A stretch of 64,000 nt of DNA from Vulcanimicrobiota bacterium (GTDB lineage Bacteria; Vulcanimicrobiota; Vulcanimicrobiia; Vulcanimicrobiales; Vulcanimicrobiaceae), in assembly GCA_963795855.1 (NCBI GenBank), contig CAWCIZ010000003.1:320001-384000 (forward strand). Reading direction: 5' to 3'. The position numbers were made by a program, and so were the translations under genes. Positions 1 through 64,000 of this stretch are shown here, in pieces; the stretch's first letter is position 1; each line of letters opens with the position of its first letter. The notes below the pieces were generated by a model. The model made no database searches and was not told where the DNA came from. It saw only the letters and a program-made list of their open reading frames with translations.

Positions 1-1093
1 CGCGCGAGACGGACAAGCCGACGTCGACGGCCGGGCGAATGCCTTGGAAGAAGAGTGCCGGCGTCAGATAGATCTGACCATCCGTAATCGAGATCACGTT
101 CGTCGGAATGTACGCGGAAAAGTCTCCTGCCTGCGTTTCGATGATCGGTAACGCCGTCATCGACCCGCCGCCCAGATCGTCGGAAAGTTTCGCCGCGCGC
201 TCGAGCAGACGCGAGTGCAGAAAGAATACGTCGCCCGGATACGCCTCTCGGCCCGGCGGACGCCGCAGCAGCAGCGACATCTCGCGATACGACTGCGCGT
301 GTTTGGTGAGGTCGTCGTAGATGATGAGCACGTCTTTGCCCGAGTACATCAGCTCTTCGCCCATTGCGGCGCCGGCGAACGGCGCGATCCAACGCAATGC
401 GGCGGCATCTGACGGACCGCAGGTCACGATGGTCGTGTAGTCCATCGCGCCCTTTTGTTCGAGGATCTGCGCGAGCGCGGCAACCGTCGAGTTCTTCTGA
501 CCGATTGCGACGTAAATGCAGAAGACGTTCTTGCCCTTTTGATTGATGATCGTGTCGATCGCAATAGCGGTCTTGCCGGTGCTTCGATCGCCGATGATCA
601 GCTCGCGCTGCCCCTTACCGATGGGGATGAGCGCGTCGATGGCGCGGATACCGGTGAACAGCGGCTGCTTGACCGGCTGGCGCTGCACGACCGACGGCGC
701 AACGTTTTCGATGGTGCGGTATTTTCGCGTTTCCACGGCGCCCTTGCCGTCGACCGGCGTACCGAGCGGATCCACGACGCGGCCGAGCAGCGCTTCGCCG
801 ACGGGTACTGAGGCAATGCGTCCGGTGCGGCGCACTTTGTCGCCTTCCTTGATCTGCGAGTCGTCGCCCATGATGACGACGCCGACGTTGTCCTCTTCCA
901 GGTTGAGCGCGACGCCCTGCAACCCGTTCGGAAACTCGACGAGTTCCGACGCGCGCACGCTTTGCATACCGTACACGCGAGCCAGGTTCGCGCCGACCTC
1001 GATGACCGTGCCGACTTGGTCCTCTTGGATTTCGGCTTTGAAGTTCGCTATTTGCTGCTTGAGAATTCCGGCGATTTCGTCTGCGTTAATCAC
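1..1093 (-). CDS. atpA: F1 ATP synthase subunit alpha (5' part; runs off the window start)
   Basis: GTG start reads [34 protein letters not shown]; contains Walker A GDRSTGKT and PGREAYPGD; follows atpH. Confidence 0.97.
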
Positions 1094-1096
1094 TTG

Positions 1097-1415
1097 AAAA
1101 GGCGCTCCGTCCTAGACTCCGCGCCCCCCGTAAACGGGGCCCCCGATCCGCAGGGCGCATACACATAGTTTTCAGTTTGCACCCTCCCCGAGGGCGCCCA
1201 TTTAAACCTAAAACGTTTTAGACTCCGCGCCCCCCGTAAACGGGGCCCCCATCCGCAGGGCGCATACACATATTTTCAGTTTGCACCCTCCCCGAGGGCG
1301 CCCATTTTTACCTAAAACGTTTTAGACTCCGCGCCCCCCGTAAACGGGGCCCCCGATCCGCAGGGCGCATACACATGGTTTTCAGTTTGCACCCTCCCTG
1401 AGGGCGCCCATTTAT
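1097..1415. repeat. Tandem array of three ~105 bp GC-rich units between atpH and atpA
   Basis: Units begin TAGACTCCGCGCCCCCCGTAAACGGGGCCCCC at 1113, 1219 and 1323 and are near-identical. Confidence 0.97.
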
Positions 1416-1418
1416 ACG

Positions 1419-1961
1419 TTACGTTTTTGCGAACAGCGTTCGCGTTAATTCCTCGAGACGTCCCTCGACCGAACCGTCGATTCGGCGGTCGCCCATCATG
1501 ATGCGTACGCCGCCGATGAGGTTCGGCTGCACGCTCTGCGTGACGCTGAACTTGCGTCCGTACAGCTTTTCGAGCCGCTCCACCAGCGAACGCAGTTCCG
1601 CGGTAGACAGGTCCTTGGCGGAGGCTACCGTCAGCGGTTCCTCGCCGCGCGCCTGCACCTCCAGCGCGTCGTACTGCCGGACGATTTCGCGCAGCAACGT
1701 CTCGCGGCGTTTTCGAACGAGTAGCAGCAGCGTGTGGAGCGCAACGTCGTTCGCTTTGCCTTCGAACGCAGTGGAAAGGACGCGCTCTTTTTCTTTGCGG
1801 TCGATGACCGGCGAAAGAAAAAATCCCTTGGTCGTTTCATCCTCGTATACGGCGTTGCTCAGCGCGTGCAGATCCCGGCCGACCCTTTCGATTTCGTGCC
1901 GCTCTTGCGCGAGTTGGAAGACGGCGACCGCATAACGCCGCGCGACGGTTTCGTTTGCCAT
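1419..1961 (-). CDS. atpH: ATP synthase subunit delta
   Basis: MANETVARRYAVAVF...LIGGVRIMMGDRRIDGSV, OSCP/delta family. Confidence 0.95.
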   Translation of the reverse strand: MANETVARRYAVAVFQLAQERHEIERVGRDLHALSNAVYEDETTKGFFLSPVIDRKEKERVLSTAFEGKANDVALHTLLLLVRKRRETLLREIVRQYDALEVQARGEEPLTVASAKDLSTAELRSLVERLEKLYGRKFSVTQSVQPNLIGGVRIMMGDRRIDGSVEGRLEELTRTLFAKT

Positions 1962-2455
1962 TAGTTTCGGCCGCCGCCCCGTTCGAGATTGGAGAGAAAC
2001 GAACCGACGAGTTGGGCGTTCAGCCCCGTGTCGACGCGTTGCCGCGCTTGAGCGCGCGCCAGCGTCAGGGCTTGATCGAGCAGTTCTTCGCGCAGCCGCT
2101 CCCGCGCTGCGGCCCGGCTCCGGTCGAGCTCGCCTTCGGCGTTGGCGATGCTGCGCTCGCCGGCGCGGCGCGCCTCCGCCAGAATCGCTTCGCACTCGGT
2201 TTTTGCCTGCGCTTCGACGCGCTGTTTGATCGCGACCGCGTCACGCTGAGCGCGATCGATTTCGCCGCGCAGCGATTCGAGCTGCGCCTTGGCCTGGTCG
2301 CGATGGCGTTCGGCTTCCGCAATCTGCGCGTTCGCGTTTTCCTGCGCTTGCAGTACCATCGGCTGAATGAATTTGAACCACATCCACACCAGCACCAGGA
2401 TGAACAAGACCGCCGAAAGGACTTGGCTCCATAGCGCGACGGCTTCGTAATTCAT
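1961..2455 (-). CDS. atpF: ATP synthase F0 subunit b
   Basis: N-terminal TM helix plus Ala/Glu/Arg-rich coiled coil; position in operon. Confidence 0.85.
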   Translation of the reverse strand: MNYEAVALWSQVLSAVLFILVLVWMWFKFIQPMVLQAQENANAQIAEAERHRDQAKAQLESLRGEIDRAQRDAVAIKQRVEAQAKTECEAILAEARRAGERSIANAEGELDRSRAAARERLREELLDQALTLARAQARQRVDTGLNAQLVGSFLSNLERGGGRN

Positions 2456-2886
2456 CGCGCACCTTCCGCGAGCGCGCGTTCGACCATGAGGCTTGCGAGG
2501 TCGCGCACGGTTTGCGGCTCGTTGGCGCGCGCGGCTTGCAGTTCGGAACTCACCGTGCGCTCCGCTTGCGCGGCGATCGCTGCTGCTTTAGCGTTGCTTT
2601 CCGCAGCAATCGAGCCCGCTTCGTTCGAAGCGTTGGCCCGTTGTTGCGCGAGCAACTGCTCGGCTTCCCGGCGCGCCGTCGCGCGAATGCTCTCCGCCTG
2701 CGTGCGCAATTCGTGCGCCTCCGCTTGATACCGATCGTAGTCGTTGGTCACGCCGTTGATGTATTCGCGGCGCTTGACGATCGCTTTGGAAACCGGACGA
2801 ATGAAGACCACGTTCAAAATCGCGAAAAAGATCACGAAGTTGATCAGCTGGACTATCAGCGTTCCGCCCGATGGTTGGAGAAACAT
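2452..2886 (-). CDS. ATP synthase F0 subunit b/b' (second copy)
   Basis: GTLIVQLINFVIFFAILNVVFIRPV...KRREYI is a typical b-subunit N-terminus. Confidence 0.88.
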   Translation of the reverse strand: MFLQPSGGTLIVQLINFVIFFAILNVVFIRPVSKAIVKRREYINGVTNDYDRYQAEAHELRTQAESIRATARREAEQLLAQQRANASNEAGSIAAESNAKAAAIAAQAERTVSSELQAARANEPQTVRDLASLMVERALAEGAR

Positions 2887-2906
2887 GCGCGATCGTGGCT
2901 CCGCTC

Positions 2907-3185
2907 TTACTTCGCGAACGCGGCCATCAGCGAAGGCACCTTCGCCAAAACGATGAGGATGTAGAATGCGAGCGCGATGGCGATGAACGGAACGGCTTCC
3001 AACACGCCGACGCCAAGGAACATGAACGTGAAGATGTTCGAGCGCGCTTCCGGCTGACGCGCGATCGCTTCGACGGCTTTCGACGCGACGTTGCCGTCGC
3101 CGACGGCTGAACCGAACGCGACGCCTGCGATGATGAGGCCGAACGCGAGGAACGCCATGCCGATGATAAACGCTTGCGGATTCAA
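2907..3185 (-). CDS. atpE: ATP synthase F0 subunit c
   Basis: AIARQPEA loop and conserved Glu in VLEAVPFI; TTG start. Confidence 0.95.
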   Translation of the reverse strand: MNPQAFIIGMAFLAFGLIIAGVAFGSAVGDGNVASKAVEAIARQPEARSNIFTFMFLGVGVLEAVPFIAIALAFYILIVLAKVPSLMAAFAK

Positions 3186-3198
3186 GGACTTTCCTTTC

Positions 3199-3930
3199 TC
3201 AGTGGTCCTCCGCAATCGCCAGCGACAGATAGACGATTGCGAGAAGAGTGAAGACGAACGCTTGAATGGTGCCGACGAAGAAATTGAAAAACTGAATGAA
3301 GAAGGGCACGACGGTGACGGCGAGCGAGAGATTCACCGGGCCGAGCATAACTTTCGCGGTGATGATCGAAGCGATGATGATGAACAGCAGTTCGCCGACG
3401 AAAATATTGAAGAACAGCCGCGCCGCGAGGGTCGTGGGACGCAAGATCTCGTCGACGACGTTCAGTGGAAACAGAATCGGAAAAGGCCGGAAGAGATGCT
3501 TGAGATAGCCCGGTCCTTTTTTGCGGAACGCGACGAACTGAATCAAAAAGAACACCGTCAACGCGTATGGGACGACGGTGTTGAGATCGGCGGTCGGCGA
3601 GCCGCCGAACGGCAAGCCTACGACCTTGAAGGGAAGCATGCCGAACTGATTTAGGAGAAAAATGAAGATGAACAGCGCCACGAAGAAGGGCACGAACGGC
3701 TCGCCCGGCGGGCCGAGCACGCCGTATGCCAAGTCGGCGATATAATTCATCACGCCTTCGACGATCGCTTGTCGCTTCGTGACGCGCGCGCTGCGGTAGC
3801 TGCCGCCGATGAACGCGAACAAAATGAGCGAAACCGCCATGACGAGCCACGTCGTCATAACGGTATCGGCGTGCACCTGACCGATGACGGGCCAGTTCCA
3901 CGTTATATGCTCGCCTATTTGCTCGTGCAC
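3199..3930 (-). CDS. atpB: ATP synthase F0 subunit a
   Basis: SPTADLN, LAARLFFNIFVGE and IQAFVFTLL motifs. Confidence 0.96.
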   Translation of the reverse strand: MHEQIGEHITWNWPVIGQVHADTVMTTWLVMAVSLILFAFIGGSYRSARVTKRQAIVEGVMNYIADLAYGVLGPPGEPFVPFFVALFIFIFLLNQFGMLPFKVVGLPFGGSPTADLNTVVPYALTVFFLIQFVAFRKKGPGYLKHLFRPFPILFPLNVVDEILRPTTLAARLFFNIFVGELLFIIIASIITAKVMLGPVNLSLAVTVVPFFIQFFNFFVGTIQAFVFTLLAIVYLSLAIAEDH

Positions 3931-4373
3931 GAACTACGCTTCCGTCGATGTGCGCTCTGCAGGCCGAGCCCGAAAAGCGCGAGCGGCGTAAAGAACCCGA
4001 TGAAATAGCACCCAAGCGTCCATAAAGAAGAAACCCGGAGCGCCAGCACCACGGGCACTATACCGAAGAGGCCTAGGCGGAGAAAACTACTTATGACGAA
4101 CACCGGTATGCTCCGGCGCTCGAGAAGTCGTTCGTTTCCGGCCATCGACAGCAGCGCATTTCCCACTCCGGCAACTCCACCCACTGCGAGCGCAACGGCG
4201 AACCATTGGTACCACAGTGCGAGGGGGAGAGCAGAGATGGCGACGAGGATCAGCGTGCCGATCGACGCGCTCCACTTGAGCCTTTTATAGAGAGCGTCGT
4301 CTGCCGCCGCTTCGGCGGGGGTGTAAGTACGGCGGGCCGGGGCGCTCTCCTCCCACTCGTCGTCCCAACTCAT
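3915..4373 (-). CDS. atpI: ATP synthase protein I-like membrane protein
   Basis: Small four-TM protein directly upstream of atpB. Confidence 0.7.
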   Translation of the reverse strand: MSWDDEWEESAPARRTYTPAEAAADDALYKRLKWSASIGTLILVAISALPLALWYQWFAVALAVGGVAGVGNALLSMAGNERLLERRSIPVFVISSFLRLGLFGIVPVVLALRVSSLWTLGCYFIGFFTPLALFGLGLQSAHRRKRSSCTSK

Positions 4374-4563
4374 GCGGAGCGGATTGCATCGGCGACCAGG
4401 CGGAAGGCCGCATATCCGCCGAGCACCACGCCTGCGAAAAACGCATAGATCACAATGTCGGCGCGACCGAACCGATGGTCGAGCAGGATTCCGACGAGAA
4501 TAGCGACCACGACCGTGCCGGCGAACGTTCCGCCCGCCGCCACGATCGCCAAACTCCCTTCAT
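4370..4563 (-). CDS. AtpZ/AtpI-family small membrane protein (one frameshift near the start)
   Basis: GTVVVAILVGILLDHRFG...AGVVLGGYAAFRLV; ATG overlaps the wecB stop (ATGA). Confidence 0.7.
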
Positions 4564-5711
4564 GCCGAGGCTTGAAACGGTTGCGGGTAGGCAGCGTCGC
4601 GCAGGCGCGCGAGCAGCCAGTCGACGATGCGTTCCGCCGCACGTCCGTCGCCGTACGGATTCACCGCCCGGGCCATGCGATCGTAGTGAGCGCGATCGGT
4701 CAGCAGCCGCGTCGCGGCGTGCACGATGCGCTCTCTGCCGTTGCCGGTGAGCTCGAGCGTCCCCGCCTGTACGCCCTCGGGACGTTCCGTTTCTTCGCGC
4801 ATGACGAGCACCGGCTTTCCCAGACACGGCGCTTCTTCTTGAATGCCGCCCGAGTCCGTCAAGACGAACGTGCAGTCGCGCACCGCGCTGACCATCTCCC
4901 CGTAGTCGAGCGGATCGTCGAGAATGACGCCGTTTTGCGTGCCCAGCACGGCATACGCGACCGGCCGCACGCGCGGCGAAGGATGCACCGGCCAAATGAT
5001 CTGCGGGCGCATCGGCAACTGCACGATCTCGCGCATCGCTTCGCACATTTCACGCATATGCACGTGATTTTCGCGCCGGTGCGCGGTCACCACGATAACC
5101 GGCCGGGACGGATCGATCTTCTCCCAGCCCGGCGGTTTAGAGAGATCGGTTCGATCCGCGGTCTGTAAGAACGCGTCGATGACCGTGTTGCCGGTAACGA
5201 TGATATTCTCTTGCGGAACGTGCTCTTGCAGCAGATGCTCGCGCGCGAGCTGCGTCGGCGCGAAATGATACGACGCGATCGTTCCCGTCAGGCGCCGGTT
5301 CATCTCTTCGGGAAACGGCATCCACGGATCGCTCGTTCGTAAGCCCGCTTCCACGTGGCCCGTTGGAATTTGCTGGTAGAATGCGGCGAGCGCGGCGGCA
5401 GTGCTCGTCGCCGTGTCGCCGTGCACCAGCACGACGTCGGGTCGCGCAATTTTCAACACGCCTTCCATGCCGATAAGCACGCGCGTCGTGATATCCGTCA
5501 GCGTTTGATCCGCCGTCATGATGTCCAGATCGTAGTGCGGACGGATCTCGAACAGTTCGAGCAGATCGTCGAGCATCTGCCGATGCTGCGCGGTGACGCA
5601 AACGATACCCTCGATTTGCGGATGCGACGCGAGCGCGTGCACGACGGGCGCCATTTTGATGGTGTCCGGACGCGTTCCGAAGACGGACATGACGCGCAGC
5701 GTTTGGCTCAT
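4560..5711 (-). CDS. wecB: UDP-N-acetylglucosamine 2-epimerase (non-hydrolysing)
   Basis: VFGTRPDTIKM, HVEAGLR, FPEEMNR, TDSGGIQEEAP, NPYGDG. Confidence 0.95.
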   Translation of the reverse strand: MSQTLRVMSVFGTRPDTIKMAPVVHALASHPQIEGIVCVTAQHRQMLDDLLELFEIRPHYDLDIMTADQTLTDITTRVLIGMEGVLKIARPDVVLVHGDTATSTAAALAAFYQQIPTGHVEAGLRTSDPWMPFPEEMNRRLTGTIASYHFAPTQLAREHLLQEHVPQENIIVTGNTVIDAFLQTADRTDLSKPPGWEKIDPSRPVIVVTAHRRENHVHMREMCEAMREIVQLPMRPQIIWPVHPSPRVRPVAYAVLGTQNGVILDDPLDYGEMVSAVRDCTFVLTDSGGIQEEAPCLGKPVLVMREETERPEGVQAGTLELTGNGRERIVHAATRLLTDRAHYDRMARAVNPYGDGRAAERIVDWLLARLRDAAYPQPFQASA

Positions 5712-6803
5712 TTTAAATGGCGCATGAAGACCGCGCCGACGTAAACGTCCCCCGAGGGCGCCGCAGAAATCCGAGCAAAGCCGCCCGCGAGAAACAGCGC
5801 GACGGCGCCGAGCACGATGCAGATCGCGTAGATCAACAGCACGGCTTGGCGCACGTTCAAACCGTAGCGGAAAATAAGTCTGATGATGAAAATGGCCGCG
5901 GTCCGCCTCCGTGATTTTCTTTCCGGAACGCGCGCGCCGGTAGATCGCTGCGGCCGTATCGAGAATCGGGAGCGCAAGCACGACCAGCGGCGCGATCAAC
6001 CCGACGGCGATCGCCGTTTTGCTGGTTCCCATAATCGAAACGGTCGCGAATACGTAGCCGATGAAAAGCGAACCCGTATCGCCAAGAATGATGCGCGCGG
6101 GATTGAAATTGAACGGCAGAAATCCAAGCGCGGCGCCGGCAAGCGTCACGACGACCAGTGCCACCACCGGGTTCCCTTTCGTGAGCGCGATTGCGAAAAG
6201 AAAGATGCACGAGATTGCGGTGAAGCCGGTGAGCAGACCGTCCAGCCCGTCGATGAAATTGATGGCGTTCATCATTCCCAAGTACCACAGCAGCGTGATG
6301 GGAAGGCTGAACCAAAGCGGAAAGTCGACGTACTGATGCGTGATCGGATTCTGCACGTCCGATATCGTGAAGCCGTACACCATGGAGATGCCGGCGACGA
6401 CGATTTGCGCGATGAACTTGTAGCGCGGGCGCATGGTCATCAGGTCGTCCCACAGACCGACGCCCAGAATCAGCATGCTTCCGAAGAGCAGTCCGATGAG
6501 ATTGTGCACGCTCGCGAGCTGGTCGCGCAACTGGTCTTGGAGCGTGTCGTGCGGATCGACGGGGAAGAATCCGTGGACGTGTGAGAGCGCTATGCCGAGC
6601 ACCGCGAACAGGGCGAACGCGAAGCCGAAAAACACCGCAACACCGCCGATACGCGGTTTCGGCACGTCGTGCATCCGCCGGTCGCCGACCTCGTCCATCA
6701 TGCCGACGTGGTGCGCCAGTCGAATGATGAACGGCGTGAGCAGCGTGGAAACCACGCCCGCAAGCACCAGCGCCGCTATGTAAATGTAGACGGGCGCCTT
6801 CAC
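5708..6803 (-). CDS. MraY/WecA/TagO-family polyprenyl-phosphate GlcNAc-1-P transferase (frameshift ~5880)
   Basis: PRIGG, GLWDD, NAINFIDGLDGL, LGDTGS, DRGHFHH; C-terminus continues in the 5708..5977 frame. Confidence 0.92.
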
Positions 6804-7240
6804 GTGTGCATCCCCTCAAGCGCGGCGAACGGCATGAGCGCGACGCCGGCCTCGGAAAGGAGCTCTTGCGCGATAGCATCGGGATAGGCGACGTCGTAGA
6901 CGATTTTGCGCACGCCCGCGCTAATCAGCAACTTCGAGCAGTTCACGCACGGCTGATGGGTGCAGTAGGCGATGGAGTCCGCGAGATTGACGCCGTGCAG
7001 CGCGGCCTGCACGACCGCGTTGGCTTCCGCGTGCGTCGCGCGCATGCAGTGATCGTTCACCAGCATGCAGCCGACTTCCGTGCAATGCGGTACGCCGCGC
7101 GGCGACCCATTGTAACCCGTCGTGAGGATCCGGTGTTCGCGAACGAGCACGCACCCGACCGACGCGCGTGGACACGTTGCACGGGTTCCCACGGTGCGTG
7201 CAATCTGCATGAAATATTCATCCCAGCCCGGGCGCGTCAT
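6800..7240 (-). CDS. dCMP deaminase / ComEB-family zinc deaminase
   Basis: RPGWDEYFM, TGYNG, HAEANA, PCVNC. Confidence 0.92.
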   Translation of the reverse strand: MTRPGWDEYFMQIARTVGTRATCPRASVGCVLVREHRILTTGYNGSPRGVPHCTEVGCMLVNDHCMRATHAEANAVVQAALHGVNLADSIAYCTHQPCVNCSKLLISAGVRKIVYDVAYPDAIAQELLSEAGVALMPFAALEGMHT

Positions 7241-7912
7241 GCATTCTCTCTCGGACGTACCGCAACCGGCACCGAGCTCGGTGCTTCCGAACATGCGATC
7301 TCCGGCATCGCCGAGGCCGGGAACGATGTACCCGTGATCGTTCAGCCGTTCGTCGAGCGAACCGGTCACGATGCGGACTCCCGGATGCGCCGCGTGAACG
7401 GTGCGAACGCCCTCGGGAGCGGCGATCAAACTGATGAACGTCACGTCGCTCGCACCGCGCGAAACGAGCGCGTCGATCGCTGCCGCCCCGGAATTTCCGG
7501 TTGCAAGCATGGGATCGAGCACGAACACCTGGCGCTGCGACAAGTCGTCGGGAACGTTTGCGTAATACGGCACCGGCTGCAGCGTTTGCGGATCCCGATA
7601 GAAACCCAAATGCGCGACGACGGCATCGTCGATCACCGCCAGAAATCCGGGGAGCAGACCGAGGCCGGCGCGCAGGATCGGCGCGACGACGGGCCGTGCG
7701 GCGATGCGCATCGCGCGCATGGGCGTGATCGGCGTGATGACGTGTTCTTCGCGCAGCGGCAGGCCGCGCGTCGCTTCGTATGCGAGAAACGCGCCGAGTT
7801 CTTCCAGCAGCTTCCTGAATACCGGCGTCGGGGTGTCGCGATCGCGCAGGCGCGCAAGCCGATCCGCAACGGCCGGATGCGCGACGACGTGCAAACGCTC
7901 AGTGTGGGCCAT
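7237..7912 (-). CDS. upp: Uracil phosphoribosyltransferase (probable frameshift near the 3' end)
   Basis: PILRAG, LDPMLATG, GYIVPGLGDAGDR. Confidence 0.95.
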
Positions 7913-7971
7913 AACTGCGGTTAAGAGAATTAGGCCCGCCCGGCGTTTGGCCTCTTTAGAATACGGCGGTT

Positions 7972-9270
7972 TTACGCTTGCCGAACTTGAAAACGGGCCC
8001 GCAGGCCATACAGAAGGGCGAAATACGGGCGGACGTCGTCGCGGCTCAGCAGGAACAAGCGCTTCGGCGAGATCTTCGTGTGACGGCAGAAATGCACCAC
8101 CGCGGCCGCAAACGTCACCAAATACGACACCGTCGTCGCAATGGCGCCGCCCGCGATCCCGATGTGTGGAATCGTGAGCACCGTGACGACGCCGCAGATG
8201 ATCGCCGACGCCAAACGGAAATAAAGCGGCAGCCGCGGTTCGCCGAGCTGCTGCGAGAAGAACGTCGTCAGCGCGCCCATCATGCTGTACGCAACCATTC
8301 CCGGCAGCAGCAATTCGGTGACGATCACCGCGCCGCTGAACGCTCTTCCGTACACGAGCGGTATCACGAGCGGCACGAGTGCCGCGACCGGAATCGACGT
8401 CACGAGCACGAGCGCGAAGGAGTGACGCATGCATGCCGCGGTCGCCTGCGCCGATTCCGCTTCCGTCCCGCGCGCGATGCGGCCGAACATTGCGGTGGCG
8501 ATGGGCCGGCTGAGCTGCCACAACATTTCACCGATGCCGATGCCGATGGAATAGACGCCGAGCGCGCTGCGTCCGAGCAGAAACATGATGATGAACACGT
8601 CGATGCGCGAGTTCAGGAACATAACGGCGTTGCCCAAGCCCATTTGCGCGGCGTATTTCAGCTGCTCGGGGATCAGCGGTCCGCTATCGTCCCCGTCGCG
8701 CTGCCCCGCATACGGCCGCAGCCGCAGAATCGTGTACGCGGCACTCCAAACGTAACCCGCAGCCCACGCGATCAGCAGCCCCGTAAGGCCGACGTGGAAG
8801 AACAGCAGCAGCGCCGTGTAGCACAGGATCGGGATGATTCCCGAGACGACCGTCTGCACGTTGATGCTGCGGACGTCGGAATCGGCGAGGAAAAACCCGG
8901 TTGCGGATTGCGCGAACATGGCGAACGGCAATGCCGCCGCTACGGCGATGAGCGCGCGCTGGTCGGGAAGCACGAGGCCGACGGCAGCGAGCGCCAAAGC
9001 CGCGGGAAGCGCGACGCAGGCAAGCACCTTGCCCATCGAGTGCAGCAGCGCCGCCGGCGATCGAGAACGCTTGGTGAACTGCCATGCTATTGCGTAGGGC
9101 TGGCCGTTGAGCATCAGCAGTAACGCGAGCGTCATATAGGCGTACGTGAAGACGCCTTTTCCGGACGCTCCCAACATGCGGGCCACGACGATCGATCCGC
9201 CGATCGAGACCGCTTGCAGGGCGACGCGGGTGAGGAACGTCTGAACGCTTTTCTTTGCTATTTCGCCCAT
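7972..9270 (-). CDS. Wzx-like polysaccharide flippase (MOP superfamily)
   Basis: Multi-TM protein with ARMLGASGKG and SRIDVFIIMFLLG..ALGVYS. Confidence 0.82.
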   Translation of the reverse strand: MGEIAKKSVQTFLTRVALQAVSIGGSIVVARMLGASGKGVFTYAYMTLALLLMLNGQPYAIAWQFTKRSRSPAALLHSMGKVLACVALPAALALAAVGLVLPDQRALIAVAAALPFAMFAQSATGFFLADSDVRSINVQTVVSGIIPILCYTALLLFFHVGLTGLLIAWAAGYVWSAAYTILRLRPYAGQRDGDDSGPLIPEQLKYAAQMGLGNAVMFLNSRIDVFIIMFLLGRSALGVYSIGIGIGEMLWQLSRPIATAMFGRIARGTEAESAQATAACMRHSFALVLVTSIPVAALVPLVIPLVYGRAFSGAVIVTELLLPGMVAYSMMGALTTFFSQQLGEPRLPLYFRLASAIICGVVTVLTIPHIGIAGGAIATTVSYLVTFAAAVVHFCRHTKISPKRLFLLSRDDVRPYFALLYGLRARFQVRQA

Positions 9271-9418
9271 GTGAAAGCAGGCGCGGGCTGCCGAACTCGC
9301 ATGGACGGATCGTAACAGGTCGCACCGGGGCCGGACGTGGGCTGTTCAAACCCGGCGCTGGGGCCATGCGGCCCGCGAAAAGACGTTCGGGCGGGACGCC
9401 TGCGGTCTGCCTGCCTGC

Positions 9419-10666
9419 CTACGGCACGTCAAAGCGAGCAGTCAGCTCGCGCACGCGATCCCGTAGCCGCTCGATCTTCGCGCGCGTCGCGATGTCGTCC
9501 AATCCTTCGCAAATGATGCGCGCCACTTCGCGGCAGTCGTCCTCGCCGAATCCGCGCGAGGTGATGGCCGGGGTGCCGACGCGAATGCCGCTCGCCACGA
9601 ACGGCTTTTGCTTATCGTACGGAATCGCGTTTTTGTTCACGGTGATCCCAATCGCGTCCAAGTACTCCTCGGTCGCCTTGCCGGTCAAACCTTTGACGGA
9701 AACGTCCACCAACATCAAGTGGGTGTCGGTTCCTCCGCCGACCAGGCGCAGGCCGTTGCGCAAAAACTCGTCGGCCATCATCTTCGCGTTGCGTACGACC
9801 TGCTGCTGATACGTCGCGAACTGCGGCTGCAGCGCTTCGCCGAACGCTACCGCCTTCGCTGCAATCAGATGCATGAACGGTCCGCCTTGAATTCCCGGAA
9901 ACACCGACTTGTCGAGCGGCTGCGCCCATTGTTCGGTGCACAGGACCAGTCCGCCGCGCGGACCGCGCAGCGTCTTGTGCGTCGTCGAGGTCACGAAATC
10001 GGCGAACGGAACCGGCGAAGGATGAAGCCCGGTCGCAACGAGACCGGCGATGTGCGCCATGTCGACCATGAAGACGGCCCCGATCTCGTCCGCGATCTCG
10101 CGGAACGGCGCATACTCCATCGTACGCGGATATGCGCTCGCTCCGGCGATGATCATCTTGGGCTTGTGTTCGCGAGCCAACTTTTGCACTTCGTCGAAGT
10201 CGATGAGTTCCGTATCCGAACGCACGCCGTACGCAAGGGCGTCGTACAATTTTCCGCTGAAACTGACTTTCGTTCCGTGCGTGAGATGGCCGCCGTGCGC
10301 CAGCGACATGCCGAGCACCGTGTCGCCCGGCTTGAGCACCGCCATGAATACCGCCATGTTCGCTTGCGCGCCCGCGTGCACTTGAACGTTCGCGTGGTCC
10401 GCGCCGAACAAGCGTTTGAGACGCTCGATCGCCAGCGTCTCGACGACGTCGACGTATTCGCATCCGCCGTAGTAGCGCTTCCCGGGGTATCCCTCCGCGT
10501 ACTTGTTCGTCATGACGCTGCCCATCGCTTCGCGCACCGCTTTGCTCGCGTAATTCTCCGACGCGATCAGTTCGAGGTTTTCGCGCTGACGGCGATCCTC
10601 GTCTTGAATTGCCGCAAAGACTTGCGGATCTTGCGCTTCGACGTGGCTAAGGGAGAGTATGGCCAT
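9419..10666 (-). CDS. glyA: Serine hydroxymethyltransferase
   Basis: [35 protein letters not shown]. Confidence 0.98.
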
Positions 10667-10678
10667 GTGCGTGCTTTC

Positions 10679-11209
10679 TTAGGCGTGAGATTCCAGGAGG
10701 TTTGGCGGCGTCTTCGCGTCGGTCACTTCACCGGCTTCGAGCGCTTTGAGCGTGCGCTCGCGCTGCGCGTCGGTATATTCGAAGAGCTGCTCGACGCGCC
10801 ATGCGTGCCTGCCGCCGTCGAAGCCGGTAGACAAAAAAACTTGTACGAGACGTTCGAGCATTTCCCACCCGGTAAGGCGCTCCGAGAGCGCGATGACGTT
10901 CGCGTCGTTGTGACGGCGCGCGAGTTCCCCCTGCAGCGGATCGAAGACGGCGGCGCAACGCACGCCGGGCACTTTATTTGCCGCCATCGCGATACCCAGA
11001 CTCGATCCGCAAACGACGATGCCGCGCTGCGCTTGTCCGGAGGCAACCGCTTCGCCGACCACGTAGCCGAACTGCGGATAATCGACCGGCGTTTCGTCGC
11101 ACGTGCCGTAATCCAGTATCGTATGACCTTGACTGCGCAGCGCTTGCGCGAGGAGGTTTTTGACTTCGAAGCCGGCGTGATCGGCACCCATTGCGATGAC
11201 CATATTCAA
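10679..11209 (-). CDS. rpiB: Ribose-5-phosphate isomerase B
   Basis: GADHAG, VDYP, AANKVPGVR, ARRHNDAN, FDGGRH. Confidence 0.93.
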   Translation of the reverse strand: MNMVIAMGADHAGFEVKNLLAQALRSQGHTILDYGTCDETPVDYPQFGYVVGEAVASGQAQRGIVVCGSSLGIAMAANKVPGVRCAAVFDPLQGELARRHNDANVIALSERLTGWEMLERLVQVFLSTGFDGGRHAWRVEQLFEYTDAQRERTLKALEAGEVTDAKTPPNLLESHA

Positions 11210-11244
11210 CAGGCGATTCTACCGTGCGGAAGAACGCCCCCTCC

Positions 11245-11952
11245 ATGAAAGTCGCGTGCTCGAGTACCGCGTTCGACGCGCAGTTGCGCGGCGATCGGCT
11301 CACGCAACTGGAGTGGGTCGATCTTTGCGCGCACGAGCTGGCGGCCGACGGCATCGTTTTTGACGTGCGGCACTTTCCCCGAACCGACACCGACTACCTC
11401 GCCCAGCTCAAGAAGATGGCGGCGGACCTGGGCTTGACGGTCGCCGCGTTGCGGCACGACGGTTTCGTGGACGCGCTAGAAACGCGGTTGGAGCAGGCGC
11501 TGGAAATGGCGCTCGCGCTCGGCGCTCCGCTGCTTTCCGCGCCGCTTCCGCCGGAAACCTCGGCGAGCTGGAGCGAGATTCAAACGCGTTTGGGCGCTGC
11601 CGCTTCCGCGGCAAAGCGGCTGAACGTCACCATCGCGGTTCGCAACGCGCCCCATACGTACGCGTCGAGTTCGCACGATCTCAAACGCGTTTCTAAAGAA
11701 ACGGACTCTGCGTGGCTTCGGTATGGCCCGGACTTCGCCTCGCTCGACGCGGGCAGCGATGCGCGCGAACTGCTTTCGAAAAGCGTGCTCGTGTGGGCGG
11801 AAGCCGCCGCCGATCCGGATGCATGCGCCGATCTGCTCGCGCAGTATCGCGGATTCGTCGTGCTCGACGCGGCCGCGGGTGACGCAGAAGCACCGGAAAT
11901 GAAAAACGCGATCCGCCGCTGGCGAACCGCGTTCGTCGTCAACCACGCGTAG
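11245..11952 (+). CDS. Sugar phosphate isomerase/epimerase-like TIM-barrel protein (divergent)
   Basis: HFPRTDTDYLAQLKKMAADLGL and LNVTIAVRN resemble the AP-endonuclease-2/xylose isomerase-like fold. Confidence 0.6.
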   Translation: MKVACSSTAFDAQLRGDRLTQLEWVDLCAHELAADGIVFDVRHFPRTDTDYLAQLKKMAADLGLTVAALRHDGFVDALETRLEQALEMALALGAPLLSAPLPPETSASWSEIQTRLGAAASAAKRLNVTIAVRNAPHTYASSSHDLKRVSKETDSAWLRYGPDFASLDAGSDARELLSKSVLVWAEAAADPDACADLLAQYRGFVVLDAAAGDAEAPEMKNAIRRWRTAFVVNHA

Positions 11953-12124
11953 CGTCTTTCGCACGAGGTTCCGAACCTGCGTTCTCGCAGGTGGGTGCGG
12001 CCCGGGCGCCGGCCCCGCAACCGTGAAGGCCAAGCGAAACCGTCGTGACCGGAGCTGATGCTCCCTATGTTCTCTCGTTGGTCCAGCACCTATGGTGCGT
12101 TGCGCGCGGTGCGCAGTCGACGCT
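11951..12124 (-). ncRNA. ssrS: 6S RNA
   Basis: ~175 nt intergenic; ends pair (AGCGTC/GACGCT, CGCAC/GTGCG); contains GGACCAAC...GGGAGC and CCCACCTGCG...GCAGGTTC segments typical of 6S. Confidence 0.75.
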
Positions 12125-12184
12125 CCCACTGTACCACTGCGGTCAAGTACTTGACACGACGGCTTAATGTCGTGATGGCCGCGC

Positions 12185-12628
12185 ATGGCGATATCCGTAC
12201 CTGCGGCCGCTCGCTCGAACTACGCGCTCGCGCGCGCATATCTTTCGTGCGATCCGGCGGAGCGCCGCCTCTTCCAGAGCTTGCAGCACAGCTCCCGGCG
12301 CTTCCATCTGCGCATCACGCATGACGGGGACGATCACTTCGATCCGAATACCGATACGATCGCCTGGGATCCGTACAGCGCGCTGCGCACGACCCGCGGA
12401 GGGCGGCAATCGCCGGCGCTGGGCTTGGCGCACGAGATCTCGCACGCGGTCGAAGCGCCGTCGCGTGAAGCGTCGCTGAGCGCGCACGTGCTGGCGCGCT
12501 ACGACAACGCGGAAGAGCGCCGAGTCATTCGAGGAAGTGAAACCGAAGCGGCGCGAGTGCTCGGAGAGTCGGTACGGCACGATCACCGCGGTCGGGTGTA
12601 TCATGTAGCCACGCCGGTTTCCCGGTGA
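12185..12628 (+). CDS. HEXXH zinc metallopeptidase, NleD/M91-like
   Basis: SPALGLAHEISHA followed by YDNAEERRVI..E. Confidence 0.65.
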   Translation: MAISVPAAARSNYALARAYLSCDPAERRLFQSLQHSSRRFHLRITHDGDDHFDPNTDTIAWDPYSALRTTRGGRQSPALGLAHEISHAVEAPSREASLSAHVLARYDNAEERRVIRGSETEAARVLGESVRHDHRGRVYHVATPVSR

Positions 12629-12660
12629 AACGGGCCGGGTACACCGGCACGGAATTCGAG

Positions 12661-12852
12661 ATGAAAAAGATGGATGAAAAAAACGATCGAGATCTAACCG
12701 GCCATCCCAGCGATTATGGCAGCCGAACGCTAGCCGACGACGACTCGCAGAGCGGCGAGGGCGAAGACATCGGGCGTACAGCGGACGGCGAACCGCGCGT
12801 GGAACGCGGGACGGCTGGTTCCGCAACGAGCCGCAAAGACAAAGGCGAGTAA
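12661..12852 (+). CDS. Small acidic, probably disordered hypothetical protein
   Basis: D/E/G/S-rich ORF with no hydrophobic core; start uncertain. Confidence 0.5.
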   Translation: MKKMDEKNDRDLTGHPSDYGSRTLADDDSQSGEGEDIGRTADGEPRVERGTAGSATSRKDKGE

Positions 12853-12923
12853 ACGGCACGCGGCGGCGGTTCGCGCCGCTGGAGATTCGAGGAGCTGCCG
12901 ACGCGCGGCTCCAATGCAGACGC

Positions 12924-13943
12924 ATGCCCCTTTCGCTCTCTCTTACGACGCTCGAGCTCCCGCTCGTTCATCCTTTCACGATCGCGCGAGGCACCGCGTC
13001 TTCCGCGCGCACAGCCGTGTTCCGCGTAACCTGGAATGGTTTGGAAGGCCTCGGCGAATCCGTGCCGATTCCGCGCTATGGCGAATCCGTTGATAGCGTC
13101 ATCGCGTACTTTCGGGCCCACCCGCCGCGCGGCGACGATCCGTATCTGCTCGAAGAACTGCTGACCGAAGACATTCCGCCGGCGGCCCGTTGCGGGCTGG
13201 ACATCGCACTGCACGATCTGATCGGAAAAGATTGCGGTAAACCGCTCTATCGTCTCCTCGGCTTGGATCCGGCGCGAACGCCGGTGACTTCGTTCACTAT
13301 CGGAATCGGCGATCGCGAAACGACGCTGCGCAAAGTCGAAGAAATCGGCGAGCATCCGGTGATGAAGGTCAAACTCGGCCTGGGGGGCGCCCGCGAAGAG
13401 GTAGAAACGATCGAGTTGATTCGTTCCAAGTACACGGGCACGATACGCATCGACGCAAACGAAGGGTGGACGCCCGAGCAAGCCGTGGAAGTGCTGCGCG
13501 AGATGGAGCGATTCGACATCGAGTTTTGCGAGCAGCCCATCAAAGCCGGACAGCCGGAGAAGCTTCGTTTCATCAAGGAGCGTTCGAAGATTCCGATCGT
13601 CACGGACGAGGATTCGTTGACGGCAGCGGACCTTCCGAAACTCTACGGCTGCGTGGACGGAATCAACGTTAAACTCGCTAAATGCGGCGGCATACGCGGC
13701 GCGTTGAAAATGATTCATACCGCGCGCGCGCTCGGCTTCAAAATCATGCTGGGCTGCATGGTCGAAAGTCAAATATCGGCCACCGCCGCCGCGCAGATCT
13801 CGCCGCTCGTCGACTGGGCGGACATCGACGGACCGTTTCTGACGAAAGAAGATCCGTTTGCCGGCATTGCCTACCGCGACGGCAAAATCGTGCTTCCGGA
13901 CGGCCCGGGATTAGGCGTGCGCGAAAAGGCGCACGTTGCGTAA
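12924..13943 (+). CDS. Dipeptide (L-Ala-D/L-Glu) epimerase, enolase superfamily
   Basis: HPFTIARG, KVKLG, RIDANEGW, EQP, DE, NVKLAKCGG, GCMVES, DIDG. Confidence 0.92.
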   Translation: MPLSLSLTTLELPLVHPFTIARGTASSARTAVFRVTWNGLEGLGESVPIPRYGESVDSVIAYFRAHPPRGDDPYLLEELLTEDIPPAARCGLDIALHDLIGKDCGKPLYRLLGLDPARTPVTSFTIGIGDRETTLRKVEEIGEHPVMKVKLGLGGAREEVETIELIRSKYTGTIRIDANEGWTPEQAVEVLREMERFDIEFCEQPIKAGQPEKLRFIKERSKIPIVTDEDSLTAADLPKLYGCVDGINVKLAKCGGIRGALKMIHTARALGFKIMLGCMVESQISATAAAQISPLVDWADIDGPFLTKEDPFAGIAYRDGKIVLPDGPGLGVREKAHVA

Positions 13944-15012
13944 CGCGCGGCGGCGCTACGCCGTTCTCGCGCCGGGCTCTTTTGCGCACAACGCCAAGAC
14001 TGCGCACGGCGTCATCCGGTACGGCGGCGATGAAACCGTCGCCGTTATCGACCCGTCGTGCGCGGGGAAAACCGTTCGCGGCGCGGTTCCCTATTTGGAG
14101 TGCGACGCGCCGATCGTTGCGGATTTCGCCGACGCGCTGAAATTCAGGCCGACTTCGCTGCTGATCGGGACTGCGCCCAAGGGCGGCCAATTGCCGCCGG
14201 ATTGGCGGGCGCAGGTTCTGGCCGCGATCCGCGCGGGACTCGAAATTGTAAGCGGGCTGCACGACATGCTCGCCGAGGACGCGGAATTCGCCGCTGCGGC
14301 TCGCGAGCATCATGCGCGCATTTGGGACGTCCGGCAGCCGCCGGACGTTCCGCTGTTCCGCGGCGAAGCATACGCGGTAAGGGCGCCGATCGCGCTCGCG
14401 GTCGGAAACGACTGCGCCGTCGGAAAGATGACCGTCATGCTGGAACTCACGCGCGCCGCAGCGCAGCGCGGGCGCCGCGCCGAGTTCGTTCCAACGGGGC
14501 AGACGGGAATCATGATCGCCGGCTGGGGCATCGCCATCGACCGCGTGATTTCGGATTTCGCAACGGGCGCTGCCGAACAACTGGTTCTCGAAGCGGCGCG
14601 GCGCAATCCGGAGTACATTCTCGTCGAAGGACAAGGCGGCATCAATCATCCGGCGTACGCTCCCGTGACCCTTTCGCTCATGTTCGGCTCCGCGCCGGAC
14701 GCGCTGATTCTGGTTGCCGACCCGAAGCGAACGCGCATCGACGTTTACCAGACGCCGACGTTGTCATACCGCGCACTCATCAGCACGTACGAAGCGTTGT
14801 GCGCAACGGTGAAACCGGCGAAGGTCGTAGGCATCGCATTGAACACGCATGGCCTTTCCGACGAACGCGCACGGGAAGAAATCCGGCGCGCGCATGCGGA
14901 AACGCAGCTTCCCGCGGACGACGTGGTTCGTTTTGGCCCGCACGCGCTCTGGGACGCCGTCGAACCCCATCTCACGAAAACCGCTCCGCTTTCCGTGGAG
15001 GTCCATGCATGA
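13936..15012 (+). CDS. DUF1611 protein (DgcN-like)
   Basis: AKTAHGVIRY, SGLH, VGNDCAVGKM, TGQTG, VEGQG. Confidence 0.9.
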   Translation: MRNARRRYAVLAPGSFAHNAKTAHGVIRYGGDETVAVIDPSCAGKTVRGAVPYLECDAPIVADFADALKFRPTSLLIGTAPKGGQLPPDWRAQVLAAIRAGLEIVSGLHDMLAEDAEFAAAAREHHARIWDVRQPPDVPLFRGEAYAVRAPIALAVGNDCAVGKMTVMLELTRAAAQRGRRAEFVPTGQTGIMIAGWGIAIDRVISDFATGAAEQLVLEAARRNPEYILVEGQGGINHPAYAPVTLSLMFGSAPDALILVADPKRTRIDVYQTPTLSYRALISTYEALCATVKPAKVVGIALNTHGLSDERAREEIRRAHAETQLPADDVVRFGPHALWDAVEPHLTKTAPLSVEVHA

Positions 15013-16645
15013 AGATTCGCAGCATCCTCGCGCTCGCACTAACGTGCGCGTTCGGGCTCTCAGCGTGTTCGAAAACCGGCGGCGGACCCAGCGGCGCAGG
15101 AGGGCATAACCCCTGGACGCAGCACGGCGTTTTGCGCGTCGGCAACGTGGACGAGCCGGACAGCCTCAATCCGCTCTTCGCGCACACGGACTCGACGGAT
15201 CAAGTCGCGGGCCTGATCTACGCGGGGCTGCTCCGCTATGACGACAACGGCAATTTCATTCCGGATCTCGCGACGGCAGTGCCGACGTACCAGAACGGCG
15301 GCATCAGCAAGGACGGAAAAACGATCACGTTCCACCTTCGGCACAACGCGAAATGGTCGGACGGCGCGCCGCTCACGGCCAACGACTGGCTGTTCACCTA
15401 CCATTCCGTCTTGAACCCGGCGAACAACACCAAGACGCGGTACGGCTGGGACGAGATCGCATCCGCCCTCGCTCCGGATCCTTACACGCTGGTCGTCCAT
15501 TTCAAAGTCGTGGACGGCTCGATTCTGGGACTTTTCGGCAGCGCCGGCGGCGCCGCGTACCCGCCTTTGCCCGCGCATCTGCTGGCGAAACTGCCCGACT
15601 TGAACCGCGTGCCGTTCAACGCGCATCCGATATCGAGCGGGCCGTTCGTTCTGCAGCAATGGAATCACGGCTCCTCGCTCGTCTTCACCGCGAATCCCTA
15701 CTACTTCCGCGGCGTGCCGAAGCTCGAGAAGATCATTTGGAAGGTCATTCCGAACGTCAACACGCTCTTCGAACAATTGCAAACGCATGAAGTCGACGTC
15801 TACGTCGGTGTGGACGAGAATCACATACCGTCGCTCGCGAACGTACGCGGAATCGTGGTAACGAAAAAGCTGATCGCCAATTGGCGGCACATGGGCATCA
15901 ACACGAGCCGCCCGCAGCTGCACGATCCGCGCGTGCGTTTGGCGCTGATCGAACTGATCGATTGGAAGCGTATAAACGACACCGTCTACCATGGATACAA
16001 CCAGCTCGCCGTGAGCGACGTCTATCCGACGCTTTGGGCCGCGCCCACCATTACCCCGTATCCGTACGACCCGCAAGGCGCGAAGAAGTCTGCTCGCTCA
16101 GGCAGGATGGTCGATGGGAGCGGACGGCGTGCTCCACAAGGGGTCGCTGGCGATGCACATCACGATTTCGACGAATACGGAAAAGCAAGAGAATCAGCAG
16201 GCGGAAGTGCAGATACAAAGCCAGTCTGCGTCCGTACGGAATCGACGTACAGATACGCAACTATCCGACGAGCCTGCTCTTCGCGCAAGGCGGACCGCTC
16301 TACCAAGGTAAGTACGATTTGGAGTGGAGCATCGAAACGAACGGGCCCGATCCCGACAACCGCGGGCTCTGGGGCGGCAAGTTCATTCCGCCGAACGGCG
16401 CGAACACGACGTGGATGAACGATCCGATCGTGAACCGCTACGCCGATCTCGCGGTGTCCACGTTCGATCGCGCCAAACGCAAAGCATACTACCAGATCGA
16501 AGAGCAGCGTATTCACCAAGTGGTTCCCGCACAGTTCTTTTATTGGGAGAACGAGTACACGGCCGCAAACAGCGATCTGAAGAATTTCAAACCCGCCGCA
16601 TTCATTCAAGACACCTGGAATTGTTGGGAGTGGTCAGATATACGA
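15009..16645 (+). CDS. Peptide ABC transporter substrate-binding lipoprotein, family 5 (frameshifts ~16090 and ~16225; end approximate)
   Basis: Lipobox LSAC, EPDSLNP, PDLATAVP, WSDGAPLTAND, SSGPF, WNCWEW. Confidence 0.9.
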
Positions 16646-16648
16646 CCG

Positions 16649-17517
16649 ATGCTCGCAATCCGGACCAACGTCGACGAACTCGCGACGTTACTCTTCGAAC
16701 CGGCCCGCGAAGGCGTCCTGAGTTGGAACACGTTCAGCGATGCCGGCTTGCTCGAATTTCGGCTTTTGCGCGGCGCATTTTCCGGCGACTCCATGGATGG
16801 CGCACGCCGAGTGGTCGGCGGACGGCCGAACGTCGTTCAGTCCTTCGCATGAGGACGTGCGCGTCGACGTCGATATCATTCGCAGCATGCAGCCGTTCGA
16901 CGGTATTGAAATTCGCGCGCGCGAGGTCGCCTTCAAGGCGATAGCGTTCGCGACCCCGGTCCGCAACGCAACCGTCGTTGCCCTACGCCGGCGAGGCGCG
17001 TATTCTCGAGGTGCCCTCTCGTTCGCAATACGTCGTTGAAGGCGAACGCGGCTGGTGCAGCCCGACCAGTCTTTCGATGCTCAACGCGTATCACGGGATC
17101 GATTACGACGTGCCTTCAACCGCGCGCGGCGTCTTCGACCGCGCCTACAACGGCACCGGGAACTGGTCGTTCAACGTCGCGTTCAGCGGAAATCTCGGAC
17201 TGCGCGCCGCAGTCGTGTACCTGCGCAATCTCGACCATGCGCAACGCCTCGTCGACGCCGGCATTCCCATAGCGATTTCGTACAGTTGGAACGGCGACGA
17301 ACTTCCCGGCGCGCCGCTCGAACATTCCGATGGTCATCTCGCCGTGCTGTGCGGATTCACCGCAAACGGCGACTGCGCGATCAACGATCCCGCGGCGCCG
17401 CATCCGCGCGTAGTCTATCCGCGTGCCGCCCTCGAGCGCGTTTGGCTTCGCACGCAAGGCATAGCGTATGCGGTCGCGCCGGCCGGCCTCGACTTCGTTT
17501 CGATCGTCAACTCGTGA
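16649..17517 (+). CDS. Peptidase C39-like protein (frameshifted)
   Basis: SQY...WCSPTS, GNWSFN, GHL and NDPA give the Cys-His-Asp triad. Confidence 0.8.
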
Positions 17518-18030
17518 GCGTTCAGCCGCAGCACCGTTTGGTACACGCGGTGAAGTCCGGCGTGCCGCTGCACATCGCGCTCGTCGAGCCGGAGATTCCG
17601 CCGAACACCGGAAACGTGGCGCGCCTCTGCGCCGCGACCGGATCCCAGCTGCATCTGATCGAACCGCTCGGATTCCGCATCGACGACCGCGAACTCAAAC
17701 GCGCCGGGCTGGATTATTGGGAGCATCTCGGTGTCGCCGTGCACGCATCGCTGGACGACTTTCTGGCTGCGACCGCGCACTTGCGGCGCTGGTGCTTTTC
17801 TACTCGCGCGACCCGGCTGTACTCGGAGGCACAATTCGCGGCGCGGCGACGTGCTGGTGTTCGGCAAGGAAACGAAGGGTCTGCCGCAGCGTCTCATCGA
17901 TGAAGATCCGCAGCACGCACTGCGCATACCGCAGCGCCCGGGCAGCGTCCGCAGCATCAATCTTTCGACTGCGGCCGGGATCGCCGCGTATGCTGCACTC
18001 GAGCGTATCGGATTTCCCGGACTGCGATGA
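17514..18030 (+). CDS. trmL: tRNA (cytidine/uridine-34 2'-O)-methyltransferase (frameshift ~17840)
   Basis: [32 protein letters not shown]. Confidence 0.93.
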
Positions 18031-18727
18031 GCGCGAAAGGTCGTGGCCGCTATCAATCGCGGAGGTCGTGCAGCTGCGCGAAATGTCCCGAACTGCGCGT
18101 CTATTGCGAACAGGTCGCCGCCGAAAAGAAACGCGCGTACCGCGACTGGACCTATTGGGGGAAACCGGTGCCGGCCTTCGGCGATCCGAACGCGCGCGTC
18201 GTGCTGGTGGGCCTTGCGCCCGGCGCGCACGGCAGCAACCGCACCGGGCGGATGTTCACCGGCGATGCTTCGGGCGATTTTCTCTACCCCGCGCTGCATC
18301 GCGCCGGATTTGCGACGCAGCCGTCCGCGATTTCGGTCGACGACGGGATGCAGTTGCGCGACTGCATCATCACCGCAGCCCTACGCTGCGCGCCGCCGCA
18401 AAACAAGCCCACGCCGCAGCAGCTTCGCCGTTGTTTTCCATATTTGGTTCGCGAACTCGAGCAACTCGATCGGGCGCAGGTCATCATCGGCCTCGGCGCT
18501 ATCGGCACGAAGGCGGCAATGGACGCGCTTAAAGCGCTCGACTATACGATCGAGCCGGCATGCTTGGCGATTCGGCCACGGCGTGGAAATCGCGGCCGGC
18601 AAAACGCCGCGCCGCTTGACGATTATTGCGTCATTTCATCCGAGCCGGCAGAACACGAACACCGGTAAACTGACCGCCGCCGATGTTCGATCGCATCTTC
18701 GAACGAGCGAAGGTGCTGCTTCAGTGA
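18027..18727 (+). CDS. Uracil-DNA glycosylase, family 5 (UdgB-like; frameshifted)
   Basis: CAKCPEL, GLAPGAHGSNRTGRMFTGD, CAPPQNKP, HPSRQNT. Confidence 0.9.
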
Positions 18728-19091
18728 AAGTGCGTGATGCGGCCGCACGAATCAACCGCCTTGTCCGGCACCATCATGCCGCCGGCGCCCGCCCGAAAAC
18801 TCTGAATGCGTAAGGGCGGCGCGTTGACGGCTTCAGGCCCGTACGTGGCTTCGGCCCGCTTGAGAACGTCGTGGTCTTTCTCGATGTTGTGGGCGCTTTG
18901 CGCGAGCAGGTATTGCTGCACCGCGCCGTTCTTGGCGAACAGGATGCGGTAGACGACGCCGCTGCTCGCATACGTGGCCATACCGCAGAATCGCGGCTGC
19001 GCGGCGGCGCCGCGCTCGTGCCCGAGAGTGAGAACGAGCACGCCTGCAAGCAACGCGCATGCGGCGGCGATAGAGAGCGGAGTCGATGCAT
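18721..19091 (-). CDS. Hypothetical secreted protein (5' end frameshifted or uncertain)
   Basis: Signal-peptide-like N-terminus followed by a ~90 aa domain with two Cys. Confidence 0.5.
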
Positions 19092-19127
19092 CTGTACCTG
19101 GAGTATCGGCGGGTCGGGGACGCGTCT

Positions 19128-20889
19128 TTACGAAGCCTCGGGCTGCGCCGGTTTTAAGCCCAAATCCCGAACGAGACGATCGGGCACCGGCGACGGCGCA
19201 TCCATCATGACGTCGCGCGCCAGCTGATTCTTCGGAAATGCGATGACGTCCCGAATGTTCGTCTCCCCGGCTGCAAGCATGACGATGCGATCGATGCCGA
19301 GTGCCATGCCGCCGTGCGGAGGCGCTCCATAATCGAGCGCGCGAATGAAAAAGCCGAAGCGGTCCTCGATCTGCTCGTCGCTCATGCCCAGCATGGTGAA
19401 GATGCGGCGCTGGAATTCTGGCTTATGAATGCGGATGGAGCCGCTGCCCAGCTCGTATCCGTTCAGCACCATGTCGTAGTGCTGCGCGCGCATTGCCATC
19501 GGATCCTTGTCGATGAGATCCCATTGATCGGGCGCCGGCGCCGTGAACGGATGATGAGCCGGCGCGGGTTGTCCGGTTTCTTCATCGCGCTCGAACAGCG
19601 GAAAGTCCGTCACCCATGCGAACGCGAACGCTGCCGGATCGCGCAGACTGCAGCGATCGCCGATCTCCAAACGCATCTTTCCCGCGACCGCCGCGCGCGG
19701 CATCTGCGGCATCCGCGAACAGCAGCACGGCATCGCCGGTTTGGGCACCGACGCGGTCGCGCAGCGCGCCGATCGCCGCATCGTCGATGAATTTCGCGGC
19801 GGAACTCTTGGTGCCGTCCTGCCCGAGCGCGATCCATACCATGCCTTTCGCGCCTTGCTGCTTCGCAAGTTCCGTGAGCGCATCGAAATCGCGCCGTGAA
19901 AGCGCGGCGCCGCCCGGATAGCGCAGCGCGACGATGGCGCCTTTCGCGTCGATGACCGACTTGAAGACGACGAATTCCGTCCCCGCGAAGACGTCGTTGA
20001 CTTGCCGCAGTTCTAGCCCAAAGCGCAAATCCGGCTTGTCGCTCCCGAAGCGTTCCATGACCTGCGCGTGCGAATAGCGCGGAAATGCCGGCAAATCCAC
20101 GTCCAGAACGCGTTTCCAGGCAAAGCGCATGCAAGACTCCATGAGTTCGAGCACTTCGTCTTGCGTGGCGAACGAAAGTTCAACGTCGATCTGCGTGAAT
20201 TCGGGCTGCCGATCGGCGCGCAGATCCTCATCGCGCATGCAGCGCGCAATTTGCATGTAGCGCCCGAAACCGGAGATCATCAAGATCTGTTTGAGCAATT
20301 GCGGCGACTGCGGCAGTGCGTAAAACGCGCCGTGCTGCAGTCTGCTCGGAACCAGATAGTCGCGCGCGCCCTCCGGCGTGGACTTGATGAGCATCGGCGT
20401 TTCGATTTCCAAAAATCCGCGATCGTCGAAGTAGTCGCGCATCGCTTTGACGATCTTGTGCCGCATCGCGATGTTACGCTGCAGCCGCGGCCGGCGCAGG
20501 TCGAGATAGCGGTACTGCAGGCGCAAATTCTCCTCGACGTCCTCGTCGCTGTTGACGGGAAACGGCGGAACGAGGGAACGGTTCAGCGTTTCGAGGTCGT
20601 CGACTCCGACTTCGACCTCGCCAGTCGACAGTTTCGGATTCTCAGTGCCGGAAGGGCGCTTTCGCACCGCGCCGCGCACGCGAATCACGTCCTCGTGGCG
20701 CAGATGTTCCGCATCCTTGAACGACGCATGGCCGGGATCGAACACGACCTGCGTAACGCCTTCGCGGTCGCGCAAATCGACGAAGATCAGGCCGCCGTGG
20801 TCGCGGCGGCGATTCACCCAGCCGTTCAGTTCGACCGTGGTGCCGACGTCGACGGCGCGCAGCGCGCCACAGGATCGCTTTAAGGACAC
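19128..20889 (-). CDS. aspS: Aspartate-tRNA ligase, likely non-discriminating (frameshift ~19695)
   Basis: RRDHGG, STPEGARDY, LPQSPQ, DRQPEFTQID, GAPPHGG; His in RDHGG is the residue associated with ND-AspRS. Confidence 0.96.
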
Positions 20890-21794
20890 GGCTCGTCTTG
20901 ATCTTTCTCCGCCAGTGCGGTTTTGATGCCGGAAACGTAATAATACTGTTGGATGAGGTCGCGCGCAAATGCCGATTCCGCGGTCCGCCGATCGAAGTAG
21001 CCGAGTACCCACGGCAGGTTCGTTAGGGCGCTGTGCAGCCCGAGCGATACCGGCGTCATTCCCAGATTCGCTTTCACGGCGAAATGCGGGTGTTTGCGAT
21101 AGAAGCGGACGGTCGAGCGTCCGGCCAACTTCATCTTCTCGATCTGATCTTCGTGCGGCACGTCCTGACAATGGTAATTCACGGCGCGCGGTTCGTACAA
21201 AATCCGAACGCCGTCCCGCTGCAGCCGGTAGCCCAATTCCAAGTCTTCGTGCCCGTAGCCCGTGAACGTCTCGTCGAAGCAGCCGGCCTGCAGCAGATCC
21301 TCACGCCGCACGGAAGCGTTTCCGGTCAGAAAGTACAACCAACTCAGTCGTTTTCGGGCGGGCGGGTGCAGCGAACCGCGCTGGGACGGATGCGCGCGCT
21401 TATACTCGTAATCCTCGATCGAATGCACTTGCACTTCCCATCCGACGACCGCGATTTTGCGATCCCGCCGGTGATGCTCCAAATGTGCTGCCAGCAAGCC
21501 GGGATCCGCGATGATGTCGGAGTCGTTGAAGAGCACGATCTCGCCGCGCGCCTGCGCGATCCCCGCGTTACGCGCCATCGCGCGGCCGCTGTACGAGCCC
21601 GGTAAATGCCGCACGTTCGGGTGTTCCGCGTGGACCTGTTCCAAGTATTCCGCGGTTCCGTCGTTCGAATTCGAATCGCAGACGAGCAGCTCGTACGAAT
21701 CCCGCGCCGTGCTTTGATCGAGCAGCGAGGGAATTACGTGCCGGAGCGTGTCAAGCCGGTTGTACGTCGGAATGACTACGGAGAGGTCAAGCAT
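20880..21794 (-). CDS. GT2 glycosyltransferase
   Basis: SVVIPTYN, ARNAGI, DSD, YGHEDLELG. Confidence 0.9.
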   Translation of the reverse strand: MLDLSVVIPTYNRLDTLRHVIPSLLDQSTARDSYELLVCDSNSNDGTAEYLEQVHAEHPNVRHLPGSYSGRAMARNAGIAQARGEIVLFNDSDIIADPGLLAAHLEHHRRDRKIAVVGWEVQVHSIEDYEYKRAHPSQRGSLHPPARKRLSWLYFLTGNASVRREDLLQAGCFDETFTGYGHEDLELGYRLQRDGVRILYEPRAVNYHCQDVPHEDQIEKMKLAGRSTVRFYRKHPHFAVKANLGMTPVSLGLHSALTNLPWVLGYFDRRTAESAFARDLIQQYYYVSGIKTALAEKDQDEPCP

Positions 21795-22776
21795 GTCCGA
21801 TCAGATGAGCAACAGCGTCGAGGATCTCGCCGCGAAACCGCTCCAGCGATTCCGGCGAATCATTGCCCGGCTTGCGAACCTGCACGTGCGGCACGCCGTA
21901 CGGCGCCCATTCTTGCGAGTTCAGCCGGAAGTAGCGATGTTCGAAAGCGACTACCGTAGGCCTGCGCATCGCGCTTGCGACATGCGTCGCACCGGTGTCC
22001 ACCGTCACGACCGCCCGTGCGCGTTCCACGACGGCGGCCCAGCGATAAAACGGCAGGCCGCCCAGGAGCACGTCGGCCAGACGCGACTCCGCAATCGCTT
22101 TGACGTACTGTTCGCACTCGGGCGCATACGTCACCACGAGCGGGACGCCGAACCGGCGCAGCCGTTTCATGAGCGTCAGCGTTGAATCGAACGTGCTGCC
22201 GTCGCGAAACCATCGCAAGCCCAGATGGAGTACGATCGGACTGTCCGGCAAATACGCGCTTGCCGCGCGATCTTCGTCGTTGACGTACAGCCGCAACTCG
22301 TCGACTCGCTTAGTTGCACCTGCCAGCGCGACCAAGTCCAACAGCTGCTGCACCTCGTGACGCACGGGCCGTTGCGGATTGCGATCGGCAAGACCGGGAT
22401 CCGCTTCGGAGATCATCAGGCGGTTCACGAACAGCGGCGCGGTCAGGCGCGCTGCATAGCGGCGCACGTACGTATATCCGATGCGCAGGCGCGCGCCAGT
22501 TCCGCCGGCGATGGCGAGATCGGTGCTTCGAGGTGCCAGCGCGATCGCGATGTCGGCGTTTCCCCGGTAGCGTCGACCAAAGTCACGCGGACGAACGTCG
22601 CTCGTGTACTCGACCAGTTCGTCGACGTCGCCGTTTCGCTCCATGACGATGCGATTGTACGGGCTGCACACCATCGTCAAATGCGCGTCGGGAAACGAGG
22701 CTCGCACCGTGGCGATTGCCGGCGTCGAAAGAATCAGATCGCCGATGCGATCGGTGCGCACCAAAACGATGCGCAT
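21787..22776 (-). CDS. GT9 glycosyltransferase (heptosyltransferase-like)
   Basis: RTDRIGDLILSTP and DTGATHVASA. Confidence 0.88.
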   Translation of the reverse strand: MRIVLVRTDRIGDLILSTPAIATVRASFPDAHLTMVCSPYNRIVMERNGDVDELVEYTSDVRPRDFGRRYRGNADIAIALAPRSTDLAIAGGTGARLRIGYTYVRRYAARLTAPLFVNRLMISEADPGLADRNPQRPVRHEVQQLLDLVALAGATKRVDELRLYVNDEDRAASAYLPDSPIVLHLGLRWFRDGSTFDSTLTLMKRLRRFGVPLVVTYAPECEQYVKAIAESRLADVLLGGLPFYRWAAVVERARAVVTVDTGATHVASAMRRPTVVAFEHRYFRLNSQEWAPYGVPHVQVRKPGNDSPESLERFRGEILDAVAHLIGHA

Positions 22777-23685
22777 CAATCGCCGGCCCGCACGCGTTCC
22801 AACTCCTCGAAATAGGCCTCGCCGGCGAGACCGCGTGCCGCGCGCGCTTCGCGCGCCGTCAGCGGACGATCGATCGAAACGTCCGCGAGCGCCGCGCGGT
22901 ACCGCCGTGCCATGTCGATGCCGCGCATCCACTTGTGCAAAAGGCGCTGGACGGCGTTGTCGCCGGTCGCCAGCGCGGTGCGCCAATGCGGATGCAGGCG
23001 CTGGAGCTGAACGGCGGTGCGCGCCTGCGCCTGCGCTTGACGGATCATTCTTTCCACGCTGCCGGCCCGCGGCCGCGGCTTGTAATGAAAAACCAAGGCG
23101 TTCTTGTTGAACACCGCTTTCACGCCGCCGAAGCGCAGCCGCAGGCCGACGTCGATGTCTTCCCACCCGTACTCGGCGAACGTTTCGTTGAATCCCCCGA
23201 TCTCACGAATGGTTTGAAGCGGCACCGAAACGTTCGTCGTCCAGAAATAGTTGCCGCTATAGTTCGTCAAATTCCACACCGGCGGCGGGAGATCGTCGAA
23301 CGACTCGACGTTGATCGCGGCGCCGCGAACGATCGCCAGCGGATGAGCCGCGTGCGTACGCAGATGCTGTTCTACGAAATTCGGCAACGGCAGGACGTCG
23401 TCGTCGATGAAGATGATGCGCTCGCCGCGCGCGCGTGAAATGCCGGCGTTGCGTCCTTTTGCCAGCCCGGAATTCGGCTGCTCGACGATGGCGAAGGGGC
23501 AGGCGGCGCGCTGCCTCGCGCGAGCTGAGGACCGCGGGAGTATCGTCCGTCGATCCGTCGTTGACCAGAACGACTTCGTACGAGTCCGCGGGCACGGTTT
23601 GCTCGAAGCACGCGTCCAGCACGCGCTCGAGCAGAGCGGCGCGATTGTACGTGCAGAGTTGGATCGTTGCCGTTAAACCGCTCAC
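22776..23685 (-). CDS. GT2 glycosyltransferase (frameshifted ~23450-23530)
   Basis: CTYNRA, NDGSTD, IFIDDD, YGWEDIDVG. Confidence 0.87.
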
Positions 23686-23700
23686 CCGCGGCCGTTTCGA

Positions 23701-24671
23701 CTAGGGCTTCTTCGGCGCCTCGGACTGCACGGGCATGCCGTCGATGCGAATGGGAGGGAAACCCACGATATCGTAGGTGCCCGAGGCCACCGCGATGCCG
23801 CAATCCTTGAATGCCGCAGAATGTCGCGAAACATCGCATCCTTGATTTCGCGAATGCCGCGGTCGGGCACGATGAAACGCAGCGCGAGATCGACCCAATT
23901 GTCGGTCATTTCGTAAAAGACCCGCGGCTCCACGTTCGGCGGCTTCAAGTCGAATACGTGTTCCAGATGCCGCCGCGCCTCGCCCGTCATCTGCGCGATC
24001 GGCGTCGTGTGCGCGCGAGCGACTTCGAGCAGGATCTGCTCGGCACGTTCGTAGTCGTCGTTATAGCCGACGCCGACGTGAATCTCTTCCCAAAGGAACG
24101 GAAAATCACGTGAATAGTTGTAGACCGGCTGATCGAAGATCACGCCGTTCGTGACGGTTACGATGCGCCCGCTGTACTGACGCGCCATCACCCACATCGC
24201 CGGATCCGCTTGGCTCTCGACGGACGGCGGCTGTCCCATCTCGAGCACCGTCGTTTGAAAGAAATCGAGCGCGATCACCTCGCCGCGCACGCCGCCGATG
24301 ATGACACGGTCTCCGATGCTGAACGTCTTACCGCGCAAAATGACGACGTATCCGGCGATGGCGATGATGAATTTCTGCAGCGCGAATGCGACGCCGGCAC
24401 CGACGAGGCCGCCCACCGTTGCGAGATGCGCATTCGGTCCGACCCAGATCGAGATGAGCGCAACGATGAAGAACACTGCGGTAAGCAGATTGATCGCTTG
24501 GTGACCCCAAAAGCGGAAGCGCTCCGCCCACGAGAACGAGCGCACGATCCGCAGCAGATAGTGCAGCGCATAGCGCGCAATGACGACGACCGCGATGAGC
24601 GTAGCGGTCAGCAGCACTTTCTCGCCGTTGAGCGCATTGACGCCTACGAGCGTCACGTGATAGAGGTGCAC
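23701..24671 (-). CDS. MscS-family mechanosensitive channel (frameshift ~23815)
   Basis: GAGVAFALQ, FSIGDRVIIGGVRGEV, NYSRDFPFLWEEI. Confidence 0.88.
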
Positions 24672-24711
24672 GAGAGGGTCATTCCCCGCTCGCAGCGCGT
24701 TTAGTGCGAAA

Positions 24712-25737
24712 CTACCGGGCGCTCAGCAGCGACTCGGCGGTTGCAATCACGCGCGGCACGTCGAGATGAGCGATGCACGCGTAATCCGGACACGTTTCTT
24801 TTCGTTCGCCGGGACGGCACGGGTAACTCGCGCGTACGACTGCGGTGCGTGCGCCAATCGGCGCCCAGCGCTCCGGCGTGTCGGTTTGAAATGGAAAGAT
24901 GCCGACCGTCGGCGCACCAACCGCCGCGGCTACGTGCATCGATCCGGTCGTTATCCCGACGAAGAGCCGCGCGGATTGCGCGAGCGCGCCGAACACGCCG
25001 ATCGTGGTCCTGCCGGCGACGTCGTGGATTTCCCCGTCGTCCGCGGCCCGCGCGAGAATGTCCGCGTTGATCGCTGCATCCGCCGTCGAGCCACTCAGCA
25101 GCACCGGCATATCGAAGCGCGCTCGGAGTGCGCGTGCAAGCGCGGCCCACCCTTCGGTCGGCCACAGACCGCGCTTGGGCGCGACGGCGTTCGTGGGATG
25201 CAGTACCACATATGCGTCGACGAAAACGTTCAGCTTCTGCAGCAGCGCCGCGGCCTGCGTGCGGTCTGCGCCGGTTGGCGTGAAATGCGGCGCCGTATCG
25301 GTTGTGTCGCACGCGATCGCGCGCGCATAGTCGAGCACGATCTCCGACCAGTGGCTGGTTACGTCGCCGAGTTCGCTTCGCACCGGCACGCGATGGGTGA
25401 AACGCCGCGAATACAGCCGCCTTGCCTGCCCGACGCGAACGGGTATGCCGGCTGCGTGTGCGATGCGCGCCGTGCGTGCCGTCGCCCACGTCACGACGCA
25501 CGCGTCATAGCGGCGCTCGCGCAGGCGATGCGCGACCTCGCTTTCATCTCCGTCGTCTACGAGCACGCCGTCGATATCCGGCACGCGTTCGAGCGCCTCG
25601 CGATGAGAAGGCAGCGTCAATGCATCCACCTCGCGATACCGCTCCCGCAGCGCGCGCGCGACGAGCGAGGCCATCAGCGAATCGCCGATCCCGCCTCCGG
25701 CGCAATAGACCAGCGCTCTAACGGGAGCGTTCGCCAC
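24712..25737 (-). CDS. GT9 glycosyltransferase (heptosyltransferase-like)
   Basis: GGGIGDSLM, TTGSMHVAAAVGAPTVGIF, RWAP, Cys cluster near the C-terminus. Confidence 0.88.
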   Translation of the reverse strand: MANAPVRALVYCAGGGIGDSLMASLVARALRERYREVDALTLPSHREALERVPDIDGVLVDDGDESEVAHRLRERRYDACVVTWATARTARIAHAAGIPVRVGQARRLYSRRFTHRVPVRSELGDVTSHWSEIVLDYARAIACDTTDTAPHFTPTGADRTQAAALLQKLNVFVDAYVVLHPTNAVAPKRGLWPTEGWAALARALRARFDMPVLLSGSTADAAINADILARAADDGEIHDVAGRTTIGVFGALAQSARLFVGITTGSMHVAAAVGAPTVGIFPFQTDTPERWAPIGARTAVVRASYPCRPGERKETCPDYACIAHLDVPRVIATAESLLSAR

Positions 25738-26610
25738 CGGTTCCGTTGCCGAGCGCGCGTGCGAGTTCGACGGTGTACATCCCGTCCAGCAATTGCGCGC
25801 GCGCGAAGCCGCGAATTGCTGATGGGATGGCCTCATCCGTCGCGGCGCCCGCAAACCACGGCAGGAGCGGCTCGAGCGCTTTGGCACGCAGCAAATTCGC
25901 GGCATGCGCTCCGGTTGCCGACTTCACGCGCGGGCTTGCATTCTTCTGCAAAAAGCGCACGGCCATGCGCGCCTTTTCGACCGACTTTTGAAGTTCGGAT
26001 TCGAGCGTTGCGTCGTGCGGCGGCTTGACGTGCCAAATGTACGCGTTCCATGCGAATTTCCCGCGGATCCCGTGCTCGCGCAGACGCACGCCAAGTTCCG
26101 TATCCTCCCACCCGTACAAATGAAACGCTTCGTCGAATCCACCGACCGCGTCGAGCGCAACCTTCGGCACCGAAACGTTGCACGTGCAGAAAAAGGCGCG
26201 CGAATAGTTCGCGAGCGAGGGTTTCGGCCTGACGTCATAGCCGGGAACGTTGACGATCGGGCCGCTGACGGCGAGGTTGCTCAGCGTATGTGCCGCGTCG
26301 TGAGCCGACAGAAATCCGGGCGGCGCGTACACGTCGTCATCGCAAAACAGCACGAGGTGCCCGCTCGCCACGGAGATGCCGCGATTGCGCGCGGCGCCCC
26401 GATTCGGGCTGCGCCTCGAAAACGTACGACTATCGGATACGGTTGGGTGGAACGCGCGCGTTCGACGATTTCGTGCGTTGCATCGCTCGACCCGTTATCG
26501 ACGACCACGACTTCGAACGTCGGGGCGCCCACTTGTTTGCCGAATGCGTCGAGCGCGCGTTCCAAGTACGCGGCGCGGTCTTTTGTTGCGATGACGATGG
26601 AAAGACGCAT
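25718..26610 (-). CDS. GT2 glycosyltransferase (frameshifted ~26400)
   Basis: SIVIATKDR, DNGSSD, FCDDD, YGWEDTELG. Confidence 0.87.
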
Positions 26611-26613
26611 ACG

Positions 26614-27840
26614 TTATCCCCGATGCAGCGAAAGAACTCGTTCCGCCATGCGCGCCGCCGCGCCGACGTGTTCGCGATACAGCGCGCTCAGTGCCTGCGA
26701 CGAACGCTCGAGCCACCCGTCGTCGCGGAGACGGTCGAGCGTGACCCGCGCGACGCGGCCCGGCGTCAGCGTGCCGTGCAATTCTTCGATAAGCATTTCA
26801 CCCGCATCCATGTTCGGTTGCGTGTGGAACGTGAACCGCCGGGCATACGCGACGACGGCGGCGCGTTTGAGCGGCGCGCCGACCAGCGGAATGCGGTCCA
26901 GATATGTGAGCGGCCCGTTGATCGTCGACCAGTTCGGGCGCGTTCGCCGGGCGTGCACGCGATAGCGGGCTTACCTAGCGCGGCGAGTTCGATCATCTTC
27001 GTTCCCGGAATCGTCACCGTCAGGTGCGCTACGCGCGCCGCGGAGCAGAGCGTTGCGCACGATCGGGAAACCGAGCGCTGCCGTCGGCAGTCGTCAAAAA
27101 GGCGCTTCCAATTGCGTTCGCGGACGGTGCCGCGCCGCGCGAACATACGCGGATCGCCGCCGCGTTCTACCGCGTCGCGAACGGCTGCTATCTCGGTGAA
27201 CGGCGAGATGCCGAACGCGATCGGCAGCGAGGGATCCTCGCGCCGCATCGTCAGTGCGGCCGTAAAGAAAAACGGCATGAGATGCTCGACTTCGTAGCGG
27301 CGCGATCCGGGCATGAAGAGTACGCCGCCCGCGGGCGCTCCGCTTTCCGGCGGCGAGAGCGCTTCGACGCAGCGCGCCGTCGATCGCGAGATTGCCGACG
27401 CGGTCGATGCGATCGCGCGCAACGCCCCACGCTGCGAGCTGTGCCGCGTTTGCCTCGTCGACCGCGAATGCGCAATGCCGTTGCCGGCAGCGTAGCGCGG
27501 CCGCGAAAATTTGTACGTTGCCAGCGCACCGCCGAAGCGCTTGCGCAGGCGAGCCGCGTGCATCAAGTCCCCGCCCAGATACAGCACCGCGTCCGCGGCT
27601 TGCGGGGCTCCGTCGACGCGCGCGCCGAAAGCGATGCGCAGGTACGTTTTCGGATCGTAAACGTGCGCCGCGGAAAACCATTCGCGAACCACACTGTGCT
27701 TCGCGGCCGGTCGCGTAATCGTCGGGCACGTAGAAGACGTGCACGTCGCTTCGCGGGTCCCGAGCGTAAAGTTCGCGCAGAAACGGACGCAGCCACCCGG
27801 CGGTTTCGCCCGGGCCGTTGCACGTGACCGCCAGGCGCAT
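26614..27840 (-). CDS. Lipid-A-disaccharide synthase (LpxB)-related GT-B protein (multiple frameshifts)
   Basis: CNGPGETAGW, LYLGGD, MPGSR, TIPGTK..ELAALGKP, PNM, GAAARM pieces spread over several frames. Confidence 0.7.
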
Positions 27841-28341
27841 CAGCGATACCGCTGCAAGATGCGCGCGATGATGTCGGTCGTGCTCGCTCCCTGAACGTGC
27901 GGCGCAAGGCGAATCACGCCGCCATGCCGCAGGACGACGTCGCGTTCGGGCAACTCCTCTTCGCGATATTGCGCGCTCTTCACGTGAACGTCAGGTCGCA
28001 CGCGATCGAGCAGACACCTCCGGCGTGCGTTCGTCGAATCCCACGACCGCGTCCACGCTGCGCAGCGCGCACAGAATGCGTGCGCGTTCTTCGAACGGGC
28101 ACGATCGGACGGTTCTCGCCCTTTATGCGGCGTACCGAATCGTCACCGTTCAACCCGACGATCAGCGCGTCGCCTTGTTCGCGCGCCCACGCGAGATACG
28201 ACACATGTCCGGCGTGCAGCACGTCGAAGCAGCCGTTCGTGAAGACGACACGCTTGCCGTTGCGCGCGCAAGCGCTTCCCGCCAAGCGCCGCATCGTCGA
28301 GCGACAAGCAGATTGCCGAAAAGCGCTTCAGCGCGTTCCAT
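27840..28341 (-). CDS. D-glycero-manno-heptose-1-phosphate adenylyltransferase (RfaE2/HldC; frameshifted)
   Basis: [36 protein letters not shown]. Confidence 0.9.
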
Positions 28342-29310
28342 GATCGACCAGCGCAAGAATTTCATCTGCGGAGGCCGTTGCCGTGCCGAGTTTTTCGACG
28401 ACGGCGCCGGCGGCATAATTTGCGAGCTGCATCGCCAGCTCGATCGATGCGCCCGCCGCGAGCGCGAGTGAGAGCACGGCGATCACCGTGTCGCCGGCAC
28501 CGCTGACGTCGAAGACCGTGCGCGCAACCGATGGAATGTGCAGGCGTTCCCGTCACGCCCGAAGAGCGACATCCCATGCTCGCCACGCGTGATGACGACG
28601 TAGCGGCAATCCAACGATCTGCAATAACGCGGCGCCGGCGCGTTCGAGCGAGTCTTCGTCGCCGATGGCAATACCGGCGGCCTGCGCCGCTTCGTGCGCG
28701 TTGGGCGCGACGCACGTGACGCCGCGAAACAGCTGGAGATTTTGCGGCTTCGGATCCGCCACCACGATCGGACATGCCAGCGCCGCTTCGACGATTTCGC
28801 GGCAGAACAGCCCCTTCGCGTAGTCGCTAAGGACGACGGCGTCCGCATCGGCGCGCATACGTGCGAACGAAATCGTACGAGACGGTCGCGATCGTCCGCG
28901 GCGAGCGGCGCGGTCGATTCCCAATCCGCGCGCACGACTTGCTGATTGTGCGCGACGACGCGCGTCTTGCGCGTCGTAGGGCGGTCGCTCACGCGCACGA
29001 GGCCGTCACCCGAGATGCCCTCATTGGCGAGGATGTCCGCCACGTAGTGCGCGAACGCGTCCGTCCCGATCGCACCGGCGAACGTTACCCGCGCGTCCAG
29101 CGCGCGCAAGTTGTTCGCGACGTTTCCCGCGCCGCCGAGCGTGAACGAGTGGTCCGTCACCTGCACCACCGGCACCGGCGCTTCCGGCGAAATGCGCGTG
29201 ACCGTCCCCCAAATCCATTCGTCGATCATAACGTCGCCCACGACGAGCAAATGCCGTTTGCGCATGCGTTCGAAAAGCGCGCGCGCATCCGGCGCCGCAA
29301 GCATCTGCAT
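28328..29310 (-). CDS. D-glycero-manno-heptose-7-phosphate kinase (RfaE1/HldA; frameshifted)
   Basis: [36 protein letters not shown]. Confidence 0.92.
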
Positions 29311-29314
29311 GGCT

Positions 29315-29908
29315 TTACCGCTCGAACATGATGCGCTGTTCGACCAGATCGCAGACGATGTGCGCCATCGTCTGATGTACTTCTTGCACGATGGCGGAGT
29401 AGCCGTCGGGGCCGAGCAGGACCAAGTCCGCGATAGCCGCGACCGTTCCGCCGCCGTTTCCGGTGAAGGCGACGGTGACTGCATCGCGGCGCTTGGCCTC
29501 TTCGAACGCAAGGACGATGTTCTTCGACGTGCCGCTGGTCGTCAATCCGACAACGACGTCGCCCGGCTGGACGAACGCTTCGATTTGGCGGCGGAAAACG
29601 TGATCGTATCCGTAGTCATTGCCTATGGCCGTCAACGTCGAGGTATTCACCGACAGCGCTTCGCTATGCAGACCGGGCCGCTCGCGCAGAAACCGTCCAC
29701 TCAACTCGGCGGCCATGTGCTGCGCCTCGGCAGCGCTGCCGCCGTTGCCCATCCACAGCACTTTGTTGCCGCGCCGCAGCGCCTTGACCATCGTATCCGC
29801 GATCGCTTCGCACTGCGCACGGTAATGCGGCGCATCGTAAATGCCGCGCCGGTCGGCGATCAGCTCGTCGAAACCGCGCTTGCCTTTGACGTCTACGGTT
29901 CTATCCAA
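29315..29908 (-). CDS. gmhA: Sedoheptulose-7-phosphate isomerase
   Basis: GNGGSAAEAQH, IGNDYGY, TSGTS, QEVH. Confidence 0.93.
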   Translation of the reverse strand: MDRTVDVKGKRGFDELIADRRGIYDAPHYRAQCEAIADTMVKALRRGNKVLWMGNGGSAAEAQHMAAELSGRFLRERPGLHSEALSVNTSTLTAIGNDYGYDHVFRRQIEAFVQPGDVVVGLTTSGTSKNIVLAFEEAKRRDAVTVAFTGNGGGTVAAIADLVLLGPDGYSAIVQEVHQTMAHIVCDLVEQRIMFER

Positions 29909-30342
29909 AACAGCTCCTGACCCAGCGAGACGAGTTCGCCGTTCTCCGGTACGATGCGCGTGATGACGCCTGCGTGATCGCTCGTGATTTCGTTGAACAG
30001 CTTCATGGCTTCGAGAATGCACAACACTTGACCGGCCTCGACGCGGTCGCCGACTTTCACGTAAACTTCGGCGTCGGGCGAGGGCGAGCGGTAAAAGACC
30101 CCAACCAGCGGCGCGGTGACCTTTTTGACGTTCGCCGACGCGGAGGGCGCGCTCGTGCCGGGTGCGAGTGAAGACGCGTCCGCGGACGGGAAGGCACTTG
30201 CCGCCGCACCGGGGAGCACCGTGATGCCGGCCTCCCGCCGGACGAGTTCGAACACCTTGTCGCCGATTTTGACCTTGAGGGCGTCCAGGTCGTGCTCGTG
30301 CATGATCTCGAGCAAGTCCTTGAGCGTCTGCGTTTCGTCCAC
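29893..30342 (-). CDS. accB: Acetyl-CoA carboxylase biotin carboxyl carrier protein
   Basis: APLVGVFYRSPSP and EAMK biotinylation motif. Confidence 0.94.
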   Translation of the reverse strand: MDETQTLKDLLEIMHEHDLDALKVKIGDKVFELVRREAGITVLPGAAASAFPSADASSLAPGTSAPSASANVKKVTAPLVGVFYRSPSPDAEVYVKVGDRVEAGQVLCILEAMKLFNEITSDHAGVITRIVPENGELVSLGQELFWIEP

Positions 30343-30346
30343 TTTT

Positions 30347-30785
30347 AAAGGCGCTCCGCCCTAGGCTGCGCGCCCCCCATCGGAGATGGGGCCCCCAGTA
30401 CTTCATGGCGCCTCAACATGCCGGCGATATGCGCTCTCCCCGTGGGCGCCGCAACGATCGGATCAATCGAAAGGCGCTCCGCCCTAGGCTGCGCGCCCCC
30501 ATCGGAGATGGGGCCCCCAGTACTTCATGGCGCCTCAACATACCGGCGATATGCGCTCTCCCCGTGGGCGCCGCAACGATGCGATCGATCGAAAGGCGCT
30601 CCGCCCTAGGCTGCGCGCCCCCCATCGGAGATGGGGCCCCCAGTACTTCATGGCGCCTCAACATACCGGCGATATGCGCTCTCCCCGTGGGCGCCGCAAC
30701 GATGCGGATCAATCGAAAGGCGCTCCGCCCTAGGCTGCGCGCCCCCCATCGGAGACGGGGCCCCCAACGTGGGCGCCGCAACGAT
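30347..30785. repeat. Tandem array of ~3.5 units of ~123 bp between hisS and accB
   Basis: AAAGGCGCTCCGCCCTAGG starts at 30347, 30470, 30592 and 30716; the last unit is internally deleted. Confidence 0.97.
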
Positions 30786-30796
30786 TGAATGCATCA

Positions 30797-32064
30797 TCAA
30801 CCCACCATTTCAACAAGCTGCGGCACGAGGTCTTTTCCGAGGCCGACGCGCTCGTCGGTCCGCTGCTGCAAATCGCGCAGCACCGCCTGCCCCTGCTGCA
30901 GTTCGTCCGTTCCCACGATCAGCGCATACCGCGCGTTGTTCTTGTCCGCGGTTTTCGAGCTGCGCGAGCAGTTTGCGATCCTCGAAGTCCATGAAGATCG
31001 GCACGCTCAGCGCATAGCGCAGCAGCGCCGCGAGGATGACCAGCACGCCGCGGGCTTGCGGCCCCAGCGCGATCACTTGGATGCCGCTGCGTTCGAACTC
31101 CATCGACGCGCCCGAAGCCGCGACGGCGATGAGCAGCCGCTCTAAACCCAAGCCGAAGCCCACGGACGGAACGTTGGGGCCGCCGAGCGACTTGATGAGC
31201 GCATCGTACCGCCCCCCGGCGCAAATCGTGCTTTGCGCTCCCAGCGACTCGGACACGAATTCGAAAACCGTTCGCGTGTAATAATCGAGCCCTCGGACGA
31301 TCCGGGGATTGACGACGAACGGAATTCCGAGTTGCGTGAGGTAGCGCTTCACCGCTTCGAAATGCTCGCGGCATGCATCGCACAGGTACGCTTCGAATTT
31401 CGGCGCGCCGTCCAGCAGCGGCTGATCCTCCGGCGCCTTGCTGTCGAGCAGGCGCAGCGGATTGCGCTCCAGCCGGCGTTGCGAATCTTCACTCAAGCTC
31501 TGCGCGTGCGGGCGAAAATGTTCGAGCAGTGCTTCCCGATAGCGCGGCCTGCATTCGTCGTCGCCGATCGAGTTCACGTTCAGGACCGGCGTCAACGCCG
31601 TACGAGCGAAACAAATGCATACCGAGCGCGATCACCTCCGCGTCGGCTTCAGGACCTTTGAAACCCGTGCACTCCACGCCGAACTGGTGCGCCTGCCGAT
31701 AGCGCCCGGCTTGCGGGCGTTCGTACCGGTAGATCGGCCCAATGTAATACAGCCGCTGCGGCCCTTCGTTGAACAAGTTGCGCTGCAGGGCGGCGCGTAC
31801 GACGGGCGCCGTCCATTCCGGACGCAGCGTCATCGAACGGCCGCCTTTGTCCACGAACGTGTACATCTCTTTCTCGACGATGTCCGTTGTGTCGCCTACG
31901 CCGCGCACGAAGAGATCCGTCGACTCGAACGTCGGCGTTCGCACCTCGCCGTACCCGTAGCGGCGCGCGAGCACGTGAATGCGGGACTCCAGTTCCTGCC
32001 ACCGCCCAGTCTCCGGCGGAAAGAAATCTTGCGTCCCGCGCGGCGCGGCGATCTTCGAGGACAT
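30797..32064 (-). CDS. hisS: Histidine-tRNA ligase (frameshifts ~31595 and ~30955)
   Basis: PRGTQD, KEMYTF, LRPE, RYERPQAGRYR, RGLDYY, GGRYD, GLERL. Confidence 0.96.
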
Positions 32065-32102
32065 GGCGAGGGTGATTGGCGGACAGGGCGGTATGCTACT
32101 GC

Positions 32103-33812
32103 ATGAAGATTCGTCTCGTTGCCGCGGGCGTCGCACTCGCCGCGCTGGTGCTTGCGCCGGTCCTGTCAGCTGCCGTTGCGCCGGCGGGACCTACCTCCGA
32201 TCAAGTCGACCGGCTGCTCGCGGGTCGCATCAAGCACGTCTTCATCATCTATCAGGAGAACCGATCGTTCGATTCCGAGTTCGGCACGTTTCCCGGAGCA
32301 AACGGGGTCTGGTCGGCACAGGCGCGTGACGGAGGCTTCCGTCAAATCGATCCGGCGACGGGCCAAAGCGTAACGCCGTTTCGGCTGACCGATCCCGACG
32401 TCTATTACGAAAGCAACGATCGCGCCGTGCAGTTGAAAGCGTTCGACGGCGGAAAGATGGATGCGTTCGTTTCGGCGCAAGGCAAAGCGGTGCTCGCGTA
32501 CCAAAAGGCGGCGACGCCGGCGCAGCAGTTTTCCGTCGGCGCGGAATCCATGTATCACATCGATTGCGCCACCATTCCATACTTATGGGCGTACGCCGAA
32601 CGCTTCACGCTCTTCGACGACTTTTATCAGGCATTACGCGCCCCATCGACGCCGAGCAACGTCGAAATCATTGCAGCCCAAAACGGCTTGACCGAGTACG
32701 CGCGGCACTCGGGCGAACGGGCACCGGCAGCCGACGATCCCGGCGATCCAATCTTCAGCGATTTGGACCCGGCGTTCGGGCCATACAATCCCGCGCAGCC
32801 GCCCAGGCGCAAGCAAATCGATCAGACGTACGCAAACGTGCTGCTGACGATGCAGCGTCACAGCGTTGGAGCCGTCACGCAAGACACGGACGACGTGCGC
32901 GAAGACAAGAGCGTCATCGCGAAGCTCGCGGGCGCCGCTATTCCGTGGCGCTGGTATGAAGAAGGGTACGCCGGGGCGCAGCACGTCGGTTTGGTCGCAC
33001 ATCATCTCGCGCCGCAGTATTTCGGATACGTCGTGAAAAACGGATCGATGGCCGGCAACATGCGGGACGTCACCTCATTCTATACCGATCTCGCGCAAGG
33101 GCGGCTTCCCGAGCGCGGTGTTTTCTACGTCAAAGGGGGCTCGCACAATACGCTGGGCCTCAAGCCGGCGAATGCGGATCCGTTCGTACAGACGCACTAC
33201 CTCGGCGATGACGATCATCCGGGATACACCGATTCGCAGATTTCCGAAGCGTTCGTCGCGTCGGCGGTATCGGCAATCGCTCGGAGCAAATATTGGAAGG
33301 ACAGCGCAATCGTCATCACGTGGGACGATCTCGGCGGATTCTGGGATCACGTCGCTCCGCACGATTTCGAGATGTGTCCCGACGGTAATCCGTGCGGCGA
33401 CGGCGCGCGCGTTCCGGCTCTCGTGATTTCGCCATTCGGAAAGAGCGGCGTCGTGGTGCACGATTTCAACGATCAGGACTCGGTGATCAAGTTTGTCGAA
33501 ACGGTGTTCGGTTTGCCGGCGCTTGCAACGCTGCCCGACGAGAAAAAGTATCTGCCTCTGGGCCCGCGCGATTCGAATACGCTGATCTCGAATCTGCGCG
33601 GCGCGTTCGATTACGATCGGCTTTCCGGAAGGAAAGCGCCGCTGTCACCGGCGGCGGCGATCTTTGCGGATGGCACGATTCGCACCATTCCCGCTCCACT
33701 GACGTGCAGCGATATCGGCGTTCAGCCGGTTCCGCCGCCGCCGGGAGTGAGCGATTCGCCGCCGCCCGGGTTCGATCCGCGCCCGTTCGCGCCGACGCCG
33801 CCGACCCACTAG
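32103..33812 (+). CDS. Secreted phosphoesterase (phospholipase C/acid phosphatase family)
   Basis: Signal peptide, QENRSFD, TWDDLGGFWDHV, GARVPALVISP. Confidence 0.88.
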   Translation: MKIRLVAAGVALAALVLAPVLSAAVAPAGPTSDQVDRLLAGRIKHVFIIYQENRSFDSEFGTFPGANGVWSAQARDGGFRQIDPATGQSVTPFRLTDPDVYYESNDRAVQLKAFDGGKMDAFVSAQGKAVLAYQKAATPAQQFSVGAESMYHIDCATIPYLWAYAERFTLFDDFYQALRAPSTPSNVEIIAAQNGLTEYARHSGERAPAADDPGDPIFSDLDPAFGPYNPAQPPRRKQIDQTYANVLLTMQRHSVGAVTQDTDDVREDKSVIAKLAGAAIPWRWYEEGYAGAQHVGLVAHHLAPQYFGYVVKNGSMAGNMRDVTSFYTDLAQGRLPERGVFYVKGGSHNTLGLKPANADPFVQTHYLGDDDHPGYTDSQISEAFVASAVSAIARSKYWKDSAIVITWDDLGGFWDHVAPHDFEMCPDGNPCGDGARVPALVISPFGKSGVVVHDFNDQDSVIKFVETVFGLPALATLPDEKKYLPLGPRDSNTLISNLRGAFDYDRLSGRKAPLSPAAAIFADGTIRTIPAPLTCSDIGVQPVPPPPGVSDSPPPGFDPRPFAPTPPTH

Positions 33813-33833
33813 CCGTCACGCCGAACGGCGTGA

Positions 33834-34919
33834 TTGTGCAGCGTGCTCACCGCGCTGCTCGTCACGTCGGCCGCGACGTTGTTCGAAAGCGCGCCGTTCA
33901 TTCTCGCCGCAACGCTGCTCGTCCGGGTGCCGTTGCGGTGGAACGCGCGGATCGACGCGTACCTCGGATGCGGGTGCGGGGCCGGTCCCTCCGCGCGTTC
34001 GCTGCCCGCCGCCGCCGCGACGTGGCTGGTCTTCGGACCGCTCGTTGCCGGCGCGCGGCTTGCCGCGGCATTGCTCGTCGATCGGCTGCACCGCAAGCGC
34101 GCGTCGTGCGATCACCGCAGCGACTCGGCACCGCTCTGCGAGCTCCGGCTGCTGTTGCCGATTGCGGCAATCGGATCGTGCGCCGTGCTGCTGTTGCCGT
34201 TACTTATTTCGTCTAACGCCCCTCCGGCAGCGCTGTTCCTACTCGGCGCCGGCGCAGCTTTTGTGATTGCTCCGTGCGCGCTCGGCACGGTCGGCTTGGC
34301 CGCGACCCTTCGCGCGATGCTGCCGCCCGCGGCCGCGGGCTTCCTGTGCGTCGCCGGAATCGCGGATTTACGCGCTTGGATCGCTCGCCGGGAATCTGCG
34401 CAGAGCCACGACGCCTTCGCGTATGCCGTTGCTGCGCTGGCCTGCGCTATCGTCGCGGGGCGCGGCGGAGACGGCCTGCTGCATCCGCGGCTTGCCGCGG
34501 CCTTGTGGCCGTGCGCGTTCGCGGCGGCTTATTGTGCGGTCCGTTTCCGGGAGCAAAGCTCGCCGAGTTTGCGCATCGCACCGATCGTCATGTTCGCGGG
34601 CGCACTCGCGAGCGCTCCGGTACCGCACTATCACGCGACGGAAACCACGATCGCGGACGCATTCGCCGGCGAGCGCGTGGATTTCACCGGCATGCTGACG
34701 CGTACCGGCCATGCGGCGACGCTCGTTCGATATGCGATTACGTGCTGCCGCGCGGATGCTGCGCCGATCGTCGTGCGTTTACTGCACGCACCTCCGCCGC
34801 ATCTTCGCGGGTGGATGCGCGCGAGCGGCGTTTTGGTTGCGCGCGGCGCCACGCTGCAGCTCCAAACGGCGTCGCTGACCCCCATCGATCCGCCGAACGA
34901 TCCGTTCGTGTACCGCTAG
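33834..34919 (+). CDS. Membrane protein: permease-like N-terminus plus DUF1980-like C-terminal domain
   Basis: Multi-TM with FESAPF and CGCG; C-terminal RYAITCCRADA...PPNDPFVY. Confidence 0.6.
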   Translation: MCSVLTALLVTSAATLFESAPFILAATLLVRVPLRWNARIDAYLGCGCGAGPSARSLPAAAATWLVFGPLVAGARLAAALLVDRLHRKRASCDHRSDSAPLCELRLLLPIAAIGSCAVLLLPLLISSNAPPAALFLLGAGAAFVIAPCALGTVGLAATLRAMLPPAAAGFLCVAGIADLRAWIARRESAQSHDAFAYAVAALACAIVAGRGGDGLLHPRLAAALWPCAFAAAYCAVRFREQSSPSLRIAPIVMFAGALASAPVPHYHATETTIADAFAGERVDFTGMLTRTGHAATLVRYAITCCRADAAPIVVRLLHAPPPHLRGWMRASGVLVARGATLQLQTASLTPIDPPNDPFVYR

Positions 34920-35302
34920 GCGCGCGGCTCGAGCAATTCCACCGGTATGCCGTTCGGATCCTCGACGAACGCGATCGCGCGCGAACCACCGGGCGACTTT
35001 TTGACGTCTTTGAGAACCTTCACGCCTTTAGCACGCAATCGCGCGACGTACTCTTCGAGGTCGCCGTCCACCTCGACCGCTAAATGTTCGTAGCGGTTGC
35101 CCAACTCGTACGGCGGATGCTCTTCCAAGTCGTAGACGAGTTCGATGTACGCATTCCAGCTGTCGCCGACGAAGGCCATGTCGGCGTTGCCTGGATAATG
35201 AAACGGACCGTCGAGGAGTTTCATGCCGATCGCTTGGGTGTAGAAATCGATCGACTCTTGCATGTCGTTCACGAAGATCGACGTGTGCAGATACCGCGGC
35301 AT
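34916..35302 (-). CDS. VOC/glyoxalase I family protein
   Basis: YLHTSIFV, IELVY, HLAV, FVEDPNGIPVEL. Confidence 0.9.
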   Translation of the reverse strand: MPRYLHTSIFVNDMQESIDFYTQAIGMKLLDGPFHYPGNADMAFVGDSWNAYIELVYDLEEHPPYELGNRYEHLAVEVDGDLEEYVARLRAKGVKVLKDVKKSPGGSRAIAFVEDPNGIPVELLEPRA

Positions 35303-35319
35303 GCTGCCTCTATACCCGG

Positions 35320-36882
35320 CTAGTGCAGGAAATACCGATGCGTTGAGAAGACGAGCGCGACGCCGAGCCGGTCGGCCGCAGCGATCACTTCCGCGTCGCG
35401 CACCGATCCTTGCGGCGCTATGATGGCCGTGCACCCGGCTTGCGCCGCCGTCTCCAAACCGTCCGCGAACGGAAAGAATCCGTCGCTCGCGCACGCGGCT
35501 CCGACCGCGTTTTCGCCGGCGCGGACCGCGGCTATCTTTACAGCGCTTACGCGATTCGTTTGACCCGCGCAGATGCCCCGCGTCGCACCGCCCTTGACCA
35601 AGACGATGCCGTTGCTCTTCACGTGCCGGACGACGTCCCAAGCGAACGCGAGATCGTGCCACTCCTGTGAGGAAGGCTGTCGTTTGCTTACGACGCGCCA
35701 CGTCTCCGGCTTGAACGAACGGTCCTCTTCTTCCGCGAGCACGCCGCCCAGCGCGCTGCGAAGCTGAACCTCGCGCTGCAAATCGTCGGGGAGATCCGGC
35801 GCGTATCGCATTATGCGAAGATTTTTCTTTTTCTTGAGCAGCGCGAGCGCATCGTTCTCGAATTCGGGCGCCGCCACGATCTCTAGAAAGAAGGCCGACA
35901 ATGCCTGAGCCGTCGCGGCATCCACCTTTGAATCCACCGCGATGATCCCGCCGAACGCCGAAACCGGATCCGCTTCGAGCGCGTCGCGTACGGCCTTTTC
36001 GGTGGAGGAACGCTGGGCGACGCCGCACGGCACAGTATGCTTCACGATTGCCGCGCGTACGAAGCGTTCGCGTTCCGAACCGATTTCGGCTCCGAGCGCC
36101 GCGCGCGAGAGCAATCGCAGCGTCGCATCCAAATCGAGCAGATTGTTGTAGGAAAGTGCCTTACCATGGAGTTGTTCGGGCAATTGCTGCGGCCGGCTCA
36201 AATAGAACGCCGCTCGCAGCTGCGGGTTTTCGCCGTAACGCAGCGGCTGCGCGAGCGGCATCGTCAACGTGAGTGCGCCGGGAAGCTCGCTCGGAAGCAC
36301 CTCGCCCTCCGTCGCCAAATAATGCGCGATGGCGGCGTCGTATTCCGCAGTGCGTTCGAACGCAGTGACCGCTAAGCGGCGCCTCGCGCTTTCGTCCAGG
36401 CCGCCGGATTGAAAGGCCTTGAGAAAAGCCGGATATTGCGCCGGGTGGCTTAGTATGGTGACGTTTTTGAAATTCTTCGCCGCCGCGCGAAGCAGGGACA
36501 CGCCGCCGATATCGATCTGTTCGATCGCTTCGGAGAGCGTCGTTCCGGTTTTCGTGACCGTCGCTTCGAACGGGTACAAATTTACGACGATCGTGCGAAG
36601 ATCGTGAATCGCATAAGTGCGCGCCTGCTCGTTGTGCGTCCCGCTGCCGCGGTCGTACAAAATCGCACCGAAAACTTTCGGATGCAGCGTCTTGACGCGC
36701 CCGTCGAAGAGCGGCGGAAAACCCGTCAACTCCTCGACGTCGCGGACATCGATGCGGTTCGAAGCGAGAAAGGCGCGCGTGCCGCCCGTTGCGTAGATCG
36801 TTATTCCGCGCCCGGCGAGCGCTTTTGCGACCTCCGCCGCACCTGTTTTATCCGAAAGTGAGAACAGCGCCGCCTCAGGCAA
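35320..36882 (-). CDS. purH: Bifunctional AICAR transformylase/IMP cyclohydrolase
   Basis: SLSDKTG, GRVKTLHP, IDIGG, RYGENP, KSNGI, ASDGFFPF. Confidence 0.97.
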   Translation of the reverse strand: MPEAALFSLSDKTGAAEVAKALAGRGITIYATGGTRAFLASNRIDVRDVEELTGFPPLFDGRVKTLHPKVFGAILYDRGSGTHNEQARTYAIHDLRTIVVNLYPFEATVTKTGTTLSEAIEQIDIGGVSLLRAAAKNFKNVTILSHPAQYPAFLKAFQSGGLDESARRRLAVTAFERTAEYDAAIAHYLATEGEVLPSELPGALTLTMPLAQPLRYGENPQLRAAFYLSRPQQLPEQLHGKALSYNNLLDLDATLRLLSRAALGAEIGSERERFVRAAIVKHTVPCGVAQRSSTEKAVRDALEADPVSAFGGIIAVDSKVDAATAQALSAFFLEIVAAPEFENDALALLKKKKNLRIMRYAPDLPDDLQREVQLRSALGGVLAEEEDRSFKPETWRVVSKRQPSSQEWHDLAFAWDVVRHVKSNGIVLVKGGATRGICAGQTNRVSAVKIAAVRAGENAVGAACASDGFFPFADGLETAAQAGCTAIIAPQGSVRDAEVIAAADRLGVALVFSTHRYFLH

Positions 36883-39800
36883 GCGCGGGCTCCGGTTCCC
36901 GTTCGCGAGCGAGTTCCGCGGAGATGATCGAGCTAATCCCGGCCTCACCCATCGTCACGCCGTACATGCGGTCGGCAAGTTCCATGGTCTGCTTGTTGTG
37001 CGTGACGATGATCATTTGCGATCCGCCGCCGGCCAGCTCGCGAACCATCTTCGAGAAACGCTCGACGTTGGCATCGTCCAGCGCCGCGTCGACCTCGTCC
37101 AGCAGATAGAACGGCGACGGCCGCACTTTGATGAGCGCGAAGATCAGCGCGGCGGCGGTCATTGCACGCTCTCCGCCGGAAAGCGTCGGGAGCGGCATGA
37201 GTTTTTTGCCCGGCGGCTGCACGGAGATTTCGATACCGGTCTCCGAAAGATTCTCCGGGTTGGTTTGCCACATTTTGGCTTGTCCGCCCGGGAACAGCCG
37301 CGCGTACATGTCCGTGAAGGCTTCGGAGACTTGGTTGAACGTTTCGTTGAATTGCATCTGCGTTTGCTGTTCGATCTCGCGAATGGACTGGAGCAGCGTT
37401 TCGCGCGCTTTGGAAAGATCGTCCAGCTGCGCGCGCAAGAACTGCTCGCGCTCCGAAATCTCCTGGCGATCCGTCTCCGCGTTCAAGTTGACGTTCGACA
37501 AGCGTGCGAGATCCTCGCGCAGCCTGGGAAGATCGTCGGCCGCCGCGTCCGGTTCCTCGCTGTAGCGCTGCTCCACGTCGCGGCACTCGTCGTCCGTCGC
37601 GGGATTTTGCGCGAATTGCGAAACCAGCATCCCTGAGCTCCGCTTCGATCTCCGCGAGCCGCGTGCGATGGCGCTCGCCGCCGGCCTGCGCATCGCGTTC
37701 TTCCAGTTCGGCGCTGCGCATGTCCGCTTCCAAGCGCGTCACGGCATCGCCGAGCGCTTCACGTTCGCGACGCGCGCTCTCAAAGGCGGCGTCCGCCTGC
37801 GACACCCGCGCGCGCAGCGACTCCAACTGTTCGGAAGCCCGCTCGAGCTGTTCCCGCAAGCCGGAGATTTCGGCGGCCATGTGTTCGCGCGCGGCGCGGG
37901 CGCGTTCCCGGTCCTGATCGATGATTCCGAGGCGCCCCTTCGCGCCGTCGCGCTCGGCTGTAAGCGCAGCATACCGCTCGCGCAGATCCCCGCCACGCGC
38001 GCTCGCTTGCGCCTGCAGAAACTCCGCCGAAGCGATACGGTGGCGCGCATCCGCAAGATCGTTCTCGAGGCGCAGCCGGTCTTCGTCGCTGCGCGCCTCT
38101 TCGGGTTTCGCGCTTTCCAGATCGCGTTCGCGCTCGCGGGCTTGCGCGGCGGATGCAACCAATTCTTTTAAACCTTTTCGCGCAGCGTCCAACTCGTGCT
38201 GCATGCGTTCGACTTGCGCGGTAACGCCCGCCATTTCGCCGCGCACTTCCGTGAGCGCGACTTCCGCGTGGCGCAAAGCCTGCGCCGCTTCGTCGCGCCG
38301 GGCGACCGCCGCCTGGCCCGCGCGAGTGGTTTCTTGCGCCGCCTTTTCCAAGCGCGCAAGCTGCGCTTGCATTTCTCCCAGTCTGCTCGCGCAGCGTCTG
38401 CGCCTGCACGCGCCGTGACAGAATCGACTTCTCACGCTGATAGCGCCCGCCGGTAATCGCGCCGCCGCCGGTGATTTGTTCCCCTGAAAGGGTAACGATG
38501 GTATCGCGCAAACCGCGGCTGCGCACCAAAAAGATACCCGTCTGCAGCGTATCGACCACCAGCACGTTGCCGACGAGGAACTTCACGATGCTGTCGTAGT
38601 GGGGCTGCGTGCGAATGAGCGTATGCGCGTAGCCGATGACGCCGCGGACGTCGCGCAGATCGGGCGTTAGTTCTTTCCCCGTGCGGTTCTGCAGCGTGTC
38701 GAGCGGCAGGAACGTCGCGCGCCCCGATTCCTTTGCGTTCAAGTAGTCGATGGCGCGTTCCGCGTCTTCGGACGTGCGCGTGATGATGTTCGAGAGCCGT
38801 GCCCCGAACGCGACGTCCATCGCGCGCGCGTATTGTTCGTCAGTGGTGATCAGGTTGGAAACGACGCCGTCGATGCCGCGCATCTCGCCGCGTTTGGCGG
38901 CTTCGATAACGGCCCGTGTTCCGGGGACGTGCCCCTCCATTGAATTCTCGAGCTCTTCTATCGTGTGCAGGCGCGATTGCGCGGCGGCGACTTCGCTCGC
39001 ATATTCCCGATGCGCCGTGATGGCGTGCGAAAGATCGCCCTGCGTCGGCGCCACGCCGCGTTCGGCGTCTTCGAAGCGGCCCCGCGCCTCCACGAGTTGC
39101 GTCTCCAACTGCGCGAGATCCCGTTCGCGTTCTGCAAACTTGTGCGTTGCCGCGCCGCACGCAATCTCGAGTTGTTCGGCGCGCGCGCGCGCGTTTGCCG
39201 CTTCACGCTCCAAACGCTCGGCTTCGGCGCGGGCGTTTTCGCCCTGAACCCGCCGCTCCGCTTTGCGTGCTGCTACGGCCGATGCGGCCGCTTCGACTTC
39301 GCGCAACCGCGTGAAGATCGCATCCAGTTCGCCGCGCGCTCCCGACAGCGCGCTCTGCGCCTGCAACTCGGCCTCACGTGCCGATTCGAGATCTTGGGCG
39401 AGCGGCGCAATGCGCGATTCGAGGTCGGCGACGGCGGCTTCGAGCGTTTCACGCTCGTGCTGCACGCGAGCGGCGTCTTCCGAGGTCTGCGTGCTTTGCG
39501 CTTCCAGCGTTTCACGGCGAGCGAGCGCCGCCGCGTAGTCCGCCTCCAGGCGCGCGAGTTCCGCGCGCAAGGACTGGCTTTGGGTGCGCAATTCTTCGAC
39601 TTGCAGCTCGTGCTTGTACACGCGCGTTCGCGCCTGCGCGAGCTGTGCGCCCAGCGATGCGGCTTTGGCGGCGGCTGCACTGCGTACTTCTTCGTTGCGA
39701 TCGAGCTCGGCTTTGAGCGTCTCGCGTTCGCTGCGGCGCGATGCGCTCGCGCGAATGTACGAAAGAATTTCCAAATCGCGAACGCGTGCGCTCAGTTTGC

Positions 39801-40446
39801 GATACCGCTTGGCACGGCGAACCTGCGTGTCGAGTTCGGGGATCCGCCGTTCCAATTCCGCAATCAAGTCGTTGATGCGGATCGCGTTTTGCTCGGTTTG
39901 CTCCAAGCGCCGCATCGATTCGTTCTTGCGGGCCAAGAATTTGTTGATGCCGGCGGTCTCTTCGAACAACGCGCGGCGGTCCGTGGGTTTGCTAGTGAGA
40001 ATCGAGTCGATTTGGCCCTGAGAAACGATCGAATACGATCCCGGCCCCAAACCCGTGCCCATCAGCAGGTCCAGGATATCGCGCAGACGGCACTGATTGC
40101 GGTTGATGTAGTACTCGATCTCGCCGGCGCGGTACGCGCGACGCGTAATCTCCACTTCGGTGAAGTCGATGGGCAGCCGCCGATCGCTGTTGTCGAACGT
40201 GAGCGATACTTCGGCCAGGCCGAGCGGCTTGCGCTTCTCGTTGCCCGCAAAGATGACGTCTTCCATTTTGCCGGAGCGCAGACTCTTGCTGCTCTGCTCG
40301 CCGAGCACCCAGCGGAACGCGTCGATGAGATTGGACTTGCCGGAACCGTTCGGACCGACGACTGCAGTAATGCCGCCGCCGAACTCCATCGTGGTGGGTT
40401 CCGCGAACGTTTTGAATCCGAACGTTTTGATCTGTTTAAGTTTCAT
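36875..40446 (-). CDS. smc: Chromosome segregation protein SMC (frameshifts ~38385 and ~37632)
   Basis: GFKTF, GPNGSGKSN, hinge GRATFLPL, LSGGE, LDEVDAALD. Confidence 0.97.
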
Positions 40447-40796
40447 TGTAAAAGGCGCTGCGCCCCAGGCTCCGCGCCCCCCGTAAAACGGGGCCCCCAC
40501 GATCTCATGGCGCCTGAGCTCTCGAGTAGCGCAAACTCTCCCCGAGGGCGCCGCGTAGATTGCAATTCGCGATTGTAAAAGGCGCTGCGCCCCAGGCTCC
40601 GCGCCCCCCGTAAACGGGGCCCCCACGATCTCATGGCGCCTGAATGCCGTGCTAGTAGCGCAAACTCTCCCCGAGGGCGCCGCGTAGATTGCAATGCGCG
40701 ATTGTAAAATGCGCTGCGCCCCAGGCTCCGCGCTCCCCGAGGGCGCCGCGTAGATTGCAATGCGCGATTGTAAAAGGCGCTGCGCCCCAGGCTCCG
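40445..40796. repeat. Tandem array (two ~128 bp units, one 66 bp unit, one partial unit) between rnc and smc
   Basis: ATTGTAAAA(G/T)GCGCTGCGCCCCAGGCTCCG starts at 40445, 40572, 40701 and 40767. Confidence 0.97.
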
Positions 40797-40804
40797 TAGC
40801 CGTT

Positions 40805-41533
40805 TCATTTGTTCCTGGTTCTCTTGCCGGCATTCGCACGTGGGGCCGCAAGCAAGGTCTCTAAAGCCTTGCTCGCGGCCTCGATTTGTGCTTGTTTCTT
40901 TGACCTGCCGGTTCCTGAACCCAGCACCGTATCCTTGAGGATAACCTGCGAAGTAAATTCGGGGGCCTGCGGCGTCCCGACCGCCTCGTCGCGGTACACC
41001 GGAACTTGACGATAGCGCTCCTGCATCACGTGCTGCAGCCGCGACTTCGAATCGGTGACGGACTCCTCGGATAGATCGACCAGTTGCAGATGCTGTTCGA
41101 CCAAGAAACGGCGCGCTCTGTTCTCGCCGTACCGCAAATGCAGCGCGCCGACGAACGCCTCGAACGCATCGGCGAGAATCGTTTCGTTCTGCGCGCCGCC
41201 GGCGCGGGTCATCCCTTCACCCAGCAGCATGATCTCCGGAAATCCGAGACGCAGCGCCGTCTGGGCAAGCGCGCGATCGTTCACGAGCGCGGCTTTACGC
41301 TGCGTGAGCCACCCTTCGTCTTGGTCCGAGTGATGCTCGTACAGCCACGTTGCCGCGACGAAGCCCAGCACCGAGTCGCCCAAGAACTCCAGCCGTTCGT
41401 TCGAGATCTCGCCCCGTTCGCGTGCCGCGCTTTCGTGCAGAAAAGCCTGCTCGAACAGATCCAAATCGGCCGGCGCAGCGTGCGCTTTTTTTAGCAACGC
41501 GCGCAAGCGGCGGCGGCGCTGTTCTCCCGCCAT
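40805..41533 (-). CDS. rnc: Ribonuclease III
   Basis: NERLEFLGDSVL, ADAFEA, C-terminal dsRBD. Confidence 0.96.
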   Translation of the reverse strand: MAGEQRRRRLRALLKKAHAAPADLDLFEQAFLHESAARERGEISNERLEFLGDSVLGFVAATWLYEHHSDQDEGWLTQRKAALVNDRALAQTALRLGFPEIMLLGEGMTRAGGAQNETILADAFEAFVGALHLRYGENRARRFLVEQHLQLVDLSEESVTDSKSRLQHVMQERYRQVPVYRDEAVGTPQAPEFTSQVILKDTVLGSGTGRSKKQAQIEAASKALETLLAAPRANAGKRTRNK

Positions 41534-41542
41534 AAGACGCCG

Positions 41543-42797
41543 TTAGTCGCGCACCTTGGCGAACACGAGAACGCTGTTGTGGCCGCCGAAGCCGAACGAG
41601 TTCGAGAACGCGACGTTCACGGGCGCTTTGCGCGCGACGTTCGGGACGTAGTCCAGCACGCATTCCGGGTCCGGGCTTTCGTAATTGATCGTGGGCGGCA
41701 TGATGTCGTTTTGCACCGCGAGCACCGTCGCGACGCCTTCGATGCCTCCGGCGGCGCCAAGCGCGTGCCCGTGCATCGATTTCGTCGAACTGACCGCCGC
41801 CTTCACCGCGCCATCGACCCCCAGAACGCGTTCGATCGCTTGCGATTCAGCCGCGTCCCCTTGCGGCGTCGAGGTGCCGTGAGCGTTGATGTAATCCACG
41901 TCGCCGGCTTGAACGCCGCTGATTTCGAGCGCGCGCGCAAGCGCCAGTTCGACACCGCGCGCTTTCGGGATCCGGTGCGACGAGATTGTACGCGTCGGCC
42001 GATTGTCCGTAGCCGATCATCTCGCAATAGATGCGCGCGCCCCGCGCTTTTGCGTGATCGTACTCCTCGAGGACGAGTACGCCCGCGCCTTCGCCGAGCA
42101 CGAAGCCGTCGCGTTCTTTGTCGAACGGGCGGCTCGCGCGAGCCGGATCGTCGTTGCGAGTCGACATCGCTTTCATCGAACAAAACCCGCCAACGGCAAG
42201 AGGCGAAATCGTAGCTTCACTGCCGCCGGTCACCATCATCGGCACCTCTCCGGACGCGACGTAATGATATGCGCTGACGATAGCGTCGTTTCCGCTCGCA
42301 CACGCGCTCGACACGGCGAAAAGCGGGCCGCGCAGACGGAACGCCATAGAGATCTGCGCCGAAGCCGCGTTCGCCATCAGCATCGGAATGAAGAACGGGG
42401 TAACCTTGGACCACGTGCCGTCGCGGTTCGCCTTCTCCGAACTTTGCCAAAACGTCAGAATGCCGCCGATGCCCGTTGCAATGATCGCGCCGGAGCGGTC
42501 GAGCAAGTTTGGTTCCGAGAGATCGAGCCCTGAGTCTTCGATCGCTTCTTTTGCCGCGACCATGGCGAGATGCGAGAAGCGATCCATGCGTTTGGATTCG
42601 CGCTTGCCCAGGAGCGCTTCGGCGTCGAAGTCTTTTACTTCGGCCGCGAAACGCGTCGAGAAGTCCGTCGCGTCGAACGCCGTAATGGGCCCGACGCCGC
42701 TTTCCCCGGCGATGAGCCGGCGCCAGAATTCGTCCTTGGTGTTTCCCAAGGGCGTCACCGCGCCCAGGCCGGTGACGACGACACGTCGCTTGTTCAA
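41543..42797 (-). CDS. fabF: 3-oxoacyl-ACP synthase II (frameshift ~41955)
   Basis: VVVTGLG, SACASG, NAHGTST, SNSFGFGG. Confidence 0.96.
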
Positions 42798-42854
42798 AAC
42801 GCGGTGAAGTTACGGCGGGTCCGGGCGGTCCCCTCTTGCGAATTACCTTCCCCA

Positions 42855-43662
42855 ATGGCAAGGCAACTCGCGGTTCTTCTTTTGATAGGCCTGTTCGCGG
42901 CAGGTGCGATGCCTGGCCGGGCCCGCGTCCAGCCGATATTTCCCGCGGCGTTCGTGCCGCCGCCCATACTCATGTATCACCGCATCGATTCCGATCGCCC
43001 GGCCGATGCCGTCGGCCGCGAGCTCACCGTCACGCCCGAGCAGTTCGAAGCACAGCTCGCTTACCTGCAGAGCCGAGGCGTAGCCGGCATCAGCATGCAG
43101 CAGTTGCTGGAGCGATTGGAGACGGGAGACTCCGCTCGATCACGTAGTCGTCCTAACGTTCGACGACGGCTATGCGGATCAGTATTCGTACGCGTTGCCG
43201 TTGCTGCACCGCTACGGCGATCGCGCGACCTTTTTCATCATCACGAGCTTGGTGGGAAAGCCGCGGCATCTCACGTGGCCGCAGCTGGAGGTGATGAGCG
43301 CTCTCGGGGAAGACCTCGCCGCCCATGGGGTGCAGCACGATGACCTCTCGCTGATGCCGGCCGCCGAGCAGGCGGCGCAAATCGACGGCTCACTGCGCTT
43401 ACTTCGCGAGAAACTGCACGTCGCGGCCGCCTCTTACTGCTATCCTTCCGGCCGCTTCAATAGGGAGACGCTCGACCTCGTGCGGCGTGCCGGCGTCGAC
43501 CTTGCGGTGACGACCGACCCGAAGTACGTGATCGGGCCGGAGAACCGCTTCGAGATGCCACGCATCCGCGTGCGCGGCGAATGGAGCCTGCCCGCCTTCG
43601 CGGCGGCGCTGCGAGGTGCGTCGGAGCGCGCGCGGATCGTCCGGCGCGATTCGGTCATTTGA
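42855..43662 (+). CDS. Secreted polysaccharide deacetylase, CE4/NodB family (frameshift ~43130)
   Basis: Signal peptide, PILMYH, LTFDDG, H...H, YCYPSG. Confidence 0.9.
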
Positions 43663-43687
43663 CGCGTCCGGCGGCCTCTGCTATAGT
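43659..43687 (+). promoter_or_regulatory. Sigma70-type promoter for rpmA
   Basis: TTGACG-17 nt-TATAGT with an extended -10 TG; ATG 9 nt downstream. Confidence 0.75.
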
Positions 43688-43696
43688 ATCGCGGCT

Positions 43697-43978
43697 ATGT
43701 TCCTTTTCGATCTCCAGCTTTTCGCGTCCAAGAAGGGCGCGGGCTCCACGCGTAACGGCCGCGATTCGAACGCGCAGCGGCTTGGCGTTAAGAAATTCGG
43801 CGGCCAAGTGGTCATCGCCGGCAACATCCTCGTCCGCCAGCGCGGCACGCGCTTCTACCCGGGCGAGAACGTCGGTCTCGGAAAGGATCACACCCTCTTC
43901 GCGCTCGCGGACGGCACGGTCGAATTTGCGACGCATCGCAATCGCCAGCACGTTCACGTCCGCCCCGCGCTCGCGTAA
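43697..43978 (+). CDS. rpmA: 50S ribosomal protein L27 with N-terminal extension
   Basis: [32 protein letters not shown]. Confidence 0.97.
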
Positions 43979-44003
43979 CGCGCGAGCCGAAAACTCTTCG
44001 CAA

Positions 44004-44035
44004 GGTCGGTCCGGAAACGGGCCGATTTTGCTTTT
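44004..44035 (+). terminator. Intrinsic terminator after rpmA
   Basis: TCGGTCCG-GAAA-CGGGCCGA hairpin followed by TTTTGCTTTT. Confidence 0.65.
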
Positions 44036-44055
44036 CCGGCTAAGATAAACCGCTA

Positions 44056-45318
44056 GTGCAGTTCATAGACGAAGCGGCGATCGCGGTAGCTGCGGGAAAC
44101 GGCGGCGACGGTTTGGTCGCCTGGCGCCGGGAAAAATACATCCCGAAAGGCGGTCCCGCCGGTGGTGACGGCGGGCATGGCGGCACCGTCTATCTCGAAG
44201 CAACGCCCGAACTGTCCACGCTCGTCGAGTTTCGTTTCAAGCGCCAATTCGCGGCCGAATCCGGCAAGCCGGGCGGAACGTCGAACAAATCGGGCCGTAG
44301 CGGCCCGGACTTGATCATCCCCGTGCCGGTCGGAACGATCGTCTACCGCCGCGCGGAGGGCGAGGACGAAGCATTTCTCGCGGACATGCGCACGCCCGGC
44401 GAACGCGTCACGGTTGCCAAAGGCGGCCGCGGAGGTCTGGGCAATCAGCATTTCGCGACGTCCACTCGCCAGGCGCCGCGCTTCGCGGAAAAGGGTGAGC
44501 CCGGCGAGCGTTTCGCGGTGCGGCTGGAACTGCGGCTGCTCGCGGACTGCGGCATCATCGGACTTCCCAACGCGGGCAAATCGACGCTGCTCTCCGTCGT
44601 ATCGGCCGCACGGCCGAAGATTGCGGACTACCCGTTCACGACGCTCGAACCGCAGCTGGGGGTGGTGCGCGTCTCGGACGAGGAGTCGTTCGTGATGGTC
44701 GACGTGCCGGGGCTGATCGAAGGCGCTCACATGGGAGCCGGCCTGGGCGATCAGTTTCTGCGCCACGTCGAACGCACTCGCATACTGATACATCTGCTGG
44801 ACGGGGCCAAGCCGCTGGACGAAATGCTGCGCGACAAACAGATCATCGAAGAGGAACTTGCCGCTTGGAATCCCGATCTGCCGAACAAGCCCGCGATGCT
44901 CGTCGTCTCGAAACTCGATCTCCCCGACGCGCGCGAGCGTCTGCAAGAACTGCAAGCAGACTTTTCCGGCGTTCGCGGCATAAGTTCGGCGACCGGCGAG
45001 GGAGTTCGAGATTTGGTGTATGCGGCGTGGACGAGCATACAGAATGCCCCGGTTCCGGAAATCGTTACGCCTCAGGCGGCGCGTATTCACTTACGTCCGA
45101 ACGAACCGTTCACTATACAAAAACATGACGAAACGTTCGTCGTGAGCGGAGAACGCGTCGAGCGCCTCGCCGCTATGACGAACTTCGACTCCGACGAGGG
45201 GCTCGCGCGTTTCGAACAGATTCTGGCGAAGATGGGCGTGGACAAAAAACTGCGCGAACTCGGCGCGGTGGAAGGCGATACGGTTCGTATCGGTCCATAC
45301 GAGTTCACGTATTCGTAA
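44056..45318 (+). CDS. obg: GTPase ObgE
   Basis: Gly-rich Obg domain, GLPNAGKST, YPFTT, DVPG, C-terminal OCT domain. Confidence 0.97.
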   Translation: MQFIDEAAIAVAAGNGGDGLVAWRREKYIPKGGPAGGDGGHGGTVYLEATPELSTLVEFRFKRQFAAESGKPGGTSNKSGRSGPDLIIPVPVGTIVYRRAEGEDEAFLADMRTPGERVTVAKGGRGGLGNQHFATSTRQAPRFAEKGEPGERFAVRLELRLLADCGIIGLPNAGKSTLLSVVSAARPKIADYPFTTLEPQLGVVRVSDEESFVMVDVPGLIEGAHMGAGLGDQFLRHVERTRILIHLLDGAKPLDEMLRDKQIIEEELAAWNPDLPNKPAMLVVSKLDLPDARERLQELQADFSGVRGISSATGEGVRDLVYAAWTSIQNAPVPEIVTPQAARIHLRPNEPFTIQKHDETFVVSGERVERLAAMTNFDSDEGLARFEQILAKMGVDKKLRELGAVEGDTVRIGPYEFTYS

Positions 45319-45327
45319 AAGGAGCTT

Positions 45328-45939
45328 ATGCGTTTAGGAATTTTCGGCGGAACGTTCGATCCGATTCACAACATTCATCTGTTCGTCGCGGAGTCGGCGC
45401 GCCTGATGGAACGGTTGGACGGCGTGCTGTTCGTTCCAACCAGTAAAGTGCATTACCGTTCGAAACCGGAAGCTTCCGCCGAACACCGCTGCGCGATGAT
45501 TCTCGGTGCGATCGAAGACAATCCGCATTTCACGCTCGACGACACCGATTTGCGGCCGGCATCGACCGGATATACCGCGGATCTGCTTCCGAAAATTCAA
45601 ATGAAGTATTCGGATGCCTCGCTGACGTTCATCACTGGCGCCGATTCTTTGGCGAGCAACTCGTGGGTGCGTTTCGAAGAAGCGCTCGAATCGCTCGAGA
45701 GCTTCGTCATCGCCCCCCGCGCGGGCGTAAGCGGCGAGGCGGTCGCGCGCGTGCTCGCCGCCGTTCCCAACGCGCTGAGAACGCGCATTAAAACGCTGCA
45801 TTTGCCGGAGATGCCCGAAAGCTCGACGCTGGTTCGCACGCTGCTCTCGCAAGGTAAGTCCGTGCGCTACCTTGTGCCGGAGCCAGTCTGGGCGTACATC
45901 ACGGCGCACAACGTGTACGGCGTTGAGACGCCTGCATAG
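45328..45939 (+). CDS. nadD: Nicotinate-nucleotide adenylyltransferase
   Basis: GIFGGTFDPIH, FITGADS, SSTLVR, YLVP. Confidence 0.94.
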   Translation: MRLGIFGGTFDPIHNIHLFVAESARLMERLDGVLFVPTSKVHYRSKPEASAEHRCAMILGAIEDNPHFTLDDTDLRPASTGYTADLLPKIQMKYSDASLTFITGADSLASNSWVRFEEALESLESFVIAPRAGVSGEAVARVLAAVPNALRTRIKTLHLPEMPESSTLVRTLLSQGKSVRYLVPEPVWAYITAHNVYGVETPA

Positions 45940-46324
45940 AGCGGCGCCTGCGGCGGCTCTCGTACTGTTTGCAGCGTGCTCGAGCGGTGCGACGAGCCTG
46001 CAAGGCGCACTCGGCACGTGCTCATCGCGTTCCTTCGGACATACCGAAGTGTACGTTCCTGCGGCAACGGTGGTACGCGTTCTCGGCGATCGAAATTCCG
46101 GAGGCGGCACGCACGAAGGCTTCATCATCGACGCGGGCGGACATTCGATCAGAGTCGAAGACAACGTCGACGTCACGGGTCCTATTCCGCTGCGCCGCGG
46201 CGACGTCGTGTCGCTCCTCGGACAATTCGAATGCGACGACGAGGTTATCCATTGGACGCATCGCGATCCCAGTGGCCGGCATGCCGCGGGGTACGTCAAA
46301 GTCAACGGCAGGCTGTATGATTAG
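45923..46324 (+). CDS. DUF3465-like lipoprotein
   Basis: Lipobox LFAAC; HEGF, VIHWTHRDPSGRH..G. Confidence 0.75.
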   Translation: MRRLHRAAPAAALVLFAACSSGATSLQGALGTCSSRSFGHTEVYVPAATVVRVLGDRNSGGGTHEGFIIDAGGHSIRVEDNVDVTGPIPLRRGDVVSLLGQFECDDEVIHWTHRDPSGRHAAGYVKVNGRLYD

Positions 46325-46937
46325 CGCGAGGGTGATCCTTGCGAGCGCGTCGCCGCGGCGCCTCGAGCTGCTCCGATCGCTGCGCTTCGAGGTTGAAGTG
46401 CTGCCGAGCAACTACAGCGAGCCCGAGCATCCCCATTTGGTGCCGCGCGATCTCGCCATTCTGCACGCTCGCCACAAGTGCGAGGACGTGCGCCGCACGC
46501 TGCGTGAAACGGCGCGCGAGACGAGCGGCGTTTTGATCGTCGCCGCGGACACGGTCGTCGACGTCGACGGCGTTGCGTACAATAAACCGGCGGACGAACG
46601 CGACGCGCGCCGCATGCTGCAAGATCTCTCCGGACGCACGCACATAGTGCACACTGCATTCGCACTCGCGGTCCACGATCGCGCGGAACTCATCGAGCAC
46701 TGCGAGAGCACGTTCGTCACGTTTTTTCCGCTCGGCGATGAAGAAATCGATGCGTACGTTGCAAGTAAAGAGCCGATGGACAAGGCGGGCGCGTACGGAA
46801 TCCAAGGCGTTGGAGCGACGCTCGTAGAGCGCGTGGAGGGCGATTTTTACACGGTGATGGGCTTCCCGCTGGCCAGGTTCGTCCGCACGCTTTACCGGTT
46901 GGGAATTTCTCTGCCGATAACGAATCCAAGCAGCTAA
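46317..46937 (+). CDS. maf: Maf nucleotide pyrophosphatase
   Basis: LASASPRR, ADTVV, KP, DKAGAYGIQ, VMGFP. Confidence 0.95.
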   Translation: MISARVILASASPRRLELLRSLRFEVEVLPSNYSEPEHPHLVPRDLAILHARHKCEDVRRTLRETARETSGVLIVAADTVVDVDGVAYNKPADERDARRMLQDLSGRTHIVHTAFALAVHDRAELIEHCESTFVTFFPLGDEEIDAYVASKEPMDKAGAYGIQGVGATLVERVEGDFYTVMGFPLARFVRTLYRLGISLPITNPSS

Positions 46938-46967
46938 AGAAAACGCGCAGGCGATCGGGGTAGGGCC

Positions 46968-47774
46968 ATATTTACATATCGTGACGAGCGTAGACTCTTC
47001 GCGGTAATCTCCGTGATTATCGTGACGGCTCTCGTTGCCCTCATCCAAGTAAGCGCTGCCCGAAACGGCGCCCCGAGTCCGCTCACGACCGCGTTGACGA
47101 CCGCCGGTATGGCGATCGAGGAGGCGGCCAGCACCACGGTCGGCGTGATACGCGGCACCGGCCAAGCAGTGGGGAGCTTGCCGGGCCTGGCGCACGACAA
47201 CGGCGCGCTCCGCGCACAAAACATCTCGCTCGAACGCGAAAACGGGCGGCTGCACGAACTGCTTGCCGCCTATCAGCAAGACACGGCGCTCGCACCCCGT
47301 CTCGCGGAGTATCCGAAAGCGGTGGAGGCACGCATCATCGGCTTTCCGCCCGAAAACGGTATCCAAAGCGTGATGATAGACAAGGGCACCAAAAACGGAT
47401 TGAGCCGCGATGACGGCGTGCTGTCCGCCGACGGGGTGGTGGGGCGAATCGTCGAGGCCGGTCCGTTCACGAGCAAAGTCGCGCTGTTGACAGACTTCAC
47501 CAGCAAAATTCCGGCGATCGTGCAGCGGGGCCGCTATTGGGGCGTGGCGCAAGGCAACCAAAGCAGCGTCCGGCTCGATTACGTTTCGCAGGACGCGCCG
47601 CTGCGCATCGGCGATCGCGTCGTTACGGGCGAAGCGCGCTCGTTTCACTCCGGTGCGCTGATCGGCACGATCGTGCAGATCGAGCGCAGTGACTCCAGCC
47701 TTTACCAAACGGCCGTCGTGAAGCCGGCCGCCGATTTTTCCACCCTCGATCGCGTTATCGTTGTTTCGAAGTAA
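46968..47774 (+). CDS. mreC: Rod shape-determining protein MreC (start ATA 46968 or GTG 47013)
   Basis: TM helix, coiled coil, IDKG..G...D, GVVGRI, GDRVVTG, PAADFSTLDRV. Confidence 0.9.
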   Translation: MFTYRDERRLFAVISVIIVTALVALIQVSAARNGAPSPLTTALTTAGMAIEEAASTTVGVIRGTGQAVGSLPGLAHDNGALRAQNISLERENGRLHELLAAYQQDTALAPRLAEYPKAVEARIIGFPPENGIQSVMIDKGTKNGLSRDDGVLSADGVVGRIVEAGPFTSKVALLTDFTSKIPAIVQRGRYWGVAQGNQSSVRLDYVSQDAPLRIGDRVVTGEARSFHSGALIGTIVQIERSDSSLYQTAVVKPAADFSTLDRVIVVSK

Positions 47775-48318
47775 CGAACCAACCGGCGTCCGCGTAAACA
47801 CGCGCACCGGCCCAGTCAGCGCTCCGATTGCCGCGCCCTCCGGGTGGCTCGCGGCGCTGTACCTGCTGCTCGCACTGCTCGCGCAGCTGGAACTCATGCA
47901 CTACCTGAGTTTTCGCGGCGCCGAGGCAAGCGCGGTACTGGTCGTGGTCGTCTGGTACGCGCTGCGGGCGGACTTCGTTCAGGCGGCTGTTTTCGGCTTG
48001 GCGGCCGGTCTTTGCGAAGACATTTTCAGCGCGCAAACGGGAATCGCGTGGACCGCGGCGACTCCGCTTACCGCGCTGTTCGTGAGTTGGCTGTCGCGAT
48101 GGTTCTTTGCCGATTCGATTCCGATCGTCGCCGGCGTCGTGCTTGCCGGCACGCTGGTGCGCCGCATGCTTTTCTGGGTCGTGATGGCGCTGCAGGGCTA
48201 TCCGCCCGGCTACGCGCGCCTGCATTTGCATCAGGCACTTTGGGAAGCGCTGCTCAATGCGCTGCTCGTCTCGGCGTTTATGCTCGTTAGCCGATTTCGG
48301 GAGTCCCGCAGCGCGTGA
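47761..48318 (+). CDS. mreD: Rod shape-determining protein MreD (start uncertain)
   Basis: Hydrophobic protein with FGLAAGLCEDI between mreC and mrdA. Confidence 0.8.
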   Translation: MFRSNEPTGVRVNTRTGPVSAPIAAPSGWLAALYLLLALLAQLELMHYLSFRGAEASAVLVVVVWYALRADFVQAAVFGLAAGLCEDIFSAQTGIAWTAATPLTALFVSWLSRWFFADSIPIVAGVVLAGTLVRRMLFWVVMALQGYPPGYARLHLHQALWEALLNALLVSAFMLVSRFRESRSA

Positions 48319-50174
48319 AGCAATACGGCCGGCGTCAAATGCGCTGGGAGTTCTCTTCATGGCGCGTTGCCTTCTTCGCCGCGATGACGCTCATCGCGCT
48401 GATCGTCGTCATCGTGCGGCTGATACAGGTGCAACTCGTGCACGGCGAAGAGTACCGCGCCGCGGCGCAAGCGAATCAGATTCGGCTCATTCCCGTTGCG
48501 GCGCCGCGCGGTTTGGTGTACGACCGCGACGGCAAGGTGATCGTCCGCAGCCGTCCGGAATTCGTCGTCGCGCTCATTCCCTCGCTCGTAAAAGACGTCG
48601 ATTCCGAATTGCGGACCGTTGCGCAAACGATCGGCGTTCCGGAAAAGCAGCTCCGCGAGCAATTGCTGCATCACCACGGCGTCAATTACAAGAATTTCGA
48701 CGAAGTCGTCGTGTACGAGCCGTACGGGCCCGTGATTCTCGCCAGCGACATTCCGGTCGCGAAGGTGAGCCGGCTCTCAGAAATTTTGAACGACCTGCCG
48801 GGCGTCGACGTCGAGGTGCAGGCCGTCCGCAATTATCCGCACGGGAGTGAGGGTTCCGCGGTCTTCGGCTACGTCGGGCAAATCACTCCGGACGAATACA
48901 AGCGCCTGCGCAGTCAAGGGTATTCGATGAACGACGTCGTCGGAAAAGACGGCATCGAATACGAGTACGACAAGTATCTTCGCGGGCAGCCGGGCGGTCA
49001 ACGCATCGTCGTCGACTCGCAAAGCCAGGTCGTCCCCAACATCAAACTTCCGCCGAAGCAGCCCGTGCCCGGCGATAGTCTGGTACTCAACATCGATTGG
49101 CGCCTGCAGCAGATCGCGGACGAAGCGCTGGAGCAGGGCGTGCGCTCCTGGACCGGCGGCAAGTACCGGCTGGGCGCGGCCGTCGCAATTCTCGATCCGT
49201 GGTCGGGACGCGTGCTCGCCCTTTCGAGCTATCCGCGCTACGATCCGAACGCGTTCGCATCCGACGACTATAAAAAGATCGCGAAGTATCTGCTCGATCC
49301 GCTCGATCCGTTGTTCGATCGCGCGATCGCGGCAGCGACGCCGACGGGATCGACGTTTAAGATGATCACCGGATCCGCCGCACTCACGACCGGCGTCGTC
49401 AAAGTGAATGAAAACGTCTACGACTCCGGCGCGTGGAACTGCTACGGCGCGGAATTCGAAGACATCGCCTCCGGCGGTTTGGGCAACACAGCGTTCGTGC
49501 ACGCACTCGCGGCTTCGTCGGACGGCTACTTCTATCAGATGGGCTATCGCTTGGGGAACGATCGATTGCGCAAGTACGCGCAATACTACGGCATCGGTCA
49601 AAGAACCGGTATCGACCTACCGGGCGAGTTTGCGGGTAACTATCCGACCAATGCCTGGATGCTGAAAGTCGCCGGGGTTCCCCTCGAACCGTCCGACGTC
49701 TGCAGCTTGGCCATCGGGCAAGGCGCACTCGAAGCCACGCCTTTGCAGATGGCCACCGTCGAATCCGCGGTCGTGAACGGCGGAACGCTGTACAAACCGG
49801 AGATCGCCTGGCAAGTGCGCGATCCGCAAGGACACGTCATCCGCACGTTCGATCCGCAGGTGCGCCGGCACGTTCCCGTCACGCCGGAGTCGCTCAAAGC
49901 CGTGCGCGAAGGCATGGATCAAGTGACGGAGCCATGGGGAACCGCGTATGGACTCGCAATCAACGGGCTGCCTTACGGCGGAAAAACCGGAACCGCGGAA
50001 ACCGGAAACGGCGCCGGCGCGAACACCACGTGGTTCGTCGCGTACGCACCCGCCAAACACGCGAAGATCGCAATGGCCGTGTTCGTCGATCGCTCCGGCG
50101 GCTACGGAGCGTCCGTCGCGGCGCCGATCGCGCGCCAGATCATGGTGAAGTACTTCAACATCAAAAACCCGTAG
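48315..50174 (+). CDS. mrdA: Penicillin-binding protein 2
   Basis: APRG..YDR, STFK (SxxK), SSD, KTG. Confidence 0.93.
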   Translation: MKQYGRRQMRWEFSSWRVAFFAAMTLIALIVVIVRLIQVQLVHGEEYRAAAQANQIRLIPVAAPRGLVYDRDGKVIVRSRPEFVVALIPSLVKDVDSELRTVAQTIGVPEKQLREQLLHHHGVNYKNFDEVVVYEPYGPVILASDIPVAKVSRLSEILNDLPGVDVEVQAVRNYPHGSEGSAVFGYVGQITPDEYKRLRSQGYSMNDVVGKDGIEYEYDKYLRGQPGGQRIVVDSQSQVVPNIKLPPKQPVPGDSLVLNIDWRLQQIADEALEQGVRSWTGGKYRLGAAVAILDPWSGRVLALSSYPRYDPNAFASDDYKKIAKYLLDPLDPLFDRAIAAATPTGSTFKMITGSAALTTGVVKVNENVYDSGAWNCYGAEFEDIASGGLGNTAFVHALAASSDGYFYQMGYRLGNDRLRKYAQYYGIGQRTGIDLPGEFAGNYPTNAWMLKVAGVPLEPSDVCSLAIGQGALEATPLQMATVESAVVNGGTLYKPEIAWQVRDPQGHVIRTFDPQVRRHVPVTPESLKAVREGMDQVTEPWGTAYGLAINGLPYGGKTGTAETGNGAGANTTWFVAYAPAKHAKIAMAVFVDRSGGYGASVAAPIARQIMVKYFNIKNP

Positions 50175-50481
50175 GCGAAGCTGAGCGCCGAAGCGCCGAT
50201 TCGATTGCGGATCGAACCGCCGGATTTCGTTCCTCGCTTCGCGCGCGTTCGAGAATCGAGCGGCTCCAAGCAGTATTGAGTATGCCCAGGCGTTCCGCGA
50301 CGTCCATGCGCAATCGCGCGTCGGCCTGCGTAAGCGAATCGTCGACGAGCTGCGTCCATTGCACGGAAGAGCGCGCCCGCGCCGGCTTACGGCGCGATCC
50401 CATTAGCGCGGAAGCGATCCCGAGCAGCAGTACGCCGACGACAACGACGACGGCCAGGAGGATCCACGCTGCCGACGACAC
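50161..50481 (-). CDS. Small membrane-anchored HEAT-like protein (module 2)
   Basis: N-terminal TM, linker, WTQLVD, then RLRMDVAERLG...ERNPAVRSAIESAL helical repeat. Confidence 0.6.
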   Translation of the reverse strand: MSSAAWILLAVVVVVGVLLLGIASALMGSRRKPARARSSVQWTQLVDDSLTQADARLRMDVAERLGILNTAWSRSILERARSEERNPAVRSAIESALRRSASPTGF

Positions 50482-50489
50482 GGTGCCGG

Positions 50490-53400
50490 CTAAGGAATGC
50501 TGTACTGGGCCGCGGCGCGCAGCGCGTCCAGCACCGCCCCAAGCGCATCGTCCAGCGTGCGATTGACGCTCGACGTCAAAACGCGATGGAACTCCGACAT
50601 CGGCAGCGTCTCCAGCACGGTGAAGACTTTGACGAGCTCCGTGCGATACAAACCGAGAACGCCGCTGTGGGTTTGCTCGACGCCGGTCGAAGCGCCGTCG
50701 TAATCGACCCGCTCGCCAAGCAAATGCGCGCTGACGATCCACGGCGCGACCGAGCCCAGCGGCGTTTGCTCCAGTTCGGCAGCGCGACGCGCGAGCGCGG
50801 CGCGGTCGGGTGAACCGCTCAAACGCACGACGCCTTGCGGCCGCTGCGGCATCGGTTCGGGCGGTGCTTCCAAAACCGCGGCGATCAGTCCGCGCAGCGC
50901 GAAACGGCTGTCGCGATCTTCCAAGTCTTTCGCCGTGATTGCAAGGCGTGGGACGCGCAGGCGTACGAAAAAGCGGTCCAGCGGTGCGCGAATCGCGCGC
51001 GACCCGTTCTCCACGATCTGCGCGAGCTGTACGTTCCTGCCGGCAATCGCGTTGGGAAAGAGCGCGCGAACTGCAAAGACGTGAGGGACGAGGCCACCGG
51101 CATCGCTTTTTTCCAGCGTGCGGATCGCTTGCGTCAGTTCCTCTTGCGAGAAATCCAGGTAGAGCACGGGGCACGGCGCGGCAAAGTCTTCCGCCGCACT
51201 TTCTTGGACGAGCGGGGAGCCCTCGATACGCGGCTCGCGATCTTCGGCTGCGGATTGCGACGGCGCAGTGGGCCGAGGACGTTCATCGATCGGCGGCGGA
51301 ACGATCGTTTCAGGCGCCGGAGACTTCGAGCGCAGGCTGCAGCGCGGCTACGGAGATCGGCGTTCCGGTACTGCCGGCTTCCAGAGACGGCGTTGAGAGG
51401 ACGCGCAGCGTGGGCGCCGCCAAGCCGATGGAGTGGCCGCCGTCCCATTCGACGACGGCGCGCGTATCGATCGCCGTCCCTTCCGCGAGCGGCGCAATGA
51501 CGAGCATCTCCCAACGCACGCGCAGTTCTACGCCGGGATTCACGTCGGTCAGCGCCAATCCGCGCTGCGACCACAACTGGGAGGTTCCCAAGTCATCGCC
51601 CAACGCCATGCCGTTCAGCGTCGTGCTGCCCGGAACGTAAACGGCGAGATTCGACGGTACGGCGCGCACCACGAGATGTTCGGCCGGACCATCGCCGCTG
51701 TTGCGCAGCGCGATCTCGTACGCCGCGCGATCGCCGGCGTTGATCGTCTCGGGGGGATTGCAGCGCAATTGCGCCTGATCTTCGAATTCCGGCTGCGCAA
51801 ACGTCGCGATCTCCAGCGCTTCGAAATGGACGGGGCTGATCCCGCGGCCGGACAACGTACCTTCCAGCGCAAACGTGCGATCGCGCCGCGCCCGCAGCAG
51901 ACGCACGCTGATGCGCGCTTCGTGCGTCGTCTCCGCCGGAACGTCGCCGAAACGCAGGCCGCCGGCGCCTTCGCGATGCGCGTTGAGCGCGCGCTCGATC
52001 GCGAGCTCGGCTGGAAGCGTGAGTTCCAATCGCGCGTCGCGCAATGCGTCCGGTCCATCGTTCGTGAACCGAATCGCTATGTCGTGCGTCTGTCCGGGCC
52101 GAAGCGCTTCGGATTGCACGCGTTCCCACGTGCACGACTCCGCGGCGACGTGCGGACGCGACCGCACGACGACGGTCGCGACGCCCAAATCGAACGTTCC
52201 GGCGCCGAATTCGAGCACCGCCCCGAGCGTGACGTGCGAACGATCGGGCACGGGCGAAGCAACGCGCGCGCGTATCGTGAACGTGCGCTCCGCATGCGGC
52301 TGCACGATGCCCAGCGAGAACGGTTCCGCGTACGCCACCGGCTCGTCGGGCGATTCCGCGATTCGCACCTCTTCCAAAAACGCGCCCGGAATAACGCGCA
52401 GATTTACGTCCGGCTCCGCCGCCGTGCCGTCGTTGAACACGTGCGCCGTGAACGTCACGTCTTCACGCGCGGCGACGAGTCCGCGATCGACCTCGATGTA
52501 ATTACGCGCGCGAGTGAAGCGTGAGTTCGCGCGAACGCGCAGCGTCCGGGCGAAGCGCCGTTCGAGAATCTTGCCGGAACCGCTCGAGGGACCTTTCCAT
52601 CGCAGGACGGCCGCGATGGGAAGTTCGCCGCCGTTCTGCATCGTGACGATGCTCGCAATGCCCGCGTCGGCGATGCGTCCGGACGGCAGCGTTCCGAGTG
52701 AAAACGCGGATCCCGCGAATGCTTCCTCGCCGACGGGCTGCCCGTCCAGATGCGCAGATCCGGGTGTGTACACCAGGCCGTCAGGCAGTTCAAAAGCGAT
52801 CGACACGTTATGCGCTTCGCCCGTGCCGCCGTTCACGATACGGGCGGTCATGGGCACGCGCGTGCCGGGCGAAACAACGTCGTCGCAAAACACGGTAAGC
52901 GCGGTTTCGTCGTTGGCGAAATCGGCCGGCGATCGCACGACGATCTCCGCCGACGTGACCGGAAACTCTTCCACTTCCCGCGAGGAAATTGCGCCGGCGG
53001 CTTTGATCCGCGTACCGTCCGCGAGCGGCGATTCGATCGCGGCTTGATATTCTGCGACGATCGACTGGCCGGGCGCCAACCGCTCCGCGACGATCGTTTC
53101 GTTCGCGTAATCGAACGGTTCGCTCGGCGCGTTCACGAGCGCGCGCCCGGCGATGCGCGCGCTGCGCTGAACGTACGTCGTGTTTGCGGGCAGCGGGAGG
53201 AATGCAAGGACGTCGTGCGCTGTCGATGCGCCGGTGTTGACGATGGTGGCTTGAATGACGATGACGTCGCCGGGTTTCGGCTCACCGGGCGCCAGAATCG
53301 TCAGCAGCGTCGTCGTATTCTGCAGCAGCGGCAGGCTACGCACGACCAGCCGTTCGCGATTCGAGCCGAGAACCGGCGTCTGTTCGGTGCTGAGCGCGGC

Positions 53401-53784
53401 TTGAAAAAAAAGTTCCGAGCCGTCTTCGATACGTGCGTCGACGCGAAAGCTGCACGCGACGCGGCGCTGCGCGTTTTGCGCGAGCTCACCGAGGGCGGCG
53501 CCTTCGGGGGCGACGAGCCGCTCACCCTCGAGCGGCGCATCGTCGAGCGTATCGCTGCCGTCGATTGCCGTTACACCCGACGGCGCGGCAAAACGCACGC
53601 GAACGCCGGTGGCGGGCGCGCCGCCGAGATTGGAAAACGCGAATTCGACGCGGATCGTTTCGCCCGGCGACACCGTTCGGCGCGGCGTCACCACGAGCGT
53701 TCGAAGACTCTCCACGAGCACCGGAGAGCCAGGTGCGAAGACGCCGGTCAGCGCGCTGGTTTGGGGCCCGTCAGTGGCTGCCAC
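50490..53784 (-). CDS. Large DUF11/Ig-like repeat protein, ~1,100 aa (module 2; frameshift ~51320)
   Basis: Six xNxG-type repeats; a Pro/Glu linker in the shifted frame joins ORF 51310..53784 to ORF 50490..51167. Confidence 0.75.
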
Positions 53785-53796
53785 GGAAACTCGTGT

Positions 53797-54204
53797 TCAG
53801 TCGAGTAACTCGAGCGTCCTGGCGAGCCGCTCGGAACGCTCGCCGGGCCGCCGCTGCGCGTACTCTTCGATGACCTGCGAATCTCCACGCCGCATCAGCG
53901 CGTGCGCTGCAGCCAGCGCGACGGCGTCGGACGGATCGTCGAGCGCGTGCGAGAGCAGCTGCTGCGAACGCCGGTCTTCGAGATCGGCCACCGCGAAAAT
54001 CAGATCGCAGCGCGCCGGTTCTGAAAGGCCGGCGAACTCGTGGCCCGCTTCCGCCGTCCAATCGGTCGTTGCGGTGATGGGTTCGAGCGGTCGAAGCGGC
54101 GGCTGCGGCGCCGCAACGCTCGCGCGGGGCGCCATCAACGCATACGCGCCGATCGCGGCTCCGACGACGAAGACGGCTACGAGTACGGCAACGATCGCGC
54201 TCAT
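53797..54204 (-). CDS. Small membrane-anchored HEAT-like protein (module 1)
   Basis: MSAIVAVLVAVFVVG TM, WTAEAG, LSHALDDPSDAVALAAAHAL HEAT-like motif; ATGA overlap with the upstream gene. Confidence 0.7.
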   Translation of the reverse strand: MSAIVAVLVAVFVVGAAIGAYALMAPRASVAAPQPPLRPLEPITATTDWTAEAGHEFAGLSEPARCDLIFAVADLEDRRSQQLLSHALDDPSDAVALAAAHALMRRGDSQVIEEYAQRRPGERSERLARTLELLD

Positions 54205-57200
54205 GCAGGCAGATGCGCGAGTCTGCGTACGCACGACGTCGAGCGCCGCATCCAGCACCGGATACGGCTTGCGCTGCAGCGCATCGACGAACGCCGTCTC
54301 GTCCGCGCCCGCCAATTCGTCGAACGCGGCGATGGCCAGTCCGCGGTAGTGGCGCACGCCGTCACCTTCCGTCGGCATGAACCGCGCAAGCACCGCCCAC
54401 GGCAGCGCCGTTGCGAGCGGCGCACCGCTCAAGCGGCCTCGCAGTTCGGCCATCTCGCCGACGGAAACGCCTCCGTGCAAGATCAGCGAGCCGGACAAGT
54501 CCGCCGGCTGTGCGACCGGGTTTGCGCATTGCAACAGCGCTTCCAACGCATTGCGCGCCGCCGCAGATTCCAGGTCGCGCGGCGCGATGACGTACGTCGG
54601 CATGCGCAGCTTGATGAACACGCGGTCGAGCGTTTCGCGCAAAGTCTCGCGCACGTCCCGAAGGCGCGCATCGTCGCGTACTGCCATCGCATCCGGGAAA
54701 AACGCGCGAATCGCAAAGAGGTGCGAAACCAATCCGGTGAAGCGCGCTTCACCCAGGAATCGCAGCACGCGCGCGAGCCGATCGCGGTCAAATGCCACGA
54801 CGCATCGAACGCACTCGCTTTCGGCGACGGCGGCGCTCGCGAGGACCGCGGTAGCTTCATGTCCGTGTGCGTCGCCGTTTACGCTCGGCGCAAGCGAAAG
54901 CATCGAGCTGCCCGCGATCTCGCGCGAAACCGGCGTCGCCGGCGGAAGTTCCACGAACCCGTCTCCCGGCAGCGCGCGCTGCTGCGTGCCGCCGAACGAC
55001 GGCCCGAGCATTCCGTCCAGGCCGAACGGCAACCCCGAAATCGTATTCGCAAACGCGGGCGCGCACCGAACCTTCAGTTCCGGTGCGGTGATTTCATCGG
55101 TTCGATCGCCGTCGTACGCGACGAACGCCCGGCGCAGCAGCGCTTCACCCGAGCCAAGGCCGTTATGCACCACTTCGCGCCAGCGAATCGTCGCTTCGAT
55201 GCCCGGATCGACGTCGCTCAGCGCGATTCCGCGATCGCTCATGAGCGGAGAAAGGGCGCCGACGTCACGAACCGGCAAATCGTTCACCGCCGTGCTGTTC
55301 GGCACGTAAATGAGCGAATCGAGCGCAGGAACGGTGATGCGCACGCGGCGCGCGGGGCCGTCGCCGCTGTTGCGCACGTGCAGAACGAATTCGATGTCCG
55401 CGCCTGCGTCGACGAGTTCATCCGGTTCGCTTCGCAGCGTGCCGATCGCGAAGTTCGGCTCCGCCGTCGTGACGATCGTGAGCGGCGCGAGCTGCACCGG
55501 CAGCATGGCGTCGGCGCTCAGAACGGATTCGATCGAAACGGGGTGCGCTTTCGCTAGACTTCGCAAGAGGCGCACGCCCAGACGCGCTTCGGCACTCGCG
55601 CCCGGTGCGATTTCGCCGAAGAGCAGCGCGGAACGCTCGCGCGTCGCGCCTTCGACGCTTTCCAAGCGCGCCTCGGGCGAGACGTACAAGCGCAAACAGA
55701 CGTTTTGCGCGACGTCCGTGCCCTCGTTTCGCACGCGCACGAAAACGTCCACGAGTTGATTCGGACGAAAGACGTCGTCCTGCACCAGCGTAAGCGCGGA
55801 ACTATGCCCCGAAAAGGCGGGATGCGATTCAACGCGCCAGGTCACATCCTCGAGCACCGTCTCGCCGAGTTCGCGCGTGTGCAGGCTCGCGCCGAGCCGC
55901 AGTTCGCTGCGGTCGGCATAAGGCGTGCGAACGCGCGCCCGAACGGTAATTTTTCGCGAGCCGTACGCCTCGATCGTGCCGAGATCGATGCTTTCGTTCT
56001 CGATGTCGAGCCGCGCGTTTTTGTCGAATGCGCGCAGGTCGTCCAACGCCGGGTCCGCATGCAGGTGCAGCACGGCATCGGTCGCGGCGGCGCTGCCGTC
56101 GTTGACGATCGTTATCGCCGCTTCGCATTCGTCCGAAGGCTGCACGCACATGCTGCCTTCCCGCGTCACGCGATTGCGGCGCGCTGCGAAGTGCGGCGTG
56201 GAACGGACAGCGAGGTGCGCTTCGAACTCGCGCCGGGACCCGCCCCAGTGCAGCACCGGCGAAACCGCGCAGCACCGTCATGTCCGCGAGGGGCGACGCG
56301 ACGATCGCTTCCGCGGCGAATTCGACGCTTTGCCGAGCAGGCACGGCGCCTAGTTCGAATGCGGCGCTTTCTTTCTTCCGTTCGCGCACCGGCTTTCCGT
56401 CGACGCGCACGGATCCGCGCACGTGCACGAGCCCTTCCGGCAGCGCGTACGACACGCCGACGTTCTCCGCGGCCGTCGTTCCGCCGTTGTACGCCTGCAG
56501 CCGAAGCAGCACGCGCGCACCCGGCGACGCTTCTCCCGGTTCGATTGAAAAACCGGTCCGATCGTTCTCGAAATCCGCTTCCGCGCGAACGCACAGCGTT
56601 GACCGGTTCGAGATCGAACGCGGCGGTCTCTTGAGAAGCGATCTGCGCGCGGACTGCGAGGTTCGTGCCGTCCGGCAGCGGATCGTCGATGCGAACGCGG
56701 TATTGCAGCGTCACCGTTGCGCTCGCGGGCAGCGTGTGCGCGATGACGGGCGCGTGAACGTGATCGAACGGAGCGAGCAGATCGCGCTCGAGTTCGCGGC
56801 CGTTTACGCGCGCAGAATTCGGAACGTACGCGGTATGCTCGGGCACCGGAGCGACCACGACGACGTCGTGCGCGCTCGACTCACCCGCGTTGTGCACGCG
56901 CACCGTCACGGTTGCCTCGCCGCCCGGGCGCGGCTCGTGCTGACGCGACTCGATCGCCGCGGCGGTGAGCGCGTTGTCGAGCGTAGGACGGCTGCGGGCA
57001 ACCAGGCGCACGATATTCGAGCCGACCGGTGCGAGCTCGAATGCGGCAACCGCCGCCTGCAGCTCCACCATCGAACCGTTTTCGATGGCGCCGGCGACGC
57101 TGTAGGCAACCTCGATGCGACGCTCTTCGCCGGGCGCGACGTCGCCGATGTCCGCACCGGCACGAGCGAGCAGCGGCGAGTTGCCGTGTTCGTCGTCCAG

Positions 57201-57428
57201 CTCGGTGCCGTCCAGTTGACCGCTTCCGACGAGATAAACCAAGCCGTCGGGTAAGTTGAATCGTACGCGCACGCCCGTTGCACTCGCTCCGCCTTGGTTG
57301 CGGAACGTGAAGGATGCGCGCACAGTCATTCCAGGTTCCAACTCGCGCTCAGGCGAAACGACGAGGGTTCGAAGCCCCTCGGTTATGGTCGGAGCTCCCG
57401 GCGTGAAAACGTCCGTCAGGGTGCGCAT
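54201..57428 (-). CDS. Large DUF11/Ig-like repeat protein, ~1,075 aa (module 1; frameshifts ~56595, ~56265, ~54220)
   Basis: Six repeats such as FRNQGGASATGVRVRFNLPDGLVYLVGS and VRNSGDGPARRV...YVPNS. Confidence 0.75.
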
Positions 57429-57504
57429 GACTTTCGGACCAAATTCGCCGCGGTACAAGCGGCACCTTGACAAACGTCTGACATCACGAAAGGTTTACGT
57501 CAAC

Positions 57505-58695
57505 ATGCTCGCAACCAAGGCCGATCGCATCGCCGACGCCGTGTCGCGGCTCGGATCGGAAAGCGCGTTCGAAGTCCTGGCTCGCGCGAAAGCGCTCGAA
57601 GCAGAGGGCAGGCGCGTCGTGCACATGGAGATCGGCGAGCCGGATTTCGACACGCCGGCGCATATCAAGGAAGCGGGCATCCAAGCGATCCGCGACAATT
57701 ACACGCATTACTCGCCGTCTGCCGGCATCATTCAGTTGCGTGACGTGATTGCCGACTATGCGGCCAAGTTCCGCCACGTCGAACCGTTCAGCCCGGAAAA
57801 CATCGTCGTGTCTCCCGGCGCGAAGCCCGTGATTTGGAACATCCTCAGCGCGATTTTGAGCCCGGGCGATGAGTTCGTGTATTTCGATCCGGCGTATCCG
57901 GCGTATGCGTCCTGCGCGAATTACCTCGGCGCGAAAGCCGTCGGCATTCCGCTGCACGAGGAAAAGAACTGGCGCATGGACCTGGACGAGCTGGAACGGC
58001 GCGTCTCGGACGATACGCGCGCGATTATGATCAACTCGCCGCACAACCCGACCGGCGGCGTGCTGACCAAGAGCGATCTCGAACGCATCGCTCAACTGGC
58101 GAAAAAACATGACTTTCTCGTGATAGCCGACGAGATCTACAGCCGCAACTTCTACGAGAACGAGTTTTCCTCGATCGTCGCGATAGCGGGCATGCGGGAG
58201 CGCACGATCGTCGTCGACGGTTTCTCAAAAGCATATGCGATGACGGGATGGCGCCTCGGATATGCAATCATGCCCTCGCAGCTCGCCAAAATCGTGACGC
58301 TCTTCAACAACAATACGTTTTCATGCGTGACGACGTTCGTGCAGCAGGCGGGCATCGCCGCGCTGCTCGGTCCCGACGAGCCCGTGCGAGAGATGAACGA
58401 AATCTTTCGCCGGCGGCGCGATCGCTTAGTCGACGGTCTGAACGCCATCTCCGGCATGTCGTGCACCATGCCGGAAGGCGCCTTCTACGCGTTTCCCAAC
58501 GTGAAAAGCATCACGACCGACGACAAGGCGCTTGCGGCGTATCTTCTACAGGAAGGCGGCGTAGCGTGTCTGGGCGGTTCCGCGTTCGGCGCTGCGGGCA
58601 AGGGCTATCTGCGTTTCTCCTATGCCGCGTCGCTCGAAGACATCGACTACGCGCTCGCGCAGATGAGACGGTGCGTGCCGCAATTCAAGCGGTAA
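57505..58695 (+). CDS. PLP-dependent class I aminotransferase (aspartate aminotransferase-like)
   Basis: IGEPDFDTP, NSPHNPTG, DEIY, GFSKAYAMTGWRLG. Confidence 0.93.
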   Translation: MLATKADRIADAVSRLGSESAFEVLARAKALEAEGRRVVHMEIGEPDFDTPAHIKEAGIQAIRDNYTHYSPSAGIIQLRDVIADYAAKFRHVEPFSPENIVVSPGAKPVIWNILSAILSPGDEFVYFDPAYPAYASCANYLGAKAVGIPLHEEKNWRMDLDELERRVSDDTRAIMINSPHNPTGGVLTKSDLERIAQLAKKHDFLVIADEIYSRNFYENEFSSIVAIAGMRERTIVVDGFSKAYAMTGWRLGYAIMPSQLAKIVTLFNNNTFSCVTTFVQQAGIAALLGPDEPVREMNEIFRRRRDRLVDGLNAISGMSCTMPEGAFYAFPNVKSITTDDKALAAYLLQEGGVACLGGSAFGAAGKGYLRFSYAASLEDIDYALAQMRRCVPQFKR

Positions 58696-58755
58696 GCGCG
58701 CCAAAAAACCTAAGTCAATCGTTTAACCTCGTTCGCAAGTAGGAACGAATTCCGC

Positions 58756-61700
58756 ATGCGAGACAGCCGCGCACCTTGGCCCGTTCTGCGGCAGCTCGAA
58801 CGCGATCCGCTCGCGCTCGGCGCTGCCGCGCAATCCGACGCAAACCGCGAATGGCGAGCGCGCATAGAAGACGCGAAGCCGGTGAAGTCCGTCTGCCCGT
58901 ACTGCGCCGTAGGATGCGGTCAGTTGCTGTACGTCAAAGACGAGAAAATCGTTCAGATCGAGGGCGATCCGGATAGCCCCATTTCGCGCGGACGTCTCTG
59001 TCCGAAAGGCGCCGCCACGCGCTCGATGGTGCAGAGCCCTTCACGCGAATACAAAGTCAAATACCGCCGCCCGTACGGGACGCAGTGGGAAGAACTCTCG
59101 CTCGACCAGGCGATGGAGATGATCGTCGACCGCGTGCTCAAGACGCGGCGCGAAACGTGGGTCAGCGCGGACGAGGAGGGCCACGATCTCAACCGTTGCG
59201 AGGGGATCGGCAGCCTCGGCGGCGCGACGCTCGACAACGAAGAGAACTACGTCATGAAGAAGCTCTACACTGCGCTGGGCATCGTGCAGGTAGAGAACCA
59301 AGCCCGAATATGACATAGCTCGACGGTTCCCAGTTTGGGAACCTCGTTCGGCCGCGGCGGCGCCACAGACTTTCTGCAAGACATGCAGAATTCCGACTGC
59401 ATCGTCATCATGGGCTCCAACATGGCCGAGAATCACCCGGTTGGTTTCCAGTGGGCGATGGAGGCGCGGGAACGCGGCGCGCAACTCATTCACGTCGATC
59501 CGCGCTTCACCCGTACCAGCGCGATGTCGACGCTGCACGTCCCGATTCGTCCCGGAACGGACATCGCGTTTCTCGGCGGCATCATCAACTACATCATCGA
59601 AAACGACCGCGCGTTCAAAGACTACGTCGTCAACTACACCAACGCGCCGGTCATCCTCAAGGACGACTTCAAGGACACGGAAGATCTCGACGGCCTCTTT
59701 TCCGGATGGGACGAGGAGAAGCGCGGGTACGTCTTCGAGAGCTGGCAGTACAAAGGCATGGATCTGCACGGCGCGGCGGGCCAGCGCGAGGGTGAAGAAT
59801 CGCTCGCGAAATTGGGCAGCTTCCCGCAGAAAGAAGATGCGCTGCGCCACGGCGAGCCGCCGCACATGGACAAGACGCTGCAGCATCCGCGCTGCATCTA
59901 TCAGATCATCAAGCGTCACTATTCGCGCTACACGCCGCGAGACTGTCGCAAAAATTTGCGGCATCCGCCCGGAGCAGCTCGTAGACGTAGCGGAAGCGCT
60001 CTGCGCGAACAGCGGCCGCGACCGCACGGGCTGCTTCGCATATGCCGTTGCATGGACGCAGCACACCTACGGCGTGCAAATGATTCGCGCGGCCGCAATC
60101 GTGCAGTTGCTGCTCGGCAACATCGGGCGGCCCGGCGGGGGAATTTTCGCACTGCGCGGACACGCGTCGATCCAAGGTTCGACGGATATTCCCACGCTCT
60201 TCAACATTCTGCCGGGCTACATCGTCATGCCGCACGCGAAAGCGCACCACGATCTCAAACACTACATCGAATCGGAGGGCGCGAAGACCGGCTACTGGGG
60301 CAACCTCGACAAGTACATGGTGAGTTTGCTCAAGGCGTGGTACGGCGAGCATGCCACGGAAGAAAACGAGTACTGCTTCAAATTGCTCCCGCGCATCAGC
60401 GGCGACCATTCGGCGTACCGCACGGCGATGGGTATGGTCGACGGCAAGGTGAAAGGCTATTTCATCTGCGGCGAAAATCCCGCGGTCGGAAACGCGAATG
60501 CCGGTCTGCACCGCCGCGGCTTAGCGAATTTGGAATGGCTCGTCGTGCGCGATTTCAGCGAGATCGAAAGCGCGTCGTTCTGGTACGACTCGCCGGAGAT
60601 CGAATCCGGCGAGATGAGCACCGATCAGATCAAAACCGAAGTATTTTGGATGCCGGCCGCGGCGCACACCGAAAAGGACGGGTCGTTCACCAACACGCAG
60701 CGGCTGCTGCAATGGCATCACAAAGCCGTCGAGCCGCAGGGAGACGCGCGGTCGGAGCTGTGGTTCTTCTATCACTTGGGCAAACGCATAAAGCAGAAGA
60801 TCGAGGAACAGGACGAGCCCTGGTCCGATGCAATCCGGCTGCTCACATGGGATTATCCCACAAAAGGTGAGATTGAAGAGCCCGACGCGCACATGGTGCT
60901 GCGCGAGGTGAACGGGTGGGATGCCGAAGGGAAATCGCTCTCTTCATACGCCGAACTCAAAGCCGACGGCAGCACCGTCTGCGGATGCTGGATTTACTGC
61001 GGCTGCTACAAAGACGAGCAGAACCAAACCGCGCGCCGCAAACCGCACTCGATGCAGACGTGGGTCGCGCCCGAGTGGGGCTGGTCGTGGCCGGCGAACC
61101 GGCGCATCTTGTACAACCGCGCGTCGGCCGATCTCGACGGCAACCCGTGGAGTATGCGTAAAGCGCTCGTGTGGTGGGACGCGCAGAAGAGTCAGTGGAC
61201 CGGCTACGACGTGCCGGATTTCGAGAAAACGAAACGGCCGGATTATACGCCGCCTAACGGCGCGCAGCGCGAAGAAGCGATCGCGGGCTGGCACCCGTTC
61301 ATCATGCAGGACGACGGACTGGGATGGATGTTCGTTCCGAACGGCATCGTCGACGGGCCGCTTCCAACGTATTTCGAGCCGCACGAATCGCCGGTTCAAA
61401 ACGCGTTGTACGGAACGCAAGCCAATCCGGCGCGGCAAGTCTTTCCGCGGCCGTTCAACCAGTACAATCCCTCGCCGAGCGAAAAACACGCGGGACTCTT
61501 CCCGTTCGTACTCTACACCTACCGGTTAACGGAGCATCACACGGCGGGCGGCATGACGCGCACAGTTCCGCATCTTTCCGAGCTCCAGCCGGAATTGTTC
61601 TGCGAGGTCAGCCCGGAACTGGCCGAGCTGCGCGGATTGCGCCACGGCGACTGGGCGACGATCTACAACGTGCGCGCCGTCATCGAAGCGCGGGTGATGA

Positions 61701-61963
61701 TCACGAAACGCGTTCAGCCGATGCGCATGAACGGCACGGTGCTGCATTCGGTCGGCCTGCCGTATCATTGGGGATCCCGCGGCATCGTCACCGGCGACAC
61801 CGTGAACGACTTGCTGCACATTGCGCTGGATCCAAACGTGCATATTCAAGAAACGAAAGGCTTGACGTGCGACGTCCGCGCCGGCCGGCGCCCGCGCGGC
61901 AAAGCTCGTCAACGCTTCCTGGACGACGTGCGCGCGGGCGCGCATCTGGAGAAGCCCGTATGA
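58756..61963 (+). CDS. Formate dehydrogenase alpha subunit, selenocysteine-containing (UGA 59311-59313; frameshift ~59940)
   Basis: CPYCAVGC...LCPKG; ENQARI-UGA-HSSTV; WTQH, LRGH, EKDGSFTN, YRLTEHH. Confidence 0.93.
59321..59346 (+). promoter_or_regulatory. Bacterial SECIS element
   Basis: GGTTCCCA-GTT-TGGGAACC hairpin starting 12 nt after the in-frame UGA. Confidence 0.8.
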
Positions 61964-62823
61964 CGACGTTCATCGATCTCACGCGCCTTCCGGCGCTCAC
62001 TTCGGCGGATTCGGAAGCGGCGACGTACGGTGCCGGCAAGCAGGACCGAATGGGCTTCTTCACCGACACGACGCTCTGCATCGGGTGCAAAGCGTGCGAA
62101 GTCGCGTGCAAGGAATGGAATCAGCTGCCGCAGGACGGCTACGAATTCACCGGTATGTCGTACGACAACACCGGCGAACTCAACGGCTACACCTGGCGGC
62201 ACGTCGCGTTCGTCGAGCAGTTCGATCGCACCGACGGCAAACCGCATCCGGAGCGCAAAGGGCGCTGGCTAATGGAATCGGACGTGTGCAAACATTGCAC
62301 GCACGCCGGATGTCTGGACGTCTGTCCCACGGGCGCGATAATTCGCACGGAATTCGGCACGGTCGTCATTCAAGACGACGTCTGCAACGGCTGCGGATAT
62401 TGCGTCGTGGCGTGCCCGTTCGGCGTGATCAGCGAACAAACCCAGGAAGGGACGATGGGAAAATGCACGCTCTGCTACGATCGCTTGAAAGCGGGAGACG
62501 AACCGGCGTGCGCCAAGGCATGTCCCACGCAATCGATTCAATTCGGTCCGGTTGACGAACTGCGCGAGCGCGCGGAACGCCGCTTGAGTCAAGTACAGAA
62601 CCGCTTCGAGGGCGCGCAACTGTACCTTACCAACGACGGCGACGGCATCGGCGGCGGCGGGTCGACGTGGCTGCTGCTCGACAAACCGGAAGTCTACGGA
62701 TTACCGCCGGACCCGGTCGTTCCCACGAAATATCTGCCGGAGATGTGGAAAGCGGCGGGGGTGGCGATGTCCGTGCTCGCCGGAGGAATCATTTTCGCAA
62801 GCATCGCGGGCAGCCGCCGATGA
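61960..62823 (+). CDS. Formate dehydrogenase iron-sulfur (beta) subunit
   Basis: CIGCKACEVAC, CKHC..AGCLDVCP, CNGCGYCVVACP, KCTLC; C-terminal TM; ATGA overlap. Confidence 0.93.
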   Translation: MTTFIDLTRLPALTSADSEAATYGAGKQDRMGFFTDTTLCIGCKACEVACKEWNQLPQDGYEFTGMSYDNTGELNGYTWRHVAFVEQFDRTDGKPHPERKGRWLMESDVCKHCTHAGCLDVCPTGAIIRTEFGTVVIQDDVCNGCGYCVVACPFGVISEQTQEGTMGKCTLCYDRLKAGDEPACAKACPTQSIQFGPVDELRERAERRLSQVQNRFEGAQLYLTNDGDGIGGGGSTWLLLDKPEVYGLPPDPVVPTKYLPEMWKAAGVAMSVLAGGIIFASIAGSRR

Positions 62824-63743
62824 TGATGCAAAACGCGCAGACGCTGCACGAGGAAAACGCGGGCTATTACGGCCGGCCCATGATCAAGCCGCCGGAGTGG
62901 ACCGACCTGATCCCGACGTATTTTTTCGTCGGAGGCTTGTCGGGTGCGGCGGCTCTGCTCGGCTTTACGGAACGCATCGCACGCAACGATCGGCTCGCGC
63001 GCACGATGATTTTCACCGCTGCAGCAGGCAGCGCCATCAGCGGTTTCTGCCTGATAGCCGATCTCAAGCGCCCGGAGCGTTTCGCCAACATGCTGCGCGT
63101 GTTCAAGCCTACGTCGCCGATGAGCATGGGCGTGTACCTGTTCAGTGCGTTCGGCGGCGCCGCCACGATCGCCGCGGCCAGCGAACTGACGGGGATCCTG
63201 CGGCCGATCGGGCGGATCTTCGAAGGAATCGCCGCGCTGCTCGGCCCCGGAATGTCGGTCTACACCGCCGTGCTGATCGGCGACACCGTGGTGCCGGCTT
63301 GGCATTACGGAAGGCTGTCGATGCCGGCGGTCTTCGCGGCCACGTCGGCCGCAACGGCGGGCGCAGCCGGAATGCTGTTCGCGCCCGCGCGCGCGGCTCG
63401 CCCGGCGCGCCGTTTGGCGCTCCTCGGCGGCATCGCCATGCCGATCGCGCTCGAGCAGCTGCACGTCGAACTCGGGCCGCGTCAAATGGAAGCATTCGAA
63501 CACGGTGAAGCGCGAACGTTCTCAAAAGCGGCGCGTTGGTTGAATCTCGCCGGATTGACGGCGGCTCTGTTCGCCAAGAACAGCGACGTCGCCGGCAAGG
63601 TCGCCGGCACGCTGCTGCTGGCGGCCGGCGCCGCAGAACGTTTCGGCATCTTCCGAGCGGGATGCGTCTCCGCAAAAGATCCGAGCTACACGATCGACGC
63701 GCAGCGTCGCCGCATGCGCGAAGAGGTTACAGCAGGCGCATAG
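62820..63743 (+). CDS. NrfD/PsrC-family membrane anchor
   Basis: YFFVGGL, DLKRPERF, SPMSMG, YTAVL...VPAW. Confidence 0.88.
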   Translation: MMMQNAQTLHEENAGYYGRPMIKPPEWTDLIPTYFFVGGLSGAAALLGFTERIARNDRLARTMIFTAAAGSAISGFCLIADLKRPERFANMLRVFKPTSPMSMGVYLFSAFGGAATIAAASELTGILRPIGRIFEGIAALLGPGMSVYTAVLIGDTVVPAWHYGRLSMPAVFAATSAATAGAAGMLFAPARAARPARRLALLGGIAMPIALEQLHVELGPRQMEAFEHGEARTFSKAARWLNLAGLTAALFAKNSDVAGKVAGTLLLAAGAAERFGIFRAGCVSAKDPSYTIDAQRRRMREEVTAGA

Positions 63744-64000
63744 CGCGCTTGACGTCGACGATCGTCTCCATCGCTATCGCCCGCGCGCGCTGCGTGCCTT
63801 CGTCGATGATGCGCTCGACCTGTGCGACGTCGGAGGCGTACATCGCGCGTCTCTCGCGAATCGGCCGCAGATAGGCGTTGAGTGCCTCGGCCAAATCCGA
63901 CTTATCCTGAACGCAGCCGAGCGCTCCGGAACGGCATTCGCGATCGACGAGCGGCACGTGCGCGGACTTGACGAGCGGCCAGAGATGAAAAATCGGACAA
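63727..64000 (-). CDS. trpS: Tryptophan-tRNA ligase, 3' end
   Basis: CPIFHL...CRSGALGCVQDK..LA...LRPIRERR...GTQRAR...VKRAM. Confidence 0.85.
   Translation of the reverse strand, partial: CPIFHLWPLVKSAHVPLVDRECRSGALGCVQDKSDLAEALNAYLRPIRERRAMYASDVAQVERIIDEGTQRARAIAMETIVDVKRAMRLL

Follow-up and report, generated by a model that had tools for sequence, protein, structure and literature searches.

Chains of DUF11 domains are described from the CLIPPER fibrillar adhesins (PF01345, TIGR01451), in which, as summarised in PMC12617251, tandem Ig-like beta-sandwiches carry an NxG motif and the isopeptide bond is missing in some domains. The giant proteins examined here, which we call A, share the sandwiches and the motif, but differ from these adhesins in their fixed number of six repeats, an unassigned C-terminal domain (C-domain), a dedicated membrane partner (called B) and a cytoplasm-like composition, and in having no signal peptide, sorting or adhesion domain, or isopeptide Lys/Asp. 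The grappling-hook filament GhlA of Litorilinea aerophila is likewise presented as a beads-on-a-string DUF11 chain with no signal peptide (PMC13319060); by that account GhlA is extracellular, with 49 repeats and a hydrophobic helix at its N-terminus, whereas A counts six repeats, lacks such a helix and is paired with a separate protein that combines a transmembrane (TM) helix with HEAT repeats. By a works-like analogy, A-B also resembles the polar landmarks HubP and FimV, outlined in PMC8789113 and PMC12918733 as large membrane-tethered cytoplasmic scaffolds with flagellar and chemotaxis ties. HubP/FimV is a single chain with a periplasmic LysM, a TM segment, an acidic region and a C-terminal TPR, whereas A-B splits anchor and rod between two proteins, which are built of HEAT and Ig domains and lack a periplasmic portion; Pfam and NCBIfam scans found no LysM, FimV or TPR in A or B. 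The haloarchaeal HEAT_PBS protein OE2401F, which acts with CheF/DUF439 in taxis (PMC2666748), offers another pairing of a HEAT-repeat protein with a lineage-specific partner, although this comparison is by description only: the OE2401F and CheF genes lie in che regions, and a TM anchor or an Ig chain does not figure in the description. Ig-like chains also serve as spacers inside eukaryotic cells (ciliary central-apparatus chains, titin I65-I70), and eukaryotic tandem-Ig proteins form the top rows of a Foldseek search with the full A model (E 1e-23 to 1e-17); their TM-scores of 0.11-0.26 and identity of about 10% mark a generic Ig chain and not kinship. A literature search found no publications on the A-B module, with most subscription journals outside its coverage, and the analyses below support A-B as a membrane-tethered heteromeric module that has not been described before.

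The window analysed here is a stretch of 64,000 nucleotides from a Vulcanimicrobiaceae genome. Four co-oriented genes in the order A1-B1-A2-B2 were recovered at the place reported by the first-pass annotation, all on the minus strand and with every sequence motif that it had listed for the four proteins (Table 1). The start of A1 lies 76 bases from a gene that we take from its sequence to be class I aminotransferase-like, and the 3' end of B2 overlaps by 14 bases the 3' end of a gene that is presumably mrdA (PBP2), named from sequence and context. A1 and B1 share an ATGA at their stop and start (54201-54204, as read from the sequence); scans for promoters and terminators were uninformative. 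In one other genome (G175), B1 and A2 lie within one open frame.

Table 1 Features of the A-B locus and its flanks in the window.
Feature	Coordinates	Strand	Description
A1	54201..57428	-	DUF11-type protein of six Ig domains, no signal peptide, predicted B-binding domain at the C-terminus, about 1,075 aa
A1 six beta-sandwich repeats	55057..57371	-	approximate starts 57371, 56990, 56581, 56196, 55824, 55461
A1 Pro-rich linker	54823..55056	-	disorder predicted (residues 790-856 below pLDDT 50)
A1 C-terminal domain	54201..54822	-	alpha-helical with two short strands, about 200 aa
A1 conserved helix RETLDRVFIKLRMPTY	54592..54639	-	predicted B1 contact surface
B1	53797..54204	-	135 aa; N-terminal TM helix, Pro-rich spacer, W-T motif, HEAT-like helices
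A2	50490..53784	-	A1 paralogue, about 34% identical
A2 six beta-sandwich repeats	51388..53703	-	entire part absent in non-flagellated genus g53
A2 C-terminal domain	50490..51182	-	conserved helix DRFFVRLRVP at about 50943-50990
B2	50161..50481	-	106 aa; N-terminal TM helix, basic stretch, W motif, one HEAT-like pair
mrdA (PBP2), presumed	48315..50174	+	convergent neighbour, flanks insertion site, outside module
class I aminotransferase-like gene, presumed	57505..58695	+	divergent neighbour, other insertion-site flank, outside module

Four +1 frameshifts interrupt the locus, three in A1 (near 56601, 56264 and 54221) and one in A2 (near 51323). Since each is missing from 4/4 same-genus genomes compared, they are probably assembly errors. 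The shift near 54221 deletes the A1 stop, so that the A1 frame runs on into B1, which is peculiar to this assembly; a true A1-B1 fusion was considered and rejected, as the two genes are separate in relatives and the shift makes a false fusion. Pseudogene decay of the locus is unlikely, given that this assembly breaks 18/67 of the genes compared with the genome G007, by 20 shifts over 81.6 kb, a figure in which A1 and A2 are included and at least one shift is entered twice.

Intact A orthologues measure 1064-1125 aa, counted from the conserved N-terminal motif (n=27 proteins). The architecture first proposed for them, with six repeats, a Pro-rich linker and a helical C-domain, agrees with both the spacing of the six NxG repeats (residues 44, 180, 314, 442, 567 and 686) and an AlphaFold2 model (mean pLDDT 86.7) in which six all-beta sandwiches are followed by a low-confidence linker at 790-856 and a detached C-domain. 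All 27 aligned A proteins match both Pfam DUF11 (PF01345; 112.4 bits for the first member against a cut-off of 24.6) and TIGR01451, and their N-terminal 20 residues are conserved and show poor order. When 1.84 billion representatives were searched with a profile, 250 matched, and the 49 long ones scanned from the best 150 of these held just Ig-type Pfam families or none. Neither A nor B showed a signalling domain, whether receiver, kinase, PilZ or another, in Pfam and NCBIfam scans, and A1, A2, B1 and B2 were unmatched among PADLOC (anti-phage defence) and PHROG (phage) profiles. In these last two scans a long form of B gave a single weak HEAT match (E 0.004).

The C-domain, modelled for A1 with a pLDDT of 93.8 and a pTM of 0.91, had been called unrecognised and stays so. 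By itself it matched no Pfam family and, against PDB sequences, nothing below E 0.88; PDB sequence searches with profiles of the C-domain and of full A returned no match, and of the 500 rows counted in a Foldseek search of the model against the PDB, none reached E 0.001. VIA-align against 48,161 chains reached a best Z of 5.2 (rmsd 6.2 over 124 residues), and such blank fold searches do not make the C-domain a new fold. Its Z values against the type VI secretion baseplate adaptor TssK/IglD (4.8, rmsd 3.7, 96 aligned; and 3.9, rmsd 3.7, 91 aligned) fall in the range of unrelated helical bundles. In the ESM Atlas, the top feature score was 0.88, for unnamed clusters with low recognition, at most a lead.

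We found that the lack of a signal peptide in A, reported at the outset, holds in 27 intact orthologues, in which no signal-peptide-like or TM-like stretch was seen (maximum 19-residue hydropathy 1.2-1.8, a heuristic measure). A composition classifier was trained on this genome with 56 signal-bearing and 912 other proteins (cross-validated AUC 0.90); it scored the A Ig regions below 0.2 in 24/27 cases and below 0.5 in 27/27, with 2/56 signal-bearing proteins scoring below 0.2. No sorting or adhesion domain was found in A by Pfam and NCBIfam scans. The isopeptide Lys occurs at any first-strand position of the A repeats in at most 6/112 rows, the Asp at the D-x-L-P position is absent from all six repeats, and the Asn is kept only in repeat 1 (112/112) and partly in repeat 6 (39/112), with these positions set by motif spacing and not by superposition. 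In contrast, the exported DUF11 proteins of the family member G011 retain both signal peptides and K/D/N motifs, with classifier scores of 0.42-0.85 for four full ORFs. A is thus predicted from its sequence to be cytoplasmic.

The partner proteins B1 and B2 do have the N-terminal TM helix attributed to them (19-residue hydropathy maximum 2.3-3.6), and from the basic residues just after it, as read from the alignments, their HEAT repeats would face the cytoplasm. A HEAT_2/PBS-lyase-like profile scored B1 at 24.6 bits and B2 at 16.4 bits against a cut-off of 27.7, and a PF13646 match is precomputed for many B1 homologues. As to the duplicated module of the first-pass annotation, B1 and B2 are just about 20% identical, and both seem to be cut-down versions of an ancestral TM-HEAT protein that was longer. 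Complex modelling of the A1 C-domain with B1 passed its controls, with an ipSAE of 0.72 against 0.01 for the best of three controls; this mark is reached by 116/157 solved pairs and 2/215 mismatched pairs, rates that apply just roughly to the alignments used here. At least 96% of contacts agree between runs, partner pLDDT is at least 82, and the modelled contact runs through the conserved DRxFIKLR helix, by which the C-domain is predicted to bind B1. In A, conservation at the interface exceeds that of the remaining domain (0.81 versus 0.60, permutation p 0.0004), and in B the corresponding excess over the rest of the protein is not significant (0.84 versus 0.78, p 0.18). The final helix by which B1 takes part in the modelled complex is absent from B2.

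The C-domain occurs in 152/210 genomes of the order that holds Vulcanimicrobiaceae and in 0/91 others. The predicted co-occurrence of A and B in other genomes was observed: by profile, a B-like gene directly follows A in 61/62 copies, and the 62nd is followed by a TM-bearing ORF. The B profiles were built from 29 of the 62 copies, and 30/31 copies outside that set still pass. A and B diverge together: the A copies with B1 behind them (n=27) fall on a single branch (99/95), and the tandem copies that precede B2 (n=20) fall on another (100/99). With 0 to 4 C-domain matches per genome, the conserved unit is the two-gene A-B pair, not the four-gene block. Dispersed, fast-diverging A paralogues occur in several genera. 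In genus g53, where A2 is reduced to a lone C-domain, B2 follows it in 9/9 genome and 5/5 metagenome loci.

To relate A to motility, genomes with FliG and/or CheA genes were treated as motile. Among 207 family genomes, FliG is present in 87, CheA in 93 and either in 97, and A was found in 97/97 of the latter versus 52/110 with neither. Since A-B is in every searched family genome with FliG or CheA, it is likely an internal scaffold of the swimming machinery. Of the copies, A2 has the closest tie to flagellar and chemotaxis genes, its C-domain type being found in 60/97 motile genomes versus 1/110 others, and with CheA in 59/61 and FliG in 58/61 of the genomes that hold it; the 37/97 motile genomes with no A2-type match at the cut-off used hold other A types or broken A2. 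On an mrdA tree of 41 genomes, whose rows were hand-picked, partly by A state, there are seven changes of motility label (at least four of them forced), and A2 or a single ancestral-site copy is present in 17/17 FliG/CheA rows and 0/24 others. Fisher p values for the association are overstated, since kin genomes are not independent. In g53 (CheA 7/7, FliG 0/7), the flagellar genes are deleted and cheC-cheA-cheW are retained, together with the A2 C-domain and B2. One FliG-bearing genome (G181) has a dispersed A copy only, with CheA and MCP unmatched. The 52 genomes with A and neither marker mostly carry intact A1-B1 with the interface helix retained, so A1-B1 is either slow to decay or does something else as well; the ratio of A1 Ig to aminotransferase distance is 1.84 in non-motile (n=6) versus 1.47 in motile genomes (n=9), a faster divergence without motility.

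The module is not a general flagellar need, given that the C-domain was found in 0/19 FliG-bearing genomes of the phylum's other families, and its genes lie outside the flagellar cluster (the window is on contig C3, the cluster on C2). FlhF was not found above cut-off in any of five flagellated genomes, so the usual polar determinant may be missing; we know of no report of polar flagellation in Vulcanimicrobiaceae. Other surface systems were compared with A as well. The exported DUF11 cluster is present in 8/20 A-negative versus 5/25 A-positive genomes, and no exclusion between it and A was seen. An orphan FlhA-like gate was rejected as a companion of A, being present in A-negative genomes (G121, G145, G011 and G036) and not found in A-positive G099. 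At strict cut-offs PilM was found in 0/46 genomes (E 1e-20) and PilT in 0/61 order genomes (E 1e-120), so a link with type IVa pili could not be drawn; the cultured species is reported to have pili (PMC9758169).

We give about even chances to A-B being a cytoplasmic membrane-tethered scaffold of the flagellar and chemotaxis apparatus. It is unlikely, by comparison, that A-B is a chemotaxis signalling adaptor that relays CheY/CheC/CheA output to the motor or tunes switching, as OE2401F/CheF do. The persistence of the C-domain/B2 core beside the Che genes of g53 and the near-complete overlap of A2-type matches with CheA and FliG would fit such a role, and the Halobacterium HEAT_PBS protein is described as binding Che and Fla proteins and being needed for switching (PMC2666748), but A and B are devoid of signalling domains in the scans above, A1-B1 is kept in genomes with no CheA match, and a long hinge with six tandem Ig domains would suit a spacer more than a switch. 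We consider it quite unlikely that A, as a surface adhesin or an accessory of the flagellum, leaves the cell without a signal peptide by way of the flagellar type III gate, with B as a membrane-tethered chaperone that keeps it until export. Adhesin stalks are the usual form of DUF11 chains as summarised in PMC12617251, the signal-less Litorilinea filament is exported according to PMC13319060, but with the hydrophobic helix that A lacks, and the conserved, poorly ordered N-terminus of A, its missing signal peptide and the loss of the A2 Ig chain together with flagella point the same way. Against this stand the cytoplasm-like composition and lost isopeptide triad, by which A is unlike the family's exported DUF11 proteins, the intact A1 of many FliG-less genomes, and the flagellum-independent FlhA-like gate that does not follow A.

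The co-loss with motility could also be indirect, if A-B had an unrelated cytoplasmic job that is dispensable in the same sessile or streamlined lineages. This is also quite unlikely: the many non-motile genomes that still have A1-B1, the fast divergence of dispersed paralogues and the handful of independent transitions on which the link rests are consistent with it, but there are no exceptions in the 97 FliG/CheA genomes, decay is stepwise (the Ig chain with flagella, the anchor with Che genes), and three other surface systems (the exported DUF11 cluster, PilT and the orphan FlhA) do not follow A. Most improbable of all is a cell-shape or envelope scaffold with MreC, MreD and PBP2, as the position of the module beside mreCD-mrdA suggests. 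The main locus adjoins mrdA in most family genomes fetched, and a cytoplasmic rod anchored in the membrane could bind MreB, but A-B is convergent with mrdA and not co-transcribed with it, and A lies away from mrdA in family f2 and in seven dispersed paralogues. In 16/16 A-negative family genomes with sufficient contig, mrdA is followed by the aminotransferase within about 2 kb, an ancestral adjacency, and four of these genomes keep an A 5' remnant of about 30 codons; the module has thus been deleted while mreCD-mrdA stays, and mrdA is present in 26/27 genomes tested, whatever the A state. Of the original proposal, the heteromeric membrane-tethered module survives, with its 61/62 pairing, missing signal peptide and complex model, whereas an envelope role is unsupported and the link with mreCD-mrdA comes down to synteny: mrdA and the aminotransferase stay adjacent where the module is cleanly deleted, and many A copies lie elsewhere. 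The main clue, the coupling with flagellar and chemotaxis genes, was out of view of the first-pass annotation.

In the preferred reading, as a scaffold of the swimming machinery, the predicted A-B complex likely sits at the inner face of the cytoplasmic membrane, where it would place or support the flagellar and chemotaxis machinery. A single N-terminal helix would anchor B and leave its HEAT repeats on the cytoplasmic side, and the HEAT groove would grip the DRxFIKLR helix of the A C-domain, as modelled for A1-B1. The six Ig-like domains of A would extend into the cytoplasm on the flexible Pro-rich hinge as a rod of ~25 nm, estimated from an Ig-like domain length of about 4 nm, and the Ig chains would presumably bind some partner or one another. 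An old tandem duplication may have been followed by specialisation of the copies, such that the A2 Ig chain goes with the flagellum and the A2 C-domain/B2 anchor lasts while Che genes do, and A1-B1 outlasts both, then to evolve faster and to be deleted frequently. The analyses show the architecture, the pairing, the distribution and the co-loss, and they predict the binding and a location in the cytoplasm; the scaffold or landmark role of A-B we infer. More specifically, and as a possible but doubtful extension, A-B of the Vulcanimicrobiales may form a titin- or filamin-like motor skeleton, in which an adhesin Ig chain turned inward marks where the flagellum assembles and holds motor and chemoreceptor arrays in place of FlhF/HubP-type landmarks; the chain would have lost its export signal and cross-links and gained a helical docking domain, by which a HEAT receptor clips it to the membrane.

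What appears to be new is the use of DUF11/CLIPPER repeats inside the cell, docked on a membrane receptor via a domain of no recognised family. The co-loss with flagellar and chemotaxis genes makes a hypothetical giant protein a testable motility component in a soil lineage that is abundant and barely cultured, and the C-domain/HEAT pair (about 200 and 100 residues) is small enough to be studied easily by binding assays and structure determination. Should the tie to motility be indirect, A-B would still be a new protein-protein module, of narrower interest; if it holds true, A-B would represent a new way of placing or bracing the flagellar motor.

Six-frame translation of the window places A1, B1, A2 and B2, the two six-Ig paralogues and their small membrane-anchored partners, on the minus strand, and every motif quoted in the first-pass annotation is present in it. 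Comparison with four same-genus genomes identified four extra single bases in the window (see table), which are probably assembly errors; in a comparison with the relative G007, 18 of 67 genes in the window's assembly are broken. One extra base abolishes the A1 stop, which normally overlaps the B1 start, and creates a false A1-B1 fusion; a genuine fusion was rejected, as relatives carry separate genes. In another genome, G175, B1 reads in frame into A2 with no stop, which may reflect a natural fusion of the two or the loss of a stop codon. The window also holds a formate-dehydrogenase-like operon, whose large subunit is broken by a separate frameshift and by a TGA after ...ENQARI that presumably encodes selenocysteine.

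Coordinates of the features discussed (G, genomes, G000 being the window's own six-contig assembly; C, its contigs; L, fetched loci; g, genera)
Feature	Source	Position
Extra single bases	Window	near 56601, 56264, 51323
Extra base abolishing the A1 stop	Window	near 54221
A1 stop/B1 start overlap (ATGA)	Window	54201-54204
Formate-dehydrogenase-like operon	Window	58756-63743 (+)
B1 in frame into A2	G175	L047:7128-10817
Exported DUF11 cluster	G011	L054, L059, L064, L072
5' remnants of A	g41	L075:2364-2777; L076; L079; L080
Shortened ancestral-site A	g13	L035:7502-9420
Insert between mrdA and B	G038	L091:3300-14700
Flagellar cluster	G000	C2 ~329000-378000 (L115-L117)
Residual che cluster	g53 and G030	L120:6451-11072; L121:8464-11905
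Export-gate cluster		G000:C3:829966-831822; L118:10546-14580; L119:10397-14086

Intact A orthologues are 1064-1125 aa long, and all 27 aligned proteins match DUF11 and TIGR01451. AlphaFold2, given a 112-row alignment, predicted six beta-sandwiches, a disordered linker (790-856) and a separate C-terminal domain (C-domain), with a mean pLDDT of 86.7 and a low pTM of 0.47, as would be expected for a flexible chain. Modelled alone (pLDDT 93.8, pTM 0.91), the C-domain is helical with two short strands, and a Pfam scan matched it to no family. No signal-like or TM-like stretch was found in A, and the Lys and Asp of the isopeptide triad, described for DUF11/CLIPPER proteins (PMC12617251), are absent in all six repeats. 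A composition classifier trained on the window's genome with heuristic labels (56 vs 912 proteins, AUC 0.90) scored the Ig regions below 0.2 in 24 of 27 proteins and below 0.5 in all 27, while exported DUF11 proteins of one family member keep signal peptides and triad motifs and score above A. On these grounds A is probably cytoplasmic; although a DUF11 domain family member, it does not show the adhesin features that were tested. In G011, exported DUF11 proteins bearing signal peptides and K/D/N motifs for isopeptide bonds are encoded as a cluster, which is patchy (13/45 family genomes) and possibly a fimbrial system.

Protein B begins with a single strongly hydrophobic helix, and conserved basic residues directly after it (R27 in B1, R31 in B2) suggest, by the positive-inside rule, an N-out, C-in topology. 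Beyond these residues lie a Pro-rich and variable spacer, then a Trp motif and finally helices resembling HEAT repeats, which score below cut-off for HEAT_2. Single-copy ancestral-site genomes of genus g24 and family f2 carry a longer B in which a B2-like and a B1-like part are combined, which suggests that B1 and B2 descend from such a form by different trimming. At hand-picked loci, profile matching places a B-like gene directly after 61 of 62 A copies (63 rows, one gene being split in two); the remaining copy is followed by a short TM-bearing ORF. The profiles were built from 29 of these following genes, and they matched at 30 of 31 A copies at loci outside that set, including dispersed paralogues distant from mrdA. 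In a C-domain tree of 60 sequences (A2 fragments of L018, and L030, excluded), the 27 B1-followed copies group together (99/95), as do the 20 tandem B2-followed copies (100/99).

When 1.84 billion proteins were searched by profile, the 250 matches included lone C-domain proteins, one of them labelled Ca. Tyrphobacter. These are the A2 of genus g53 with all six Ig domains gone, and B2 follows in 9/9 genome and 5/5 metagenome loci, some of which are probably from the same organisms. This persistence of B2 points to the C-domain as the partner of B. When the A1 C-domain of G007 was modelled together with the soluble part of B1, the complex reached an ipSAE of 0.72 (best of three controls 0.01). 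That mark was attained by 116 of 157 solved pairs and by 2 of 215 mismatched ones, counts that are rough here given our own alignments. Model runs shared at least 96% of contacts, with partner pLDDT of at least 82. On A, the predicted interface comprises the DRxFIKLR helix (922-937) and 878-885; on B1, it comprises 61-69, 91-104 and 129-134. Interface residues of A are conserved above the rest of the C-domain (0.81 vs 0.60, p 0.0004); those of B show no significant excess over the rest of B (0.84 vs 0.78, p 0.18). The model supports binding of B1 by the A1 C-domain, and a cytoplasmic A-B complex is probable. The first-pass annotation's idea of a membrane-tethered complex holds, supported by the A-B pairing and by a model that passed its controls. 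A literature search of incomplete coverage found no paper on this module, which is real and undescribed.

In a 301-genome phylum draw, the C-domain occurs in 149 of 207 genomes of f1, taken as Vulcanimicrobiaceae (G000 counted), in 3/3 of f2 and in 0/91 outside these families. The same annotation had also noted that the module is convergent with mreCD-mrdA, a hint that does not hold. The flanks of the module, mrdA and the aminotransferase gene, are adjacent in all 16 A-negative genomes with enough contig, and also in one f3 genome. Four A-negative genomes of genus g41 hold a ~30-codon 5' remnant of A between these genes, which marks clean deletions. The module occupies an old insertion site from which it has been cleanly deleted, so its position is uninformative on the elongasome. 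At the ancestral site of genus g13 (FliG and CheA in 4/4), A is much shortened and diverged (~550 aa) beside a tiny TM-bearing partner. In genome G038, mrdA and B are separated by a flagellin gene, the one gene of the insert scanned, and by a cluster of unannotated genes of signal-bearing, pilus-like or usher-like type.

Among the 207 f1 genomes, 87 have FliG, 93 CheA and 97 either; A is present in all 97, and in 52 of the 110 with neither. An A2-specific profile (cut-off E 1e-55, set after the FliG result was known) matched in 60/97 versus 1/110, the sole exception being a 270-contig assembly. In each of the three f2 genomes FliG, CheA and A are all present. Four unpublished genomes (G025, G034, G237 and G266) are counted in these tallies, and conclusions are unchanged without them. 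Because kinship inflates such counts, a quick method was used to build an mrdA tree of 41 genomes (g53 absent; four genomes that lacked motility data excluded), on which the motility label, FliG/CheA presence, requires 7 changes, at least 4 of them forced; A2 or a single ancestral-site copy matches the label in 41/41 rows. Decay of the module with motility is stepwise. Genus g53 has CheA in 7/7 and FliG in 0/7 genomes, and of A2-B2 the C-domain and B2 alone are left; in G030, FliG and flagellin were not found and both A copies lie distant from the mrdA/aminotransferase site. A1-B1 persists in non-motile genera and evolves faster there (Ig/aminotransferase distance 1.84 vs 1.47); it was found in 26/59 genomes of g41, a genus in which searches for FliG and CheA both came up empty. 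The exported DUF11 cluster, PilT and the orphan FlhA-like gate do not follow the distribution of A.

In g53 and G030 the cluster has lost its flagellar genes and retains cheC-cheA-cheW, with MCPs elsewhere; in G030 cheY was seen and CheA is split. By Pfam, a second, flagellum-independent export-gate cluster has FliQ-, FliR-, FlhB- and FlhA-like genes; the FlhA-like gene occurs in 14/15 family genomes without FliG, and in G000 it is a second, frameshifted copy.

Against a motility link stand 19 flagellated genomes of other families without the C-domain, the non-motile genomes that keep A, the location of A/B genes outside the flagellar cluster, and G181, which has FliG yet dispersed A alone. 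We consider a direct role of A-B in flagellar or chemotactic function likely. Most simply, A-B can be read as a tether in two parts, in which B would be held in the inner membrane with its HEAT repeats gripping the A C-domain, and the Ig chain would reach into the cytoplasm on a hinge and bind or space a component of either the motor or the chemoreceptor array, or mark their assembly site. No FlhF scored above cut-off in five flagellated genomes (the best G000 match is an FtsY-type SRP54 gene), which leaves room for another landmark. In G000 a PilZ-domain gene directly follows flhA, where flhF-flhG often sit.

For such a scaffold or landmark role the odds are about even. HubP/FimV (PMC8789113) would be alike by proposed function and are unrelated by sequence. 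A-B may instead be a signalling adaptor, by analogy with an archaeal HEAT_PBS protein (PMC2666748), or A may be exported through the flagellar gate, as could be compared with GhlA, which is without a signal peptide (PMC13319060); the cytoplasm-like composition of A speaks against the latter. The cultured species is reported to have a Gram-negative envelope and pili and no flagella (PMC9758169). The coupling of the tethered A-B module to motility is a new and testable result.
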